Numbered from the stretch's first letter, positions 1 through 64,000 are shown. The stretch: DNA of 64,000 bases from Rhodobacterales bacterium (GCA_026400355.1 JAPLPE010000022.1:141507-205506), one strand, 5' to 3'. Notes: generated by a model not told the origin, from the letters alone. Numbers and translations are program-made.

Positions 1-368
1 GCAGTCCGGTTCAACCAGCTTTCCGCTGCCTCCTGCGAGCCGAAAACCTCGGTCGCGCGGCCAAGGATCTCGGCGAACTTCCATGTCCGACTGCTTTGTT
101 CGATGCTTAGCAACGTGTGGCCGGTATCCTTGCAGCGGCGTTGCGGCGTCCGCAGGCTCATCCCGACAGCTTTCTCCAGCACGTCCTGATCGCAGGCGAA
201 CAGCGCTACTCCCGTTGTCAGATCCAGAAGCGCCAAGGCAGGCAGGCCGGTCAACAACAGGTCATGCGCGTCAAGGCTGGTCAGCACGGGCGTCGGGATC
301 GCGTCGCCGCCACCCAGCCGGTCAAATGTCCTGATGATGTCCTGTTCGGCTGTCGGCTGCAGATCCAT
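1..368 (-). CDS. Xre/MbcA/ParS-type antitoxin (DUF2384-like toxin-binding domain), partial; C-terminus runs off the window
   Basis: Hand translation from ATG at 368-366 gives MDLQPTAEQDIIRTFDRLGG...ILGRATEVFGSQEAAESWLNRT. The EVFG..E.A..WL motif is typical of DUF2384 antitoxins that pair with RES toxins. The frame stays open to position 1. Confidence 0.55.
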   Translation of the reverse strand, partial: MDLQPTAEQDIIRTFDRLGGGDAIPTPVLTSLDAHDLLLTGLPALALLDLTTGVALFACDQDVLEKAVGMSLRTPQRRCKDTGHTLLSIEQSSRTWKFAEILGRATEVFGSQEAAESWLNRT

Positions 369-443
369 GATGGACCTCTTGCGACACTTGACGAAATGAA
401 GATGACTTCTGTCGCACGAAAACTCAAGATCCGGCACTGTCAC

Positions 444-470
444 GCAAATAGGGCGGACTCTCGCCCGCCC
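444..470 (-). terminator. Candidate intrinsic terminator downstream of rpoH
   Basis: GGGCGG/CCGCCC stem at 451-470. On the minus strand it is followed by TATTTG, about 27 nt after the rpoH stop. Confidence 0.35.
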
Positions 471-496
471 TGCCCCAGACCACGTTGAACCCCGCC

Positions 497-1393
497 TTAG
501 GCCGTCTGGAGCATGCCCTTTTCCCGGGCCAGTTCCTGCATCCGCTTTTGCAGCTTTTCGAACGCCCGCACTTCAATCTGGCGGATACGCTCCCGACTCA
601 CGTCGTACTGTGCCGACAGATCCTCGAGCGTCACGGCCTGATCCTGCAGACGGCGCTGCATCAGCACGTCCTTTTCCCGTTCTGTCAGCACATCCAGCGC
701 CGCCGCCAAAAGCTCACGCCGGGCTTCAAGCTCGTCGCGTTCCTCATAGGCACCCGCCTGATCGGCGTCCTCATCCTCGAGCCAGTCCTGCCATTGCGTG
801 GCCGAATCTCCCTCGGTCCCGACCATCGCGTTCAGCGATGCATCGCCGCCCGACAGACGCCGGTTCATCGACACGACTTCCTCTTCGGTGACGCCCAGAT
901 CATGCGCGATCTGCTTCACATTTTCGGGCCGCAGATCCCCTTCCTCAAGCGCGCCGATGCGGGCCTTGGCCTTGCGCAGATTGAAGAACAGTTTCTTCTG
1001 CGCGCTGGTCGTGCCCAGTTTCACCAGTGACCACGACCGCAGGATATACTCCTGAATCGAGGCGCGGATCCACCACATGGCATAGGTAGCAAGACGGAAG
1101 CCCTTTTCAGGGTCAAACCGCTTTACGGCCTGCATGAGACCGACGTTCGCCTCGGAAATGACCTCGGCTTGCGGAAGGCCGTAACCGCGATAACCCATCG
1201 CGATCTTGGCAGCGAGCCGCAGGTGAGACGTCACCATCTTGTGGGCGGCGCTGGCGTCTTCATGGTCGATCCAGCGCTTTGCCAGCATGTATTCTTCTTC
1301 GGGTTCCAGCATCGGGAACTTGCGGATTTCCTGCAGATACCGGTTCAAACCCTGTTCGGGTGATGGTGCAGGAAGATTTGCGTACGTGGTCAT
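497..1393 (-). CDS. rpoH: RNA polymerase sigma-32 factor RpoH
   Basis: ORF 497..1429 matches sigma-70 family regions 2-4 and carries the RpoH box-like segment QKKLFFNLRKAK. I chose the internal ATG at 1393 (MTTYANLP) because GGAGGGGGG lies 6 nt upstream. Confidence 0.95.
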   Translation of the reverse strand: MTTYANLPAPSPEQGLNRYLQEIRKFPMLEPEEEYMLAKRWIDHEDASAAHKMVTSHLRLAAKIAMGYRGYGLPQAEVISEANVGLMQAVKRFDPEKGFRLATYAMWWIRASIQEYILRSWSLVKLGTTSAQKKLFFNLRKAKARIGALEEGDLRPENVKQIAHDLGVTEEEVVSMNRRLSGGDASLNAMVGTEGDSATQWQDWLEDEDADQAGAYEERDELEARRELLAAALDVLTEREKDVLMQRRLQDQAVTLEDLSAQYDVSRERIRQIEVRAFEKLQKRMQELAREKGMLQTA

Positions 1394-1430
1394 GTCTGTC
1401 CCCCCTCCAGATGTATAAGGGCTTAACATT

Positions 1431-1460
1431 CATATGAGGGTCTTTAGACCCTAGGTCAAG
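1431..1460 (-). promoter_or_regulatory. Candidate sigma-32-type (or sigma-70) promoter of rpoH
   Basis: The minus strand reads CTTGACC-N13-CCCTCATAT, 38 nt upstream of the start. This resembles the heat-shock consensus CTTGAAA-N13/14-CCCCATNT. The spacer contains the palindrome AGGGTCT..AGACCCT. Confidence 0.35.
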
Positions 1461-1554
1461 AACCCTAAAGACAAATGTAGCAACGCATCATGAACCCGCT
1501 TCCGTCGGGAGAATAGTCACAGATCAGTGCAATCACGCACATGCGATGGTTTTT

Positions 1555-2586
1555 TCAGGCACGGCCCTGCAAAGCAGTGATCAGATCCGCCATATCCTGC
1601 GGCAACGGTGCCTCAAGACGCAGGGATTCGCCCGTCACCGGATGTTCGAACCCCAGAGTCGCCGCATGCAGCGCCTGCCTCGGAAAACTGCGCGCAGCCT
1701 CAACAGCTGCCGCGCCCAAGGCCTTTTCTGACAACTTGCGCCGCCCGCCATAGACGGGATCACCGATCAGCCCGTGCCCGCAATGCGCCAGATGGACCCG
1801 GATCTGATGCGTCCGCCCAGTTTCAAGCCAGCAGTCGAGCAGCGCCACGACCGGCGGAGTGCCGAACGATTCGACCACCCGTGCCCGCGTCACAGCATGG
1901 CGACCGCCATGGAACAGAACCGCCTGTTTCTGCCGGTCGTTCTTGTGCCGGGCCAGATGTGTCTGGATCCTGAGGATGCCGCCCGGTTCAAATGACGTCC
2001 CTTTCAACCCGTGCAGCCGCGGATCGTTCTGGTCGGGCACGCCATTGCAGATCGCCAGATAGTGTCGCTTCACATCATGCGCTTCGAACTGTGCAGCAAG
2101 CCCATGATGCGCCCGGTCCGACTTGGCCGCGACGAGCAACCCCGTCGTTTCCTTGTCGATCCGGTGGACGATCCCGGGCCGTTTCATCCCGCCCACGCCC
2201 GACAGGCTGTCGCCGCAATGGTGGATCAGAGCATTAACCAGCGTGCCGCCCGGGCTGCCCGGGGCGGGGTGGACGACCATCCCGGCGGGTTTGTTGATGA
2301 CGATCAGGTCGTCATCCTCCCAGACGACATCCAGTGCGATATCTTCGGCCACTATATGGCTTTCGGCCGCCGTTTCGACCGTGATCTCGACCAGTGCGCC
2401 TTCACCCACCGTGGCCTTGGCATCGGTGACGACTGCGCCGTCCACCCGGACTGTCCCTTCAGCGATCAGCCGGACAAGCCGTGACCGGCTCAGTTCCGCC
2501 TCGTCTGGCACATCCCGCGCAAGCGCCTTATCAAGGCGGGGCGGCGGATCGGGCATGATCCGGAAACTGACAAGGCTTTCGCCCAT
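1555..2586 (-). CDS. rluD: RluA-family 23S rRNA pseudouridine synthase (RluD-like, S4 domain plus catalytic domain)
   Basis: Contains RLDKALA, HRIDKETTGLLVAAK and the catalytic Asp motif. I chose the ATG at 2586 because GGGAG lies 9 nt upstream; an alternative ATG is at 2556. The long N-terminal extension of the ORF track is not homologous. Confidence 0.85.
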   Translation of the reverse strand: MGESLVSFRIMPDPPPRLDKALARDVPDEAELSRSRLVRLIAEGTVRVDGAVVTDAKATVGEGALVEITVETAAESHIVAEDIALDVVWEDDDLIVINKPAGMVVHPAPGSPGGTLVNALIHHCGDSLSGVGGMKRPGIVHRIDKETTGLLVAAKSDRAHHGLAAQFEAHDVKRHYLAICNGVPDQNDPRLHGLKGTSFEPGGILRIQTHLARHKNDRQKQAVLFHGGRHAVTRARVVESFGTPPVVALLDCWLETGRTHQIRVHLAHCGHGLIGDPVYGGRRKLSEKALGAAAVEAARSFPRQALHAATLGFEHPVTGESLRLEAPLPQDMADLITALQGRA

Positions 2587-2884
2587 GCAAGACGCTCCCA
2601 ACGAAGATCCCGTCCTGCCGCCAAGCCTGCGCATCCTGCGCTCGCTCGTCTTTGTACTGACGGTCGTGATGATTCTTGGCTTCGTAGTCCTGATCGGTGC
2701 CTTTGTCATCCGCCTGAACGCAAGCCCTCTGACGCTGCCCGATGCGATTGACCTTCCCGACGGGGTCAAGGCAACGGCCTTTACGCAGGGCGGCGACTGG
2801 TACGCCGTGGTGACGGATGACGACCGCATCCTGATCTATGACCGCGCGAGCGGCGTGCTGCGGCAGACGGTAACCCTAAAATGA
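2585..2884 (+). CDS. Small single-pass membrane protein, conserved hypothetical
   Basis: This is the C-terminal part of ORF 2123..2884, starting at ATG 2585. It has one hydrophobic helix (LVFVLTVVMILGFVVLIGAFVI). It is divergent from rluD and overlaps its start by 2 nt. Confidence 0.55.
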   Translation: MQDAPNEDPVLPPSLRILRSLVFVLTVVMILGFVVLIGAFVIRLNASPLTLPDAIDLPDGVKATAFTQGGDWYAVVTDDDRILIYDRASGVLRQTVTLK

Positions 2885-2909
2885 CAAGTCCGTCTGACGG
2901 GAGGCCCTG

Positions 2910-3562
2910 ATGTTCGACCCCGCCGCCTTTGCCTTCCTCACCGATCTTGCCGCCAATAACTCCCGCGACTGGTTTACCACGCACAAGGCCGACCATATCC
3001 GGCTGCTCAAGACCCCGTTTGCGCATGTCCTCTGGGAGAGACAGGACGCATGCGCGACACTGCCCTGCACCTGTCCGGGGTCGAGAATATGATGTTCCGC
3101 ATCAACCGCGATCTGCGCTTTGCCAAAGACAAGAGCCCCTTTCTGAACCATGTCAGCGGCCTGCTGACCCACGACGGGACCAAGCATACGGCACGCGGCC
3201 TGTTCTATGTGCATCTTAATGCGCACAGGGCGGGTTTCGCGTCGGTGGCATCCATACGCCAACACTCGATCGGCTTGCCGCATTCCGCGACCGGATCGTG
3301 CGGCAGCAGGATGAGTTCCTGTGCATCGCAGGAACGCTGAAATCCAAGGGGCTTCTTGCTCGACAAAACGCAGACCCTTGTCCGGATGCCCAATGGTTTC
3401 GAAAGGCAGGTCGATACGCCCCTCGCCGTCTATATCCGCCTGAAAGGCTTCTATGCCGAACGCGGCATAGCGCCATCAGGATGGCTTGACGGCAGTGTCA
3501 TGGACATAGTGGCGGAACACGCGTGGCCCTCTGCCCCGCTTCTGGCATTTCTGGACGGCTGA
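2910..3562 (+). pseudogene. DUF2461 (TIGR02453-like) family gene broken by at least three frameshifts
   Basis: Family-typical segments lie in different frames. MFDPAAFAFLTDLAANNSRDWF is in frame 0. MMFRINRDLRFAKDKSPF...GLFYVHL is in frame 2. GGFRVGGIHTPTLDRLAAFRDRIVRQQDEF is in frame 1. TLVRMPNGFERQVDTPLAVYIRLKGF is in frame 2. Confidence 0.7.
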
Positions 3563-3573
3563 GGGGGTTCCGA

Positions 3574-3650
3574 TGGTACCGCCTCCCTGGCTTGAACAGG
3601 GGACCTCTGGATCCACAATCCAGCGCTCTAACCAACTGAGCTAAGGCGGC
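3574..3650 (-). tRNA. tRNA-His (anticodon GTG), CCA encoded, no encoded G-1, G1-U72, discriminator A73
   Basis: The reverse complement is GCCGCCTTAGCTCAGTTGGTTAGAGCGCTGGATTGTGGATCCAGAGGTCCCCTGTTCAAGCCAGGGAGGCGGTACCA. It folds as a cloverleaf. The anticodon loop is TTGTGGA and the T-arm is CCCTG/CAGGG. The base 5' of G1 is T. Confidence 0.9.
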
Positions 3651-3759
3651 ACTCGGGTCGGGTTAGCGCCGGTGCGTGACGATTGCAAGGGCTGTTCGCG
3701 CCCTTGCCAAGCCGCCGCGGCCCGCGTTAGGGGAAAGGAAGGTGGCAAGGACAGAGATC

Positions 3760-3951
3760 ATGAGCATCAACACTGAACGCGACATCGAGGCGAACCTCCA
3801 GATCGGCCCAACCGATCAGGGCATGGTGCGGATCTTCATCGAAGGCCAGGGGATCGAGATCCCGATGGATTTCGACCCTGAAGAAGCAGACGAAATCGCC
3901 GACGAAATCCGCGCCGCTGCACAGACCGCACGATCTGTGGGCAAGCGGTAG
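3760..3951 (+). CDS. Small acidic conserved hypothetical protein (63 aa)
   Basis: Internal ATG at 3760 of ORF 3676..3951 (MSINTERDIEANLQIGPTDQGMVRIF...), with AAGGA upstream. A terminator hairpin follows. Confidence 0.55.
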   Translation: MSINTERDIEANLQIGPTDQGMVRIFIEGQGIEIPMDFDPEEADEIADEIRAAAQTARSVGKR

Positions 3952-3956
3952 GACAA

Positions 3957-3997
3957 GGGACCAGTCGGTCACCTGATCGGCGACTGGCCCTTTGGTT
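3957..3997 (+). terminator. Intrinsic terminator
   Basis: GGGACCAGTCG...CGACTGGCCC stem followed by TTTGGTT, immediately after the stop at 3951. Confidence 0.5.
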
Positions 3998-4123
3998 CTG
4001 CGCCCTGCAAGGACATTGCTCGCCCTCGAGGGCGAGCGCGGGCAGACCTAATCAAGACGCCTCAATCTGACGGACTCTTCGAACCGCTTCAGCTCTCCTC
4101 ATGGCAGAGACCGTGGGAGACCC

Positions 4124-4582
4124 CTACCCAGCCAGCCCCACCTGCGGATCACGCGCCGCGTGCCATCGCAAGGCTGCATGGCGGGCGAACTTCTGCACCA
4201 TGACCTTGCGCCGCGCCGGTGGCAGCTTCGTCTCGGGCCCCAGTCGCAGAATCTCGGCGTCATAAGCGTCGGCGAGCATCAGGCCCGTCCTGTCCGGCAA
4301 AAGTTCGATCGGGAAATCCGCATCCACCGCCCAGAAGAACCGGTCACACCATTCCATGTAGTGATGCCATTTCCGGTCCGTCTGGAAATCCGTCCGACCT
4401 GACTTGCACTCGATCACCCAGATCTCGCCCTTCGGCCCCAGCGCCATAACATCAACCCGAAGACCCGACTCGGGAACCAGTTCCTCGACCGTCACAAAAT
4501 CATGGCCCAAGAGATGCCGACAGACCCCCCGCGCCAGAAGCTGGCCGGGTTTGGGGCGCGGAACGGAAAGATCATCTGTCAT
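4124..4582 (-). CDS. mmcB: MmcB-family DNA repair protein (PD-(D/E)XK-like)
   Basis: MTDDLSVPRPKPGQLLARGVCRHL...DVMALGPKGEIWVIECKSGRTDFQTDRKW matches my memory of the MmcB/DUF1052 family. I chose the ATG at 4582. An alphaproteobacterial SOS box lies directly upstream. Confidence 0.7.
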   Translation of the reverse strand: MTDDLSVPRPKPGQLLARGVCRHLLGHDFVTVEELVPESGLRVDVMALGPKGEIWVIECKSGRTDFQTDRKWHHYMEWCDRFFWAVDADFPIELLPDRTGLMLADAYDAEILRLGPETKLPPARRKVMVQKFARHAALRWHAARDPQVGLAG

Positions 4583-4593
4583 GGGCGGTTTAT

Positions 4594-4608
4594 GAACAAT
4601 CCATGAAC
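4594..4608 (-). promoter_or_regulatory. Alphaproteobacterial LexA (SOS) box GTTC-N7-GTTC upstream of mmcB
   Basis: The plus strand reads GAACAATCCATGAAC, so the minus strand reads GTTCATGGATTGTTC. This is an exact direct-repeat match, 12 nt upstream of the mmcB ATG. Confidence 0.6.
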
Positions 4609-4822
4609 ATCGGTCAAGTAAGGGCAGGGATCGCGCAAAAGATAGTGGCCATGACAAATCCGTCCCCGAGCTCTTCGCCCCACCGTCTTTTTCCTGCCGC
4701 GCCGCAGGATCAGCCTGACCCAAGTCCAGACAGGAGCGGCCATGTCCCTACTCTCGCAGATCACGTTCTCTGAAGTCATGATGAGCCTGGTCGCCGTCGG
4801 TCTCATCGAACGCCTCTTGTAA

Positions 4823-5112
4823 CGGACTTCTGTCGAAGTGGTGGGCCCCGGTGGCTGGCTGCTCGATACGGGCTGGTCCGACCAAAGCTCCGAGTAAGGC
4901 CTTGCGCCGGAGCGACTGCCGCCCTACCTGTCAGTGTGGCGGGTTTCTGCTCCTCACGTGACCAGGGTCAATTCCAGTGGCCTTAAGCAACTCCGAGGGA
5001 GCTGGCTCTGTTCAGGCTCTGGCCTGTCTATCTGGCGCCCACCTGTACACACAGGTCCTCGGGAATAGTACCCCCACGGTTGCTGCGGTTCCTGCCACCC
5101 TTGCGCACACGA
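4823..5112. ncRNA. Unclassified highly structured, stop-rich intergenic region (candidate ncRNA or structured UTR); strand undetermined
   Basis: No ORF of 60 aa or more exists in any frame between 4806 and 5028. Nested helices: 4886-4901 with 4979-5003, 4909-4913 with 4949-4953, 4919-4923 with 4938-4942. There are hairpins at 4826-4839 and 5041-5056. A closing pair joins 4850-4855 with 5094-5099. Confidence 0.3.
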
Positions 5113-5126
5113 TGCACATAATGATC

Positions 5127-5142
5127 GCGGGGTAAACCCCGC
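5127..5142 (-). terminator. Hairpin downstream of the 5167..5463 gene (no U-tract)
   Basis: GCGGGG-TAAA-CCCCGC stem-loop about 25 nt after the stop codon. Confidence 0.3.
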
Positions 5143-5166
5143 CCCACGCCCGTTATGAACCAGCAG

Positions 5167-5463
5167 TTACCGCCTGTCGCGGCGCACCAAAATGGGGATC
5201 GGCATATAAGCTCTGTGCCCGCCATCCTGATCGTCGTCGTCATCATCGGCCATACCCATCACGGCGATGGCGAACTGAACCGCGCCGAACACGATCCCGT
5301 TGAACGCCCAAAGCAGGAACACCGCCAGCACACCCATGTCCGAATTGCGCACCAGATGGCCCAGATTGGCAAAGTTGAACACAAGCATCAGCACAACAAA
5401 GACACCGGCGAGGGCAAACCCGATCGCGGCTTGGGTGATGAACAGGCGGATCAACTTGGGCAC
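5167..5463 (-). CDS. Small integral membrane protein with poly-Asp segment, hypothetical
   Basis: 98-aa ORF with three hydrophobic helices and a DDDDDDQD run. No family recognised. Confidence 0.55.
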   Translation of the reverse strand: MPKLIRLFITQAAIGFALAGVFVVLMLVFNFANLGHLVRNSDMGVLAVFLLWAFNGIVFGAVQFAIAVMGMADDDDDDQDGGHRAYMPIPILVRRDRR

Positions 5464-5635
5464 ATCTACGACCTTTCCATGACAATTTCAGGATAAGCCT
5501 GATCCGGCCCATTGCAAGTGCCACGTGAGCCTTAACGTGTTGGTTCAGACAAGGAGCGGCGTCAATCAGCGCAAGAGGTCGCAAATGTCGCAAAATCACG
5601 CAGATCGCCCCGTCAAAGGGCCGGGGCAGTCCGAC

Positions 5636-6106
5636 TCAGTCAAACGCCTGTGGTCGTGCCTCACGCGCCATGTGGTCAAGGACCGCGTTGACGAAGGATG
5701 GCTCTTTGCTGTCGGGAAAGAAGGCCGCAGCCACATCGATATATTCCACGATGACGACCTTGGGCGGCGTGTCGGAGGCTACAAGTTCGGCCCCTGCCGC
5801 GCGGAACAGTGCCCGCAATGTGGGGTCGATCCGCGCGATGGGCCATTTCGCCACCAGCGCCCGGTCCGTCATCTGGTCGATCTGCGCCTGATGGTTGACC
5901 GCGTCAGCCACGACCGACCGGAACGTATCCACGTCGCCTTCGGCCAATTCGTCGCCGTCATAGACCGCGCCAAAGCGATGGGTCTCGAACTCGCCCATGA
6001 TGGAATCGACCGTCTGTCCGGTCGCCTCCAGTTGGAACAGCGCCTGCACGGCATAAAGCCGGGCGGCGGATTTCATCTTGCGGCGCTGATTGTTCGAAAG
6101 TGTCAT
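5636..6106 (-). CDS. nusB: Transcription antitermination factor NusB
   Basis: ARLYAVQALFQLE... is a typical NusB sequence. It overlaps the ribH stop by 4 nt, in the classic ribH-nusB arrangement. Confidence 0.93.
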   Translation of the reverse strand: MTLSNNQRRKMKSAARLYAVQALFQLEATGQTVDSIMGEFETHRFGAVYDGDELAEGDVDTFRSVVADAVNHQAQIDQMTDRALVAKWPIARIDPTLRALFRAAGAELVASDTPPKVVIVEYIDVAAAFFPDSKEPSFVNAVLDHMAREARPQAFD

Positions 6107-6624
6107 GCAGACCCGGAATTGAGAAGGTCGCGGGTAAACCCCACGCCCTTAGACGAGCGGCCCCAACTACGGGAGAGCGCGATCAGGTGCAAGGCCGCAG
6201 CCGCAGCGCCGCCCCCCTTGTTCTGCTGGGCCGGATCGGCCCGCACCTCGGCCTGCGCGATATTCTCGACCGTCAGGATCCCGTTGCCCACACAGAACCC
6301 GGCCAGCCCGAGAGTGGCGATTCCACGCGAAGAGTCATTACAGACCGTGTCGTAATGCGTCGTCTCGCCCCGGATGATGCAACCCAGCGCGACATAGCCG
6401 TCAAAGCTCTGCATCCGCCCGGCGATCCCGATGGCGATGGGTAGTTCCAGCGCGCCCGGCACTTCGGCCAGTTCCCATTCAGCGCCCGCCGCCTCGATTT
6501 CGGCTTTGGCACCTGCGATCAGGTTGTCGGCGATCTCGCGGTAGTAGGGGGCGACCACGATCAGGATCCTGACCGGCTTGTCGAATGTAGGGCGGGGCAG
6601 GGAATAATGCGATTGTCCAGCCAT
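6103..6624 (-). CDS. ribH: 6,7-dimethyl-8-ribityllumazine synthase
   Basis: Contains VPGALELP and GCIIRGETTHYDTV motifs. The ATG at 6624 overlaps the ribBA TGA (TGATG). Confidence 0.93.
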   Translation of the reverse strand: MAGQSHYSLPRPTFDKPVRILIVVAPYYREIADNLIAGAKAEIEAAGAEWELAEVPGALELPIAIGIAGRMQSFDGYVALGCIIRGETTHYDTVCNDSSRGIATLGLAGFCVGNGILTVENIAQAEVRADPAQQNKGGGAAAAALHLIALSRSWGRSSKGVGFTRDLLNSGSA

Positions 6625-7754
6625 CACAGGGTCTCCGATATCTTGCGTGTTCCGACGATCTCAAGGCCATAGGCATCCAGCCCAACGACCCGCGGTTTGG
6701 GCGAGTTGGACAGAAGGACGATCCTGCTTAGCCCCAGCGACGAGAGAATCTGCGCCCCCAGACCGTATTGCCGGAGTGTCTGGGGCGATACATCTTCGCC
6801 CGCGGCAAGTTTCATGTGCACATCGCGCAAGAGCACGACGACCCCCCGACCTTCGGCGCCAATCAAGTTCAACGCATCTGCGAATTCGTGGGCCCGGCCC
6901 TTGTGCCCTGTGCCCACGATATCCAGAAGCGGGTCCAAAGCATGCATCCGCACCAGCACCGGGTCGGGCCCCGCGATATCGCCCTTGATCAATGCGATAT
7001 GCTCGGCCCCCTGCGTTTCGTCTGTATAGATCCGCAGGGTCCAATCACCGCCGAATTCGGAACTGATATTCTGTTCGGTCCGGACCTTGACCAGATTGTC
7101 ATGCCGCCGCCGGTAGGCGATCAGGTCGCTTATCGTCCCGATCTTGAGGTTGTGACGCTGCGCGAAGGCCACCAGATCTGGCAATCGGGCCATAGTCCCG
7201 TCTTCGTTCATGATCTCGCAGATCACGCCCGAGGGGTTCAGCCCGGCCAGACGACTAATGTCCACCGCCGCCTCGGTATGCCCCGCACGAACGAGCACGC
7301 CGCCATCCCGCGCTCGTAGCGGAAAGATATGCCCTGGCGTCGCGATATCCACCGCCCCCCGCGAGGCGTCAATGGCGACCGACACGGTCCGTGCCCGGTC
7401 ATGCGCCGAAATCCCCGTCGACACACCCTCACGCGCTTCGATCGAAACGGTAAACGCCGTCTCGTGCCGGGATGAATTCTGCGAGGCCATCAGAGGCAGG
7501 CCCAACTGGTCAACCCGAGTGCCCGTCAGCGACAGGCAGATCAGGCCCCGGCCATGCATCGCCATGAAGTTGATCGCATTGGGCGTCGCCATCTGCGCAG
7601 GGATGACAAGGTCGCCTTCATTCTCGCGGTCCTCGTGGTCGACAAGGATGAACATGCGGCCGTTGCGGGCATCCTCAATGATGTCCTCAATGGTGCTGAT
7701 GGCATCCGACCAATCGCGCTCGACCGGTCCGGGTTCCTCGAAGGCTATGCTCAT
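6624..7754 (-). CDS. ribBA: Bifunctional 3,4-dihydroxy-2-butanone-4-phosphate synthase / GTP cyclohydrolase II-like protein
   Basis: Contains MFILVDHEDRENEGDLVIPA and HTEAAVDISRLAGL (DHBP synthase), followed by a C-terminal GCHII-like domain. I chose the ATG at 7754 (MSIAFEEPG). Confidence 0.93.
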   Translation of the reverse strand: MSIAFEEPGPVERDWSDAISTIEDIIEDARNGRMFILVDHEDRENEGDLVIPAQMATPNAINFMAMHGRGLICLSLTGTRVDQLGLPLMASQNSSRHETAFTVSIEAREGVSTGISAHDRARTVSVAIDASRGAVDIATPGHIFPLRARDGGVLVRAGHTEAAVDISRLAGLNPSGVICEIMNEDGTMARLPDLVAFAQRHNLKIGTISDLIAYRRRHDNLVKVRTEQNISSEFGGDWTLRIYTDETQGAEHIALIKGDIAGPDPVLVRMHALDPLLDIVGTGHKGRAHEFADALNLIGAEGRGVVVLLRDVHMKLAAGEDVSPQTLRQYGLGAQILSSLGLSRIVLLSNSPKPRVVGLDAYGLEIVGTRKISETL

Positions 7755-7917
7755 GTCTGTCCCTCTGGCGTCAGGGCGCAAATAGCCCCTGCACCGGCCT
7801 TTGCAAAGGGGAAAGCCACCCGGTCGGGAGCCTGCACTGATGAACAGACGGGCTGCGGCGGCGCAGGGTTGGCGTGAGCCATGCGGTCACTTGCATCGGC
7901 CAGGGACAGCCCCCTCA

Positions 7918-8128
7918 TTGAGCGGGATCAGCGGGGCCTCCAGTGGAGGCACCGCCCCACTCACGACCCGCCGACTCCACCTCCCACCGTTCCGCCAACA
8001 CAACAGAAAGTCGGCTCCTGCCCCGGCGGAGCCCCTGCCCTCTGGGGGGCAGGGGCTGGCCGAAAGCGGGGTGTCCGGCATGAATGTGCCCCTCGCAGCG
8101 CGTGACCAAGGCGACTGTCTTGGTCAAA
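7918..8128 (-). repeat. Copy A of a three-member intergenic structured element (candidate ncRNA or 5' UTR element upstream of ribBA)
   Basis: Shares two modules with the copies at 14339..14494 and 33808..34027. One is a 45-nt 3' module, GRGCGGTGCYTCCACTGGAGGCCCCGYTGATCCCGCTC. The other is a 5' hairpin, TGACCAAG-N8-CTTGG. Substitutions keep pairing on the minus strand only. Confidence 0.6.
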
Positions 8129-8204
8129 TCAAGAACCGGCTTGGACCTGTCGGGTGCGCTTCAGCGCACCATCGCCAGGCAACCTGCGCCAAAGAACAAA
8201 GCGC

Positions 8205-8780
8205 CTAACCTGCCAGCCCGCCAAAATACCTGTCGCCCGTCAGGAACCCGGCCGTCTTGCCCGCTTCGGCCCATTCCCGCTCCAGCGGGGTCTCTCCGAT
8301 CACCAGATACCCGTCAGAAGGCCGCCCGCGTGACAGGATGATCGCCCGTATCTGATCCCGCATCGCAACCCAGCTTTCTGTCGACCGTGGCGCAGGAGAA
8401 GCCGCATCCAGAACCCCGGCCTCCAACACCGCGTCCAAAGACAAAGGCGGCTGAACCACCGCCGTCCGGTCTGCCCCCACCAGAGCCGCCAGCCGCGACA
8501 CCCGATCAGACGGCAGCGCCTGCCCGTCGCACAGCACCCGCAGCGCGTTTGACGAAAACAGGAACCCGATCACATCCCGCCCCGTCGCAGCCCGCACCCC
8601 GGCATAGGTCCTGTAGGGCAGCCCGAGTTGCTGCGCCCGCTTCACCCGCAGTCGCAAAACTTCAATGGGCAGCGTAGGCAAAAGGCTTTCTCGTGCCCGG
8701 TTCCAGGCGAAGCGGCGCCAGCTTGTCTCGCCCTCGAATTCCGGCCCATTGTTGTGCCCGATCCCCGCGATCATTCCCAT
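8205..8780 (-). CDS. Conserved hypothetical protein embedded in the rib operon
   Basis: ORF 8205..8906. The ATG at 8780 (MGMIAGIGHNNGPEF...) overlaps the ribE stop (ATGGGAATGA), which suggests translational coupling. No family recognised. Confidence 0.55.
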   Translation of the reverse strand: MGMIAGIGHNNGPEFEGETSWRRFAWNRARESLLPTLPIEVLRLRVKRAQQLGLPYRTYAGVRAATGRDVIGFLFSSNALRVLCDGQALPSDRVSRLAALVGADRTAVVQPPLSLDAVLEAGVLDAASPAPRSTESWVAMRDQIRAIILSRGRPSDGYLVIGETPLEREWAEAGKTAGFLTGDRYFGGLAG

Positions 8781-9373
8781 TCCCGCAACCGCGCGACATA
8801 GCGCGCCATCGTGTCGATCTCGATATTCACCAGATCGCCGACCTTGGTCTGACCCCAGGTCGTTACCTGCTTGGTGTGAGGGATGACGTTGATCCCAAAG
8901 GAACAACCCTCGACCTCGTTCACGGTCAGCGAAGTCCCGTTCAGCGCTACGGAACCCTTGGAGGCGATGAACTTCGCCAGGGCCTCTGGCGCATTGAACA
9001 CCATCCGCGTGCTTGACCCTTCATCCAGCAGCGATGTCACTCGCGCCACACCATCCACATGGCCCGAGACGATATGTCCGCCCAACTCGTCACCCAACTT
9101 CAGCGCCCGTTCCAGATTGATCCGCTGCCCCACCTGCCAATGGTTGTGTCCGATGTTGGTCTTGCCCACCGTCTCGGCCGAGATTTGCACGTCGAACCAG
9201 TTGCGCGGGCTTTTGCCCAGCGCCACGACCGTCAGACAGACGCCGTCGCAGCAGATCGACGCGCCGATATCGATATGATCCACGTCGTAATGCGTGCCAA
9301 TCCGAGCCCGCAGATCGTCCTCGGTCTGCGTCTCGAGCACTTCGCCAACGTCGGTAATGATCCCAGTGAACAT
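8771..9373 (-). CDS. ribE: Riboflavin synthase alpha chain
   Basis: MFTGIITDVGEV...SICCDGVCLTV...GHIVSGHVDG...SVALNGTSLTVN shows two lumazine-binding repeats. The ATG at 9373 has GAAAGGGGA upstream. Confidence 0.92.
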   Translation of the reverse strand: MFTGIITDVGEVLETQTEDDLRARIGTHYDVDHIDIGASICCDGVCLTVVALGKSPRNWFDVQISAETVGKTNIGHNHWQVGQRINLERALKLGDELGGHIVSGHVDGVARVTSLLDEGSSTRMVFNAPEALAKFIASKGSVALNGTSLTVNEVEGCSFGINVIPHTKQVTTWGQTKVGDLVNIEIDTMARYVARLREWE

Positions 9374-9576
9374 TGTAGGTCCCCTTTCGCGCCAGAGGTA
9401 ATGGGTTGCCCGCCAAGGGGCAAGCCGCCCCGCCCCGACAGCGAGGTCGCGCGGACAAGCGTCCCGGCCCGTTGCGCATTCGCGACTTTCAACCTTACAC
9501 TCGCCTTCCTGCCTCAATTGTGCTAATTCTTTTGCGTATCCTCCTTCGGATTGAATTCCGCCCCGGACATGACAGA

Positions 9577-10875
9577 GTGACCGCCGTTCCGACAGACTGC
9601 CCGACGCACCAGTTCCTTTTCCTTCAGGGGCCGCATGGGCCGTTCTTTCACCGGCTTGCCCAAATGCTCCGCAAGGCAGGTGCCGAGGTCTGGCGTGTTG
9701 GCTTCAACGCAGGCGACCGCGCCTTCTGGTTCGGAAGCTACGGCTACATCCCCTACCGCGGCACGCCTGAAGACTGGCCGTCGACCATCGCAGCACTTCT
9801 TGCCGAAAAGCAGATTACAGATATCGTGCTCTACGGCGATACCCGTACAATCCACGCGCAGGCGGTGGATGCGGCCCGCGCCCAGGGCATCACCGTTCAT
9901 GTCTTTGAAGAAGGCTACATGCGCCCCTGGTGGGTGACTTATGAACGCGGCGGCACCAACGGCAATTCGCGCCTGATGGACATGACCGTCGCCGACATGA
10001 CCCGCGCGCTCGAAATGTCCGATCTTGACGTGCCCGAACCGCCTGCCCGCTGGGGCGACATGCGCCAGCATGTGTTCTACGGCGCACTCTACCACTGGTT
10101 CGTTCTGTTCAGGAATGGCGATTACCGCCATTTCCGCCGCCACCGCGACCTGCCTCTGGTGACCGAGACCTGGCTCTATACCAAGCGCCTCATCCTCATG
10201 CCGTACTTCGCGCTACAGCGCAGGATGGCCACAGCTCGGATCAAATACGGCGGCTTTCCCTATCACCTTGTCCTGCTGCAATTGGAACATGACTCTAGTT
10301 TCCGGAAGCACTCGCCCTTCACCTCGATGGCAGAATTCCTTGACATTGTGATCGACGGCTTTGCCAAAGGTGCCCCCCGCCACCACCACCTTGTCTTCAA
10401 GGCCCACCCGCTTGAAAACGGCCGCTCTCCCCTCTGGCGCACCATCCGGGAAATGGCCGAAGCAAAAGGCGTGCGCGACCGCGTCCACTATGTCGGCGGC
10501 GGCAAACTGGCGCGTCTTCTCGACCATGCCCGGACCGCTGTCACTGTGAACTCGACCGCCGCCCAGCAGGTTCTCTGGCGGGGCATCCCGCTCAAGGTCT
10601 TTGGCCGTGCCGTCTATGCAAAGCCCGAATTCGTGGCAACCGGCGCGTTGCCCGATTTCTTTGCACAGCCCGGCCGCCCCGATACCCGCGCCTACAAAGA
10701 TTACCGCCGCTACCTTCTCGAAACGTCACAGGTGCCCGGCGGCTTCTACTCCGCCCGGAGTCGCCGTCAGCTTCTCCGGCAGGTTGTGGACATGATGCTC
10801 TCGGACGAAGATCCTTATGACGCCCTCAAATCCGGCAAGGCCGCCCCACGGCAACCCTTGCGGATCGTGAAGTAG
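9577..10875 (+). CDS. kpsS: Capsule biosynthesis protein KpsS-like (single Capsule_synth domain, beta-Kdo transferase family)
   Basis: Contains FLFLQGPHGPFF...VHVFEEGYMRPWW...LLQLEHDSS...TVNSTAAQQ. The start is uncertain; GTG at 9577 is my choice. The ORF track extends to 9406, but that extension does not look like protein. Confidence 0.75.
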   Translation: MTAVPTDCPTHQFLFLQGPHGPFFHRLAQMLRKAGAEVWRVGFNAGDRAFWFGSYGYIPYRGTPEDWPSTIAALLAEKQITDIVLYGDTRTIHAQAVDAARAQGITVHVFEEGYMRPWWVTYERGGTNGNSRLMDMTVADMTRALEMSDLDVPEPPARWGDMRQHVFYGALYHWFVLFRNGDYRHFRRHRDLPLVTETWLYTKRLILMPYFALQRRMATARIKYGGFPYHLVLLQLEHDSSFRKHSPFTSMAEFLDIVIDGFAKGAPRHHHLVFKAHPLENGRSPLWRTIREMAEAKGVRDRVHYVGGGKLARLLDHARTAVTVNSTAAQQVLWRGIPLKVFGRAVYAKPEFVATGALPDFFAQPGRPDTRAYKDYRRYLLETSQVPGGFYSARSRRQLLRQVVDMMLSDEDPYDALKSGKAAPRQPLRIVK

Positions 10876-11038
10876 CGCCCACAACTCCTTGCGCTTCGCT
10901 CGTGGCGGCAGTCCTTGAAAGCGGCAGGCCTGCAACAGTCCGGCCCATCCCCGCCCCCCGGCTAGCTTTTGGCCATGAATTCCGATACGCTAAAAGAAAA
11001 AGTTGAGGCAAGCAATAACAGGTCGAGGAGACCGAGCA

Positions 11039-12175
11039 GTGACAACCCCGATAAAACGCCCCTCAAAGGGCGTGGTGGCCGTTGCGATTCTAGTCTTTCT
11101 GGCCGCATGCGGCCTGCCCAGCACCGGCCCGAACAAAGCCCAGATCTTTTCCGGTTCTGTCATGGAACAGGGCGATGCCTTCGTCCTAACCGTCGATGAC
11201 CGTGTCAACCAGATCGCCGGCGTGACCCCCTCTCTGGGCTTTTCCTCCAGCTTTCAGGATGCGGGCCTGCTTGGGTCGGACACGATCCAACCGGGTGACG
11301 TCCTTGGCCTGACGGTCTGGGAAAACGTAGATGACGGCTTGCTTGTTCCGGCCGGGGCAAACGCGACCAGCCTTGACGAGGTCCAGGTCGATGGCGAAGG
11401 CTTCATCTTTGTCCCTTACGCGGGTCGCATTCGTGCAGCCGGCAACTCGCCCGAAGCAATCCGGCGCATCATATCGGAAAAACTCACCGAACAGACCCCA
11501 GATCCCCAGGTCGAAGTGAACCGCCTTGCCGGCGACGGAGCGACTGTGTCGGTCGTGGGATCGGTCGGCGCACAGGGCGTGTTCCCGATTGAACGCCCGA
11601 CGCGGACGCTAGGTGCCATGCTGGCGCAGGCCGGCGGTATCACGATCCGGCCCGAAATCGCCAAGGTGACGGTCAACCGTGGCGGACAGATCGGCACCGT
11701 CTGGTTCCAGGATATCTACAGCGGCCCCGGCTACAACATCGCGCTGCGCGGCGGTGACCAGATCGTAGTCGAGGAAGACACCCGCGCCTTTACCGCCCTT
11801 GGCGCGACCGGCACGCAGAGCCGGATCGTGTTCCAGAGCCAGACCATCTCGGCGATCGAGGCGCTGGCGCAGGTCGGCGGTCTGAATACCCTGACCGCTG
11901 ACCCGACAGGCGTCTTCGTGTTCCGCAACGAACCCGAACGGATCGCGCAGCAGTTGGTCGGCGACCCGAGCCTCATGGGCACCCAGCGCGTGATCTATGT
12001 CCTCGACCTGACCAAGCCCAACGGCATGTTCATGGCGCGAGATTTCGCGATCCGTGACGGCGACACCGTCTATGTGACCGAAGCGCCCTACACTCAGTTC
12101 GCCAAGGTGCTGGCCGCCTTCTCGGGATCGCTGGTCTCGGTCGGCAACGTTGCGGCGGTTGGCCAGGGGTTCTGA
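11039..12175 (+). CDS. Outer-membrane polysaccharide export lipoprotein (OPX; Wza/KpsD-like)
   Basis: Has the lipobox VFLAAC, a Poly_export-like N-domain (IQPGDVLGLTVWE) and SLBB-like repeats. The GTG at 11039 has GAGGAG 8 nt upstream. Confidence 0.85.
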   Translation: MTTPIKRPSKGVVAVAILVFLAACGLPSTGPNKAQIFSGSVMEQGDAFVLTVDDRVNQIAGVTPSLGFSSSFQDAGLLGSDTIQPGDVLGLTVWENVDDGLLVPAGANATSLDEVQVDGEGFIFVPYAGRIRAAGNSPEAIRRIISEKLTEQTPDPQVEVNRLAGDGATVSVVGSVGAQGVFPIERPTRTLGAMLAQAGGITIRPEIAKVTVNRGGQIGTVWFQDIYSGPGYNIALRGGDQIVVEEDTRAFTALGATGTQSRIVFQSQTISAIEALAQVGGLNTLTADPTGVFVFRNEPERIAQQLVGDPSLMGTQRVIYVLDLTKPNGMFMARDFAIRDGDTVYVTEAPYTQFAKVLAAFSGSLVSVGNVAAVGQGF

Positions 12176-12178
12176 CCC

Positions 12179-14239
12179 TTGGCTCCGTCTGACGGGACAT
12201 CCTCTGAAAATGACAGTGCCGCAGGGGAAACCCCGCGGCGTCTTTTCGTCTACAACGGCGGTTTCCTGACGCAGGGCCGCGTCCGCCGCATCCTGTCCTT
12301 GTCCGGTTACGACATCCGCCTTGGCCGCCCCGGCCCCGACGACATGGTCGGCGTCTGGGGCCAAAGCCCGTCGAGCCCCCGGGGCGAGGCCGTCGCCGCC
12401 TGCACCGATACCCCCATCCTGCGCGTCGAGGACGCCTTCCTCCGCTCCGTCCTGCCCGGCCGCGACGGTGAGCCGCCTCTTGGCCTTATCCTCGACAGTA
12501 CCGGCGTCCATTTCGACGGTTCCGCGCCGTCCGACCTCGAAATCCTGCTCGCCACCCATCCACTTGACGACCCCGGCCTACTGTCGCGTGCCAGCCTCGC
12601 CATGGCTCGGTTGCAGCGCGGTCATCTGTCAAAATACAATGCCTTTGACCCCGCGCTGCCAGGCCCCCCGCCCAACTTTGTCCTTGTCATCGACCAGACG
12701 CGCGGCGACGCCTCGGTCCGCGCTTCGGGCGCTGACGAGACCACCTTCTGCGCGATGCTCGCCGCCGCTCGCGCCGCCCATCCCGGCGTACCTGTTGTCA
12801 TCAAGAGCCACCCCGAAACCACCGCTGGCCACCGCCCTGGGCATTTCACGCCCGCCGAATGCGATGCCACCACAACATTTCTGACCGATCCGATCAGCCC
12901 CTGGACTCTGCTCGCCGGGGCCTCTGCTGTCTACACCGTCAGTTCCCAACTCGGGTTTGAGGCGATCCTTGCCGGTCACCGACCCCATGTCTGGGGCCAG
13001 CCCTTCTATGCCGGTTGGGGGCTGTCCCATGACCGCCACCCCAACCCGCGTCGTGCGCGCACCCTGACCCGCCCGCAACTCTTCGCCACCGCGATGATCC
13101 TTTACCCCCGCTGGTATGACCCTGTCCTCGACCGCCTCTGTTCCCTTGAAGACGCCATCGCAACGCTCGAAGCGGAAACGCGGGCATGGCGCGAGGATCA
13201 CAGGGGCTGGGTCGCAACCGGCATGCGCCTCTGGAAGCAAAAGCGACTTCAGTCCTTTTTCGGCGGCCAACGGCCAGTTCGTTTCATCGAACCCGCCCCA
13301 AAGGCCATCGCCGCCGCCAAAGATCACGGCCTCATGGTCTGGTCCAACCAGATCACACCGGACCTTGATGCCGCAGGTGCCTGCCGTCTTGAAGACGGAT
13401 TCCTGCGCTCCTGCGGCCTCGGCGCCGATCTGATTCCTCCCCTCTCGCTTTGCCTCGACGACCTTGGCATCTACTACGACCCGACCTGTCCCAGCCGGCT
13501 AGATGCCCTGATCGCCGCAAGCACCGTCCTCCCCGAGGACGCCCGCACCCGCGCCGATCGCCTGATCTTGATGCTGACAAAAGAGGGGCTGTCCAAGTAC
13601 AACCTCGACGGCGCGCCTCTTCCCCTCGGCCTACCCGCAGGTCGTCGCATCCTTGTGCCGGGTCAGGTCGAGGATGACGCCTCCATCCGCCATGGTGCCG
13701 CCGACATCCGCACCAACCGCGCCCTGCTCGAAGCTGCCCGCAAGGCCAACCCCGCCGCAGTGATCCTGTACAAGCCCCACCCTGATGTAGAAGCTGGCCT
13801 GCGCCCCGGCATCGTCCCGGATGCCGCAACTTTGGCGGACGCCGTCCTGGACCGAACCAACCCAATTGCCGCTCTTTCGGCCGTAGAACAGGTATGGACT
13901 ATCACTTCCACCCTCGGGTTCGAGGCGCTCCTGCGCGGCAAACGCGTGACCTGCCTTGGCCACCCGTTCTACGCTGGCTGGGGTCTGACCGACGACCGAG
14001 CGGGCCCGCTGCCGCGCCGTACAGCCCGCCCCGACCTGACGGCCCTCGCTCACGCTGTTCTGATCGACTACCCCCGCTATTTCGACCCCGTTACCCGCCG
14101 CCCCTGCCCGCCAGAGGCGATTGTCCACCGCCTCGCGACTGGCACGGTCCCAGAGCCTTCACGAGCCAATCGGTCGCTTGCAAAACTGCAAGGGCTGCTG
14201 GCGGGACAGGCGCATCTCTGGCGGAAGAAGGGACGATAG
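12179..14239 (+). CDS. kpsC: Capsule biosynthesis protein KpsC-like (two tandem Capsule_synth domains)
   Basis: 686 aa with a duplicated VIKSHPE/LYKPHPD...SSQLGFEA/TSTLGFEA...PFYAGWGL architecture. The TTG start at 12179 lies 4 nt after the OPX stop and is uncertain. Confidence 0.85.
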   Translation: MAPSDGTSSENDSAAGETPRRLFVYNGGFLTQGRVRRILSLSGYDIRLGRPGPDDMVGVWGQSPSSPRGEAVAACTDTPILRVEDAFLRSVLPGRDGEPPLGLILDSTGVHFDGSAPSDLEILLATHPLDDPGLLSRASLAMARLQRGHLSKYNAFDPALPGPPPNFVLVIDQTRGDASVRASGADETTFCAMLAAARAAHPGVPVVIKSHPETTAGHRPGHFTPAECDATTTFLTDPISPWTLLAGASAVYTVSSQLGFEAILAGHRPHVWGQPFYAGWGLSHDRHPNPRRARTLTRPQLFATAMILYPRWYDPVLDRLCSLEDAIATLEAETRAWREDHRGWVATGMRLWKQKRLQSFFGGQRPVRFIEPAPKAIAAAKDHGLMVWSNQITPDLDAAGACRLEDGFLRSCGLGADLIPPLSLCLDDLGIYYDPTCPSRLDALIAASTVLPEDARTRADRLILMLTKEGLSKYNLDGAPLPLGLPAGRRILVPGQVEDDASIRHGAADIRTNRALLEAARKANPAAVILYKPHPDVEAGLRPGIVPDAATLADAVLDRTNPIAALSAVEQVWTITSTLGFEALLRGKRVTCLGHPFYAGWGLTDDRAGPLPRRTARPDLTALAHAVLIDYPRYFDPVTRRPCPPEAIVHRLATGTVPEPSRANRSLAKLQGLLAGQAHLWRKKGR

Positions 14240-14338
14240 AAAGGTCAACGTCAAGCTATCCGCCCCAATGGCCCAGTACTCCCCCAACGCTCTCTGACCA
14301 CAAGCAAGCTTAACGGCAAACTCCTGCCCCTCCATGGC

Positions 14339-14494
14339 CTGAGCGGGATCAACGGGGCCTCCAGTGGAAGCACCGCTCCGATCACACCCCATCGGCCCCG
14401 TCGCACATACCTCATTAAGGTCAAGCCCTCGTTGGGGCGTCCAGCCGGAGAGCGACCCTTGCGCCGCGCGCCCAAGACAATGGTCTTGGTCAAT
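14339..14494 (-). repeat. Copy B of the three-member structured element (between the convergent kpsC and ribD ends)
   Basis: The plus strand reads GAGCGGGATCAACGGGGCCTCCAGTGGAAGCACCGCTC at 14341-14378. The hairpin CCAAGAC-AATG-GTCTTGG-TCAA is at 14472-14493. Confidence 0.6.
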
Positions 14495-14539
14495 TGTGCC
14501 AAAGCAAACCCCTGCACTTAGAATTGCCTAGCGATAAGC

Positions 14540-15631
14540 CTACCCCCGCACCCACCGGTGCATCACATCCCCGCCCAGATCCCGCACCTCTGCCAACTGC
14601 AGCCTTGGCGCTTCGGCCAAGGCCTCGACCCCAAGCGCCCCTACCATCGGAATCCCTTCAGCCCCGAGCATCAGCCCGGCACTGAACATTACCAGTTCAT
14701 CCACCAGTCCGGCGCTTAGAAGCGAGGCTGCGAGCCCCCCGCCACCCTCACAGAACACCCGCGTCAAACCCTGCGCCCCCAGTGCCTGCAACACTGACCT
14801 CGGTTCCACCTGCGCATCTGCAACATCGCAGGCCAGACAGACGGCCCCCCGCGCCTCCCACGCCGCAGTTCCTGCGGCACCGGCCCCATGGCAGATCCAC
14901 AGCGGCACCTCGCGCGCCGTCCGCGCAAGTTGACCATTGAACGGAATATCCAGATGCCGCGACACAACCACCCGCACCGGCTGCAGATCGATCCCGAGGC
15001 CTCGCACGGTCAACGCGGGATCATCCGCACGCGCAGTCCCTCCACCCAACATCACCGCATCATGACGCGCCCGCATCGCATGCACAATCCGCCGTGCCGA
15101 AGGCCCTGTGATCCACTGGCTCTCTCCCGAAGCTGTCGCGATCCGACCGTCGAGTGAGGCCGCGAGTTTCAGCGTCACTACGGGTCGCCCTGCTGTCACC
15201 CGCCGAAGGAAACCCTCGTGATCAGCGACAGCCTCCGCTTCCATCACCCCGGTCTCGACCATGATCCCCGCTGACCGCAGCATTGCGATCCCACGCCCCG
15301 CTACGCGCGGATCAGGATCACCTGCCGCCACAACAACCCGTTCCACCCCTGCAGCGATCAGTGCCTCAGCACAGGGCGGTGACTTGCCATGATGGGAACA
15401 GGGCTCCAGCGTCACATAGGCCACCGCCCCCCGCGCAGACACACCGGCCTGCGCCAATGCCTGCGTTTCTGCGTGAGGCCGCCCGCCGTCCGCGGTCCAC
15501 CCACGACCGACGATCCGCCCATCAGCAACAATCACACATCCCACCGCAGGATTGGGCCAGACCCGCCCCATCCCTCGCCGTCCCAGCGACAGGGCCAGCG
15601 TCATGAAGCGTCGGTCTTTGGCCTCGTTCAC
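14540..15631 (-). CDS. ribD: Bifunctional riboflavin biosynthesis protein RibD (deaminase/reductase)
   Basis: Contains [16 protein letters not shown] and [14 protein letters not shown] (CMP/dCMP deaminase zinc site), plus a RibD_C domain. The GTG at 15631 overlaps the nrdR TGA (GTGA). An alternative ATG is at 15604. Confidence 0.93.
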
Positions 15632-16095
15632 GTCTCGGTCTTGGCGTTGGGACGGAGCTCTGCCATGAACTTGTCAAAATCGCCCACGGCTTGGAAGTTC
15701 ATATAAACGCTGGCAAAGCGCACATATGCGACGGTATCGATCCGAGCCAGCGTCTCCATCACGATCTCACCGATCTGATGGCTGTGAATATCCGTTTCGC
15801 CCAGTGACTCAAGCCGCCGCACGATGCCCGAGATCATCTGGTCCATCCGTTCGGGCTCGACCGGTCGCTTCTGCAATGCGATGCGGATCGACCGTTCGAG
15901 CTTTCCCCGGTCGAAATCCTCGCGCCGCCCGTTCGACTTGATGACGACAAGATCGCGCAACTGGACGCGTTCATAGGTAGTGAACCGTCCCCCGCAGGCC
16001 GGGCAGAACCGCCGCCGCCGGATCGCCACATGATCCTCGGCAGGCCGGGAATCCTTTACCTGAGTATCGACGTTTCCGCAAAACGGGCAACGCAT
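15628..16095 (-). CDS. nrdR: Transcriptional repressor NrdR
   Basis: [17 protein letters not shown]...[16 protein letters not shown] zinc ribbon followed by an ATP-cone. Confidence 0.96.
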
Positions 16096-16316
16096 GGTCC
16101 TGACCTCGTTTCAATTCCGGGGGGAGCCGCTATCTTCACCCACCAGACTATAGGAAGGGGCGAATTGTTGCACAGAGGAAAGTTTCACCTACCAGATGCA
16201 GGGGATGACCTGTGGCGGACAGGACTCAGGCTGCTGGCGGGATCATGCCGCTTTCCGCTTGCCATACGGCGAGTGACCCATCCAAATCCCGGAGAACATC
16301 AGCAGAAAGGCAGCCC

Positions 16317-16610
16317 ATGGTCATCGAATTTCTCACCTTCCACGTTCCCCTAACCGACCAGCCCGCCTTCATCGCAGCCGATGCCGCCATCTGGACAGCC
16401 ACCCTGTCCTGTCATCCCGGCTATCTGGGGAAAGACATCTGGCGCGACAAGGCCAGCCCAGACAGCCTTCGCCTTGTCATCCGCTGGGCAAGCCGGAACG
16501 CTTGGCACGCCGTGCCCCGCGCACTCCTTGACCAGACGAATGCCGATTTTATCGCCGCTCTCGGTCAGAGCTACCCGGTTCTGTCCTGCACGGAGTTCGA
16601 CGTGATCTGA
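16317..16610 (+). CDS. TIGR03792-like small protein (ABM/dimeric alpha-beta barrel-like), hypothetical
   Basis: Internal ATG at 16317 (MVIEFLTFHVPLTDQPAFIAADAAIWTATL...), with GAAAGG upstream. Confidence 0.6.
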   Translation: MVIEFLTFHVPLTDQPAFIAADAAIWTATLSCHPGYLGKDIWRDKASPDSLRLVIRWASRNAWHAVPRALLDQTNADFIAALGQSYPVLSCTEFDVI

Positions 16611-16795
16611 AGCGAGCTACCGTCCAAGTTCCGTTTGATCCGACTTCAGGCCGTTTCAGCGAAAAACGCGCGCACCGGCACCGTCTTGAGAAACCGAGAC
16701 GTGCCTTCCAATCGAACATCCGAACCGCCAAATTGGGTTCGGATCACGCGGTCGCGAACCATCTGGTCTCGCAGGATTCGCGACAGTCCCGGAGT

Positions 16796-17389
16796 TCAGA
16801 TCGAAGACGGGTCAGGAAGTTCCGTTAGGTCCTGGCTGACGGTGGAATGGATTTCGGGAATGTCGTCGGGATCGAGCGTCCGGGACCAAATCACATCGCC
16901 CCGGACCATTCGGGCAGGGACACCTGCATACATACTGCTCCCCTTCAGCCGCCCTGAAACGACCGACGCCTGGCCGACGATCGTACCCCCGCCGATAACG
17001 GCACCCTTGTTCACGCACACGCCCGACCCGAGCCAGACGTGGCTGCCTACGACTACATTTTGTGGAGGGTTGATCAGTTCGCGGGTTGTGGCATCAAAAA
17101 TCCCATCCCCATCGCGATTGCGAAGCGTGACATGCGACGAAAACATGCATTCATTGCCGATGGTGATGCTGCAACCCCTGTTTCACAGTACAGTCCCATG
17201 TTCCCAGGTGGTGCAAGCACCGATAACGATCAGGCTTTTGCCGTCACGAACAGTGATCTGCAGGGCGAGGATACGACAGGAGGGTCCAATCAAAATGGCT
17301 GCAGTCTCGCCAAGTACCGTAAGACGACACTGGTCGAGCGAAGAGTTGCTTCCGACGAGGACGCGGCTGCCGCTTGCGTGCGTCTTCAT
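16796..17389 (-). pseudogene. Left-handed beta-helix (hexapeptide) acyltransferase interrupted by an in-frame TGA
   Basis: ORFs 17183..17410 and 16796..17146 share one frame. The junction reads ...WEHGTVL-TGA-NRGCSITIGNECMFSSHVTLR..., so the hexapeptide repeats continue across the stop at 17183-17185. Confidence 0.7.
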
Positions 17390-17673
17390 AAACCCTTTGC
17401 CTTCGACCAAAACGTCATTTCAGAACTGGATTGCAGTGCCCGTCAACGCGCTCAACTGCAACAGAGCTTCCGGGTCCATCGGTCGGTGCTCGGTCATGTC
17501 GAGTTCAATTCTAGGCGGATGTGCAAGCTTTTGCGAAGACAAGATACGGGCGTGAAAATCCATTCAGTTCTCCAGACGGTTGATATCCTCCCTTTGTGAC
17601 CTGGCACCAGATGGCAGCCTTACAGAGGTCCTGAAGGGGCTGCGCCTGTCGGGCAAGCGCCAGACGCCCCGGC

Positions 17674-19329
17674 TCAGCGGTTTGTACGTGCAAGAAGTGC
17701 CACCGCGATCAGACCAACGAGAGTGATCGTCAATGCGGCCGGTGCTGCCCCCGTGATATCCTCAAGGCGGGCCTTGGCATAGACGCGGGTCGCCAGTGTG
17801 TCATAGTTGAACGGTCGCAACACAAGAGTGGCAGGGAGTTCTTTGACGCAATCTACGAAGACCAGAAGGATCGCCGAGCCGACAGAGGCGCGGATCAGGG
17901 GAATGTGCACGGCGCGGAGGGTCTGGCCCGCAGTGCGGCCAAGCGACCGTGCGGCCATGGGCAAGCTGGGCGACACACGGCCAAGGGCCGCATCGGCAGT
18001 GCCCTGGGCGATGGCAAAGAAGCGGACAACATAGGCAAGGGCAAGGGCCGCGGCACTGCCGGTCAGGATCAGACCAGGGTCCATGCCTGTCAGCGCCTCG
18101 ATCCCATCGGCAAGGCGGTTGTCGAAAGCGGCAAGCGGGATGAGGATGCCAATGCCAAGAACTGCGCCGGGGGCGGCGTAGCCTATGGAAGTTACCGGAA
18201 GCAGCAAACCCGGCAGGCGATAGCCCGACAGGCGGGTGCCATATACCATAAAGAGGCCAGCCAGAACCGTAACGAAAGCCGCGATGCCGCCGACGATGAT
18301 CGTATGGGTCAGAGCAAAGGCAAGGCCCGGTTCAACCCACTGGGCCGCGTTGAATGCATGGCTGAGGAGCACGGTGACAGGCAGCACAAAACCCAAAGCG
18401 AATGGGATGGCGCAGACGATGGAGGCGGCCGCCGCCCCTGCTCCTGTCAGGACATATGGCCTCACCGGGCGCATGCCGCGCGCGTTACCGAAATGGCGGC
18501 TCTTCCGACGCGAGAGTTTTTCAAGCGTGACCAGCACGACGACAAGCGCGAGGACGCAGGTGGCTAGTTGTGCTGCGCCACCCAGATTTCCGGCCTGTAG
18601 CCAGACGGAAAAGATCCCCGTCGTCAGCGTCTGGACAGCGAAATAGTCCATCGCACCAAAATCATTGACCGTTTCCATCATCACGACTGCGACGCCTGCG
18701 GCAATGGCCGGACGGGCGAGTGGGAGTCCCACCCGAAAGAACCGGGCCAGAGGACCGGCACCCAGCGCGCGGGCGACTTCATAGCCTGCGCCCGATTGTT
18801 CGCGAAAAGCGGCGCGGGCAAGCAGATAGACATAGGGATAGAAGGCGGCACTAAGCACAAGAATGGCCGCGCCTTCGGTTCGGACCGGGGGGAACCAGTA
18901 ATCCTGCGCACTCGTCCAGCCGAAGATATCCCGCAGGCCGGTCTGCACAGGGCCAGCATATTCGAGAAAATCGACGAGCGCATAAGCCCCGACATAGGCC
19001 GGCACGGCGAGCGGCATCAAAAGAGCCCATTGCAGCCACCGACGACCGGGAAAGCGGTACATGACAACAAGCCAGGCCGCTCCTGTGCCCATTGCCACAG
19101 TCAGCAGGCCGACGCATGCCATCATCAGAAGCGTGGTGCCGACATAGCGTGGCAGGGTTGTTGAAAGCAGATGCGGCCAGATGTTCTGCGTCGGGTGAAA
19201 CGCCAGCCAGATCACCGCCACGACGGGCAAAAGAACGACGGCTGCTATTATCACAGCGCCCACTGACCAGCCGTCGAGATGGAGCCGAAAGCGTGGGTTG
19301 CGGGAAATCTGACCAGTTCGCTCGGACAT
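17674..19329 (-). CDS. Iron(III)/thiamine-type ABC transporter permease (two fused permease domains, FbpB/AfuB-like)
   Basis: 551 aa and about 12 TM segments. It has two EAA-like loops (EVARALGAGPLARFFRVGLPLARP and MAARSLGRTAGQTLRAVHIPLIR). Confidence 0.85.
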   Translation of the reverse strand: MSERTGQISRNPRFRLHLDGWSVGAVIIAAVVLLPVVAVIWLAFHPTQNIWPHLLSTTLPRYVGTTLLMMACVGLLTVAMGTGAAWLVVMYRFPGRRWLQWALLMPLAVPAYVGAYALVDFLEYAGPVQTGLRDIFGWTSAQDYWFPPVRTEGAAILVLSAAFYPYVYLLARAAFREQSGAGYEVARALGAGPLARFFRVGLPLARPAIAAGVAVVMMETVNDFGAMDYFAVQTLTTGIFSVWLQAGNLGGAAQLATCVLALVVVLVTLEKLSRRKSRHFGNARGMRPVRPYVLTGAGAAAASIVCAIPFALGFVLPVTVLLSHAFNAAQWVEPGLAFALTHTIIVGGIAAFVTVLAGLFMVYGTRLSGYRLPGLLLPVTSIGYAAPGAVLGIGILIPLAAFDNRLADGIEALTGMDPGLILTGSAAALALAYVVRFFAIAQGTADAALGRVSPSLPMAARSLGRTAGQTLRAVHIPLIRASVGSAILLVFVDCVKELPATLVLRPFNYDTLATRVYAKARLEDITGAAPAALTITLVGLIAVALLARTNR

Positions 19330-19412
19330 GGCGGTTGGTTACAGGAAACGGGTTTGCCTGTCCAGAAATCCGCCTGTAGGCTCCGGAGCAAAAGAACAGG
19401 CGGGGGCAGACG

Positions 19413-20297
19413 GTGGACCAGTTACAGATCGTCTATCATATCGGGGCGAATTGCACCGATGGGGATCGTCTGTTGAGGTCGATGATGCGCAATGTCGACG
19501 GTTTGCGCAGCCATGGCGTGATCGTGCCTGGACCGGGACGGTACCGCAAGCTTCTTCGCGAGACGATCCTGAGCCTTGACGATGCCGTTCCCACACCGGA
19601 TGCCCGGGATGTGCTGCTTGATGCAATCATCGATGAGCAGGATGCCACTCGGCTTGTTCTGAGCAATTCCACCTTTCTTTGCCAGCCGTCCCGTATCTTT
19701 GAGCGTGGCCTGTTCTATGGCATTGCACGCAGCAAAGTCAGTGCGCTGCGATCGCTGTTTCCGGACGACAAGATCGAGATCTTTCTGGCCCTGCGCAACC
19801 CGGCCACTTTTGTCCCTGCAGTCTGGGACCAGGTCAAGGGTATGGATTTCAGGAGTTTTCTGGGCGGAACGGACCCGCGCGCGATCCGGTGGTCCGATTT
19901 GGTGACCCGGATCAGAACGACGGTGCCTGACGTGCCGCTGACCGTGTGGTGCAACGAGGATACGACGCTGATCTGGGGCGACTTGTTGCGTCTGCTGGCT
20001 GGCGTGGGCCCCGAACACGCCATGGAAGGGACCCATGACCTGTTGGCGACCGTCATGTCGCCCGAGGGGCTTCAGCGGTTTCTGAACTATATGGAGACTC
20101 ATCCCGGTCAGAACGAAGCGCAGGTGCGCAGGGTGATCGGGGCCTTTCTTGACAAGTACGCCATCCCCGAGGCAATCGAGGAAGAAGTTGATCTACCTGG
20201 CTGGGACGCGGCAATGGTGGATGAGATGACACGTGACTATGAGGCCGACGTAGCGCGCATCGCAGCGATGCCCGGCATCCGGTTTGTCGCGCCCTAA
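19413..20297 (+). CDS. Conserved hypothetical protein (possibly a degenerate sulfotransferase-like fold)
   Basis: 294-aa ORF with a GTG start. N-terminal IVYHIGANCTDGDRLLRSM resembles a degenerate P-loop/PAPS-binding start. The assignment is weak. Confidence 0.5.
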   Translation: MDQLQIVYHIGANCTDGDRLLRSMMRNVDGLRSHGVIVPGPGRYRKLLRETILSLDDAVPTPDARDVLLDAIIDEQDATRLVLSNSTFLCQPSRIFERGLFYGIARSKVSALRSLFPDDKIEIFLALRNPATFVPAVWDQVKGMDFRSFLGGTDPRAIRWSDLVTRIRTTVPDVPLTVWCNEDTTLIWGDLLRLLAGVGPEHAMEGTHDLLATVMSPEGLQRFLNYMETHPGQNEAQVRRVIGAFLDKYAIPEAIEEEVDLPGWDAAMVDEMTRDYEADVARIAAMPGIRFVAP

Positions 20298-20347
20298 GGG
20301 GCGGTCCTTTTGGTCGCCCTGCGGGATGAAGACACTTGTAGGCTCCT

Positions 20348-20680
20348 TCAATGCGTCACGAGTTTCAGCCCGATGATGCCTGCGACAATCAGACCGATGC
20401 AGAGCAGCCGCAAAAGATCGGCGGATTCACTAAACAGCCAGATGCCAAGGATCACAGTCCCGAGCGTTCCCACGCCCGTCCAGACGGCATAGGCAGTGCC
20501 GAGCGGGAGGGTGCGCAACGCAAGGCCCAGCAGGCCAAGGCTGCAGGCCATCGCGGCGAGCGTTCCCACAGTCGGCCAGACGCGGGTAAAGCCATCAGTG
20601 TATTTCAAACCGACGGCCCAGATGACCTCGAAAAGTCCTGCCAGAAGAAGAATAAGCCAGGCGGTGGTCGACGAGGACAT
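20348..20680 (-). CDS. sugE: SMR-family small multidrug/guanidinium exporter (SugE/Gdx-like)
   Basis: 110 aa and four TM segments, with the conserved membrane Glu in [16 protein letters not shown]. Confidence 0.85.
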
Positions 20681-20687
20681 GGAAAGC

Positions 20688-20948
20688 TCAACTCATCCCG
20701 AGGGCGGCCTTGTAGAGTTCAAGCATCGCCTCTTCTTCGTCCAGATCGTTCTTGTCGCGCTTGCGCAGCGCCACGAGTTTGCGGAGTACCTTGGTGTCAT
20801 AGCCACGGCCCTTGGCCTCGGCCATGACCTCTTTCATCTGGTCGGCGATGTCTTTCTTTTCGGCTTCGAGATGTTCAAAGCGTTCAATGAACTGGCGGAT
20901 TTCCTCGCCTGCGGCGTTGTTTTGAATATCGACGATGTTCGCGTTCAT
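20688..20948 (-). CDS. gapR: DUF2312 protein (GapR-like nucleoid-associated protein)
   Basis: [65 protein letters not shown]. The ATG at 20948 has AGGAGG upstream. Confidence 0.8.
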
Positions 20949-21077
20949 CCCGGCCTCCTGCTGCTCTGGCTGTTGCCCCTTCCCTAGACGCTGCCCCCCT
21001 GCCCTGCAAGCCTCGGGGATGGCTTGAAACACAGGGCGGACCGCGTTAGGGGGGCGCGCTGGGCAAGGGGGCGGGAC

Positions 21078-21293
21078 ATGGAACTGTTGGTCTGGATCGG
21101 CGCGGCGGTGACGCTGGTGGGCTTTGCCGGGATCGTCTGGAGCATTATCGCCGTAACAAAGGCCCGCCGTCAGGGTCTGGACGATGTCGCGCTGCGGACG
21201 CGGCTGAACGGCATTCTGCCGCTGAACATCGGGGCACTGTTCCTGTCGTTTCTGGGCCTGATGCTCGTCGTGGTGGGCGTTATCCTGAAATAG
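21078..21293 (+). CDS. Small two-TM membrane protein, hypothetical
   Basis: Internal ATG at 21078 (MELLVWIGAAVTLVGFAGIVWSIIAV...). Confidence 0.45.
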   Translation: MELLVWIGAAVTLVGFAGIVWSIIAVTKARRQGLDDVALRTRLNGILPLNIGALFLSFLGLMLVVVGVILK

Positions 21294-22620
21294 GCGCAGG
21301 GACGGCGTCGAAACCCCCGGCGAAGCGGACGGCTTCGGTCAGGACCGGGGGCACGTCCCAGATCAACGAATCGGCGCGCCACGTGGTCATGTCGTTGCGA
21401 AGCGGCAGAAGCCCTATGATTTCAGCCGACTTCATCGGCCCGCCGGTCAGACGGGGGTAGCCGAGGCCAAGGACGGCGACGGCATCGATATCTGAGGCGT
21501 TGCGGGCAGCGCCGGCACCGATCTGCCGGCCGCCTTCGGCCATGACCGCTGCGTTGATGCGACGCCAGAGAGCGGCACCTTCGGCCCCTGCCCCGCCTGT
21601 CGTGCCGCCGTAAGGGCCGGATTCGAAGCCCTGATCGACATGCGTCGCGTCAAGCAAGGCCTCCGTCGCGCCGAGACGCAGCAGAACCTCGCAGGCAGTC
21701 AGTTGAGCGCGGAGGAGTTGCGCGGCCAGCGTCGCGCCCTGCGGGGCAAGCTGGCGGCGTCCCTGTTCATCCTTGCTGACAAGTGTGGGGGAGACCTGAC
21801 GTTCGGCCAGAAACACGTGGCGCAAAGCGCGCGACTGCGGATGAGCGAGGCAGGATTCAAAACTGTCACGTTCAAAAGTGAGGCCGAGGTCGAAGGGCAG
21901 GAGGAGTGCCGCCTCGACCGAATCGATGATGTGGCGGGCAGCGATCACTGGCGAGGCGGCATGGGCCGTCCGGGCGGCATTGATCGCGGCCAGCCAGCCT
22001 GCACCGTCGGTCATCCGGTCACGCCTTGCAGCGGTTGGGCGCGGGCCAAGGCCGTGGGACAAGAGGCCCTGCGCAAAGGAATGGATGGCTTGTGCCAAAT
22101 CTTCGTCAACAATCCCGTCGATCAGGCCCATCGACTCGGCGGTTTCGGCGGGCACGGGGCGGCCGTCGATCATCATGGCAAGCGCCGCCTCGGGCCCGAC
22201 GATGCGGGGCAGACGTTGCGTACCGCCGGCTCCGGGGATCAGGCCGAGGGTAATCTCGGGCAGGCCCAGCGCGGCTTGCGGCAGGGCGAGGCGGTAATGG
22301 GCGGCGAGCGCAATTTCTGCGCCGCCACCGAGTGCGGGACCCTGGAGCCCGACAATCACGGGTTTTGGCGTATTCTCGATCGTCCGGCAAAGTTCACCAA
22401 GAAGCGGAGTCTTCGGCGACTTCTCGAATTCGCGGATATCGGCTCCGGCCGAGAAATGACGTCCTTCGGTAGTCAGGCAGATGGCGCCGATCGCGGGATC
22501 CGCCGTGAGTTCCTTGAGCCGTTCCATCAGCATCCGCCGCACGGCACAATCCAAGGCATTCACCGGTGGCGCATCAAGATGGAGCGAAGCGATGCCGTCC
22601 CGAACATTCAGAGCCAGCAT
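21280..22620 (-). CDS. Enoyl-CoA hydratase/isomerase family protein with a FadB-like C-terminal tail but no recognisable NAD-binding Rossmann domain
   Basis: Crotonase motifs are present (FSAGADIREF and GPALGGGAEIALAAHYR). The C-terminus contains DIDAVAVLGLGYPRLTGGPM, typical of a 3HCDH C-domain. No GxGxxG segment is seen. Confidence 0.75.
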   Translation of the reverse strand: MLALNVRDGIASLHLDAPPVNALDCAVRRMLMERLKELTADPAIGAICLTTEGRHFSAGADIREFEKSPKTPLLGELCRTIENTPKPVIVGLQGPALGGGAEIALAAHYRLALPQAALGLPEITLGLIPGAGGTQRLPRIVGPEAALAMMIDGRPVPAETAESMGLIDGIVDEDLAQAIHSFAQGLLSHGLGPRPTAARRDRMTDGAGWLAAINAARTAHAASPVIAARHIIDSVEAALLLPFDLGLTFERDSFESCLAHPQSRALRHVFLAERQVSPTLVSKDEQGRRQLAPQGATLAAQLLRAQLTACEVLLRLGATEALLDATHVDQGFESGPYGGTTGGAGAEGAALWRRINAAVMAEGGRQIGAGAARNASDIDAVAVLGLGYPRLTGGPMKSAEIIGLLPLRNDMTTWRADSLIWDVPPVLTEAVRFAGGFDAVPAPISG

Positions 22621-22722
22621 GATCGTCACATCCGCCCCTTGCCATGCCTCGCCGCTTCCCTGCACACGACAAAGCAGGTTTGACAGAAAAATGCAAATTC
22701 GAACCCCGCATCATCCACGTTT

Positions 22723-23079
22723 TCAGCGGGCGGTGTTCGATTCCTGCACCTCGGAAAGGCAGAAGACGATGTAGAGCGTCTCGAGCAGTGGCTTGAGACG
22801 GGGGTCGGCGAGGCGGTAGCGCACGATCCTTCCGTCGCGGTTCGCGGCGACAAGGCCTTCGGTGCGCATCCGGGCCAGCTGACCCGAGACATAGGACTGG
22901 CTCTTGCCCAGCGCCTCTTCAAGCTCTCCGACGCTGCGTTCGTCAGGGACGAGAGCACAGAGAAGGCGCAACCGGGCGGGATTTGAAAGCGATTTCAGGA
23001 CCTCTGCTGCGTGTTCAGCGGCTTCGTCCATGGCTTTGGGGTCAAGAACTGGGGGATGCATTTTCTGATGTGCAAACAT
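22723..23079 (-). CDS. ArsR/SmtB-family transcriptional regulator (BigR-like)
   Basis: Contains LKSLSNPARLRLLCAL...SVGELEEALGKSQSYVSGQLARMRTEGLV. It is divergent from a YeeE/YedE plus DUF442 operon, as in the bigR-blh loci known from Xylella and Agrobacterium. Confidence 0.8.
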   Translation of the reverse strand: MFAHQKMHPPVLDPKAMDEAAEHAAEVLKSLSNPARLRLLCALVPDERSVGELEEALGKSQSYVSGQLARMRTEGLVAANRDGRIVRYRLADPRLKPLLETLYIVFCLSEVQESNTAR

Positions 23080-23185
23080 GATTATCCAAAACTAACTCTC
23101 ATAACCCAGATTTCAATCTTGCCATGTTTGCGAAATCTCTCATTGTTGGCAAGGTTGGATCGACTGGTTCCGGAGAAAACCGAAG

Positions 23186-23611
23186 ATGCATGTTGAATGG
23201 ATTTGGGGCTTGGCCGGTGGCACCCTGATCGGGCTGGCTGCCGCTATGTTCCTTCTGGTAAACGGGAAGATCATGGGAGCCTCGGGCATTCTGGGGGAAC
23301 TGGTCGATGGCAGCGCAGGGTCAAGCCGGTACGAGAAGCTGTCGTTCCTGGCCGGAATGATCGGTGTTCCGGCAGTTTTGGTTTGGCTGTCAGGCGGGGC
23401 TGAGACACATGCGACAGGCAACATCCTGATCCTTCTCGCGGCCGGACTTCTTGTGGGTGTGGGCACGCGGCTGGCTAATGGCTGCACCTCGGGCCACGGG
23501 GTCTGCGGGATTTCACGGCTGTCACTACGGGGCATCGTGGCGACGGTGTTCTATATTCTGGCGGGCGGCCTAACGGTCGTGCTGTTCCGTCATGTACTGG
23601 GGTGGGTGTGA
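23186..23611 (+). CDS. YeeE/YedE-family sulfur-compound transport membrane protein (half-size)
   Basis: Contains GTRLANGCTSGHGVCGISRLSLRG, the signature Cys motif. Confidence 0.8.
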   Translation: MHVEWIWGLAGGTLIGLAAAMFLLVNGKIMGASGILGELVDGSAGSSRYEKLSFLAGMIGVPAVLVWLSGGAETHATGNILILLAAGLLVGVGTRLANGCTSGHGVCGISRLSLRGIVATVFYILAGGLTVVLFRHVLGWV

Positions 23612-24045
23612 TGCGGAACCTTTATTCTGCGGCGGCGGGCGCAGTCTTCGGGATCGGGCTGTGGCTGTCGGGCATGACTGACACAACCAAGGTCATCGGT
23701 TGGCTCGACATCTTTGGAGACTGGGACCCGACGCTGGCATTTGTGATGGGCAGCGCGATTGTCCCGATGGCGGTCGCATGGCGTGTGGCCGCGGCGCGGC
23801 GAGTGCCAGTTATCGGCGGGGCGTTTCCGCCGGCACCGGAACCGAAACTGGGGCGCAAGCTTGTGCTGGGGTCGGTGCTGTTCGGGGCAGGCTGGGGGCT
23901 TGCAGGCCTGTGTCCGGGTCCGGCTATCGTCTCGATCACATGGGGCGGTGTGAGCGGGTTTGTGTTCATAGTCGCGATGCTTGCCGGGATGTGGACGGCA
24001 CCGGTGGTACGAAGCAGGCTCGACGCGTTGGAACCGGCGGTCTAG
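23611..24045 (+). CDS. YeeE/YedE-family membrane protein, second half-size subunit
   Basis: Contains GAGWGLAGLCPGPAIV. The ATG at 23611 overlaps the upstream TGA. Confidence 0.8.
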   Translation: MRNLYSAAAGAVFGIGLWLSGMTDTTKVIGWLDIFGDWDPTLAFVMGSAIVPMAVAWRVAAARRVPVIGGAFPPAPEPKLGRKLVLGSVLFGAGWGLAGLCPGPAIVSITWGGVSGFVFIVAMLAGMWTAPVVRSRLDALEPAV

Positions 24046-24054
24046 GATAGGGAC

Positions 24055-24480
24055 ATGGATATTAGACAGATCACACCCGCATATTCTGTTTCGCCCCAGA
24101 TCGAGCCGGAGGACATTCCCGAGATCGTGGCGGCCGGTTTCGCGACACTTATCGACAACCGTCCGGATGCTGAGATTCCGATGGAATTGTCATCTTATGT
24201 CATGCGCGCCGCCGCCGAAGCGGCGGGTTTGAAGTTCGTCGTCCTGCCGGTCACACATCAAACGATGACGCCCGAGCTTGTCGCGGCGCAAATGGATGCA
24301 CTGGCGGCGTCCGACGGGCCGGTTCTTGCCTATTGTGCGTCGGGGACGCGGTGTTCGGTCGTCTGGTCTCTGGGCCAGGCAGGCAGGTTGCAGACTGACG
24401 AGATCATGACAGCAACGGCCCGGGCGGGCTATGATCTGTCCCATCTGCGACCACGACTGGATGCGATGGCCCAGAGCTGA
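24055..24480 (+). CDS. TIGR01244/DUF442 family protein (Blh N-terminal-like, sulfur transferase/phosphatase fold)
   Basis: Contains MDIRQITPAYSVSPQIEPEDIPEIVAAGFATLIDNRPD...YCASGTRC. Confidence 0.8.
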   Translation: MDIRQITPAYSVSPQIEPEDIPEIVAAGFATLIDNRPDAEIPMELSSYVMRAAAEAAGLKFVVLPVTHQTMTPELVAAQMDALAASDGPVLAYCASGTRCSVVWSLGQAGRLQTDEIMTATARAGYDLSHLRPRLDAMAQS

Positions 24481-25368
24481 TCAGGCCGGGCCGGGGGGAA
24501 GTGGCAGAACCTCGGTCATTTCGGGGCGGGCAGGCGGGCCAAGGCGGACGGCGCGCATGCCAGACATCTGGCCCAGACGCGCCAAGGCAAGAAGACGCCC
24601 ATCCGGAGCCTCTACCTTGACGGCTGTCACGGTCGCGCCCCAGAGCGGGATGGTCTGACCGAGTTCAAAAACTTCGACAGTGCGGAGCGGCAAGCGCATC
24701 CGATGCAGGATCGCCCGCACTTCGGCCGGGGCGACGAGGATGTTTTCCGAAAGTTTCCGAGAGAAGGCGGCAGTAGCGTCGGGTTGCGCGGGCGTGGGCT
24801 GTGCAGGACGCGGCATGGGCAGCGCGAGGACCAAGAGACCCTGCCGGCCACCCGCGCCCAGATCAAGAGTGAGCCGGACGACGCGGTAATCCCCATTGGC
24901 TAGAGACAGCCCCACTTCTTTCATACCGGCGAATCGGCCGAACAGGCGTTGACCGACCACCCAGCCATCAAGCAGCGTTCCGGCTGTTTCGAGTTCGATT
25001 TCGTGCAGCACCCGCTGGACGAAGGGTTCTGCCATGGCGACATCGGCTGCAGTTGCAGGGCGGGGTTGGGCCAGCGCGTTGCTGACGCGGCCGAGTGTCT
25101 GCACTTCGATCACAGCGGCACGAGTCTGCAGGTCGATACCAAGAAATCCTGTCATTTCGGCAGGCGAACCGAGCGCCAGAAGCATCAGCCCATCTTCGGC
25201 CCGGGTGAGGATATCGTCGAGCGCTCCGACCTCTTCGCTTACACCCAACACGGTCAGGGAGAGGCCGATAGACTGCGATGCAGCGCGGGTGATCGCCTGA
25301 CGCAGAGCGCGCGAGGGGGTTAGCGGTTCTGGCGATGTTGGTGCGGTGGACCTCACGATCCGCCGCAT
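24481..25368 (-). CDS. FliM/FliN (SpoA-domain) flagellar switch-like protein, isolated from other flagellar genes
   Basis: The C-terminus LPLRTVEVFELGQTIPLWGATVTAVKVEAPDGRLLALARLGQMSGMRAVRL is SpoA/FliN-like. I chose the ATG at 25368. Confidence 0.55.
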   Translation of the reverse strand: MRRIVRSTAPTSPEPLTPSRALRQAITRAASQSIGLSLTVLGVSEEVGALDDILTRAEDGLMLLALGSPAEMTGFLGIDLQTRAAVIEVQTLGRVSNALAQPRPATAADVAMAEPFVQRVLHEIELETAGTLLDGWVVGQRLFGRFAGMKEVGLSLANGDYRVVRLTLDLGAGGRQGLLVLALPMPRPAQPTPAQPDATAAFSRKLSENILVAPAEVRAILHRMRLPLRTVEVFELGQTIPLWGATVTAVKVEAPDGRLLALARLGQMSGMRAVRLGPPARPEMTEVLPLPPGPA

Positions 25369-25491
25369 GACCGATCCGCCTGAAGACGCCATTCCGCACC
25401 CTGAACGATGTGACGGCCCCCACATGGCCCGCCTCGCTGACACTAGTGAAACAGGATTAGCAAAAGGTTTACGGACACCAGGGACGAGAGA

Positions 25492-25800
25492 TTACTGCGC
25501 CGCCATAACCTCGGCCAAGGGCAGCGTCACGCGGAAGGCCGTCTCGCCCGGCCCGGGCAGATTGGCGATATAGCCGCCAAGCTTGCCCATGACCTCTTGG
25601 CAAATGGCAAGGCCAAGGCCTGCGCCGCCAGCCTTGCCATGGTCGGACAGGCGGGCGAATTTCTCGAAGATCACATCCTGGTTTTCAGTGGCAATGCCGG
25701 TGCCATTGTCGATGAAATCCACGCCCAGTGAAGGCCCGACGCGGCCGACAGCGAGGCGCAATTCAAGATAGGCGGCATTGCAGTACTTCTGGGCATTGGG
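25492..25800 (-). pseudogene. Histidine kinase remnant (HATPase_c C-terminal part only)
   Basis: Only the N-box onward remains: NAQKY...VDFIDNGTGIATENQDVIFEKFARL...GGAGLGLAICQEVMGKLGG. No HisKA or sensor part exists upstream. It adjoins the IS110 element. Confidence 0.65.
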
Positions 25801-25879
25801 GCTTTGTTGCCTGTATGGATGCCCCCGTTGGTGCAAGTGGTTCTTGAACGGCTTAAGCGTGTGATCGGGTGCGGTCATG

Positions 25880-27450
25880 TATTAGGCCTCTGGTTGCGGC
25901 GATTGTTAAGGCCGCGAGCCGGTATGGCGATGCGCGGATCAGAAGCAGATCAACAGACCGAGCTCGTTGGCTCCAGCACAAATACTGCGTTCTCTGACCA
26001 TGATCTTGTCGATCCGCTGCCCTCAATGTTCACTGACGTCCTCACAATCCCGACGCGCCAGGTCGGAATGGAAAGTGCAGTGCGCCTATGCCATCGTCGC
26101 CACCAGGTTCCGGTAATCTTCCTGTTTCGTCATCATGGCCTAGAGGCCACGGGCCATTTTGTCGGCAAGTGAAATCGCCACGACCATGCGAGGCTGTCGA
26201 GCCCGCAAGCGCGTCAGCCAGCCGTTGTTTGGGGTGTCAAACCGTTCGACCGCCTGCAGAACGGCCATCGCGCCTGAGACCAAGAGCGTGTGGATGTCAT
26301 GCTGCCCCATCTTCGACGTCTTGCCCAGCCGGGCTTTGCCGTCCGTCGAGAGCTGCTTTGGCACGAGCCCGAGGAGCCACGCGGCAAAGTCGCGCCCGCG
26401 CCGGAAGGTCGCCAGATCAGCCGCAAAAGTCTTGATCGCAAGCGCCGTGATCGGACCCACGCCCGGCATGGCTAGAAACAGACGCGCCACATCGGCCTTC
26501 TTGGCAGCACTCCTCATCTTCTGGTCAAGTTCTGCAACCCGCGCATTCAACCCTGCAATCTGCGCCAGACACATCTGACCGAGGTCCCGGACATCCTCGG
26601 GCAAAGCCGTTTCGCTATTCTGAATCGCATCTGCGAGGCGCTTGAGTTGCGCTGTTCCCGTCGCTGCGACCAATCCATGCTAGGCGAGATGCCCACGCAA
26701 GGCGTTGATCATCCGGGTGCGCTGCCCGACGAACATCTGCCGCGTGCGAAACAGCATAGCGCGGGCGTGCCGGTCTTCCGTCTTTACAGCAACAAGGCGC
26801 ATCGTAGGTCGCAAGGCGGCCTCAATAATGGCCTCCGAATCCACCGCATCGTTCTTCTGGTGCCTCACGAACGGCTTGACGTAGATGGGCGGGAACAGGC
26901 GCACATCGTGTCCCAGCTTCTCAAACTCGCGTCCCGAGCCATGGGCCGTGGCGCAAGTCTCCATGGCAAGAACACAAATGGGTTGCTCGGCAAGGCACCG
27001 CAGCACCTTGCCCCGAAAAAACTTCTTGCGAAACACAACCGACCCGTCGCCGCGTTCGCCATGCAAGTGGAAAACGCGCTTGCCAATGTCAATGCCGATG
27101 ATGTTAACTTCCGACATGGATGTCCTCTCTTTCTATGATGGCTTCAACGATCATGACATTGGCAGATTGCGATGCCGCAAGGACGGGGCATTCTCGCCAT
27201 CAACAGAGCCGATCAGATAGCGAACCGGGCACAAGCTTTCAAAGCCAAGGTTGACCCGTTCGCGGAAACCGGGGCACGGCCAAGGTGCCAAGGTAAGGAT
27301 TTCGTTGAATCCCAGTTGGCGCTCGATGTACCATCCCGTCCTCCGCCCGACGACGCGCAGTCCCTGTCCTGTCAAAAGCCAGCAAAGCCCTACTGCTTTT
27401 CCCTTGAAGGGCCGCTTTCCAGCCGGCATCCCTTCGCCTATAAGGGTTTA
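25880..27450 (-). mobile_element. IS110-family insertion sequence (boundaries approximate)
   Basis: Contains a DEDD (IS110) transposase reading frame at 26086..27117. Non-coding flanks of roughly 200-330 nt lie on either side. No terminal inverted repeats are expected for this family. Confidence 0.55.
26086..27117 (-). pseudogene. IS110-family transposase with two in-frame TAG codons
   Basis: This is one continuous frame. It starts MSEVNIIGIDIGKRVF...ALRGHLA. A TAG follows at 26680-26682, then HGLVAATG...DKMARGL. A second TAG follows at 26140-26142, then AMMTKQEDYRNLVATMA and the natural TAG at 26086-26088. Confidence 0.85.
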
Positions 27451-27537
27451 ACATTCCGGGCCGGGCGAAGCTGTGCAGACAGGCAAAACGCATGGCGCAC
27501 CCGGATCAACACGACGGGCAACGGGCCGAGGACAGAA

Positions 27538-28035
27538 ATGAGCACAAAGACCTCTCACGAAAGCGACGTGAATTTCATCCGCGCGCTGGCAGAATTGCTG
27601 CGTGAGAACGATCTGACCGAACTTCAGGTGAAGCGCGACTATGGCGAGAACGATAGCCTGAACGTCAGGGTGAGCCGCCAGACGCAGATCGTCCAGCAGG
27701 TCAGTATGCCTGTCGCCGCCGCAGCGGCCACAGCCCCAGCCGCACCGGCAATCTCCGCCGCCCCGGCCAATACCGCCTTTGCCGGCGATCCGGCCAGCCA
27801 TCCGGGCGTCGTGACCTCGCCCATGGTGGGCACCGTCTATCTTCAGGCAGAACCGGGGTCTGCCCCTTTTGCCGTCGTGGGCCAGCAGGTGAAGGAAGGC
27901 GACACCCTTCTCATTATCGAAGCCATGAAGACGATGAACCAGATCCCCGCGCCCCGCGCCGGGACGGTCAAGCGCATCCTGATCGAGGACGGCGCGCCCG
28001 CCGAATACGGCGCCCCCCTCATGATCATCGAATAG
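27538..28035 (+). CDS. accB: Acetyl-CoA carboxylase biotin carboxyl carrier protein
   Basis: Contains the biotinylation motif EAMKTMNQIPAP. The ATG is at 27538. Confidence 0.93.
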   Translation: MSTKTSHESDVNFIRALAELLRENDLTELQVKRDYGENDSLNVRVSRQTQIVQQVSMPVAAAAATAPAAPAISAAPANTAFAGDPASHPGVVTSPMVGTVYLQAEPGSAPFAVVGQQVKEGDTLLIIEAMKTMNQIPAPRAGTVKRILIEDGAPAEYGAPLMIIE

Positions 28036-28044
28036 GCTGGGGTC

Positions 28045-29394
28045 ATGTTCGACAAGATCCTGATTGCCAACCGGGGCGAGATCGCTCTGCGCGTCGTGCG
28101 CGCGTGCCGCGAGATGGGTATCGCCTCGGTGGCGGTCCATTCGACGGCGGATGCGGATGCGATGCATGTGCGTATGGCGGATGAGGCCATCTGCATCGGG
28201 CCGCCGCCTTCTTCGGCAAGCTACCTGTCCTTTCCCGCCATCATCTCGGCATGCGAGATTACGGGGGCGCAGGCGATCCATCCGGGCTATGGCTTCCTGT
28301 CGGAAAACGCCGCCTTTGTGCAAGTGGTCGAAGATCACGGGATCACGTTCATCGGCCCGACGGCGGAGCATATCCGGATCATGGGCGACAAGATCACTGC
28401 CAAGGAAACGGCCAAGGCACTTGGGATTCCCGTGGTTCCCGGGTCGGCCGGCGGTGTGGCCACCTATGACGAGGCCAAGGATATGGCCAGCGCGATCGGT
28501 TACCCCGTGATCATCAAGGCCACCGCCGGTGGAGGGGGGCGAGGGATGAAGGTCGCGCATAATTCCAAAGAGCTTGAGACCGCGTTCCGCACCGCCCGGT
28601 CCGAGGCAAAGGCGGCGTTCGGCAATGAAGAAGTCTATATCGAGAAGTATCTGACAACGCCGCGCCATATCGAGATTCAGGTCTTCGGCGACGGCAAGGG
28701 CAATGCGGTCCATCTGGGCGAACGCGACTGTTCGCTGCAGCGCCGCCATCAGAAGGTGCTAGAGGAGGCCCCCGGCCCTGTCATCACGCAGGCCCTACGC
28801 GACCGAATTGGCAGGGTCTGTGCCGATGCCATGTCCAAGCTGAAATACATTGGCGCAGGCACGATCGAGTTCCTGTTCGAGAATGACGAATTCTATTTCA
28901 TCGAGATGAACACCCGCCTTCAGGTGGAACATCCGGTGACTGAGGCAATCTTCGACGTCGATCTGGTGCGCGAACAAATCCGCGTGGCTGCAGGCCTGCC
29001 GATGTCCTTTACGCAGAAGGATCTCAAGATCAATGGCCACGCCATCGAAGTACGGATCAACGCGGAAAAGTTGCCCGATTTCGCACCGCGCCCGGGCAAG
29101 ATCACACAATACCATGCGCCCGGCGGTCTGGGCGTGCGGATGGATTCGGCGCTTTACGACGGCTACAAGATCCCGCCCCATTACGACAGCCTGATCGCTA
29201 AGCTGATCGTGCATGGCCGCGACCGTCCCGAGGCGCTGGCCCGTCTGGCGCGCGCGCTGGGCGAATTGATCGTTGACGGCGTCGATACGACGATCCCGCT
29301 GTTTGATGCGCTTCTGCAGGACCCGGCCATTCAGGCGGGGGATTACAACATCCACTGGCTGGAAAAGTGGCTCGCGGTGAATTTCGCCAAGTAG
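28045..29394 (+). CDS. accC: Acetyl-CoA carboxylase biotin carboxylase subunit
   Basis: [26 protein letters not shown]... shows full-length ATP-grasp architecture. Confidence 0.97.
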
Positions 29395-29414
29395 TCTTGG
29401 GCTGATCCGACATG

Positions 29415-29446
29415 AAAAGGGGCGCACTGTGGCGCCCCTTTTTGCT
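29415..29446 (+). terminator. Canonical (bidirectional) intrinsic terminator after accC
   Basis: AAAA-GGGGCGC-ACTGTG-GCGCCCC-TTTTTGC. Confidence 0.75.
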
Positions 29447-29454
29447 TTATGGCG

Positions 29455-30381
29455 CTACTTGTCGCCGTGGGTGACTTCCCCGGGCTTTTGCCAGTCGCCC
29501 GGCACGCTAAGATCTATGCCAGCGACATCCTCGATCACTTTGCCGACGGTCATCTCGCCGGCGCCGTTGCCGTAGCGGCGGCCCGCCTCACGGAAGCGTT
29601 CTTGGGTGGCCTCGGCCAGGGTGCCGGTCGTGCCGACTCGGTCAATCAGTTCCTTGATCAGGCCCAGATCCTTGAGACAAAGCGCGATCGGGAAGGACGG
29701 GTCGTAGTGACCTGCAAAGATAGTCGGCACGTCGTGGCTGAGGACGAAACTGTCAGCCGCCCCGCCCTTCATCACCTCCTATCAGACCAGCGGATCAAGA
29801 CCGGCGAATTTGGCTGCCACCATCGCCTCGCCAATGGCGGCGGCGAGGATCTTCCAAAGCTGGTTGTTGAAGACCTTGGCGACAAAGCCGTTGCCATAGG
29901 CGCCGACCTTGCGCAGTTGGCCCACAGCCTTGATCATCGAGCGGACCTATTCGATCACGGCGTCGGTTCCGCCCACGAACACCGGCATGTCGCCCCAGAT
30001 CGCCGCATCCATGGACCCGGTGAAGGGCGCATCGACGGCATGACCACCGCACGCCTCGAACTCCGCCGCGAGTTCGCGCATGAGGAAGGGCGACGAGGTC
30101 GTCATCTCGATCCGGACTTTTCCCGCAGGATCGCCCGACAGGAAACCAGCGGGGCCGCGCATGACCTGTTCCACCTCTTTGGGGCCAAAGACCATCGTCA
30201 CGACCACCTCCACGGCATCCAGCACGGTGGCGGGCGACTCTGCTGCAGTGGCCCCCATCGCGACAAGCGGTGCCGCGGCCTCGGGCCGGATGTCATGGAT
30301 GACAAGGTCGAACTCCTTGCGCCAGATGTTGGCCGCCGCATGCTTGCCCATGGTCCCCAGTCCGATAAAGCCGATAATCAT
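29455..30381 (-). pseudogene. NAD(P)-dependent 3-hydroxyisobutyrate/6-phosphogluconate dehydrogenase-family oxidoreductase with three in-frame stops
   Basis: This is a single frame. It starts MIIGFIGLGTMGKHAA...TDAVIE. A TAG follows at 29947-29949, then VRSMIKAVGQ...GLDPLV. TGA-TAG follows at 29779-29784, then EVMKGGAADS.... Confidence 0.8.
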
Positions 30382-30475
30382 CGTTGTCTCCCCGGAAAGC
30401 CTTGCGTCGGCTTTGCCCGAGGATCATCGTTGAAGTCCAACCAAACCCAGTGATGCCCCCATCAGCCGCGTTGAT

Positions 30476-31326
30476 ATGGATATCGAACTTCGCCTTCTGC
30501 GTTCGTTAGGGACCGTCTACGAGACGGGATCAGTCAGCCGCGCGGCGGCGGCGATGGCCTACGCGCAGCAGGTCATGTCGATGTGGATCAAGTTGCTGGA
30601 AAGCCAGATCGGCCAGCCCCTGTTCCTGCGCCGCCCAACCGGGCTGGAGCCCACGCCGCGCGGGGTTGAGTTGTATGCCCTGGCGCTGACGGTGCTGTCA
30701 ACCTGTGACGAGATGATGTCGGCGCTTCGGGTCGCACCCACGCAGGACAGGCTGCGTATCAGGATGCCGGACGACTATGCCTCGGGGTTCCCCTGGGGCC
30801 GCTGGTCTCCGGGCTCTGGAAAGACTTCACAGGGGCCGAGGTTGATCCGACCTGCCATCTGTCAGCGCAACTGGTCGTGTGGCTGGATCGGCGCGAAATT
30901 GATCTTCGCCTTGTCACAACGACCGCACTGCCCGCTGGCACGGTGGCGACCTTCGAACTGCCAGTGTTCTGGCTCATTTCGGCCGACCGTCAAAGCGGCT
31001 CGGCCGATCTCGTCGCCTATCCTGAGTGCTGCATGTTCCGCCGGGCGATGACGCAGACTTTGGATGCAGCCGGACTGCACCGGCGGGTTGCGGCGCAATC
31101 GCCGTCGCTGACGGGGATTCTTGTGGCCATGAGGTCGTACGTGGCCGTTACGGCGGTTGTGCAGGGCACGGCACCGGATGGGCCGATCACGCGAGCCGAG
31201 GCGGAGGGTTTGCCGCCCCTGCCTCGTTTGGCGTTGCATCTTGTCCTGTCGCCCTCAGCCCCGGCGCTGGGCCGGCCCGCGGCAAAGCGGCACAAGGCGC
31301 ATCTGGACGAACTATGTCTGATCTGA
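30476..31326 (+). pseudogene. LysR-family transcriptional regulator with a frameshift near 30784-30792
   Basis: The HTH part (MDIELRLLRSLGTVYETGSVSRAAAAM...) is in frame 2. The substrate-binding part (PLGPLVSGLWKDFTGAEV...LVVWLDRREIDLRLVTT...) is in frame 1. The switch falls at a G/C homopolymer-rich spot. It is divergent from the decayed oxidoreductase. Confidence 0.75.
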
Positions 31327-31952
31327 CACCCGAAATGCTTCTGGCCGGCTACGCGGAGGGCATCTTTCCAATGGCTGAACACCGCGAGGACGATGCGGTG
31401 TTCTGGGTCAACCCACAGATGCGCGGAGTTTTTCCGCTGGAGTTGTTCCACGTGTCGCGGTCGTTGGCCAAACGGATGCGGTCGGGTCAGTTCACCGTGA
31501 CGACGGATCACGCCTTTGCGCAAGTTGTCTCGGGCTGCGCAGACCGTGCGGAGACCTGGATTTCCGGCACGATCTTGGACCTCTATTGCGAACTGTTCCG
31601 CCTGAAACATGCCCACTCGATTGAGGTCTGGGAAGGAGCGGAATTGGTTGGGGGTGTCTACGGTGTGACCCTGGGCGCTGCGTTCTTTGGCGAAAGCATG
31701 TTTTCGCGGCGAACGGACGCGTCAAAGGTTGCCTTGGCCTATCTGGTGGACCGGCTCAAGGCGGGGGGGTTCATCCTGTTTGACGCACAGTTCCAGACGG
31801 CCCATCTGAGAAGCCTTGGCGCCATCGAGATCAGCCGGGCCGCCTACCGGCGGCAACTGGCAGCAGCGCTGGAGACGTCAGCTGATTTCCACCGACAGGG
31901 GCCGATCCCGTCCGCTCAGGGCGTGATACAGCGCAGCACCCAGACGTCATAA
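31314..31952 (+). CDS. aat: Leucyl/phenylalanyl-tRNA--protein transferase
   Basis: MSDLTPEMLLAGYAEGIFPMAE...WVNPQMRGVFPL...GVYGVTLGAAFFGESMFS. Confidence 0.9.
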   Translation: MSDLTPEMLLAGYAEGIFPMAEHREDDAVFWVNPQMRGVFPLELFHVSRSLAKRMRSGQFTVTTDHAFAQVVSGCADRAETWISGTILDLYCELFRLKHAHSIEVWEGAELVGGVYGVTLGAAFFGESMFSRRTDASKVALAYLVDRLKAGGFILFDAQFQTAHLRSLGAIEISRAAYRRQLAAALETSADFHRQGPIPSAQGVIQRSTQTS

Positions 31953-32407
31953 CGCGGGTGGTCCATCGCGTTGAGCGCGGGAGAAGAGGCGACCATCCAG
32001 CCCTGAAACACCGGATCGACGATGTCCCGGTAGAAGATCGAGAGAAGCGCCCAGGCATCGCCCGACGGGTTGTCGGACGGATAGCGGCATTCCGTCAGAG
32101 CGACGGTCAGACTGCCTACAACCTGAGATTCTGCGTCGCGCAGTTCAAGGTCGGTGACGACGCCACTGATCTTGTCCAGCACGCGGACAACACCGCCGGG
32201 GGCTGTCACTGCGCGCAGCTGGACAACTTCGGGAAAGCTGGACTGCGGGGTGAGGATGTTACCGTATTCGTCCGTCAGCGGCTGTTCTTCGGGCCGGGCT
32301 TGCGGCGTGATGATGTTGCCGAACTCATCCGTCAGCTGCTGGGTTTCCTGCGCTATCAGGCTGGTGGCGCAGAAGACAAGCGCCATGGCAAGGCTGCGGC
32401 GCATCAT
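31916..32407 (-). CDS. DUF2155 domain-containing secreted protein
   Basis: Has a signal peptide (MALVFCATSLIAQ) and LTECRYPSDNPSGDAWA...DHPRYDVWVLRC. The mlaD / NDUFA12-like neighbourhood is typical for alphaproteobacteria. Confidence 0.7.
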   Translation of the reverse strand: MMRRSLAMALVFCATSLIAQETQQLTDEFGNIITPQARPEEQPLTDEYGNILTPQSSFPEVVQLRAVTAPGGVVRVLDKISGVVTDLELRDAESQVVGSLTVALTECRYPSDNPSGDAWALLSIFYRDIVDPVFQGWMVASSPALNAMDHPRYDVWVLRCITP

Positions 32408-32871
32408 GGAGCCGGCTGTGTCGCCGTCGTCGAGTCGCCCGCGACAAAAGTAAGAAGGAGTTGCAGCAGGCTGACCGCGCCCTGCGTGTCCACGATTTCG
32501 GCGCCATCGGCAAAGTTGTCGAGCGAACCGCCCGGCACGATTTCAATGAAGTTGCCGCCAAGAAGCCCTTCGGACGAGACTATGGCCGAGGAGTCGTTGG
32601 GGATTGGCACGGTATCAAGCAGGGTCATAACCGTATCGGCGCGGTAGTTTTCGGGGTTCAGCCGGGTTTCGGTCACGGTCCCGATCTTGACGCCCGCGAG
32701 CCGCACATCGGTGCCCACGGTCACACCTTCGATCGACCGGAAGCTGGCCGTCAGATGGAAATCACCGCCACGATCGGTAAAGCCAGTCGCCTGCGCCGCA
32801 TAGGCCAGAAAGCCCACGGCAGCGAAAAGGACCACGCCGCCTACGATGACTTCTACAGGGCTTTCCCGCAT
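32404..32871 (-). CDS. mlaD: Outer membrane lipid asymmetry maintenance protein MlaD
   Basis: Has an N-terminal TM segment and an MCE domain (LTASFRSIEGVTVGTDVRLAGVKIGTV). I chose the ATG at 32871. Confidence 0.8.
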   Translation of the reverse strand: MRESPVEVIVGGVVLFAAVGFLAYAAQATGFTDRGGDFHLTASFRSIEGVTVGTDVRLAGVKIGTVTETRLNPENYRADTVMTLLDTVPIPNDSSAIVSSEGLLGGNFIEIVPGGSLDNFADGAEIVDTQGAVSLLQLLLTFVAGDSTTATQPAP

Positions 32872-32875
32872 CGGC

Positions 32876-33265
32876 TTACTCCGGCGTCCAGGCCTCGTAA
32901 TCGCTGCGCGCCGTGGGCTCGCCCCGGCGGATCGAGCCGATGGGGGCATATGCCAACGCCGTGCCGGTCAGGTTCGGCTCGTGCGGCTTTTCCCAGGGCT
33001 TGCGGATCAGAGGCCTTTCCGTCGGCGGTTCGTTCCAGGTCCGGTGCAGCCAGCCGTGCCAGTCCGGATTGATCCTGCTGGCCTCGATCTCGCCGTTGAA
33101 GATCACCCAGCGGCGGCTGTCGTCCGCAGTACGGTAGTAGACGTTTCCCTGTCCGTCCTCTCCTACCTGGACCCCTCTGCGCCAGGTCAGAAACTGCGTG
33201 TTCAGGGTCTGCCCGTCCCACCAGGTAAAGGCACGCTTGATCGTGTTCAGGAATCCCATGGGCAC
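32876..33265 (-). CDS. NADH:ubiquinone oxidoreductase subunit NDUFA12-like protein
   Basis: Contains [17 protein letters not shown]...GNVYYR...RRWVIFNGE...IPPEWHGWLH-like motifs. Confidence 0.85.
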
Positions 33266-33349
33266 CGCTCCAGATCTGTGACCTGCTTCTGCCCGAAACG
33301 CAGGGCAAGGTCCAGCGGGAAGGGCGAAGCTACGGCCGGTGTCCGCCGG

Positions 33350-33730
33350 TCAGGGCAGTTTCGCCATCAGCTCGATCTCGATTTTCATCGCAGGTTCCAT
33401 GAGACCAGCCTGGATCATTATCGCGGCGGGGCGGGCCTTGGCAAAGGCTTTGGATGTGTGGGGCCAGCAGGCCGGAAAATCAGACCGGTCGGGCAGGACA
33501 TAGGTCACGCGAACCACGTGGTCGAGCGAAGTGCCCGCCTCTTCCAGAACGCGGGCGATGGTGGCGAGCGCGTTGGCGCATTGGTCGGCCACGCCCTCGG
33601 GCATGGTCATGGTGGCGTAGTCGTAGCCCGTGGTGCCCGCGACAAAGACCCAACCATCCGTGACGACGGCGCGAGAGTAGCCGATCTGGGCCTCGAACGG
33701 CGATCCGGTGGAGATGAGGCGGCGGGACAT
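33350..33730 (-). CDS. RidA/YjgF-family protein
   Basis: MSRRLISTGSPFEAQIGYSRAVVTDGWVFVAGTTG...IEIELMA. Confidence 0.85.
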   Translation of the reverse strand: MSRRLISTGSPFEAQIGYSRAVVTDGWVFVAGTTGYDYATMTMPEGVADQCANALATIARVLEEAGTSLDHVVRVTYVLPDRSDFPACWPHTSKAFAKARPAAIMIQAGLMEPAMKIEIELMAKLP

Positions 33731-33807
33731 GGGCGGGGGCCTTTCGGAATGGGTTCGATGAGAGGATAGGGAGGCAGTGGGGGGACTTGAATTGGCAAAC
33801 GCACGGA

Positions 33808-34027
33808 TTGAACGGGATCTGGGGGGATTCTAGTGGAAGCACCGCCCCGCTCGCGCTCTACCGTTTCCATCGGCCCGAGTTCCTTATTCATCACCGGAGG
33901 TCGGGGTCGGCCATGGCGGGGGCGAAGCACCCGCCATGCCGCGGAGCGGGCAATGACCGGGACGCTAAGGCGTCCCGGTCGGAAAGTGCCACTGTTGCCA
34001 AGTCACCAGGGCGATCGGCCTGGTCAG
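33808..34027 (-). repeat. Copy C (most diverged) of the three-member structured element, upstream of the RidA-family gene
   Basis: The minus strand carries GAGCGGGGCGGTGCTTCCACTAGAATCCCCCCAGATCCCGTTC and the 5' hairpin CTGACCAGG-N8-CCTGG. In that hairpin the CCAAG/CTTGG pairing is replaced by CCAGG/CCTGG. Confidence 0.5.
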
Positions 34028-34144
34028 CAGGGCAAATTGGATTCTTGAGAAAGTGCTAGGTAGACGTTCCCGGTCTCCAGTCTCCCTTGCCGACCAAGAT
34101 CAGGAGTGGTTCGGTTCGGCACACACCCTTTGAGGAGTTCCCAG

Positions 34145-34540
34145 ATGGATCACTTCCCCGCCGGATCGCGCCTTTCAACAATGGGACCGGCCCACTGGTT
34201 CACGGGCAAGGTCACCATGACCCCCGTGATCGAGGCTCCTGCACCCGCGCGAGTGCGTGCGGCACTTGTCACTTTTGCCCCGGCCGCGCGGACCCACTGG
34301 CACACGCATCCGCTGGGCCAGACGATCCATATCCTGTCAGGCCAAGGGCGGGCGCAGCGGGAAGGCGGCCCGGTCATCACTATTTGCCCCGGCGACACCG
34401 TCTGGTTCGCCCCCGGTGAGAGGCATTGGCATGGCGCAGGGCCAAATGGACAGATGACCCATCTTGCCTTTCAGGAGGCAGAGAACGGGACGGCCGTGAC
34501 TTGGGCGGAACCGGTGACGGATACGCAGTTCACGGGCTAA
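34145..34540 (+). CDS. Cupin-domain protein
   Basis: Contains HWHTHPLGQTIHILSG...WFAPGERHWHGA. The ATG at 34145 has GAGGAG upstream. Confidence 0.75.
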   Translation: MDHFPAGSRLSTMGPAHWFTGKVTMTPVIEAPAPARVRAALVTFAPAARTHWHTHPLGQTIHILSGQGRAQREGGPVITICPGDTVWFAPGERHWHGAGPNGQMTHLAFQEAENGTAVTWAEPVTDTQFTG

Positions 34541-34548
34541 AGGGTTTC

Positions 34549-35050
34549 AATCGCCTTCGCGCAAGCGAAAGCCGAGCCTCGCCTGGGCAGAATAGCCGAA
34601 GATGACCTCGATCGGTTCCTCTGCCCATCAACCACCCGGCAAGGCAAGATCAACCCGGAGGTCCTCGAACAACGGATCTCTCAGGGCGTTCCGGCGAAGG
34701 CTGGAAATCTCATCAAAGCCGGCCGTGATTTCCGGCCCCAGAGCCGGATGCCAGTTTCCGTCGAACCGCATGAACCGACGATTCTGAAAGTCCAGGTCAG
34801 GCTCGGCCCTTGGCGGAGGCGGACCTTGAGGGGCATCCTCGGCCAGACGCAAAACAGCATCGGTTCAGCCGTATGGGTACCCCGGTGGATTCCACCATCG
34901 AGATGCGATCACACCAGTATGGTAAACGACCCCTACAAGCACACTGGCCGCGTATTTGCAATTTTCCGATGCAATCGATCCTTCCTGGTGCTGCTGGTCC
35001 AGGACCGAAAGGCCGACCATGACCGCAAGACATGGTGCCCCGCGATCCAC
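34549..35050 (-). pseudogene. Hypothetical secreted/membrane protein gene interrupted by two in-frame TGA codons
   Basis: ORFs 34865..35050 and 34628..34852 are in the same frame, as is a further 26 codons. The reading is ...NPPGYPYG-TGA-TDAVLRLAED...LALPGG-TGA-WAEEPIEVIFGYSAQARLGFRLREGD. The family is not recognised, so coding status is uncertain. Confidence 0.4.
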
Positions 35051-35092
35051 CTCGCAGGGGTTAATGCCATGCCCGGGCGTTAGGGCCGGCGG

Positions 35093-36364
35093 TCAGCCGA
35101 CCGAAACCGCACCCTTCTTGGGGCTTTGTTCCGCATGGATCATCAGGGGTTTGCCGGTCGGGTTGACGGCTTCCTCGTTCACGACGACTTCGCTGACCGT
35201 GTTCAGGCCAGGCAGTTCGAACATCGTGTCCAGAAGGATGTCCTCCATGATCGATCGCAACCCGCGTGCACCGGTCTTGCGTTCGATGGCGCGCTTGGCG
35301 ATGGCCTTGAGTGCCTCGTCGGTGAAGGTCAGCTTGGTATCTTCGATGTCGAACAGGCGCTGGTACTGCTTGACGAGCGCGTTCTTGGGCTCCGTCAGGA
35401 TTGTGACCAGTGCGGCCTCGTCCAGATCTGTCAGGGTCGCGATCACGGGCAGACGGCCCACGAATTCGGGTATGAGACCAAACTTGAGCAGGTCTTCGGG
35501 CTCCAGATCTTTGAAGATCTCGCCCACGCCGCGTTCGTCGACTTCGCGGACCTTGGCGTTGAAGCCCATACCTGAACCCTTGGCGCGCTGGCCGATGATC
35601 TTTTCCAGACCGGCAAAGGCGCCGCCGCAGATGAACAGGATGTTGGTCGTATCCACCTGCAGGAATTCCTGCTGCGGATGCTTGCGACCGCCCTGAGGGG
35701 GAACAGAGGCAACAGTGCCTTCCATGATCTTGAGGAGGGCCTGCTGCACGCCTTCGCCCGACACGTCCCGTGTGATCGAAGGGTTGTCAGACTTTCGGGT
35801 GATCTTGTCGACCTCGTCGATATAGACGATTCCGCGTTGCGCGCGTTCGACGTTGTACTCGGACGCCTGCAACAGCTTGAGGATGATGTTTTCCACGTCC
35901 TCGCCCACGTAACCAGCTTCGGTCAGCGTGGTGGCGTCGGCCATCGTGAAGGGCACGTCAAGGATCCGCGCCAGAGTCTGCGCCAGCAGCGTCTTGCCGC
36001 AGCCTGTAGGGCCGATCAACAGGATGTTCGACTTGGCCAGTTCGATGTCGGACGCCTTGGCCGCATGGTTCAGGCGCTTGTAGTGATTGTGTACGGCCAC
36101 GGACAGCACGCGCTTGGCATGGATCTGACCGATGACGTAGTCGTCCAGCACCGCGCAGATTTCGCGCGGTGTCGGTACGCCTTCCGACGATTTCAGCCCG
36201 CTGGATTTCGTTTCTTCCCTGATGATGTCCATGCAAAGCTCGACGCATTCATCACAGATGAACACTGTCGGACCTGCGATCAGTTTGCGGACCTCATGCT
36301 GGCTCTTGCCGCAGAAGCTGCAGTAGAGCGTGTTCTTGCTGTCGCTTCCCGATGCGTTCGCCAT
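35093..36364 (-). CDS. clpX: ATP-dependent Clp protease ATP-binding subunit ClpX
   Basis: Zinc finger [26 protein letters not shown], Walker A GPTGCGKT and a full-length AAA+ domain. Confidence 0.98.
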
Positions 36365-36464
36365 CTCAAACCTCTGGCTCGTTGGCTCTATTTACGTCTT
36401 GGTATTCTGCCCTACCCGATACAGTAGGGCAGCCCGCCGGGGTCCACAACGCAAAAATCCCGGT

Positions 36465-37103
36465 TTACTTCACGCCAGTTTCAGGCGGTTCCAGTTTGTC
36501 ACGGCTGACCAGAATATCATCGATCAAGCCGAACGCCTTGGCATCTTCGGGAGACATGAAATTGTCCCGCTCGAGAGCGGCCTCGACGGTTTCAAGGGAC
36601 TGGCCGGTATGGGCCACATAGATCTCGTTCAGGCGGGTCTTGAGTTTCTGGGTTTCGCGGGCATGGATCATGATATCTGTCGCCTGCCCCTGATACCCGC
36701 CCGATGGCTGGTGGACCATGACGCGGCTGTTGGGGAGCGAGTAGCGCATTCCCTTTTCCCCGGCGGTCAGCAGGAGCGAGCCCATCGATGCCGCCTGCCC
36801 GATCACGAGCGTCGAAACCTTGGGCTTGATGTACTGCATCGTGTCATAGATCGACAGGCCCGAGGTGACGACGCCACCGGGGCTGTTGATATACATTGAG
36901 ATTTCCTTCTTGGGATTCTCGGCCTCAAGATGGAGAAGCTGGGCCACGATGAGCTGGCTCATCCCGTCGTGGACGGGGCCCGAAAGAAAGATCACGCGTT
37001 CCTTGAGAAGGCGCGAAAAGATGTCATAGGCCCGTTCCCCCCGGCTCGTCTGTTCGACGACCATCGGGACAAGGTTCATGTAGTGTTCAACGGGGTCTTG
37101 CAT
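36465..37103 (-). CDS. clpP: ATP-dependent Clp protease proteolytic subunit ClpP
   Basis: Contains [11 protein letters not shown] and MVHQPSGG motifs. Confidence 0.97.
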
Positions 37104-37160
37104 CTTGGCTGCCTCTGGTCAGGGACGGATGTGTCATTGGTCGTTAAATGCTTCGGGAGT

Positions 37161-37188
37161 CTTAGTGGCGTGGCGAAGGGGCTTCAAG
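37161..37188 (-). promoter_or_regulatory. Weak sigma-32-like promoter candidate for clpP
   Basis: The minus strand reads CTTGAAG-N13-CCACTAAG, about 58 nt upstream of the clpP ATG. Confidence 0.25.
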
Positions 37189-37213
37189 GGCGGGTCAGTC
37201 GATTGACTTGTTG

Positions 37214-37246
37214 GTAAGTATTCGCTTACGGTAAGTCATGACTTAC
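37214..37246 (+). promoter_or_regulatory. Tandem palindromic operator candidates for the ArsR-family regulator
   Basis: GTAAGTCATGACTTAC (37231-37246) is a perfect 16-bp palindrome centred on the regulator's own ATG. A half-conserved copy, GTAAGTATTCGCTTAC (37214-37229), lies 17 bp upstream. TTGACT is at 37204-37209. Confidence 0.45.
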
Positions 37247-37573
37247 GCAACTGCAATAGAGGCACAACTGACCGCCCTCGCCGACCCGACGCGGCGGGCG
37301 ATCCTGGACCGTCTGCGGGACGGTCCCCTTCCCGTCTGCGATCTTGCGGCGGGCCTGCCTGTCAGCCGGCCTGCCGTGTCCCAGCACCTGCGGGTGCTGT
37401 CGGATGCGGGCCTGTTGCTTGTGACGCCACTGGGCAACCGGCGGCTATATGCGATTGCCCCGGGTGGTGTTCAGGAATTGCGCGCATATCTGGATAGGTT
37501 GTGGGATGACGCGCTGGCTGCCTTTGCGTCGGCAGCCCGTCAGGCCGCACAACAGCAGATGCCAAGGGAGTGA
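37238..37573 (+). CDS. ArsR/SmtB-family transcriptional regulator
   Basis: Contains LADPTRRAILDRLRDGPLPVCDLAAGLPVSRPAVSQHLRVLSDAGLL. Confidence 0.85.
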   Translation: MTYATAIEAQLTALADPTRRAILDRLRDGPLPVCDLAAGLPVSRPAVSQHLRVLSDAGLLLVTPLGNRRLYAIAPGGVQELRAYLDRLWDDALAAFASAARQAAQQQMPRE

Positions 37574-38043
37574 CGATGACCGCCAATTCGATCCGAAAGA
37601 GCCTGACTGTCCCCATCCGCCCCGCCGACGCGTTCCGCCTGTTCACCGAAGGGTTTGGTGACTGGTGGCCGGGGGCATCGCATTCAGTCTCTGCTGCCAA
37701 AGGCGCCAAGCCTCGTGAAATCCGAGTGACCCCGCGCGAAGGTGGCCACATCACCGAGGTCAAGGCAGATGGCGAACTGGCGCGCTGGGCCACGATCACG
37801 GTCTTTGAACCGGGCCGCAGGCTGGCCTTTGACTGGTATTTGGGACGGAACGAAGAGGACGCGACCCAGGTCGAGGTGACCTTCACGCCGGTCGATACCG
37901 GGACGCTGGTAGAGCTGACTCATGACGGTTTCGACCGGCCGGGAGAAGTTGCCGTGGCCGTGGACTATGCCGTCGCATGGGACTTCGTGCTAAGACGCTA
38001 CCGTCTGGTCGTGGTCCGGAACGGGGCGCTGATCATCGCCTGA
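37570..38043 (+). CDS. SRPBCC-superfamily (AHSA1-like) protein
   Basis: It overlaps the regulator stop by 4 nt. This ArsR-SRPBCC pairing is typical. The sequence contains FTEGFGDWWP. Confidence 0.8.
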   Translation: MTMTANSIRKSLTVPIRPADAFRLFTEGFGDWWPGASHSVSAAKGAKPREIRVTPREGGHITEVKADGELARWATITVFEPGRRLAFDWYLGRNEEDATQVEVTFTPVDTGTLVELTHDGFDRPGEVAVAVDYAVAWDFVLRRYRLVVVRNGALIIA

Positions 38044-38052
38044 GGCGCGCGA

Positions 38053-39225
38053 TCACGGCTCCCGCAGCGCCTCGCTGCCACGATAGAGCGGCTTTGTTAG
38101 GTACTGCAGCACCGTCTTCTTGCCGGTGTAAAGCTCGACGGTCGCCTGCATGCCCGGCCGGATTTCGATCCCCTGCTGGCGATCCGTCCGTTGCGACAGG
38201 TCGACCGTCAGCGTGACCTTGTAATGCGGCGGCAGATCGGCGCGGCGTTCATCGTCGAACGTATCCGCCGAGATGAAGGTGACCTCACCCGGGATTGACC
38301 CGTAGATCGTATAGTCATAGGCGGTCAGCTTGATCATTGCCTGCTGCCCTGCCACGACATTCGCGATGTCGGCGGGGCGGACGCGGGCCTCGACGAACAG
38401 CTGATCCCCGTCGGGGATGATGGTCAAGATATCTTCTCCGGGACGGATAACGCCACCGATGGTCGCCACGCCCACGGCGTTGACGATGCCGCGCATAGGC
38501 GAGATGATGACGGTGCGGGCCAGTTGGTCCTGAGCGAGTCGGAGTTCCTGTTTCAGCGTACCAATCTCGCTCAGCACATCGGAATAGTCGCTGGCGCGGG
38601 CCAGTTGCGCGCCTGTCACGATCTCGTTTAGCACGTTCTGGGCATCGGTATTGGCTTTGCGGGCCCGGGTAACCTCGACCAATGCCGCGATTTCGCGTTT
38701 CAGAAGGTCCTCCATCACGGCAAGTTCGCGCTGGGTTTCGGTCAGGATGCTTTGCGCGCCATCGACCTGGCTTTGGTAATCGGCCTGCCGCGCGGCAAGG
38801 AGCGTCTGTTCGGATTCCGCAATCTCGGGGGCAACGGCGGCAAGGTCGGCAGGCACGGTGAATGTGCTTTCACCAGCCATCTCGGCCTCGAGCCGCAACT
38901 GGCGGATCTGGGCCGCGGCCAGTTGTTCCTGCAGGTCGTCGACAGCCGCGCGGAACTGGGTGTCGCGCAGGCGGGCCATGACCTGACCGGGCTGGACAAG
39001 ATCGCCTTCTCTGACAAGAAGCTCGGCAAGGATTCCGCCTTCTAGGTTCTGGATGATCTGGGGCCGCGCGGCCGAGACGACTTCGCCTTCGGCCTTCACG
39101 ATCTCGTCGATCCAGGCGAATTTGGCCCAGACGACGAACAGGATCATCGTCGCGGCGACCAGCCAGATGACAAGACTGGGTGCCCGCATCTGACCCCGGA
39201 ATTCTGCGTCGATGCTGGCCATCAT
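38053..39225 (-). CDS. Type I secretion periplasmic adaptor (HlyD family)
   Basis: Has an N-terminal TM segment, a long coiled coil, and a C-terminal LYTGKKTVLQYLTKPL motif. Confidence 0.9.
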   Translation of the reverse strand: MMASIDAEFRGQMRAPSLVIWLVAATMILFVVWAKFAWIDEIVKAEGEVVSAARPQIIQNLEGGILAELLVREGDLVQPGQVMARLRDTQFRAAVDDLQEQLAAAQIRQLRLEAEMAGESTFTVPADLAAVAPEIAESEQTLLAARQADYQSQVDGAQSILTETQRELAVMEDLLKREIAALVEVTRARKANTDAQNVLNEIVTGAQLARASDYSDVLSEIGTLKQELRLAQDQLARTVIISPMRGIVNAVGVATIGGVIRPGEDILTIIPDGDQLFVEARVRPADIANVVAGQQAMIKLTAYDYTIYGSIPGEVTFISADTFDDERRADLPPHYKVTLTVDLSQRTDRQQGIEIRPGMQATVELYTGKKTVLQYLTKPLYRGSEALREP

Positions 39226-41876
39226 CCTGCCTTTCTTGACGCGAGATGCGCCAGAACCTGTTCGCGCGGCCCGTCAACGGCAAGGCCACCGTTCTGCAGC
39301 ACCATGACCCGGTCGGTCAGGGACAGGATCGCCACGCGGTGGGTGGCGATGATCGCCGTCCGCCCCTGAAGCCACGTGTCGAGCCGGGCGACCAGAGTGG
39401 TTTCGAGCATCTGGTCCAACGCCGCCGTCGGTTCGTCCAGAAGGCAGACCTGCGGGTCCTGCAGCCAGAGGCGTGCCCAGCCGATGGACTGGCGCTGGCC
39501 GACCGACAGCCCCTCGCCCCCGTCATGAATGGCAAGGTCTAAGCCCTTGGGATGGGCGCGGACAAAGGGACCGAGACCCGCAAAATCCAGCGCCGCAAGG
39601 AGGCGGTCATCGTCGCGTTCCAGAAGCGAGAGGTTCAGGTTGTCGCGCAGCGTGCCTGCGAACAGCCGCACCTCCTGCCCCAGATAGCCGATCAGCCGAC
39701 GCAGGTCGCGCGGCATGACCTGCCCCATATCGACCCCATCGATCAGCACACGGCCCACCGTCGGCGCATAAAGGCCGGACAGCAGTTTCATCAGCGTCGA
39801 TTTGCCTGAGCCGTTGGAGCCGAGTACGGCCACGCGTTGGCCCGGCGCGATGGACAGTGACGGAATATCGAGGATGCGGTCGCCGTCGCCTTCGTAACGG
39901 AACCCGAGTTCGCGCAGTTCATATGCGCCGCGCAGGCGGTCACGGCGCAGGTAGGTGCGCCCTGGCATTTCATCCTGCGGGGCATCAACCACGGCGTCAA
40001 GCGCGGTCAGTGCCGCCTTGACGTTGGACCACCTGGCAAAGGTGGCCGCCACCTGATTAAGCGGCCCAAGTGCGCGGGACGTCAGGATCCCCACCGCGAT
40101 GATCGTTCCGACTGTGAATTGCCCGTTGAACACCATAAGCGCGCCAACGACGACGGCGGTCACATAGGTCGCCTGCTGGACCCCCGTGCTCCAGTAGGTC
40201 AGCGTCGTCGCAATCCGGCGTTGTTCGGAAGAGGCGAGCGAGGACAGCGAAGTCAGTTCGGCCCAGAGACGGCGAAAGCGATCCTCGCCCCGCTGGGATT
40301 TGATCGTGTCGGATTCGTAGATGACCTCGTGCAGCATCCGGCTTGCGCGGGTGGACGCGCCCTGCGTGGCCTGCGTGAGGGCGATCATCTTCTTCTGCAT
40401 GACGAAGGCAGGCAAGACCATGAGGAGCCCGCCCACAAACAGCACCCAGACCACATTGCCCCCGATCGAGGCGACGAGGACGAGGAAGAGGATGATGAAC
40501 GGCAGGTCGGTCAGCGTGCCGATGGTCGAGGCGGTAAAGAATTCCCGGACAGACCCGAAATCACGGACGGATGAATACAGTGTCGAGGGGCGCTGGTCCT
40601 TGAGACCCGACTGCATCCCCAGAACGCGGTCCATCAGCAGGGCCTGGATCGCAAGTTCCATTCGCCGACCTGCCCCGTCGATCAGCCTAGCCCGCGCGAT
40701 GCGGAGTGCGGCTTCGAGGACAAGCGCGATACCCGCGCCGCTGGCCAGCACCCAAAGGGTTTCGATGGACTGGTGCGGTATGACCCGGTCATAGACCTGC
40801 AACGAGAAGAGCGCGACCACTGTGGCAAGGAGGTTGGCCACGAAGGACCCCAGCGCCACTTCGGCAAAATGCCGACGGAAGCGGCCCATCTGGCCCCAGA
40901 ACCAATGCGGCGCCGCGCCCTTGTCGGCATGACGGCGGTTCAGTTCGGCCGTACCAACATCGGCGCGCAGGATGCGCCCGGCATAGACAGGCTGGAATTC
41001 GTCCAGCGGGACTTCAGACCGGTTGTCGGTGCGAGTCGTGTCGTAGAGGGTGACGGTGCTGCCCTGCTGCGCCAAGACAAGGACGACCTGTCCCGAGGAC
41101 ATCTCGGCCAGCGCAGGCCAGTGTTCGGGCTTTGGCGTCTTTGCTTTGACGATCCGGGTGTCGAGACCGGCACCGATGAGCGCCTTGACGATGATCTCCG
41201 GCGTGACTTCGCTGCCGCCTTGGACGGTCATGCGTTCAAGCAGGTCGGTGCGGGACAGGTCCACGCCAAGGAGCCCAGCATACGTCGCCGCCAAATCCGC
41301 CCGACTTTGAGCGCGGGGCTTGGCGAGAGCACGTTCGGAGGCGGGTTCCGGGACGGGTTCAGGGGCCTGAGCCCGGGCCTTGACCGGGGCCAGCGGCATC
41401 GTCAGGCGGACCGGGTTCAGCGCTGCGAGGACCGAGGAAAAGCCTTTACCCGCCTTCGCTGCTGGTTCTGCCGGGGAAGGTTTCGGGACAGGTGCGGCCT
41501 CGGGCCTAGCCAGAATGGTGGCAATGTCAGAGGCCGTCTTGCGGACGGGGGGTTCGGCCCTTGCGGCGGGCTTTTCTGCCTTGGTTGAGGGTTTCTCCAC
41601 CATCGGGACGGTCTTCTCGGCAGGTTTGGACGCACCGATGGCGCTTAGCAGCGCCACGATATCGGCGACTGATTTCTGCGGGATGGTTTCGGGCGGGGCA
41701 TCGGCTGGCTCAGGCACGGCCTCGCTACCAAGGGTCAGTTCCGGCGGGGGTTCGTTGGTGGCATTGGCGGCTTCGGGCAGGATGACAATCGGCGGAGGAA
41801 GAGGCGCATTGCTGATCCGGGTCATGCGGGTGCCCTTGCCCCCGCTGATGTCGAAGGCGATGACCGGACCGCTCAT
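39222..41876 (-). CDS. Type I secretion ABC transporter (permease/ATPase) with a C39-like domain and a roughly 200-aa Pro/Ala-rich N-terminal extension
   Basis: Walker A GSNGSGKST, signature LSVGQRQ and Walker B LLDEP are present, with six TM segments. A C39-like domain lies around EIIVKALIGAGLDTRIVK...VVLVLAQQGSTVTLYD. ATGA overlaps link it to both tolC and hlyD. Confidence 0.9.
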   Translation of the reverse strand: MSGPVIAFDISGGKGTRMTRISNAPLPPPIVILPEAANATNEPPPELTLGSEAVPEPADAPPETIPQKSVADIVALLSAIGASKPAEKTVPMVEKPSTKAEKPAARAEPPVRKTASDIATILARPEAAPVPKPSPAEPAAKAGKGFSSVLAALNPVRLTMPLAPVKARAQAPEPVPEPASERALAKPRAQSRADLAATYAGLLGVDLSRTDLLERMTVQGGSEVTPEIIVKALIGAGLDTRIVKAKTPKPEHWPALAEMSSGQVVLVLAQQGSTVTLYDTTRTDNRSEVPLDEFQPVYAGRILRADVGTAELNRRHADKGAAPHWFWGQMGRFRRHFAEVALGSFVANLLATVVALFSLQVYDRVIPHQSIETLWVLASGAGIALVLEAALRIARARLIDGAGRRMELAIQALLMDRVLGMQSGLKDQRPSTLYSSVRDFGSVREFFTASTIGTLTDLPFIILFLVLVASIGGNVVWVLFVGGLLMVLPAFVMQKKMIALTQATQGASTRASRMLHEVIYESDTIKSQRGEDRFRRLWAELTSLSSLASSEQRRIATTLTYWSTGVQQATYVTAVVVGALMVFNGQFTVGTIIAVGILTSRALGPLNQVAATFARWSNVKAALTALDAVVDAPQDEMPGRTYLRRDRLRGAYELRELGFRYEGDGDRILDIPSLSIAPGQRVAVLGSNGSGKSTLMKLLSGLYAPTVGRVLIDGVDMGQVMPRDLRRLIGYLGQEVRLFAGTLRDNLNLSLLERDDDRLLAALDFAGLGPFVRAHPKGLDLAIHDGGEGLSVGQRQSIGWARLWLQDPQVCLLDEPTAALDQMLETTLVARLDTWLQGRTAIIATHRVAILSLTDRVMVLQNGGLAVDGPREQVLAHLASRKAG

Positions 41877-43159
41877 ATCTTCTCTCCATCGACAAGGGTG
41901 CCAAGGATCTGCGCGATCCGGACCTGCACCCGCGCCACGTCATAGATCAGGTCTGACGCCTCACGTTTGGTGCGGATGGCGGTTTCGAACACGCCCACCA
42001 CATCGGGCACGCCGCGCTGACCAGCGCGCTGCTGATCGGCAAAAAGGTTGTAGTTTTCGACCGCTTCGGCGGCGAGCCGCTGAGCTTCTGCCGACTGTCG
42101 TTGGAGCGACGCAAGCTGCCCGTTCAGCGCGGCCAGATTGCGGGCGGCGGATTCGCGTTCCTGTGTGATCCGCGCCTCGGCGGCTGCGGTTTCCTGCTGG
42201 ACCGCCTCGACCTGCGCACGGGTGCCAAGGTTGAGCCCGTTCGGCACTGCGACGTTGAGTTCAAGGCCGTCCGCCCCGTCCAGAATGTTCCCGCCTACAT
42301 TGATACCGGGCAGAAAGCCCGCTGTCTGCGCCGTTACGCTGGCAATGGTGCGGTTACTTTCGGCTTCGGCCCGAATGACCGTCAGCGCATCAGGCATTGG
42401 CGACGGCGTGCCGATGGGCGACAGGCCCGACAGCGTATCAAGCGGACGGGCCGACATCGCCTGCAGCGCGGCAAGGGACGATGCCGCCAGTTCCAAATCG
42501 GACTGCATGTCGGACTGCACTTGCCCCTGCTTTTGCAGAACGAGTTGCAGGTCCGCACGGTCGCTGATTCCGGCGTTGACTCGTTCGGTCATCACATATG
42601 CCAGATGCTCCATCGTCTCGGTCCCGGTGTCGTTGATCGCGGCGCGGGCCAGGGCGGCCTGAATGGTGATGTAAAGGTCCAGCGCCTCTTGCACGCGATC
42701 ATTGCTGTCTTCCGCAAGCTGGACGGCGGCAACCTCGACATCGGCCTTGGCGAATTCGCGTTCGGCCTTGGCCGCGCCGTTGTCGAAAATCACCTGCGAA
42801 ATCATGATCGTGGCCACAACCGCGCCCAGCGCGTTCAGGCTGATTTCCGGGCCGATGGAAGGAAGCCAGTTTGTCGACTGCGCCTGCGCACGCAGACGGG
42901 CGGCGCGCAGATCGGCCTCGGCCGGAAAGGTGTTCGCCTCAAGCACGGCATTGGCCACGTCCTGCAGGGGGCCAGGCTGGAGAACCGAGACTCGATTCAG
43001 AAGCTCTTCGATCAGGGGTGACGTGGAACCGTCCTGCATCGTCGCATTGAGCGTGGGCGGCGGCGCGGCACGGGTCACGTCATCGCCGCCGTCAGTGCCC
43101 TGCCGCCCCAGACAACCGCCCAGAAGGATCAGCCCTGCCGCCACTAGTCCGAATCTCAT
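41873..43159 (-). CDS. TolC-family outer membrane efflux lipoprotein
   Basis: Lipobox in MRFGLVAAGLILLGGC and two OEP repeats. I chose the ATG at 43159; the ORF track extends to 43174. Confidence 0.85.
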   Translation of the reverse strand: MRFGLVAAGLILLGGCLGRQGTDGGDDVTRAAPPPTLNATMQDGSTSPLIEELLNRVSVLQPGPLQDVANAVLEANTFPAEADLRAARLRAQAQSTNWLPSIGPEISLNALGAVVATIMISQVIFDNGAAKAEREFAKADVEVAAVQLAEDSNDRVQEALDLYITIQAALARAAINDTGTETMEHLAYVMTERVNAGISDRADLQLVLQKQGQVQSDMQSDLELAASSLAALQAMSARPLDTLSGLSPIGTPSPMPDALTVIRAEAESNRTIASVTAQTAGFLPGINVGGNILDGADGLELNVAVPNGLNLGTRAQVEAVQQETAAAEARITQERESAARNLAALNGQLASLQRQSAEAQRLAAEAVENYNLFADQQRAGQRGVPDVVGVFETAIRTKREASDLIYDVARVQVRIAQILGTLVDGEKI

Positions 43160-43237
43160 ACCTGCGTCAACCACTGCCGTCCTGCTCTCTCGTCCCGTTG
43201 CACCTGTTTGCTGCCGCGTGGCGGCACCGGACCCTTG

Positions 43238-46200
43238 TCAGGTGACGACGTGAATCTCCTCGTCGATGATGACAGTGCCTCCATGCGCGCCGAAGTCGTA
43301 AATCTTGTAGGCCCGGCCATCGATGTCCGTGGTTTCGCCCGAGTCGCTGGCACCAAGGATCGTGACCGTGTCATCGACCCCGCCGTGAACGGTAAGCGTG
43401 TTGGAATGGCTGCACAGTGCCTCGAGATCCTGCGCGGTCAGGGTCAGATGGCTATCCTCGGCGAACTGGAGGTCGATGGCTTCGATGTTGAAACCCGACA
43501 GGCCCGCGTTGCGGACGTCGACCGTATTGGTCAGAGGTTCCTCAAGCACAAACAGTGTCGAGGTGTTGTTGTCCGCCTCATCCGTCGAGGTAATGACAAG
43601 GTGCGAGCCGTTCGGGATCGGCTTGGTAAAGCTGTAGTCGATTTCGTTGAAGTCTGTGTTCACGCTGGTGTTGAAGCTCGCGTGGCTGACTGTGCCCGTG
43701 GCCGCGACCGAGTGGATTTCGACCGTGTCGTCGGTGATCGAGGTCGAGATTGCTCGGACCCCTGCCCCGGCGCGGGTGTAGCTTTCGATGAGCGGCGCTT
43801 CGGGCGGGGTCGTGTCCACCGCAATGGTTTCGGTGATCGACTTCGCGTTTCCCACGGAATCCGTCGCTTCGACCTTGATTGCGGCGTCATATTCGCCCTG
43901 TGGCACCTCGGCCCCGGTGAAGTTGACGGTCCAGGAACCGTCGGCGGCCACCGTCGCCTGACGGGTCGTGCCTTCGAAGGTGACAAAAACGGTCGAGCCT
44001 GCCTCGACCTCGCCGTTGATGGTGATGCCGTCCTGCGCTTCGACCCGGTTGACAACGTCATCCCCTTCAATGAGGCGATCCATGCTGAGTTCGTTGACGA
44101 ACGTATCGATCCGCACCGTATGGGTGATGACCGAGGAATTGCCGGCCTTGTCGGTAGCTGTGGCAGTGAAGCTCTGGTTGTATTCCCCTGCGGCGACTGC
44201 GGCGGCCGGCACGGTCAGCGACCATGTGCCATCGGCATTGGCGGTTACAGTCTGGGTCGAGCCACCATAGACGACGGTAACCCGCGACCCGGCCTCGACC
44301 GTGCCGGAAAGCTGGACGCCGTTCGATGCCTCGGCCGCGTTGAGGGTGTTGTCGCCTTCGACGTGCTTGTTGAGGGTGAAGCTGATTTCGGTATCTACGG
44401 CCACACTGTCGCTGACGGTTTTGGAGTTGCCGGCGCTGTCAGTGATCGAGGCAGTTATCGGCGCGTTGTAGGTGCCCGACGGGATTTCCCCAGCGGCAAA
44501 GAGTGACGACCACGTTCCATCGGGACCAGCAACGACCTGATGCGATTTGCCACCCAGCGTGACTGTGACTGTCAGACCAGGAGTGGCGGTGCCTTCGATC
44601 AGTACGCCGTCGCTGCGTTCTGTTGCATTGATCACATCGTCGATTTCGATGGGATCGGGGGATAGTGCCACTTCGCCTACGACCGTATCGATGAGCACAT
44701 CCTGCGAGATCGAGGCGGCGTTGCCAGCCTTGTCAGTCGCAGCGACGGTGATCTCGGTCGCATACTCGCCGAGCGGCAGGCTGCCCGCCGGGAAGGTGAC
44801 GGTCCAGTTGCCGTTGCCGGCCACGGTCGCGTTGTAGGACACGCCGGCCAGCGTCACGACCACGGTCGAGCCCTGTTCGACGACACCGTTGATGGTGACG
44901 GGTGCTGCGGCCTCAGCCTTGTTGATGATGTCGTCGCCGCCGACCTCTCCGCTCGTGATGTCAAGACGGTTGACGAAGGTATCGACCTTGACCGAGCCGG
45001 TGGCCATGGCGCTGTTGCCTGCGGCGTCGGTGGCGGTTGCGGTCACGGCGGCGGTGGTTTCGCCGGTCGGGATATCGTTCTTGCCAAAGCTGGCAGACCA
45101 GTTGCCGTCATCGCCGGCTGTCACGGTGCGGCTGGCCGAACCGAACCTGACGACGACCGAAGCACCCGCCTCCGCCTGTCCGGTCAGCGTGACGCCGTCC
45201 TCGCGTTCGACATAGTTGATCGTGCCGTCGCCTTCGAAATTGGCCGTGTTGACCGTAACCGAGGTTTCGGTATCCACCTGCAGGGTGATCGTGGCGCTGG
45301 AACTGTTGCCGTTGGCGTCGACCGCATTGGCGATGGCAGTCGTTTCGTAGGTGCCTGGTGCCACGGCTGTCGCCGGAAAGGAAACCGTCCAGGTGCCGTT
45401 CGGGGCAACCGTCGCGGCAAGTGTCGCGCTACCGAAAGTGACGATTACGGTCGAACCGGGTTCGGTCGTGCCTGTCAGGACGACACCGTCCGAGCGTTCG
45501 GAGGCGTTGATCACGTTGTCGCCTTCGACAGGCGCATTGATCGCCACTCGGGCTTCGCTGTCGATCATTATGCTGGCGTTCACTATGGCGGTGTTCCCCG
45601 CCGCATCGACTGACGACACGGCAATCGGCGCCTCATGGGTGCCGGGCGGGATCTCAGCGGCGGAATAGACGACTTTCCACGTCCCGTTCGCGGCTGTAAC
45701 GGCGGTATGGGTCACGCCGCACATTTCGACCGTCACGGTCGATCCGGGGTCGGATTTGCCGGTGATCGCCACGCCATCCGACCGCTCGGCAGCATTGACG
45801 ATGCCATTGGCCTCGACCGTAGCGGCATTCACCGTCAGGGTCAGGTCGGTATCGACCTTGATCGTGCCGCCGGTACTGGCTGTGTTGCCAGCGGCGTCGG
45901 TGGCGACGGCGGTGACGGTTTGGCCATAGGTGCCGCCGGGAATCTGCCCAGATGCAAATGAGGCAGTCCACGTGCCGTTGTTGGCGGCGATGACAGTCGT
46001 ATTTGCGCCGCCGATGGTGACGAGGACACTGGCCCCCGCCTCGGCCGTGCCGGTCACGGTCACGCCACCCGCATGTTCGACGGCATTGACCGTGCCGTCG
46101 CCGCCAATGGCGCCGGTGTTCATCGTGATGCTGGTTTCGGTATCGACGGTAAAGCTGCCTTCGGTCGTGGCGATGTTGCCATGGGCGTCTGTCGCCTCGA

Positions 46201-47245
46201 CCGTCACGGCCTGCTGGTATTCGCCGTCGATCACGGCGTCGGCAGGCAGGGCCACTGTCCAGGTCGTGCCGTCAACCGCCGCCTCATAGGTCACACCGCC
46301 CGTGGTGACGAAGACGGTCGATCCCACCTCTGTCGTGCCGGTCAGGATGACGCCACCCACTTCGGCCGCGTTGACTGTGCCGTCGCCGCCGACCGAATCT
46401 TCGACAAAAGTGACGCTCGCTTCGGTATCGACGACAAGCGTGTCAGTGATCGTCAGATCCTGACCATCCTTTGAGACGATGACAATGACGGGTTCCTCAT
46501 AAGTGCCCGGACCCACCTCATCCGTCGGGAAGGTGACGGACCAGGTCCCGTCCTCGCCGATAACGGTGGTCTGGGTGTCGTCACCGACGGTGACAGTGAC
46601 CGTCGCGCCGACGGTGCCGGTCCCGGTGATCTCGGTCCCGTCAGCCTGGTCTTCAGCATTGACGACGTAGCCCGTGTCCTTGGTCCCGCTCAGGATGGTT
46701 CCTTCGGGTGTCGGGGGATCCCGGGTTTCGCTGCTGTCCAGAACGGTCGTCCCGGCACCGACACCGATCAGGCTGAGCAGCGGAAGGATGACCGCAGGTG
46801 CTGCGAAGGGGACGAGCATGCCTGCAGCAGGATCGTCGGCGGCTGCGGTGACGATCGGTTCCTCGCGGCCCGCAAACAGAAGCTGGTCATCCGGACTCCA
46901 TTTGCCCGTCATGTCTTCGGCGATGTAGTTGGAATAGAACGTGCCGTTCGGACCGGGCACAAGTTCGACTTCGGCCAACTGGCCGTTGGCAGAAATGAAC
47001 AAGTCGGCTTGAGACGTCCCGCCGGGGCCAAAAAAGTTGTCGACGTAGATAACCTGGCCATCGACAAGTGTGATCTTGAGAGCACCTCCCGCTTGTTCGT
47101 ACGACACGATCTGGTCGCGGTCGAGGTTGAGCGAAACCTGAGAGCCGGAACCAACGATCAGTTGCGTAGTGATCCCGTCACCGCCAACAGACCCATGCTG
47201 GATTGCGCCCACACTATTGCGGACAACGAAATCAATCGCTGACAT
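43238..47245 (-). CDS. Large repetitive T1SS-secreted adhesin (BapA-prefix-like N-domain, 10 Ig-like repeats, VC_A0849-type C-terminal secretion domain)
   Basis: 1335 aa. The N-terminus has ITLVDGQVIYVDNFF. Ten units of about 96 aa end in VDT(E/D/F). The C-terminus reads LTLTAQDLEAL...LTVHGGVDDTVTILGA...GRAYKIYDF...VIIDEEIHVVT. It is the first gene of the T1SS operon. Confidence 0.9.
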   Translation of the reverse strand: MSAIDFVVRNSVGAIQHGSVGGDGITTQLIVGSGSQVSLNLDRDQIVSYEQAGGALKITLVDGQVIYVDNFFGPGGTSQADLFISANGQLAEVELVPGPNGTFYSNYIAEDMTGKWSPDDQLLFAGREEPIVTAAADDPAAGMLVPFAAPAVILPLLSLIGVGAGTTVLDSSETRDPPTPEGTILSGTKDTGYVVNAEDQADGTEITGTGTVGATVTVTVGDDTQTTVIGEDGTWSVTFPTDEVGPGTYEEPVIVIVSKDGQDLTITDTLVVDTEASVTFVEDSVGGDGTVNAAEVGGVILTGTTEVGSTVFVTTGGVTYEAAVDGTTWTVALPADAVIDGEYQQAVTVEATDAHGNIATTEGSFTVDTETSITMNTGAIGGDGTVNAVEHAGGVTVTGTAEAGASVLVTIGGANTTVIAANNGTWTASFASGQIPGGTYGQTVTAVATDAAGNTASTGGTIKVDTDLTLTVNAATVEANGIVNAAERSDGVAITGKSDPGSTVTVEMCGVTHTAVTAANGTWKVVYSAAEIPPGTHEAPIAVSSVDAAGNTAIVNASIMIDSEARVAINAPVEGDNVINASERSDGVVLTGTTEPGSTVIVTFGSATLAATVAPNGTWTVSFPATAVAPGTYETTAIANAVDANGNSSSATITLQVDTETSVTVNTANFEGDGTINYVEREDGVTLTGQAEAGASVVVRFGSASRTVTAGDDGNWSASFGKNDIPTGETTAAVTATATDAAGNSAMATGSVKVDTFVNRLDITSGEVGGDDIINKAEAAAPVTINGVVEQGSTVVVTLAGVSYNATVAGNGNWTVTFPAGSLPLGEYATEITVAATDKAGNAASISQDVLIDTVVGEVALSPDPIEIDDVINATERSDGVLIEGTATPGLTVTVTLGGKSHQVVAGPDGTWSSLFAAGEIPSGTYNAPITASITDSAGNSKTVSDSVAVDTEISFTLNKHVEGDNTLNAAEASNGVQLSGTVEAGSRVTVVYGGSTQTVTANADGTWSLTVPAAAVAAGEYNQSFTATATDKAGNSSVITHTVRIDTFVNELSMDRLIEGDDVVNRVEAQDGITINGEVEAGSTVFVTFEGTTRQATVAADGSWTVNFTGAEVPQGEYDAAIKVEATDSVGNAKSITETIAVDTTPPEAPLIESYTRAGAGVRAISTSITDDTVEIHSVAATGTVSHASFNTSVNTDFNEIDYSFTKPIPNGSHLVITSTDEADNNTSTLFVLEEPLTNTVDVRNAGLSGFNIEAIDLQFAEDSHLTLTAQDLEALCSHSNTLTVHGGVDDTVTILGASDSGETTDIDGRAYKIYDFGAHGGTVIIDEEIHVVT
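43808..46702 (-). repeat. Ten tandem coding repeats (about 290 nt each) encoding Ig-like adhesin domains
   Basis: The recurrent pattern is V(N/I)xAE...GVxLTGTxExGSTVxVTxG...GxWTVxxPA...G(E/T)Y...ATDxAGNxx...VDT. Confidence 0.85.
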
Positions 47246-47530
47246 ACATTTTGCTCCGCCTCAACGCCCCGCCATTTTTTCGCGGTCGGGACTTTTGTTT
47301 TACGAAATGATGTAGCTGACAGGTGATTCGATTTCCAGAGGAAACTTGGAACAGACGCAGTTCAACAACCGACCTGTTGCGGCGATTCAGCTATTTGCCA
47401 GAATAAGTTGATGCGGCTTGTCGATGTTTCCGAGCGGATCTACCCGCCCCATCCGACAAAAGACCTCACCTAGTCATGAAATCGCTTCAGTCATTCTTTC
47501 CGACGCCTGCCCAAGCGTCAATCCGGCGCA

Positions 47531-48385
47531 CTACATCCCATGATCAAGACTTGTGCCGTCGCCGTAGATGACTTCGTTCAGGGCGGCGCCCAGAAGGATC
47601 AGATAGGCGCTGATATAAAGCCACATCATCAAGGCGATCACGGCCCCGATGGAGCCGTAGATGCGGTTGTAACTGTCAAAGTTCGCTACGTAGAGCGAGA
47701 AGCCGACCGAGGCGGCGATCCAGAGCACGATGACCAGGACGGCGCCCGGGGTGACCCAGGCCATCTTGATCGTCCCGTTGGGACCAAAGCGATAGAGAAT
47801 CCCCAAAGCAACCAAAAGCGACAGGATCGCCACAGACCATCGGATCGTTTCGGCAATCCAACCGGCGCTGAAGTAGGCCGGTGCCAGCGTCAGCGCAATT
47901 GGAGCGACGATGACCGCCGTCAAGGCCGTCATCGCAATGGCGATCAGTGAAAGGGTCAGTGTCATCGACACCAGATTATGCCAGATGCCATCACGGTTCG
48001 GGATCCGGTGGATAGCGTTCAACCCTTGCACAAGCGAGGCGACCCCCGCCCGCGCCGACCAGAGCGCCAGAAAAAGAGACAGCACCGTCGTCCAGCCCAG
48101 TGTGTCGGTCTGGGCGGTCACAAGGCGATGGACCTGATCATAAAGAAGCTCATAGGCCCCGGGTGGAATGATTTCGTCGAGGGTAGAGAGTTGGGTTTCC
48201 ACTACGACCGGATCTGACACAAGGCCAAAGATGGCGATCAGCGCTGCGATGGCCGGGAACATGGCAAACATGCCGAAAAAGGCGATGCCCGCCGCAATAA
48301 GGCTAAGATGGGTCTTGTCAGAAAGGGTCCACACCTCCCAAAAGCCGATCCAGCCCCGGTCGAGCATCCGCCAGATATGCTTCAT
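47531..48385 (-). CDS. YihY/BrkB-family membrane protein
   Basis: 284 aa and six TM segments, with the N-terminal motif LSLIAAGIAFFGMFAMFPAIAALIAIFG. Confidence 0.85.
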   Translation of the reverse strand: MKHIWRMLDRGWIGFWEVWTLSDKTHLSLIAAGIAFFGMFAMFPAIAALIAIFGLVSDPVVVETQLSTLDEIIPPGAYELLYDQVHRLVTAQTDTLGWTTVLSLFLALWSARAGVASLVQGLNAIHRIPNRDGIWHNLVSMTLTLSLIAIAMTALTAVIVAPIALTLAPAYFSAGWIAETIRWSVAILSLLVALGILYRFGPNGTIKMAWVTPGAVLVIVLWIAASVGFSLYVANFDSYNRIYGSIGAVIALMMWLYISAYLILLGAALNEVIYGDGTSLDHGM

Positions 48386-48504
48386 GTCATTGCCCGTCCC
48401 TTACGTCCACACAGTCCTGTCGTTGCGGCAGCGGGAACGCATTCTTTCCACCGCTTAGCCCGCAAGAGGGGCCAACGGCAACTGCGGATGCCCCTTCACC
48501 AAGA

Positions 48505-49695
48505 TTAGAGCGTCGTGTGCGTATTCAACATGTAACGCGAAAAGACCGGGCCGCAGGCGGCGCCCAGCGCACGCGCATCGCCGCCGACCAGCCCGCCATG
48601 GATCGCGACCGGGGTCAGCCCGCGCGAATCGAGCGTGGGCATGATCTCTCGGACTCGGTCCACCAGACGGTCGCGCACAGTCGCGGGAAAGCCGCCGTCG
48701 ATAAGGACGGCCTCAAAATCAATCACGGCGCAGACAGTCAGCGCGGCCTGCGCAATCTGGGCTGCGGCCTTGTCGATCCAGTCGTCTAGGATGTCGGAAA
48801 AGCCTGACCAATCCTGCGGCTGGGCCCAAAGGCGCGCCGGTTCCAGCCCGGCTCCGATAAGCTCGGCCTCGAGCAGAAAGAGCGAAGCCGAGTCGATGAG
48901 CTGGCCCAGCTTGCCATCAGGCCGCTGCGTCGGCAGCGAGCCGAAGGCCGCGGCATTGCCCGTAGCACCTTCAAATACGGAATGGTTCAGGACCACACCA
49001 CCGCCGATGAACGACCCGACAAAGAAATAGGCGAAATCCCGGAATTCGCGGCCACGGCCAAAAACATGCTCGGCCCGGCAGGCGGCGGTTGCATCGTTTT
49101 CGACATAGACGGGAAGGTCCGAAAAACCCGCGATCTCGGTGAGGAAATCAATCTCCCGCCACGCACCCAACTCGCCTTCCGGGGCGCCGATAGCTTCGTG
49201 CCAGTCCCATATCTGATAGGGTTTTGCGATGCCGATGCCGGCGATCCGGGCGACGGCATCCGGGCCCATCCCTGCGGTCAGCGTGGCAAGGCCGGACTTG
49301 AGAAAGCTGAACACATGGTCGGGCACCGGATAACGGTAGGTCGTCTGCAACTGCCCGCGGATCGTGCCGTGGAAATCGGCCAGCACCAGATCGGCGCTGC
49401 GCCGGCCAAGTTTCAGCCCAATGGAATAGACCCCGTCTGCGGCCAGTGTCATCGGCACCGATGGCTTGCCCACACGGCCCCGCTGGGGGTCACCGCGTTC
49501 GATGAAACCGTCCTGTTCCAGTTCGCGCAGAATCACCGACACCGTCTGTGGGGACAGGCCTGCAAGGCGTGCAAGATCTCGTCCGGGCAAGGCGCCCTGA
49601 CGCTGAATCATTGACAGAATCAGCCGTTCATTATGGTCGCGCACACCCTGCTGGTTTGCACCAACGCTCGGGCTGCGCATCTCGATGCGGTCCAT
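48505..49695 (-). CDS. ROK-family transcriptional regulator
   Basis: N-terminal wHTH (RDHNERLILSMIQRQGALPGRDLARLAGLSPQTVSVILRELEQDGFI) plus a ROK sugar-kinase-like domain. It is divergent from the sugar ABC operon. Confidence 0.85.
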   Translation of the reverse strand: MDRIEMRSPSVGANQQGVRDHNERLILSMIQRQGALPGRDLARLAGLSPQTVSVILRELEQDGFIERGDPQRGRVGKPSVPMTLAADGVYSIGLKLGRRSADLVLADFHGTIRGQLQTTYRYPVPDHVFSFLKSGLATLTAGMGPDAVARIAGIGIAKPYQIWDWHEAIGAPEGELGAWREIDFLTEIAGFSDLPVYVENDATAACRAEHVFGRGREFRDFAYFFVGSFIGGGVVLNHSVFEGATGNAAAFGSLPTQRPDGKLGQLIDSASLFLLEAELIGAGLEPARLWAQPQDWSGFSDILDDWIDKAAAQIAQAALTVCAVIDFEAVLIDGGFPATVRDRLVDRVREIMPTLDSRGLTPVAIHGGLVGGDARALGAACGPVFSRYMLNTHTTL

Positions 49696-49736
49696 TGGGC
49701 CCTCCTTCCCAGGTTCATCATCAACTCAGATGAATT

Positions 49737-49757
49737 AATAAATCAACTAGATTTATT
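49737..49757. promoter_or_regulatory. Candidate operator in the ROK regulator / ABC operon intergenic region
   Basis: AATAAATC-N5-GATTTATT inverted repeat in a locally AT-rich stretch. Confidence 0.3.
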
Positions 49758-49866
49758 TATTGACTAGTCGTCACGAATCACGTTTCCCTATGGTCATTCC
49801 TGTCGTCGGAGGGACGGCAGGTGTTGGCAGGCCAAAGGCCCGCCGCTGCATCTTTGGGAGGAATCA

Positions 49867-50871
49867 ATGCAGAAGATTCTCGCCGGCTCCGCGCTGGCAC
49901 TGATCATGTCCGTCGGCGCCGCTTCGGCTGCTGACCTTGCTTGCCTGATCACCAAGAACAATACCAACCCGTTCTTCGTGAAGATGAAGGAAGGCGCCGA
50001 GGCTGCCGCGACTGCTGCTGGCCTTGACTTCCAAGCCTATGCCGGTGTGACAGACGGTGATGCTGCTCCGCAGATCACCGCCATCGAAAACTGCGTCGCC
50101 GCTGGCGCCAAGGGCATCCTGATCACCCCGTCCAACGACTCGGTCGGCCCCGCGCTGATCGCTGCCCGCGAAGCCGGCATCCTCGTGATCGCCCTCGACA
50201 CGCCGCTGGCCGACCCCAACGCTCAGGATATCACCTTTGCGACCGACAACTTTGAAGCAGGTCTTCTGATCGGCCGCTGGGCTGCCGCCACGATGGGCGA
50301 AGCTGCTGCTGATGCCAAGATTGCCATGCTGAACATCAACGCCGACAACATCTCGGTTGACGTGCAGCGCGACACCGGCTTCTTGGTCGGTTTCGGCATC
50401 GAAGTTCCCGATCTGACTGTGATGGGTTCGGAAACCGACCCACGTGTCATCGGACACCAGACCAGCCAGGCCAGCGTCGAAGGCGGCGTGACCGCGATGG
50501 AAAACCTCCTCGCGATCGAGCCCAATATCAACCTTGTGTTCACAATCAATGAACCCGCTGCAGAAGGTGCCTTTCAGGCGCTCACAAACGCCGGCAAAAC
50601 GGATGTGCTGATTGTGTCTGTCGACGGCGGCTGTCCCGGCGTGGCGGCTGTCGCTGCTGGCACACTCGGCGCCACTTCCCAACAGTACCCGCTCTTGATG
50701 GCATCCCTCGGGATCGAGGCCATCGTCGCTTATGCCAAAGACGGCACCAAGCCGACCGTCACCGAAGGCCTGTCCTTCTACAACACCGGCGTGAATCTCG
50801 TAACGGATAGACCCGCCGAAGGTGTGCCATCCATCGACACCACCAAGGGTACCGAACTCTGCTGGGGCTGA
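49867..50871 (+). CDS. frcB: Sugar ABC transporter periplasmic binding protein (fructose/ribose type)
   Basis: Has a signal peptide (MSVGAASA) and a Peripla_BP_4-like sequence. Gene order with the permease, ATPase and kinase matches my memory of the Sinorhizobium frcBCAK locus. Confidence 0.8.
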   Translation: MQKILAGSALALIMSVGAASAADLACLITKNNTNPFFVKMKEGAEAAATAAGLDFQAYAGVTDGDAAPQITAIENCVAAGAKGILITPSNDSVGPALIAAREAGILVIALDTPLADPNAQDITFATDNFEAGLLIGRWAAATMGEAAADAKIAMLNINADNISVDVQRDTGFLVGFGIEVPDLTVMGSETDPRVIGHQTSQASVEGGVTAMENLLAIEPNINLVFTINEPAAEGAFQALTNAGKTDVLIVSVDGGCPGVAAVAAGTLGATSQQYPLLMASLGIEAIVAYAKDGTKPTVTEGLSFYNTGVNLVTDRPAEGVPSIDTTKGTELCWG

Positions 50872-50999
50872 AAATCTCCTAATCTGATTGACGAGGCAAA
50901 GGGCGACATTACTGTCGCCCTTTGTACAAGTGCGATCGGCAAAGACACTTGTCATCAAGAAATGACGCATCGAACCAGCGGTTCACGGGAGGGGACAGG

Positions 51000-52100
51000 A
51001 TGACTGACAAGGATTCGCCCACAAAGACCTCTTCGGATTTTGAGGCGACACTAAACACGGCCGACAACGCCGTTGCGAGTTTCGCAAAGGACGACAAGTC
51101 CATCGGCCATGTCATCCGCAATTTCCTGCGGAACTTTCCGACTGCAATTCCGATGCTGGTTCTGATCATCAGCGTACTGATGTTCGGCTTGATCGACAAC
51201 ATGCTGAACGAACGCGCCAATTTCATGACACCCAACACCCTGTCGACCGTGCTCAAGCAGGTGACCGTTGTGGGCATCGTGGCTATCGCGCAGACCATTG
51301 TCATCCTGACGGCAGGAATTGACCTGTCGGTCGCGGCCATTCTGGTCCTGTCCTCGATCATCATGGGCAAACTATCGGTCGATGTCGGCCTGCCTCCAGG
51401 GCTGGCCATCATGATCGGCATGGCCTTTGGCGGGCTTATGGGCCTGTTCAACGGCTTTCTTGTCACGAAGGTCAAGCTTCCACCCTTCATTGTGACATTG
51501 GGAACACTCAGCATCTATTCCGCCCTCAAGCTGTGGTATTCTGGGTCGCAGTCGGTCCGGGGGGCCGACATCACCGAAAAAGCCCCAAGCCTCCTATGGT
51601 TTGGGAACGCTTTCAACTTTGGCGGCGCAACCCTGACCTATGGTGGCATCGCGATGATTCTTCTGGCTGTCGTCATCTGGTATGTCCTGACCAAGACCGC
51701 ATGGGGCCGCCACGTTCATGCCATCGGGGACGATCCCGACGCCGCAATGTTGGCGGGTATCCAGACGGACCGCGTCCTGATCGGGGTCTATACGCTGGCC
51801 GGTGTGATCTGCGCCTTCGGCGGCTGGGTCGCAGTCGGGCGGGTGGGATCGATCTCTCCCATCGGGTTCGAAACGGCCAACCTTGATAGCATCACCGCCG
51901 TGGTGATCGGCGGCACGTCACTGTTCGGCGGGCGGGGTTCGATCCCCGGCTCCATTCTCGGCGCTCTGATCGTGGGCGTGTTCAGCACCGGGTTATCCGT
52001 CGCGGCGCGCGTGGACGACTATTGGCAAACGTTTGCGGCGGGCTGTCTGGTTCTGATCGCTGTCGCACTTGATCAATGGCTGCGGAGGGCTTCAAAATGA
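51000..52100 (+). CDS. frcC: Sugar ABC transporter permease (RbsC/FrcC type)
   Basis: BPD_transp_2-like, about 10 TM segments. The ATG at 51000 has GGGAGGGGA upstream. Confidence 0.85.
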   Translation: MTDKDSPTKTSSDFEATLNTADNAVASFAKDDKSIGHVIRNFLRNFPTAIPMLVLIISVLMFGLIDNMLNERANFMTPNTLSTVLKQVTVVGIVAIAQTIVILTAGIDLSVAAILVLSSIIMGKLSVDVGLPPGLAIMIGMAFGGLMGLFNGFLVTKVKLPPFIVTLGTLSIYSALKLWYSGSQSVRGADITEKAPSLLWFGNAFNFGGATLTYGGIAMILLAVVIWYVLTKTAWGRHVHAIGDDPDAAMLAGIQTDRVLIGVYTLAGVICAFGGWVAVGRVGSISPIGFETANLDSITAVVIGGTSLFGGRGSIPGSILGALIVGVFSTGLSVAARVDDYWQTFAAGCLVLIAVALDQWLRRASK

Positions 52101-52882
52101 ACAGCGTGCAACCGATCCTGACCTGCCGTGGGCTAATGAAGCGCTATGGCACGGTGGTCGCCATGAACGGCGCGGATTTCGACCTTTATCCGGGGGAAAT
52201 CACCGCAATCATCGGCGACAACGGCGCGGGCAAGTCCACGCTGGTCAAGGCTATCGCCGGAGCGGTCACCCCCGACCACGGCGAAATCCGGCTCGATGGG
52301 CAGATCCTGCACTTCCGTGGTCCTCAGGACGCCCAGCGCGCCGGGATCGAGACTGTGTATCAGAACTTGGCCCTGTCCCCGGCCTTGTCCATCGCCAATA
52401 ACATGTTCCTTGGCCGCGAGTTGCGTAAACCTGGCGTCCTGGGGTCTGTGTTCCGGATGATGGATCAGAAGAAGATGCAGGACTTTGCCCGGACAAAACT
52501 GTCCGAGCTTGGCCTGATGACGATCCAGAACATTAACGTGGCCGTTGAATCGCTTTCGGGCGGTCAGCGTCAGGGCGTTGCGGTGGCTCGCGCCGCAGCA
52601 TTCGGGTCCAAGGTCATTATCCTGGACGAACCGACGGCCGCGCTGGGGGTCAAGGAATCCCGGCGGGTTCTGGAACTGATCCTTGACGTGCGGTCGCGGG
52701 GCATTCCGATCATCCTGATCAGCCACAACATGCCCCATGTGTTCGAAGTGGCGGATCGAATCCACATCCATCGTCTGGGTCGGCGGCTTTGCGTCATCAA
52801 TCCCAAGAATCATTCGATGTCTGATGCCGTGGCCTATATGACGGGTGCGAAGGTCCCCGAGACCGAGCTTGAAACTGTCTGA
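52097..52882 (+). CDS. frcA: Sugar ABC transporter ATP-binding protein
   Basis: Walker A GDNGAGKST, signature LSGGQRQ and Walker B ILDEPTAALG. There is an ATGA overlap with the permease. Confidence 0.9.
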   Translation: MNSVQPILTCRGLMKRYGTVVAMNGADFDLYPGEITAIIGDNGAGKSTLVKAIAGAVTPDHGEIRLDGQILHFRGPQDAQRAGIETVYQNLALSPALSIANNMFLGRELRKPGVLGSVFRMMDQKKMQDFARTKLSELGLMTIQNINVAVESLSGGQRQGVAVARAAAFGSKVIILDEPTAALGVKESRRVLELILDVRSRGIPIILISHNMPHVFEVADRIHIHRLGRRLCVINPKNHSMSDAVAYMTGAKVPETELETV

Positions 52883-52892
52883 AGGTTTGCCC

Positions 52893-53534
52893 GTGCTTGA
52901 CGTATCGGCCCAGATCACGGCTCTGGCAGAAAGGATCTACGCGCTGCTGGATACCCAGCCGCGCGTTCTTGTTGCGCTAGCAGGCGCGCCGGGGTCGGGC
53001 AAGTCCACGCTCGCGGGAGAACTGGTGCGACGGTTGCGGGACCAGCGCACAAGGGCCGAGGTTGTGCCGATGGACGGCTATCACCTCGACAATACAGTGC
53101 TGGACACACGTGGGCTGCGCCCCCGCAAAGGCGCACCCGAGACGTTTGATGTGGCCGGGTTCACCCATCTGATCCGCCGCCTCAAGACCGGGGAAGAGGT
53201 TGTGGCGCCGATCTTTGACCGGTCGCGCGATCTGGCCATCGCCGGGGCGCAAGCCGTGGCCGCCGATTGTCAGGTCATTGTGTGTGAAGGCAATTACCTA
53301 CTGTTTGACGAAGAGCCGTGGTCGGCTCTTGCCCCCCTTTGGGATGTTTCGGCGCGGCTCGATGTGCCGATGCCGGAACTGCGGGCGCGGCTGATACAGC
53401 GCTGGCTATCCTATGGCCTGTCACGAACAACTGCCATCCGCCGGGCCACCGCCAACGACATTCCGAACGCACAGCGCGTCATCGACCGTGCGCTTCCGGC
53501 TGATCTCGTTCTGGAAACACGCCCGTCCCGTTAG
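52893..53534 (+). CDS. frcK: P-loop nucleoside/sugar kinase-family protein (FrcK-like)
   Basis: Contains the P-loop GAPGSGKSTLA and VPMDGYHLDN. The GTG at 52893 is my proposed start. Confidence 0.7.
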   Translation: MLDVSAQITALAERIYALLDTQPRVLVALAGAPGSGKSTLAGELVRRLRDQRTRAEVVPMDGYHLDNTVLDTRGLRPRKGAPETFDVAGFTHLIRRLKTGEEVVAPIFDRSRDLAIAGAQAVAADCQVIVCEGNYLLFDEEPWSALAPLWDVSARLDVPMPELRARLIQRWLSYGLSRTTAIRRATANDIPNAQRVIDRALPADLVLETRPSR

Positions 53535-53583
53535 CGCAAACAGGGGCTATTGCTGGGCAATGTAAAGGTCCTATGATCCCGCA

Positions 53584-55779
53584 ATGAATACATCAATAGT
53601 AACCCATCCGCTTGATCACGCCACAGTTTCCCGCCTGCTGACGGCAAGCCATGATGACGCATTTGCCGTCCTTGGCCCGCATAGGTATGGCCGGGCCACG
53701 TTGGTCACCGCGATCGACCCCGGCGCGCACGAACTTTTCGCCGTCATCGGCGGCAAGGAACACAAGCTGGACCGGGTCGAAGGCGCGCTGTTCTGCGGCA
53801 AGGTGCCTGCGGGCAAGCCCTATCGCCTGCGGGGCAAGAGCGTGGACGGGGCTGTCTGGGACTATGAAGACGCCTTCCGTTTTGGCCCGGTGTTGACGGA
53901 TTTCGACGAATACCTGCTGGGCGAAGGCAGGCATCAGAAGCTGTGGCTTGCCCTTGGTGCGCATGTGATGGTGCACGAAGGAGTGGCGGGCACGAACTTT
54001 GCCGTCTGGGCCCCGAATGCGCGGCGCGTGTCGGTCGTGGGCGATTTCAACGCCTGGGACGGACGCCGCCACCCGATGCGGCGGCGCGGCGGGACGGGCG
54101 TGTGGGAAACCTTTGTCCCCGGCGCGGGCGAAGGTGCGGCCTATAAATACGAACTGATCGGCCCGAATGGCGAGCACCTGCCACTCAAGGCCGATCCGGT
54201 CGGATTTGGCGCGCAGCACCCGCCCGAAACCGCCAGCGTGATCCGCGACATTCACGGGTATGGCTGGAAAGATGCCAACTGGATGGAGGCGCGCCAATCG
54301 ATCAACCGGCGCGACCGACCGATTTCGATTTACGAGGTTCATCTGGGATCGTGGAAACGTATCTGGGATCAGGGCGGCAGGCCACTGTCCTATAAGGAGG
54401 CGGCGGTGGATCTGGTCACCTACGCCTGCGACATGGGATTTACCCATATCGAACTGATGCCGGTCAGCGAATATCCGTTCGACGGATCATGGGGTTATCA
54501 GCCCGTGGGGATCTATGCCCCCACCATCCGGTTCGGCCCGCCACATGAATTCCGCGATCTGGTGGATGCCGCTCACAATGCCGGGCTTGGCGTGCTGCTC
54601 GATTGGGTGCCGGGGCATTTTCCGACGGATGCGCATGGCCTGGGGAGGTTCGACGGCACGTATCTGTATGAACATGCCGACCCGCGCGAAGGGTTCCACA
54701 ATGACTGGAACACGCTGATCTACAATTACGGCCGATCCGAGGTTGCAAACTTCCTTGTGGCCAACGCCCTCTATTGGCTCGAGGAATACCATATCGACGG
54801 GCTGCGCGTGGATGCCGTGGCCTCGATGCTCTACCGTGACTATTCCCGCAAGGAAGGGGAATGGATCCCCAACAAGGACGGCGGGCGCGAGAATTACGAG
54901 GCGATCGCCCTGTTCCAGCGGATGAACATTGCAGCATATGGCGGCCATCCGGGGATCATGACGGTGGCTGAGGAGTCGACGTCCTACCCGCGCGTCTCGG
55001 CCCCGGTCGATGCGGGCGGCCTTGGCTTTGGCTTCAAATGGAACATGGGCTGGATGAATGACACGCTCGATTACATGGAGCGTGAACCGATCCACCGGAA
55101 GTATCACCACCACCAGATGACATTCGGCATCCACTATGCCTTTTCAGAAAACTTCGTCCTGCCGATCAGCCATGACGAGGTCGTCCACGGCAAGGGCAGC
55201 ATGATCGAAAAGATGCCCGGCAATTGGTGGGAAAAATGCGCCAACCTGCGGGCCTATTACGGGTTCATGTGGACCCATCCGGGCAAGAAACTGCTGTTCA
55301 TGGGCTGCGAATTCGGCCAGCCCGAGGAATGGAACCATAACGCGCAGATCAACTGGGACGCCGCCCAGCGCCTGGAACACAAGGGGATTCAGTCGCTTGT
55401 GCGCGATCTGAACCACCTCTACCGCAACACGCCCGCTCTTTACGTCAAGGACTGCGAACACGACGGATTCCAGTGGATCGACGCGGCAGATGCCGATGCT
55501 TCGCTTTACAGTTATATCCGGCGTGGCGGCGATGGCGATGCACCCTGCGTCGTGGTCTGCAATTTTACCCCTGTCGAACGCACCGGTCACCGCATCGGCG
55601 TGCCCGAGGCGGGCCACTGGTCCGAGGTCATGAACACCGACGCCAGCCTGTATGGGGGCGGCAACCGGGGCAACATGGGGGGGGCAACGTCTCAGGGATT
55701 GGGCGTCATGGGCCAGCCCGCATCCATCGTCATCACGATACCGCCACTGTCCACGCTGATCTTTCAACTGGACAAATAA
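53584..55779 (+). CDS. glgB: 1,4-alpha-glucan branching enzyme
   Basis: 731 aa. GH13 motifs are present: [17 protein letters not shown] and AEESTS. Confidence 0.97.
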
Positions 55780-55799
55780 TGGGTAGGGAGGCCCGTTCG

Positions 55800-57062
55800 A
55801 TGCCGCAAAGCCGCAGACTGACACAACGTTCCATGGCCTTCGTCCTTGCCGGCGGCCGTGGAAGCCGTCTCAAGGAATTGACCGACCGTCGCGTCAAACC
55901 TGCCGTCTATTTCGGCGGCAAGGCCCGCATCATCGACTTTGCGCTGTCCAACGCGCTCAACTCCGGCATCCGCAAGGTTTCAGTGGCGACCCAGTACAAG
56001 GCGCACTCCCTCATCCGGCACCTGCAGCGCGGCTGGAACTTTTACCGCGCAGAACGGAACGAATTCCTCGACATCCTGCCTGCGTCCCAGCGGATGGATG
56101 AAACGTCTTGGTATCGTGGGACGGCGGATGCGGTCACGCAGAACATCGACATCGTCGACAGCTATGGCATAGACTACATCGTCATTTTGGCGGGCGATCA
56201 CATCTACAAGATGGATTACGAAATCATGATCCGCCAGCATGTTGAAACCAATGCCGACGTGACCATCGGCTGCCTGACCGTCCCCCGGATGGAGGCCAAG
56301 GCCTTTGGCGTCATGGCCACGGACGAAACCGGCCGCATCACATCCTTCCTTGAAAAGCCCAAGGACCCGCCCGCCATGCCGGACAACCCGAACATGGCGC
56401 TGGCCTCGATGGGCATCTACGTCTTCTCGTGGAAATTCCTGCGAGAACTGCTGCTCAAGGACAATGACGACACCAATTCCAGCCATGACTTCGGCAATGA
56501 CCTGATCCCCGAGATCGTCAAGAACGGCAAGGCCATGGCCCACCGGTTCGACGTCTCCTGCGTCCGCTCCTCGCCCGAAGCACCGGCCTACTGGAAGGAC
56601 GTGGGGACCGTCGATGCCTTCTGGGAAGCCAACATCGCCCTGACCGATTTCGTCCCTGACCTCGACCTCTGGGACAGGACATGGCCAATCTGGACCTATT
56701 CGGAAAGCGTGCCCCCCGCCAAGTTCATCCATGACGAAAAGGACCGGCGCGGGATCGCCATTTCCTCGATGGTCTCGGGCGGTTGCATCATCTCGGGGAC
56801 CGAGGTGCGCAATTCGCTACTCTTCACGCAGGTGCACACGAATTCCTACGCCGTGCTCGAACAGGCGGTCGTGCTGCCTTACGTCAACGTCGCCCGCCAT
56901 GCCCGCCTGCGGCGCGTGGTGATCGACCGGGGCGTGATGATCCCCGATGGCCTTGTCGTGGGCGAAGACCCGATCGAAGACTCCAAGTGGTTCCGCGTCA
57001 GCGAAAAGGGCGTGACGCTGATCACGCAGGACATGCTGGACAGGCGGGCCGCCTCGAAATGA
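55800..57062 (+). CDS. glgC: Glucose-1-phosphate adenylyltransferase
   Basis: [41 protein letters not shown]. The ATG at 55800 has GGGAGG upstream. The longer ORF-track extension overlaps glgB. Confidence 0.96.
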
Positions 57063-58486
57063 CACGCGTCCTCTCGGTCGCGTCAGAATGCGCCCCGCTT
57101 GTGAAAACGGGCGGGCTGGCCGACGTCGTGGGCGCCCTTCCCGCGGCCCTCGCACGCCAAGGGGTCGAGATGCGAACGCTGCTCCCCTATTACCCCGCAG
57201 TTCAGTCCAAGGTCACTGTGACCGGGACTTTGTTCGATGTGGCCGACCTCTTTGGTGGTCCGGCGCGCATCCTGTCGGCCACGTCGGGGGCGCTGGATCT
57301 GATCCTGATCGACGCGGGCCATCTCTATGACCGGGCCGGTTCGATCTACATTGGTCCGGATGGGCGCGACTGGGGCGACAACCCCGAACGCTTTGCCGCC
57401 CTGTCCTGGGTCGCCGCAAAGACCGGCGCAGAAGGTGCCGGCGGCTGGACGCCCGAAGTGATCCACGCGCATGACTGGCAGGCGGGCTTCGTGCCGGAAT
57501 ACCTCCACATGATGGGGGCAACGTCCCGCGTGGGCACCATCCTGACCATCCACAACATCGCCTTTCACGGTCTGGCCGATCCGGGCCGCCTGGGCGCTCT
57601 CCGGCTGAACCGCAACCGCTATACCCGCGAAGGGTTCGAGTTCTGGGGCCGCATCTCGGCACTCAAGGCCGGGCTGATGGGCGCGGACCGCCTGACCACC
57701 GTATCGCCCACCTATGCCGCCGAACTCATGCGCGACGAATTCGGCATGGGGCTCGATGGTGTCATGCGCCTGCGGCGCGATGCGCTGTCGGGCATCCTGA
57801 ACGGGATAGATGAGGATGTGTGGAACCCCGCCACCGATCCGGCCATCATCCCCTACAAGAGCCTCAAGGAAAAAACTGTCAATAAGCAGGCACTTCGCAC
57901 GGAAATGGGGCTTCCCGACTCCGCCGGCCCGCTTTGTTGCGTCGTTTCCCGCCTGACCGAGCAGAAGGGTCTGGACCTCCTTCTCGAAACGCTGCCCACT
58001 CTTCTCCATCGGGGCGGCCAGCTTGCCCTTCTGGGGTCAGGGGAAAAATGGATGGAAGACGCTTTCCGCAACGCCGCGCGGGATGCCAACGTCGCTGTGA
58101 AGATCGGCTATGACGAGGGCCTGTCACATCGCCTGATCGCCGGTTCCGACGCGATCCTTGTGCCGTCCCGGTTCGAACCCTGCGGTCTCACGCAGCTGTA
58201 CGGTCTGCGCTATGGCACCATCCCGGTCGTGGCCTTGACGGGCGGTCTGGCCGATACGGTCATCCACGCTTCACCCGCCGCCCTTGGTATGGGTGTCGCC
58301 TCGGGAATACAGTTCAGCCCGGTTACGGCGGATGCGCTGCGCGGCGCACTGGTGCAGTCCTGTGACCTTTACGCACAACCCGCCGTCTGGGAACAGATGC
58401 AGGGCAACGCGATGCGCCAGCCCGTCGGCTGGGGCCCCTCGGCCAAGGCCTACGCCGGCCTCTACCGGGACGTTACTAAGCACTGA
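57059..58486 (+). CDS. glgA: Glycogen synthase
   Basis: [28 protein letters not shown]. There is an ATGA overlap with glgC. Confidence 0.96.
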
Positions 58487-60594
58487 TGCCCGTCCATTAT
58501 TCCATCCTGCCGGGGTATGCGGCCCCCCTTGGCGCGACTTTTGATGGCGAAGGCGTGAACTTTGCGGTGTTTTCGCAAAACGCCACGCGGATGACCCTGT
58601 GTCTGTTCGACGATCAGGGAAACGAATTCCTTCTCATCGACCTGCCCGAACATGACGGCCATGTATGGCATGGCTACGTCCCTGGCCTTCGCCCTGGTCA
58701 GCACTATGGCTACCGCGCCCACGGGCCCTATCGCCCCGACCTTGGCCACCGCTTCAACCCGCACAAGCTGCTGATCGACCCCTATGCGAAACGCCTGTCA
58801 GGCCATCCGCACTGGCACGATGCTCTCATGGGCTATGACGCCAGTGCCAAGCACGGCGACCTGACCTTCGACACGCGCAACTCAGCCCGCTACATGTCAC
58901 GTTCCATCGTTGTCGACACTGCCTTTTCGTGGGGCGGGGACAAGCCGCCGCGCCGACCCATGACGGAAACGGTCTTCTACGAGGCCCACGTCAAAGGGCT
59001 GACCGCCGCGCGTAAGGATGTGCCGCATGCAGGCACCTATCTGGGCCTCTGCGCTGACCCGGTCCTCGACCATCTTACGAAACTCGGCATCACCGCGATC
59101 GAGCTTCTCCCCATCCATGCCTTCCTCAATGACCGTTTCCTCGTGGACAAGGGGCTGACGAACTACTGGGGCTACATGACCATGGGCTTCTTTGCGCCCG
59201 AGCCCCGGTATGCCGTGGCCGATGAAATCTACGAGTTTCAGCATTTGGTCTCGCGGTTCCATGCGGTCGGGATCGAGGTGATCCTCGACGTGGTCTACAA
59301 CCACACCGCCGAAGGCAACCAGATGGGGCCGACCCTGTCATTCCGGGGACTCGACAACGCAAGCTACTACAGGCTGGCAGAAACGCCGCGCTATTACATC
59401 AACGATACGGGCACCGGTAACACGCTTAATCTTGAACACCCATTCGTGCTGCGCATGGTCATGGATTCGCTGCGCTACTGGGTCGAGGTGATGCATGTAG
59501 ACGGCTTTCGCTTTGATCTGGCCTCTACCTTGGGCCGCCGCGAAACCGGATTTGACCGCGACGCGCCATTCCTTCAAGCCATTCGGCAGGACCCGGTCCT
59601 CTCCAAGGTCAAGCTGATCGCCGAACCCTGGGATGTCGGCCCCGGTGGTTATCAGTTGGGCGCCTTCCCCCCGCCTTTCAGCGAATGGAACGACAAGTAC
59701 CGCGATCAGGTCCGCCGCTACTGGCGCGGCGACCCCGACATGACGCGCAAGATCGCAAGCCGCCTCTCGGCCTCCTCGGTCAAGTTCGACCACGACAACC
59801 GACCGGCGACCTCCTCGGTGAACTTCCTCACTGCCCATGACGGCTTCACACTTGCCGACACCGTGTCCTACAAGACCAAGCACAACGAGGCGAACGGCGA
59901 AAACAATCAGGACGGCCATTCCGAAAACTATTCCGACAACCTTGGTGTCGAAGGGCCTACGACCGACAAGGCCATCCTCACGGCCCGCGCCCAAAGACGG
60001 CGCAACATGATGGCAACACTCCTCCTGTCACAGGGCACGCCGCTGATCCTTTCCGGGGATGAGTTGGGCAACAGCCAGTCCGGCAACAACAATGCCTATT
60101 GTCAGGACAACGACATCGGCTGGGTCGACTGGGGCCGCGACAATCAGGGCAGCGACCCAGATTTCCTCCGCTTCGTCCAGCAGCTGATCGCCTTCCGCAA
60201 ACAGCACCCGATCCTGCGGCAAAAGCGGTTCCTGCATTCCCGCAACCGCGCGACGGACGGCAAGGAAGACCTGTTCTGGCGCCATTCGAGCGGCGAACCC
60301 ATGACCGACCCAGACTGGGCGAACCCTAACCTCCGCCATGTCGCGGTCGAAATGCGCACCGCCTCGGACACGCCGGAATATGCCGTCCTCGAATACGCCC
60401 TCTTTGCCGTCTTCAATGTGGGCGAGACGATCACCGTCTCCCTTCCCGCCCCGCCTGCAGGCCAGCGCTGGGTCCGCCATATCGACACGGCCCGCCCCTA
60501 TGCCGCCCCGAAACCTGCCAAGGTGCGCACCCAGATCCGCGCCACTTCCGTCGTGGTCCTCGTCCTTGAACCCGACCCAACCCAACACACCTGA
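58486..60594 (+). CDS. glgX: Glycogen debranching enzyme
   Basis: 702 aa. It has the GH13 GlgX-type motif YNHTAEGN. There is a TGATG overlap with glgA. Confidence 0.96.
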   Translation: MPVHYSILPGYAAPLGATFDGEGVNFAVFSQNATRMTLCLFDDQGNEFLLIDLPEHDGHVWHGYVPGLRPGQHYGYRAHGPYRPDLGHRFNPHKLLIDPYAKRLSGHPHWHDALMGYDASAKHGDLTFDTRNSARYMSRSIVVDTAFSWGGDKPPRRPMTETVFYEAHVKGLTAARKDVPHAGTYLGLCADPVLDHLTKLGITAIELLPIHAFLNDRFLVDKGLTNYWGYMTMGFFAPEPRYAVADEIYEFQHLVSRFHAVGIEVILDVVYNHTAEGNQMGPTLSFRGLDNASYYRLAETPRYYINDTGTGNTLNLEHPFVLRMVMDSLRYWVEVMHVDGFRFDLASTLGRRETGFDRDAPFLQAIRQDPVLSKVKLIAEPWDVGPGGYQLGAFPPPFSEWNDKYRDQVRRYWRGDPDMTRKIASRLSASSVKFDHDNRPATSSVNFLTAHDGFTLADTVSYKTKHNEANGENNQDGHSENYSDNLGVEGPTTDKAILTARAQRRRNMMATLLLSQGTPLILSGDELGNSQSGNNNAYCQDNDIGWVDWGRDNQGSDPDFLRFVQQLIAFRKQHPILRQKRFLHSRNRATDGKEDLFWRHSSGEPMTDPDWANPNLRHVAVEMRTASDTPEYAVLEYALFAVFNVGETITVSLPAPPAGQRWVRHIDTARPYAAPKPAKVRTQIRATSVVVLVLEPDPTQHT

Positions 60595-60777
60595 TCCGCG
60601 CCCCTGCCCCTTGTCTTCCACTTCCAGCTTCTTCCGGCCCCCGGTATCCTGTGGCGAGCCGAAGGCGGGGGGCAGCGCCCACCTTTCCCGCCGCCCTCCA
60701 GCATACTCCTTTGATCTGCAACCCCTTTCATCCGAAGCGAAACCGCTTCGCATCTGCGGGATGAGCCTCTAGACTGA

Positions 60778-62433
<1,656 letters not shown>

Positions 62434-62446
62434 TGCCGGCCGACCT

Positions 62447-62773
62447 ATGCCGCAAACCGTGAACCCGTTCGCCGCCGCGCTGATCCTTGCCTTCGTAGCG
62501 GTTATCGTTCTGGCCCGTTTCGTCCGGCGAAAACCGCCTGCCGGGGCGTCGGCCCCGACGGACCCGTCGGTCGTATGGATGCACAGCGATGCCGGGCGGC
62601 GGCCCGACACGCCGCCAGACCAGCCCGCCCGGGAAGCGATGCAAAGCAGTGATGCCGACCAGGATGATCCCGGCATGCCAGATAACGAGGCCGCCAGCAG
62701 GTCAGATACCGTCAGCGGCGACTCAGGTGGGGGTGGCGGCAAAGACAGCGGTGGCGGTGGTGGCAGCGATTAG
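62447..62773 (+). CDS. Small membrane-anchored protein with acidic/Gly-rich tail, hypothetical
   Basis: One N-terminal TM segment (FAAALILAFVAVIVLARF), then a disordered tail ending in GGGGGKDSGGGGGSD. Coding status is uncertain. Confidence 0.4.
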   Translation: MPQTVNPFAAALILAFVAVIVLARFVRRKPPAGASAPTDPSVVWMHSDAGRRPDTPPDQPAREAMQSSDADQDDPGMPDNEAASRSDTVSGDSGGGGGKDSGGGGGSD

Positions 62774-62793
62774 GCCGCCGTCTTCAGCGCGCG

Positions 62794-63600
62794 TCACGCG
62801 TCGCGGTTGGCGATCCAGTCATGGTCGGGATGGTTCCTAAACCGCCATTTGCGCAGCGGTCCGGCCATGACGTTCAGGTAGTACATCTCGTAACCATAGG
62901 GCGCGGCACAGGGATGATGGCCCTTGGGCACCAGAACCAGATCGTGGTTCGAGACGCTCATCGTTTCGTCGAGTGTCCCGTCCTCGGTCCACACTCGCTG
63001 ATGCCCATAGCCCTGTGACGGGTTCAGGCGGTGGTAATACGTCTCTTCCAGATAAGTCATGTTGGGGAAGTCATCCACATCATGACGATGCGGCGGATAG
63101 GACGACCAGTTCCCGGCGGGCGTGAAGACCTCGGTCACCAGAAGGCTTCCGGCGACGTCACGATCCTCCATGGCGATAGGATGGATGTAGCGGGTGTTGG
63201 CCCCTTTGCCGCGCGTGACTTGCCCTATCCCGTCCGGACCGAGTTTTTGCGCCGGAAAGCTAGCCTTGGCCGGTGCCGTACAAACGGCCAATGTCAACGT
63301 GGTTTCGGCAACGGCAGTCCAGTGACTGCTCCCCGGCACATACAGGCAATGGGGGGTCGACTTTTCGAACACATCCATCCGGTCGCCCATCAGGCCGAAA
63401 TCCTGACCTCCGGCTGTCAGGCGCGCCTTGCCTTCGACCAGCACCAGAATGACCTCGCGGTCGCCCGTCGCCTCGGCTGCGGCTTCATCGGGTGCAAGGC
63501 GGTAGAGCGAAAACCCGACATAGTTCCAGCCCGCGTCCTTGGCAGAAACCTCGTGAACCTTTCCGGTCGTGCCCTTGGGCTTACGCAGAAGCGTTGTCAT
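62794..63600 (-). CDS. iolB: 5-deoxy-glucuronate isomerase
   Basis: 268 aa, cupin-like IolB sequence (YPPHRHD...YYHR...GYGHQRV). Confidence 0.9.
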   Translation of the reverse strand: MTTLLRKPKGTTGKVHEVSAKDAGWNYVGFSLYRLAPDEAAAEATGDREVILVLVEGKARLTAGGQDFGLMGDRMDVFEKSTPHCLYVPGSSHWTAVAETTLTLAVCTAPAKASFPAQKLGPDGIGQVTRGKGANTRYIHPIAMEDRDVAGSLLVTEVFTPAGNWSSYPPHRHDVDDFPNMTYLEETYYHRLNPSQGYGHQRVWTEDGTLDETMSVSNHDLVLVPKGHHPCAAPYGYEMYYLNVMAGPLRKWRFRNHPDHDWIANRDA

Positions 63601-63854
63601 TCGGTCTTGTCCCCAGTGTTTTCTTCTGTCTTTTCAGCGGTTTCTTCCTCGGATTCCGTCTTGGGCATTCGGGGGTTGAAGGCGATAAAGAACTGGTAAA
63701 AGCAGTATACGCCCATGCCGCCGAACAGAATGCCCCAGAACGGACTGCCCCGGGTAAACTCCACCACCGTCCACATCAACAGCAGCGCCACGACGATGAC
63801 GCGGCGATAAAGCGGGATGAACCACGGGATCTGGACGTCGAACAGGCCGCCCAT
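63597..63854 (-). CDS. Small two-TM membrane protein, hypothetical
   Basis: 85-aa ORF overlapping the iolB start by 4 nt and abutting the iolE stop. It has an acidic C-terminal tail. Confidence 0.5.
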   Translation of the reverse strand: MGGLFDVQIPWFIPLYRRVIVVALLLMWTVVEFTRGSPFWGILFGGMGVYCFYQFFIAFNPRMPKTESEEETAEKTEENTGDKTE

Positions 63855-64000
63855 TTACGCGTTGAGCCCCGCTTCGCGGGCCATCGCCTTGAGCGCCTTC
63901 AGACCCATGCTCTGATAATCAAACGGAATGCGGACAGAAGGGTCCTGTTCCGCTTCGATCACGACCCAGCCGCTGTAGCCGACCGAGGCTGCCGCCCGCA
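63855..64000 (-). CDS. iolE: Myo-inosose-2 dehydratase (IolE), C-terminal fragment at the window edge
   Basis: Hand translation gives ...[42 protein letters not shown], ending at TAA (63855-63857). Confidence 0.65.

Follow-up and report, generated by a model that had tools for sequence, protein, structure and literature searches.

The REP/BIME repeats of Escherichia coli include reported binding sites for a nucleoid or topology protein, and the Rickettsia palindromic elements (RPEs), which are AT-rich alphaproteobacterial sequences of 100–150 bp, are tolerated in-frame in protein genes. The classification of REP sequences is based on a conserved unpaired terminal tag, GTAG or CGTC (PMC3733652), and Alphaproteobacteria rarely have the largest group of RAYTs (PMC5581495). 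In the passages of the published literature that describe them, the repeats Bru-RS1 and Bru-RS2 (Halling and Bricker 1994) are palindromic, about 103–105 bp long, of two related types and present in many Brucella copies (PMC3163539, PMC2266754, PMC10800456); one of these passages also records a preference of IS711 for Bru-RS (PMC2266754).

The element considered here occurs in three copies in a stretch of 64,000 nucleotides (henceforth the window) from an uncultured Rhodobacterales lineage near Yoonia, Loktanella and Octadecabacter. A sequence-only reading had proposed it as a candidate new family of structured RNA. Of that proposal, a real multi-hairpin family with strong compensatory covariation stands, whereas strand-specific pairing, fixed position and a single orientation do not. 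In the explanation that we favor, with a probability of about 80%, each of the three loci holds a copy of a mosaic palindromic repeat, a mobile and non-coding DNA of Rhodobacterales in the REP/BIME/MITE-like class, to which BOX repeats and small non-autonomous transposable elements also compare.

Repeat families, alignments and a covariance model all agree with the copies originally placed at 7918–8128, 14339–14494 and 33808–34027 in the same orientation. These copies (A, B and C) are homologous, intergenic and on the minus strand, and they share the architecture first described for them, namely a 5' hairpin, variable GC-rich hairpins and a 3' module, for which the quoted sequences were also correct. 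Their alignment spans the 24-nt 5' hairpin (H1) and a 3' module of ~43 nt; the GC-rich middle varies and is mostly missing from copy B. The 3' module yields a degenerate 18-mer that has three minus-strand matches in the window versus 0.29 expected by chance. A covariance-model check, which the sequence-only reading had put forward, was carried out with a model of the 3' module (R1) run over the 64-kb window: it recovers exactly the three sites, with E-values from 5e-13 to 2e-9, and the next match, at 17 bits, is a palindromic echo of copy A. Over ~55 kb from relatives, R1 found no copies beyond the orthologous sites. When folding was compared with that of shuffled sequence, the z-scores were -3.7 for copy A, -0.4 for copy B and -1.9 for copy C, such that only A is clearly better. 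GC skew along the window has too much noise to reveal the direction of replication. The copies, their parts and the neighboring ribBA-proximal block map as follows:

7917–8126, minus strand: copy A, a full composite, with homology end to end with L173, L174, L176, L177, L182, L188 and others
8103–8126, minus strand: H1 of copy A, the 5' hairpin, TGACCAAGAC-AGTC-GCCTTGGTCA, with one A-C mismatch on the minus strand
8059–8079, minus strand: H2 of copy A, hairpin GCCGGACACCCCGCTTTCGGC, aligned to CCGGTAAGCCCCGCTTACCGG and CCGGGACGCC..GCGTCCCGG in homologues
8030–8058, minus strand: H3 of copy A, hairpin CAGCCCCTGCCCC-CCAGA-GGGCAGGGGCT, whose counterpart elsewhere has another sequence, CAGCGCCCGCCCC..GGCGGGCGCT
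8010–8024, minus strand: repeated H3 3' arm of copy A, GGGGCAGGAGCCGAC, kept as GGGGCAGGCGCTGACC in homologues
7920–7962, minus strand: 3' module of copy A (R1 62.1 bits, E = 5e-13)
7917–7958, minus strand: 42-nt unit proper of copy A
7752–7811, minus strand: native ribBA-proximal block, CCCCTTTGCAAA-N17-TATTTGCGCC...GAGGGACAGAC-ATG, outside the element
14339–14494, minus strand: copy B, a deletion variant without H2 and H3 (R1 52.4 bits)
14469–14492, minus strand: H1 of copy B
14341–14383, minus strand: module of copy B
33808–34027, minus strand: copy C, a full composite, its module decayed (R1 47.9 bits)
34003–34026, minus strand: H1 of copy C
33810–33852, minus strand: module of copy C

The module of copy A combines a GAGTGGG/CCCGCTC outer helix with a variable 8-bp stem, a TCCACTGGA apex and a TGAT bulge. 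The repeated H3 3' arm of this copy may offer the H3 5' arm an alternative partner. The genes flanking each copy were identified by Pfam and gene order. Copy A sits between a hypothetical gene (8205–8906) and ribBA (6624–7754), inside a ribE-hyp-ribBA-ribH-nusB operon; copy B is in the convergent gap between ribD (14540–15631, minus) and a capsule-synthesis gene (12179–14239, plus); and copy C occupies the gap that separates a RidA-family gene (33350–33730, minus) from a divergent cupin gene (34106–34540, plus). The distances of 165 and about 80 nt reported earlier are borne out, with the ribBA start at 164 nt and the RidA start at 78 nt, and Pfam confirms both gene identities.

The window copies are members of a wider family: full-length homologues of ~160–250 nt are present in other Rhodobacterales contigs, beside unrelated genes. 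Composites matching A and C end to end were obtained from L173, L174, L176, L177, L182, L183, L081, L148, L152, L164 and L188. These homologues keep the hairpins while changing the sequence, H1 being TGACAGGCCC..GGGCCTGTCA in place of the TGACCAAGAC..GCCTTGGTCA of the window. The full element (about 210–250 nt) is ordered as a 24-nt H1, two to three deletable GC-rich hairpins, a variable spacer and a terminal 42-nt unit, and the 3' end of the composite is sharp, at ...GCTCA. The unit has the form GGGG, 7–8 nt, TCCACTGGA, 8 nt, TGATCCCGCTCA(CC) and occurs across Alphaproteobacteria: in composites it appears as GGGG-stem-TCCACTGGA-stem-TGATCCCGCTCA, and as a solo unit it is GGGG-N7-TCCACTGGA-N8-TGATCCCGCTCACC. 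The solo unit ends in CTCACC and is preceded by GTTCGC; the composite module ends in CTCA and is preceded by GGTGAGC, which is the complement of the 3' tail of the solo unit. In Brucella and Ochrobactrum, the 42-nt unit is nested as the core of two related subfamilies of ~100-bp palindromic repeats with many copies.

The public genomes were scanned with the pattern TCCACTRGA-N9-GATCCCGYT, and the matches listed came mostly from Brucella and Ochrobactrum, with several from Rhodobacterales; a metagenome scan with a stricter pattern yielded 11 loci. Of two scans of viral contigs, the first gave mostly chance matches and four Brucella-type copies, and the second nothing. BLASTN searches against plasmids found no match for copy B and only 6 records for a Brucella-type consensus, which indicates that the 42-nt unit is not one of the abundant plasmid repeats of Sinorhizobium or Rhizobium; neither copy B nor this consensus gave a full-length relation in these searches. 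At the gathering threshold, Rfam models detected nothing but tRNAs in the window and related loci, and in E-value mode they gave chance-level matches only, save for a partial match to RF02604. This agrees with the original observation that the element fits no known RNA family. Literature queries with the sequence strings returned nothing relevant, and the Rhodobacterales repeat family is apparently undescribed.

The presence of the element varies between close relatives. A relative represented by L190/L191, which matches in gene order and has a RibBA with 90% identity, has nothing at either site A or site B: the gap between the hypothetical gene and ribBA measures 124 nt and lacks the element, and the one between ribD and the capsule gene, in L190, measures 5 nt. 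In L188 (94% identical), the gap between the hypothetical gene and ribBA reaches 890 nt, and site A holds three tandem composites; two more relatives have no element upstream of ribBA. Next to ribBA, the window, L188, L189 and L190 all retain a conserved block (CCCCTTTGCAAA-N17-TATCTGCGCC...GAGGGACAGAC-ATG), with the element present or absent. It lies downstream of the element wherever the latter occurs (the window and L188), and the element is therefore upstream of the native control region and outside the leader. The make-up of this block would suit a promoter; a consensus promoter scan did not call it. At site C, an orthologous copy is present in L195–L199. It diverges approximately like the flanking non-coding DNA (identity 67–75% inside and 57–81% outside), the L198 copy has a 62-nt deletion, and the module of the window copy has five uncompensated changes. 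In the window lineage, a compensatory change has turned an A-T pair in the H1 of copy C into G-C. The maintenance of copy C at one site across species, together with this compensation in H1, fits with some selection on structure after insertion.

The 42-nt unit on its own inserts precisely after YGTTCGC, with no target duplication, into intergenic DNA, other repeats and even genes. Its boundaries are exact at two independent sites. The IS110 transposase gene of Cereibacter (L075) equals its Pseudosulfitobacter homologue plus exactly 42 nt: the unit is in the sense orientation and adds an in-frame stop codon to the gene, and without the stretch GGGG...CTCACC the conserved motif RQ(L/F)(F/A)AWLGLTP is restored. 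In an IS3 OrfA (the L062 group), the unit is antisense, and the homologues from Ralstonia and Bosea are shorter by exactly 14 codons at ILA(K/I)A(A/N)AWFARE. No target duplication is seen in either of these filled/empty comparisons (IS110 and IS3). Further solo units are found in an intergenic gap, in the N-terminus of an IS3 OrfA and in an SDR gene that is truncated. In 5/5 independent solo insertions (L062, L075, L087, L178 and L179), YGTTCGC forms the left flank, with GGCGTTCGC in three of them, and the right flanks are unrelated. This rule holds for the solo unit only, as there is no common motif next to the H1 of composites. Insertion-sequence ends adjoin the unit in L073 and in the Paracoccus plasmid pPAN1, and an IS1595-like gene splits H1 in L102; copies are so abutted or interrupted in L073, L102 and L200.

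Three other interpretations of these insertions were considered and rejected. IS91-like targeting of GTTC fails because the protein alignments of the IS110, IS3 and SDR cases put the boundary after GTTCGC; the unit is not a stimulator of IS3 frameshifting, as it is also found at other positions and in other genes; and removal of the hairpin does not fuse OrfA to OrfB, the true insert being 42 nt and in frame. In one MAG, the unit-bearing IS3 element is present as five or more diverged copies. The unit in it occupies the frameshift site and the A AAA G slippery motif has been lost, yet the element has reached this number of diverged copies. Speculatively, in this still-proliferating IS3 element the hairpin at the frameshift site might, without A AAA G, take over the recoding of OrfAB.

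The structure of the family is backed by covariation. Across 31 diverse modules, 88.5% of the cells of the alignment are paired versus 71.3% in shuffles; in the inner stem, 8 of the 11 pairs change on both sides, amounting to 99 cells versus 35 in shuffles. H1 behaves similarly across the family, with 92% of cells paired and 7/10 pairs changing on both sides. The compensatory change of the 5' hairpin from CCAAG/CTTGG to CCAGG/CCTGG, and the series C-G, U-G and U-A at one inner pair (alignment columns 15/25), were both correctly identified at the outset. The outer helix had then been registered as GGGCGG:CCGCTC; the family instead supports GAGYGGG/CCCGCTC, with an 11-bp inner stem and a TGAT bulge on the 3' side. 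Compensation is almost wholly by full Watson-Crick swaps: the inner stems of 52 distinct modules have 384 Watson-Crick pairs, 6 G-U pairs, 10 A-C pairs and 16 other mismatches.

This covariation is without strand bias. The sequence-only reading held that the wobbles are tolerated on the minus strand alone, which is true of a few positions in A and B and not of the rest of the family. In 16 composites, the module strand and its complement fold equally well (Wilcoxon p = 0.40), the mean difference of 2.7 kcal/mol favoring the complement, and their folds have 91 versus 81 G-U pairs. For copies A and B, the minus-strand fold is better by 12–13 kcal/mol, which accounts for what the sequence-only reading picked up; copy C (-108 kcal/mol on the plus strand versus -96 on the minus) and most relatives have no such preference. 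Given that G-U pairs are no commoner than A-C pairs (6 versus 10) and that both strands fold equally (p = 0.40), the claim of minus-strand-only pairing fails, and the H1 of copy A itself has an A-C mismatch on that strand. The homologues in the family lie either way round and their wobbles favor no strand, an outcome which the same reading had named as one that would speak against it. We surveyed the orientation of 79 distinct unit copies using crude, ORF-based gene calls. Of the 57 intergenic calls, 24 are in convergent gaps, 8 in divergent gaps, and 16 co-oriented and 9 anti-oriented in tandem gaps; a further 13 copies lie inside ORFs, some of which are likely spurious, and 9 are at locus edges. 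All six distinct metagenome composites are in convergent gaps.

These results bear most directly on the proposal that the element is a structured non-coding RNA of the minus strand, either an sRNA or a cis-acting leader, that acts on ribBA and the RidA-family gene. The strong covariation of the hairpins, to which it appeals, shows no strand bias in the family and is equally compatible with hairpins of single-stranded DNA. The better minus-strand folds of A and B do speak for an RNA. Against it, a syntenic relative lacks the element at both of these sites and another relative has three copies at site A, and the conserved ribBA-proximal block lies downstream of the element. Copy C is kept upstream of RidA in related species, but it changes at the pace of the intergenic DNA around it, and decay is under way in its module. 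The lack of an Rfam match would make such an RNA new; however, no consensus promoter or terminator was found at the element, with no terminator-like site between 7650 and 8300, where the module is followed by AATGAGGGGG with no U-tract. A further point in its favor is the weak match of the module to the Brucella sRNA family RF02604, and a further point against it the occurrence of the core unit both ways round, inside genes and in tandem gaps. An RNA role is thus disfavored by orientation, strand pattern and positional conservation, and we consider it very unlikely: a hairpin-rich repeat that comes and goes between close relatives is probably not a dedicated regulatory RNA for riboflavin or RidA genes. 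A hammerhead or other small ribozyme, as suggested by conserved nucleotides flanking variable stems, was rejected on account of absent core motifs and the lack of an Rfam match, and a tRNA-like T-arm or integration-site remnant on account of there being no tRNA-like fold.

Also very unlikely in our estimate is that an RNA-guided or hairpin-ended insertion sequence has left the composite behind as a non-coding remnant, the body of which would be a former guide-RNA scaffold; examples would be an IS200/IS605 PATE with an omega-RNA-like scaffold or an IS110 bridge-RNA-like region. A multi-hairpin body of 200–250 nt that includes a conserved terminal hairpin and stops sharply, at ...GCTCA, on the 3' side would accord with this, as would the insertion of the solo unit behind a fixed short motif without duplication, but no locus has a tnpB, iscB, tnpA or IS110 gene between the ends, the Rfam families HEARO, IS605-orfB and the like give no match, copies lack a common target beside H1, and the nearby IS3, IS110 and IS1595 elements are interrupted by or inserted into the repeat rather than bounded by it. 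A different kind of proposal is that the host uses the mobile repeat as a stabilizer of mRNA 3' ends, an RNase barrier, an operon decoupler or a site bound by a nucleoid or topology protein. Such a use would add a function to the mobile-repeat explanation, with which it is compatible, and we regard it as possible though on balance unlikely. It draws on the enrichment in convergent gaps, that is at 3' ends (24/57 intergenic calls and all six metagenome composites), but neutral tolerance of insertions predicts the same enrichment. Copy A and the L188 triplet lie inside the rib operon, co-oriented with it, but both orientations occur in the family and there is no U-tract; copy C persists across species with one compensatory change in H1, but old copies decay; and the apex TCCACTGGA, read from the sequence as a perfect DNA palindrome, would suit a dimeric protein, though no binding protein is known. 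Besides the enzyme and the substrate size discussed below, three observations weigh against the mobile-repeat explanation itself: the composite lacks similar left-end and right-end hairpins and a shared 5' target; copy C has stayed at a single site in different species, with the compensatory change in H1; and a Brucella copy probably overlaps RF02604 in part (a weak match, E = 0.19).

If the loci are indeed copies of a mobile repeat, the retention of their stems by compensatory changes could be explained by a mobilizing machinery that reads a folded single-stranded hairpin, probably by its conserved apex and foot and its asymmetric TGAT bulge, with single-stranded DNA as the likely substrate. 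By analogy with the IS200/IS605 and RAYT-REP systems, the likeliest enzyme would be a transposase of the HUH/Y1 type (RAYT or IS200/IS605-like), as suggested solely by the hairpin, the fixed 5' target and the lack of duplication. Neither a transposase nor another mobilizing enzyme was identified: a Pfam search of 54 window ORFs had none among the 25 of 65 families listed. To our knowledge, the characterized substrates of the IS200/IS605 type are all larger than a 42-nt single hairpin. A more doubtful extension is that the 42-nt hairpin is a so far unrecognized, ultra-small, target-specific mobile element of Alphaproteobacteria, the 14-codon length of which fits in frame, and that it is moved by an HUH-like or new enzyme, with the ~230-nt composite as its 'carrier' form. 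On the mobile-repeat explanation, the neighborhood of ribBA, ribD and RidA would be incidental, and any effect as an mRNA 3'-end barrier or on rib-operon polarity would be a by-product.

The mobile-repeat reading removes a false lead, in that the element is probably not a riboswitch or leader of the riboflavin operon or of RidA. It also brings out that the terminal 42-nt hairpin, common to what by description appear to be the classic Bru-RS repeats of Brucella, is mobile alone with a defined target. Together, the defined target and boundaries provide a handle on the enzyme that moves REP-like DNA in Alphaproteobacteria, and they help explain the attraction of insertion sequences to such hairpins. 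Recognition of these repeats can stop their misannotation as sRNAs, and because the sites are filled or empty between close relatives they are useful as strain-level markers.

The comparison with described systems separates the element from several named classes. It differs from intrinsic terminators in having a GC-rich hairpin without a U-tract, and from MITEs in that its 5' end, TTGACCAAGGCC, is unrelated to the reverse complement of its 3' end, TGAGCGGGATCA, i.e., there are no terminal inverted repeats (TIRs) and there is no duplication. With the ends of IS200/IS605 elements and PATEs (HUH Y1), the solo unit has in common a hairpin with an asymmetric bulge, a fixed short 5' target and the absence of duplication; in contrast to them, it is a single hairpin without tnpA/tnpB, the H1 and the 3' unit of the composite are unlike, and no locus has a full-length copy. 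The BOX repeats of Streptococcus pneumoniae, ERIC, Correia/NEMIS and RUP resemble the composite in a modular build of 5', internal and 3' parts with deletion variants, whereas the window element is without TIRs and target duplication and is unrelated in sequence and host. RF02604 (BASRCI153, the Brucella sRNA CI153) has the same hairpin at model positions 22–74, with a UCCACUGGA apex and a CUGAUCCCGCUUC foot. The match of the module to this model covers a quarter of it and scores 15.7 bits (E = 0.19), the gathering threshold being 137. The entry and one copy of the Brucella repeat probably overlap, which would imply that some copies are transcribed.

The REP/BIME sequences and REPINs of Gammaproteobacteria, which are mobilized by RAYTs, are likewise short, GC-rich, imperfect palindromes, mostly extragenic and with compensated stems. 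They also form mosaic or tandem clusters, as in the L188 triplet and the nesting in Brucella; they vary between close relatives with some copies vertically kept, and they are favored targets of insertion sequences. The differences are that GTAG/CGTC is present in neither strand of the 42-nt unit or its immediate flanks, that the window-family unit is 42 nt long with the apex TCCACTGGA and a TGAT bulge and can insert precisely inside ORFs, and that no RAYT gene was identified, the sequence covered around copies being pieces of 8 kb. Lacking the tag, TIRs and duplication, a U-tract and an Rfam score at threshold, the element is best filed in the broad class of palindromic repeats rather than in a named family. 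The 14-codon insertion in IS3 OrfA parallels the RPEs, which have no sequence similarity to the window element. As for the Bru-RS repeats, the ~100-bp repeats recovered from Brucella and Ochrobactrum, compared by description only, fit the account of them and may be Bru-RS1/Bru-RS2; the window composites share only the 42-nt core with these ~100-bp repeats, their H1–H3 being unrelated, and the insertion sequences beside the 42-nt core in other genera echo the preference of IS711.

The genes nrdR-ribD-ribE-ribBA-ribH-nusB usually form a single contiguous cluster. In the window this cluster is divided by capsule genes lying between ribD and ribE on the opposite strand, and the close relative L190 has the same arrangement. 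The features of the window considered here are:

3577-3650, minus strand: tRNA gene, identified with Rfam at the gathering threshold
8152-8176, minus strand: small hairpin (GGTGCGC-TGAA-GCGCACC) between a hypothetical gene and copy A, the palindromic repeat next to ribBA
9406-14239, plus strand: genes that make and export the capsule polysaccharide
43238-47245, minus strand: very large ORF made up of DNA repeats with a 291-nt period, encoding Ig-like domains of the bacterial Pfam families Big_13 and Big_6

The tRNA gene was the sole match to Rfam at that threshold across the 64-kb window. The product of the very large ORF is probably a surface adhesin. The small hairpin has a similar counterpart at the matching position in another relative (L188). 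It could be a small repeat in its own right, or else mark where the transcript of the gene upstream ends.

The 42-nt unit, the hairpin that forms the 3' end of the full composite repeats, is also found within genes. At least five diverged copies of an IS3-family element carry it (L062:2934-2976; also L088, L092, L147 and L162), antisense, in frame and exactly at the OrfA/OrfB frameshift site. This site reads GCA AAA GCC in homologues, with an A AAA G slippery motif; in the unit-carrying element it reads GCA ATA G, and the hairpin comes directly after. Another instance, the same in three loci (L178:7651-7693; L180 and L181), lies within a truncated second copy of the N-terminal part of a short-chain dehydrogenase gene, with the layout MRGKTVIITGATSGIGE / unit / ANAMKV...stop in L178. 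As the duplicate is directly upstream of the intact gene, a rearrangement junction is suggested. Brucella-type copies of the unit are also seen in four IMG/VR “viral” contigs (L007:2190-2250; also L022, L026 and L040), where they separate a gene of structural appearance from the ORF that follows it. The contigs probably derive from Brucellaceae, as prophage or gene-transfer-agent regions.

Insertion sequences also directly abut or interrupt these repeats. An IS3 end (L073:7094-7135, Cypionkella) and an IS407-like left end (L200:1490-1540, Paracoccus pantotrophus pPAN1) each directly adjoin the unit on its 5' side, and at L102:699-741 the 24-nt hairpin H1 at the 5' end of the composite is broken by an IS1595-like transposase gene. 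Insertion sequences seem to be drawn to these hairpins, much like IS711, for which a preference for Bru-RS, the palindromic repeats of Brucella, has been reported (PMC2266754).
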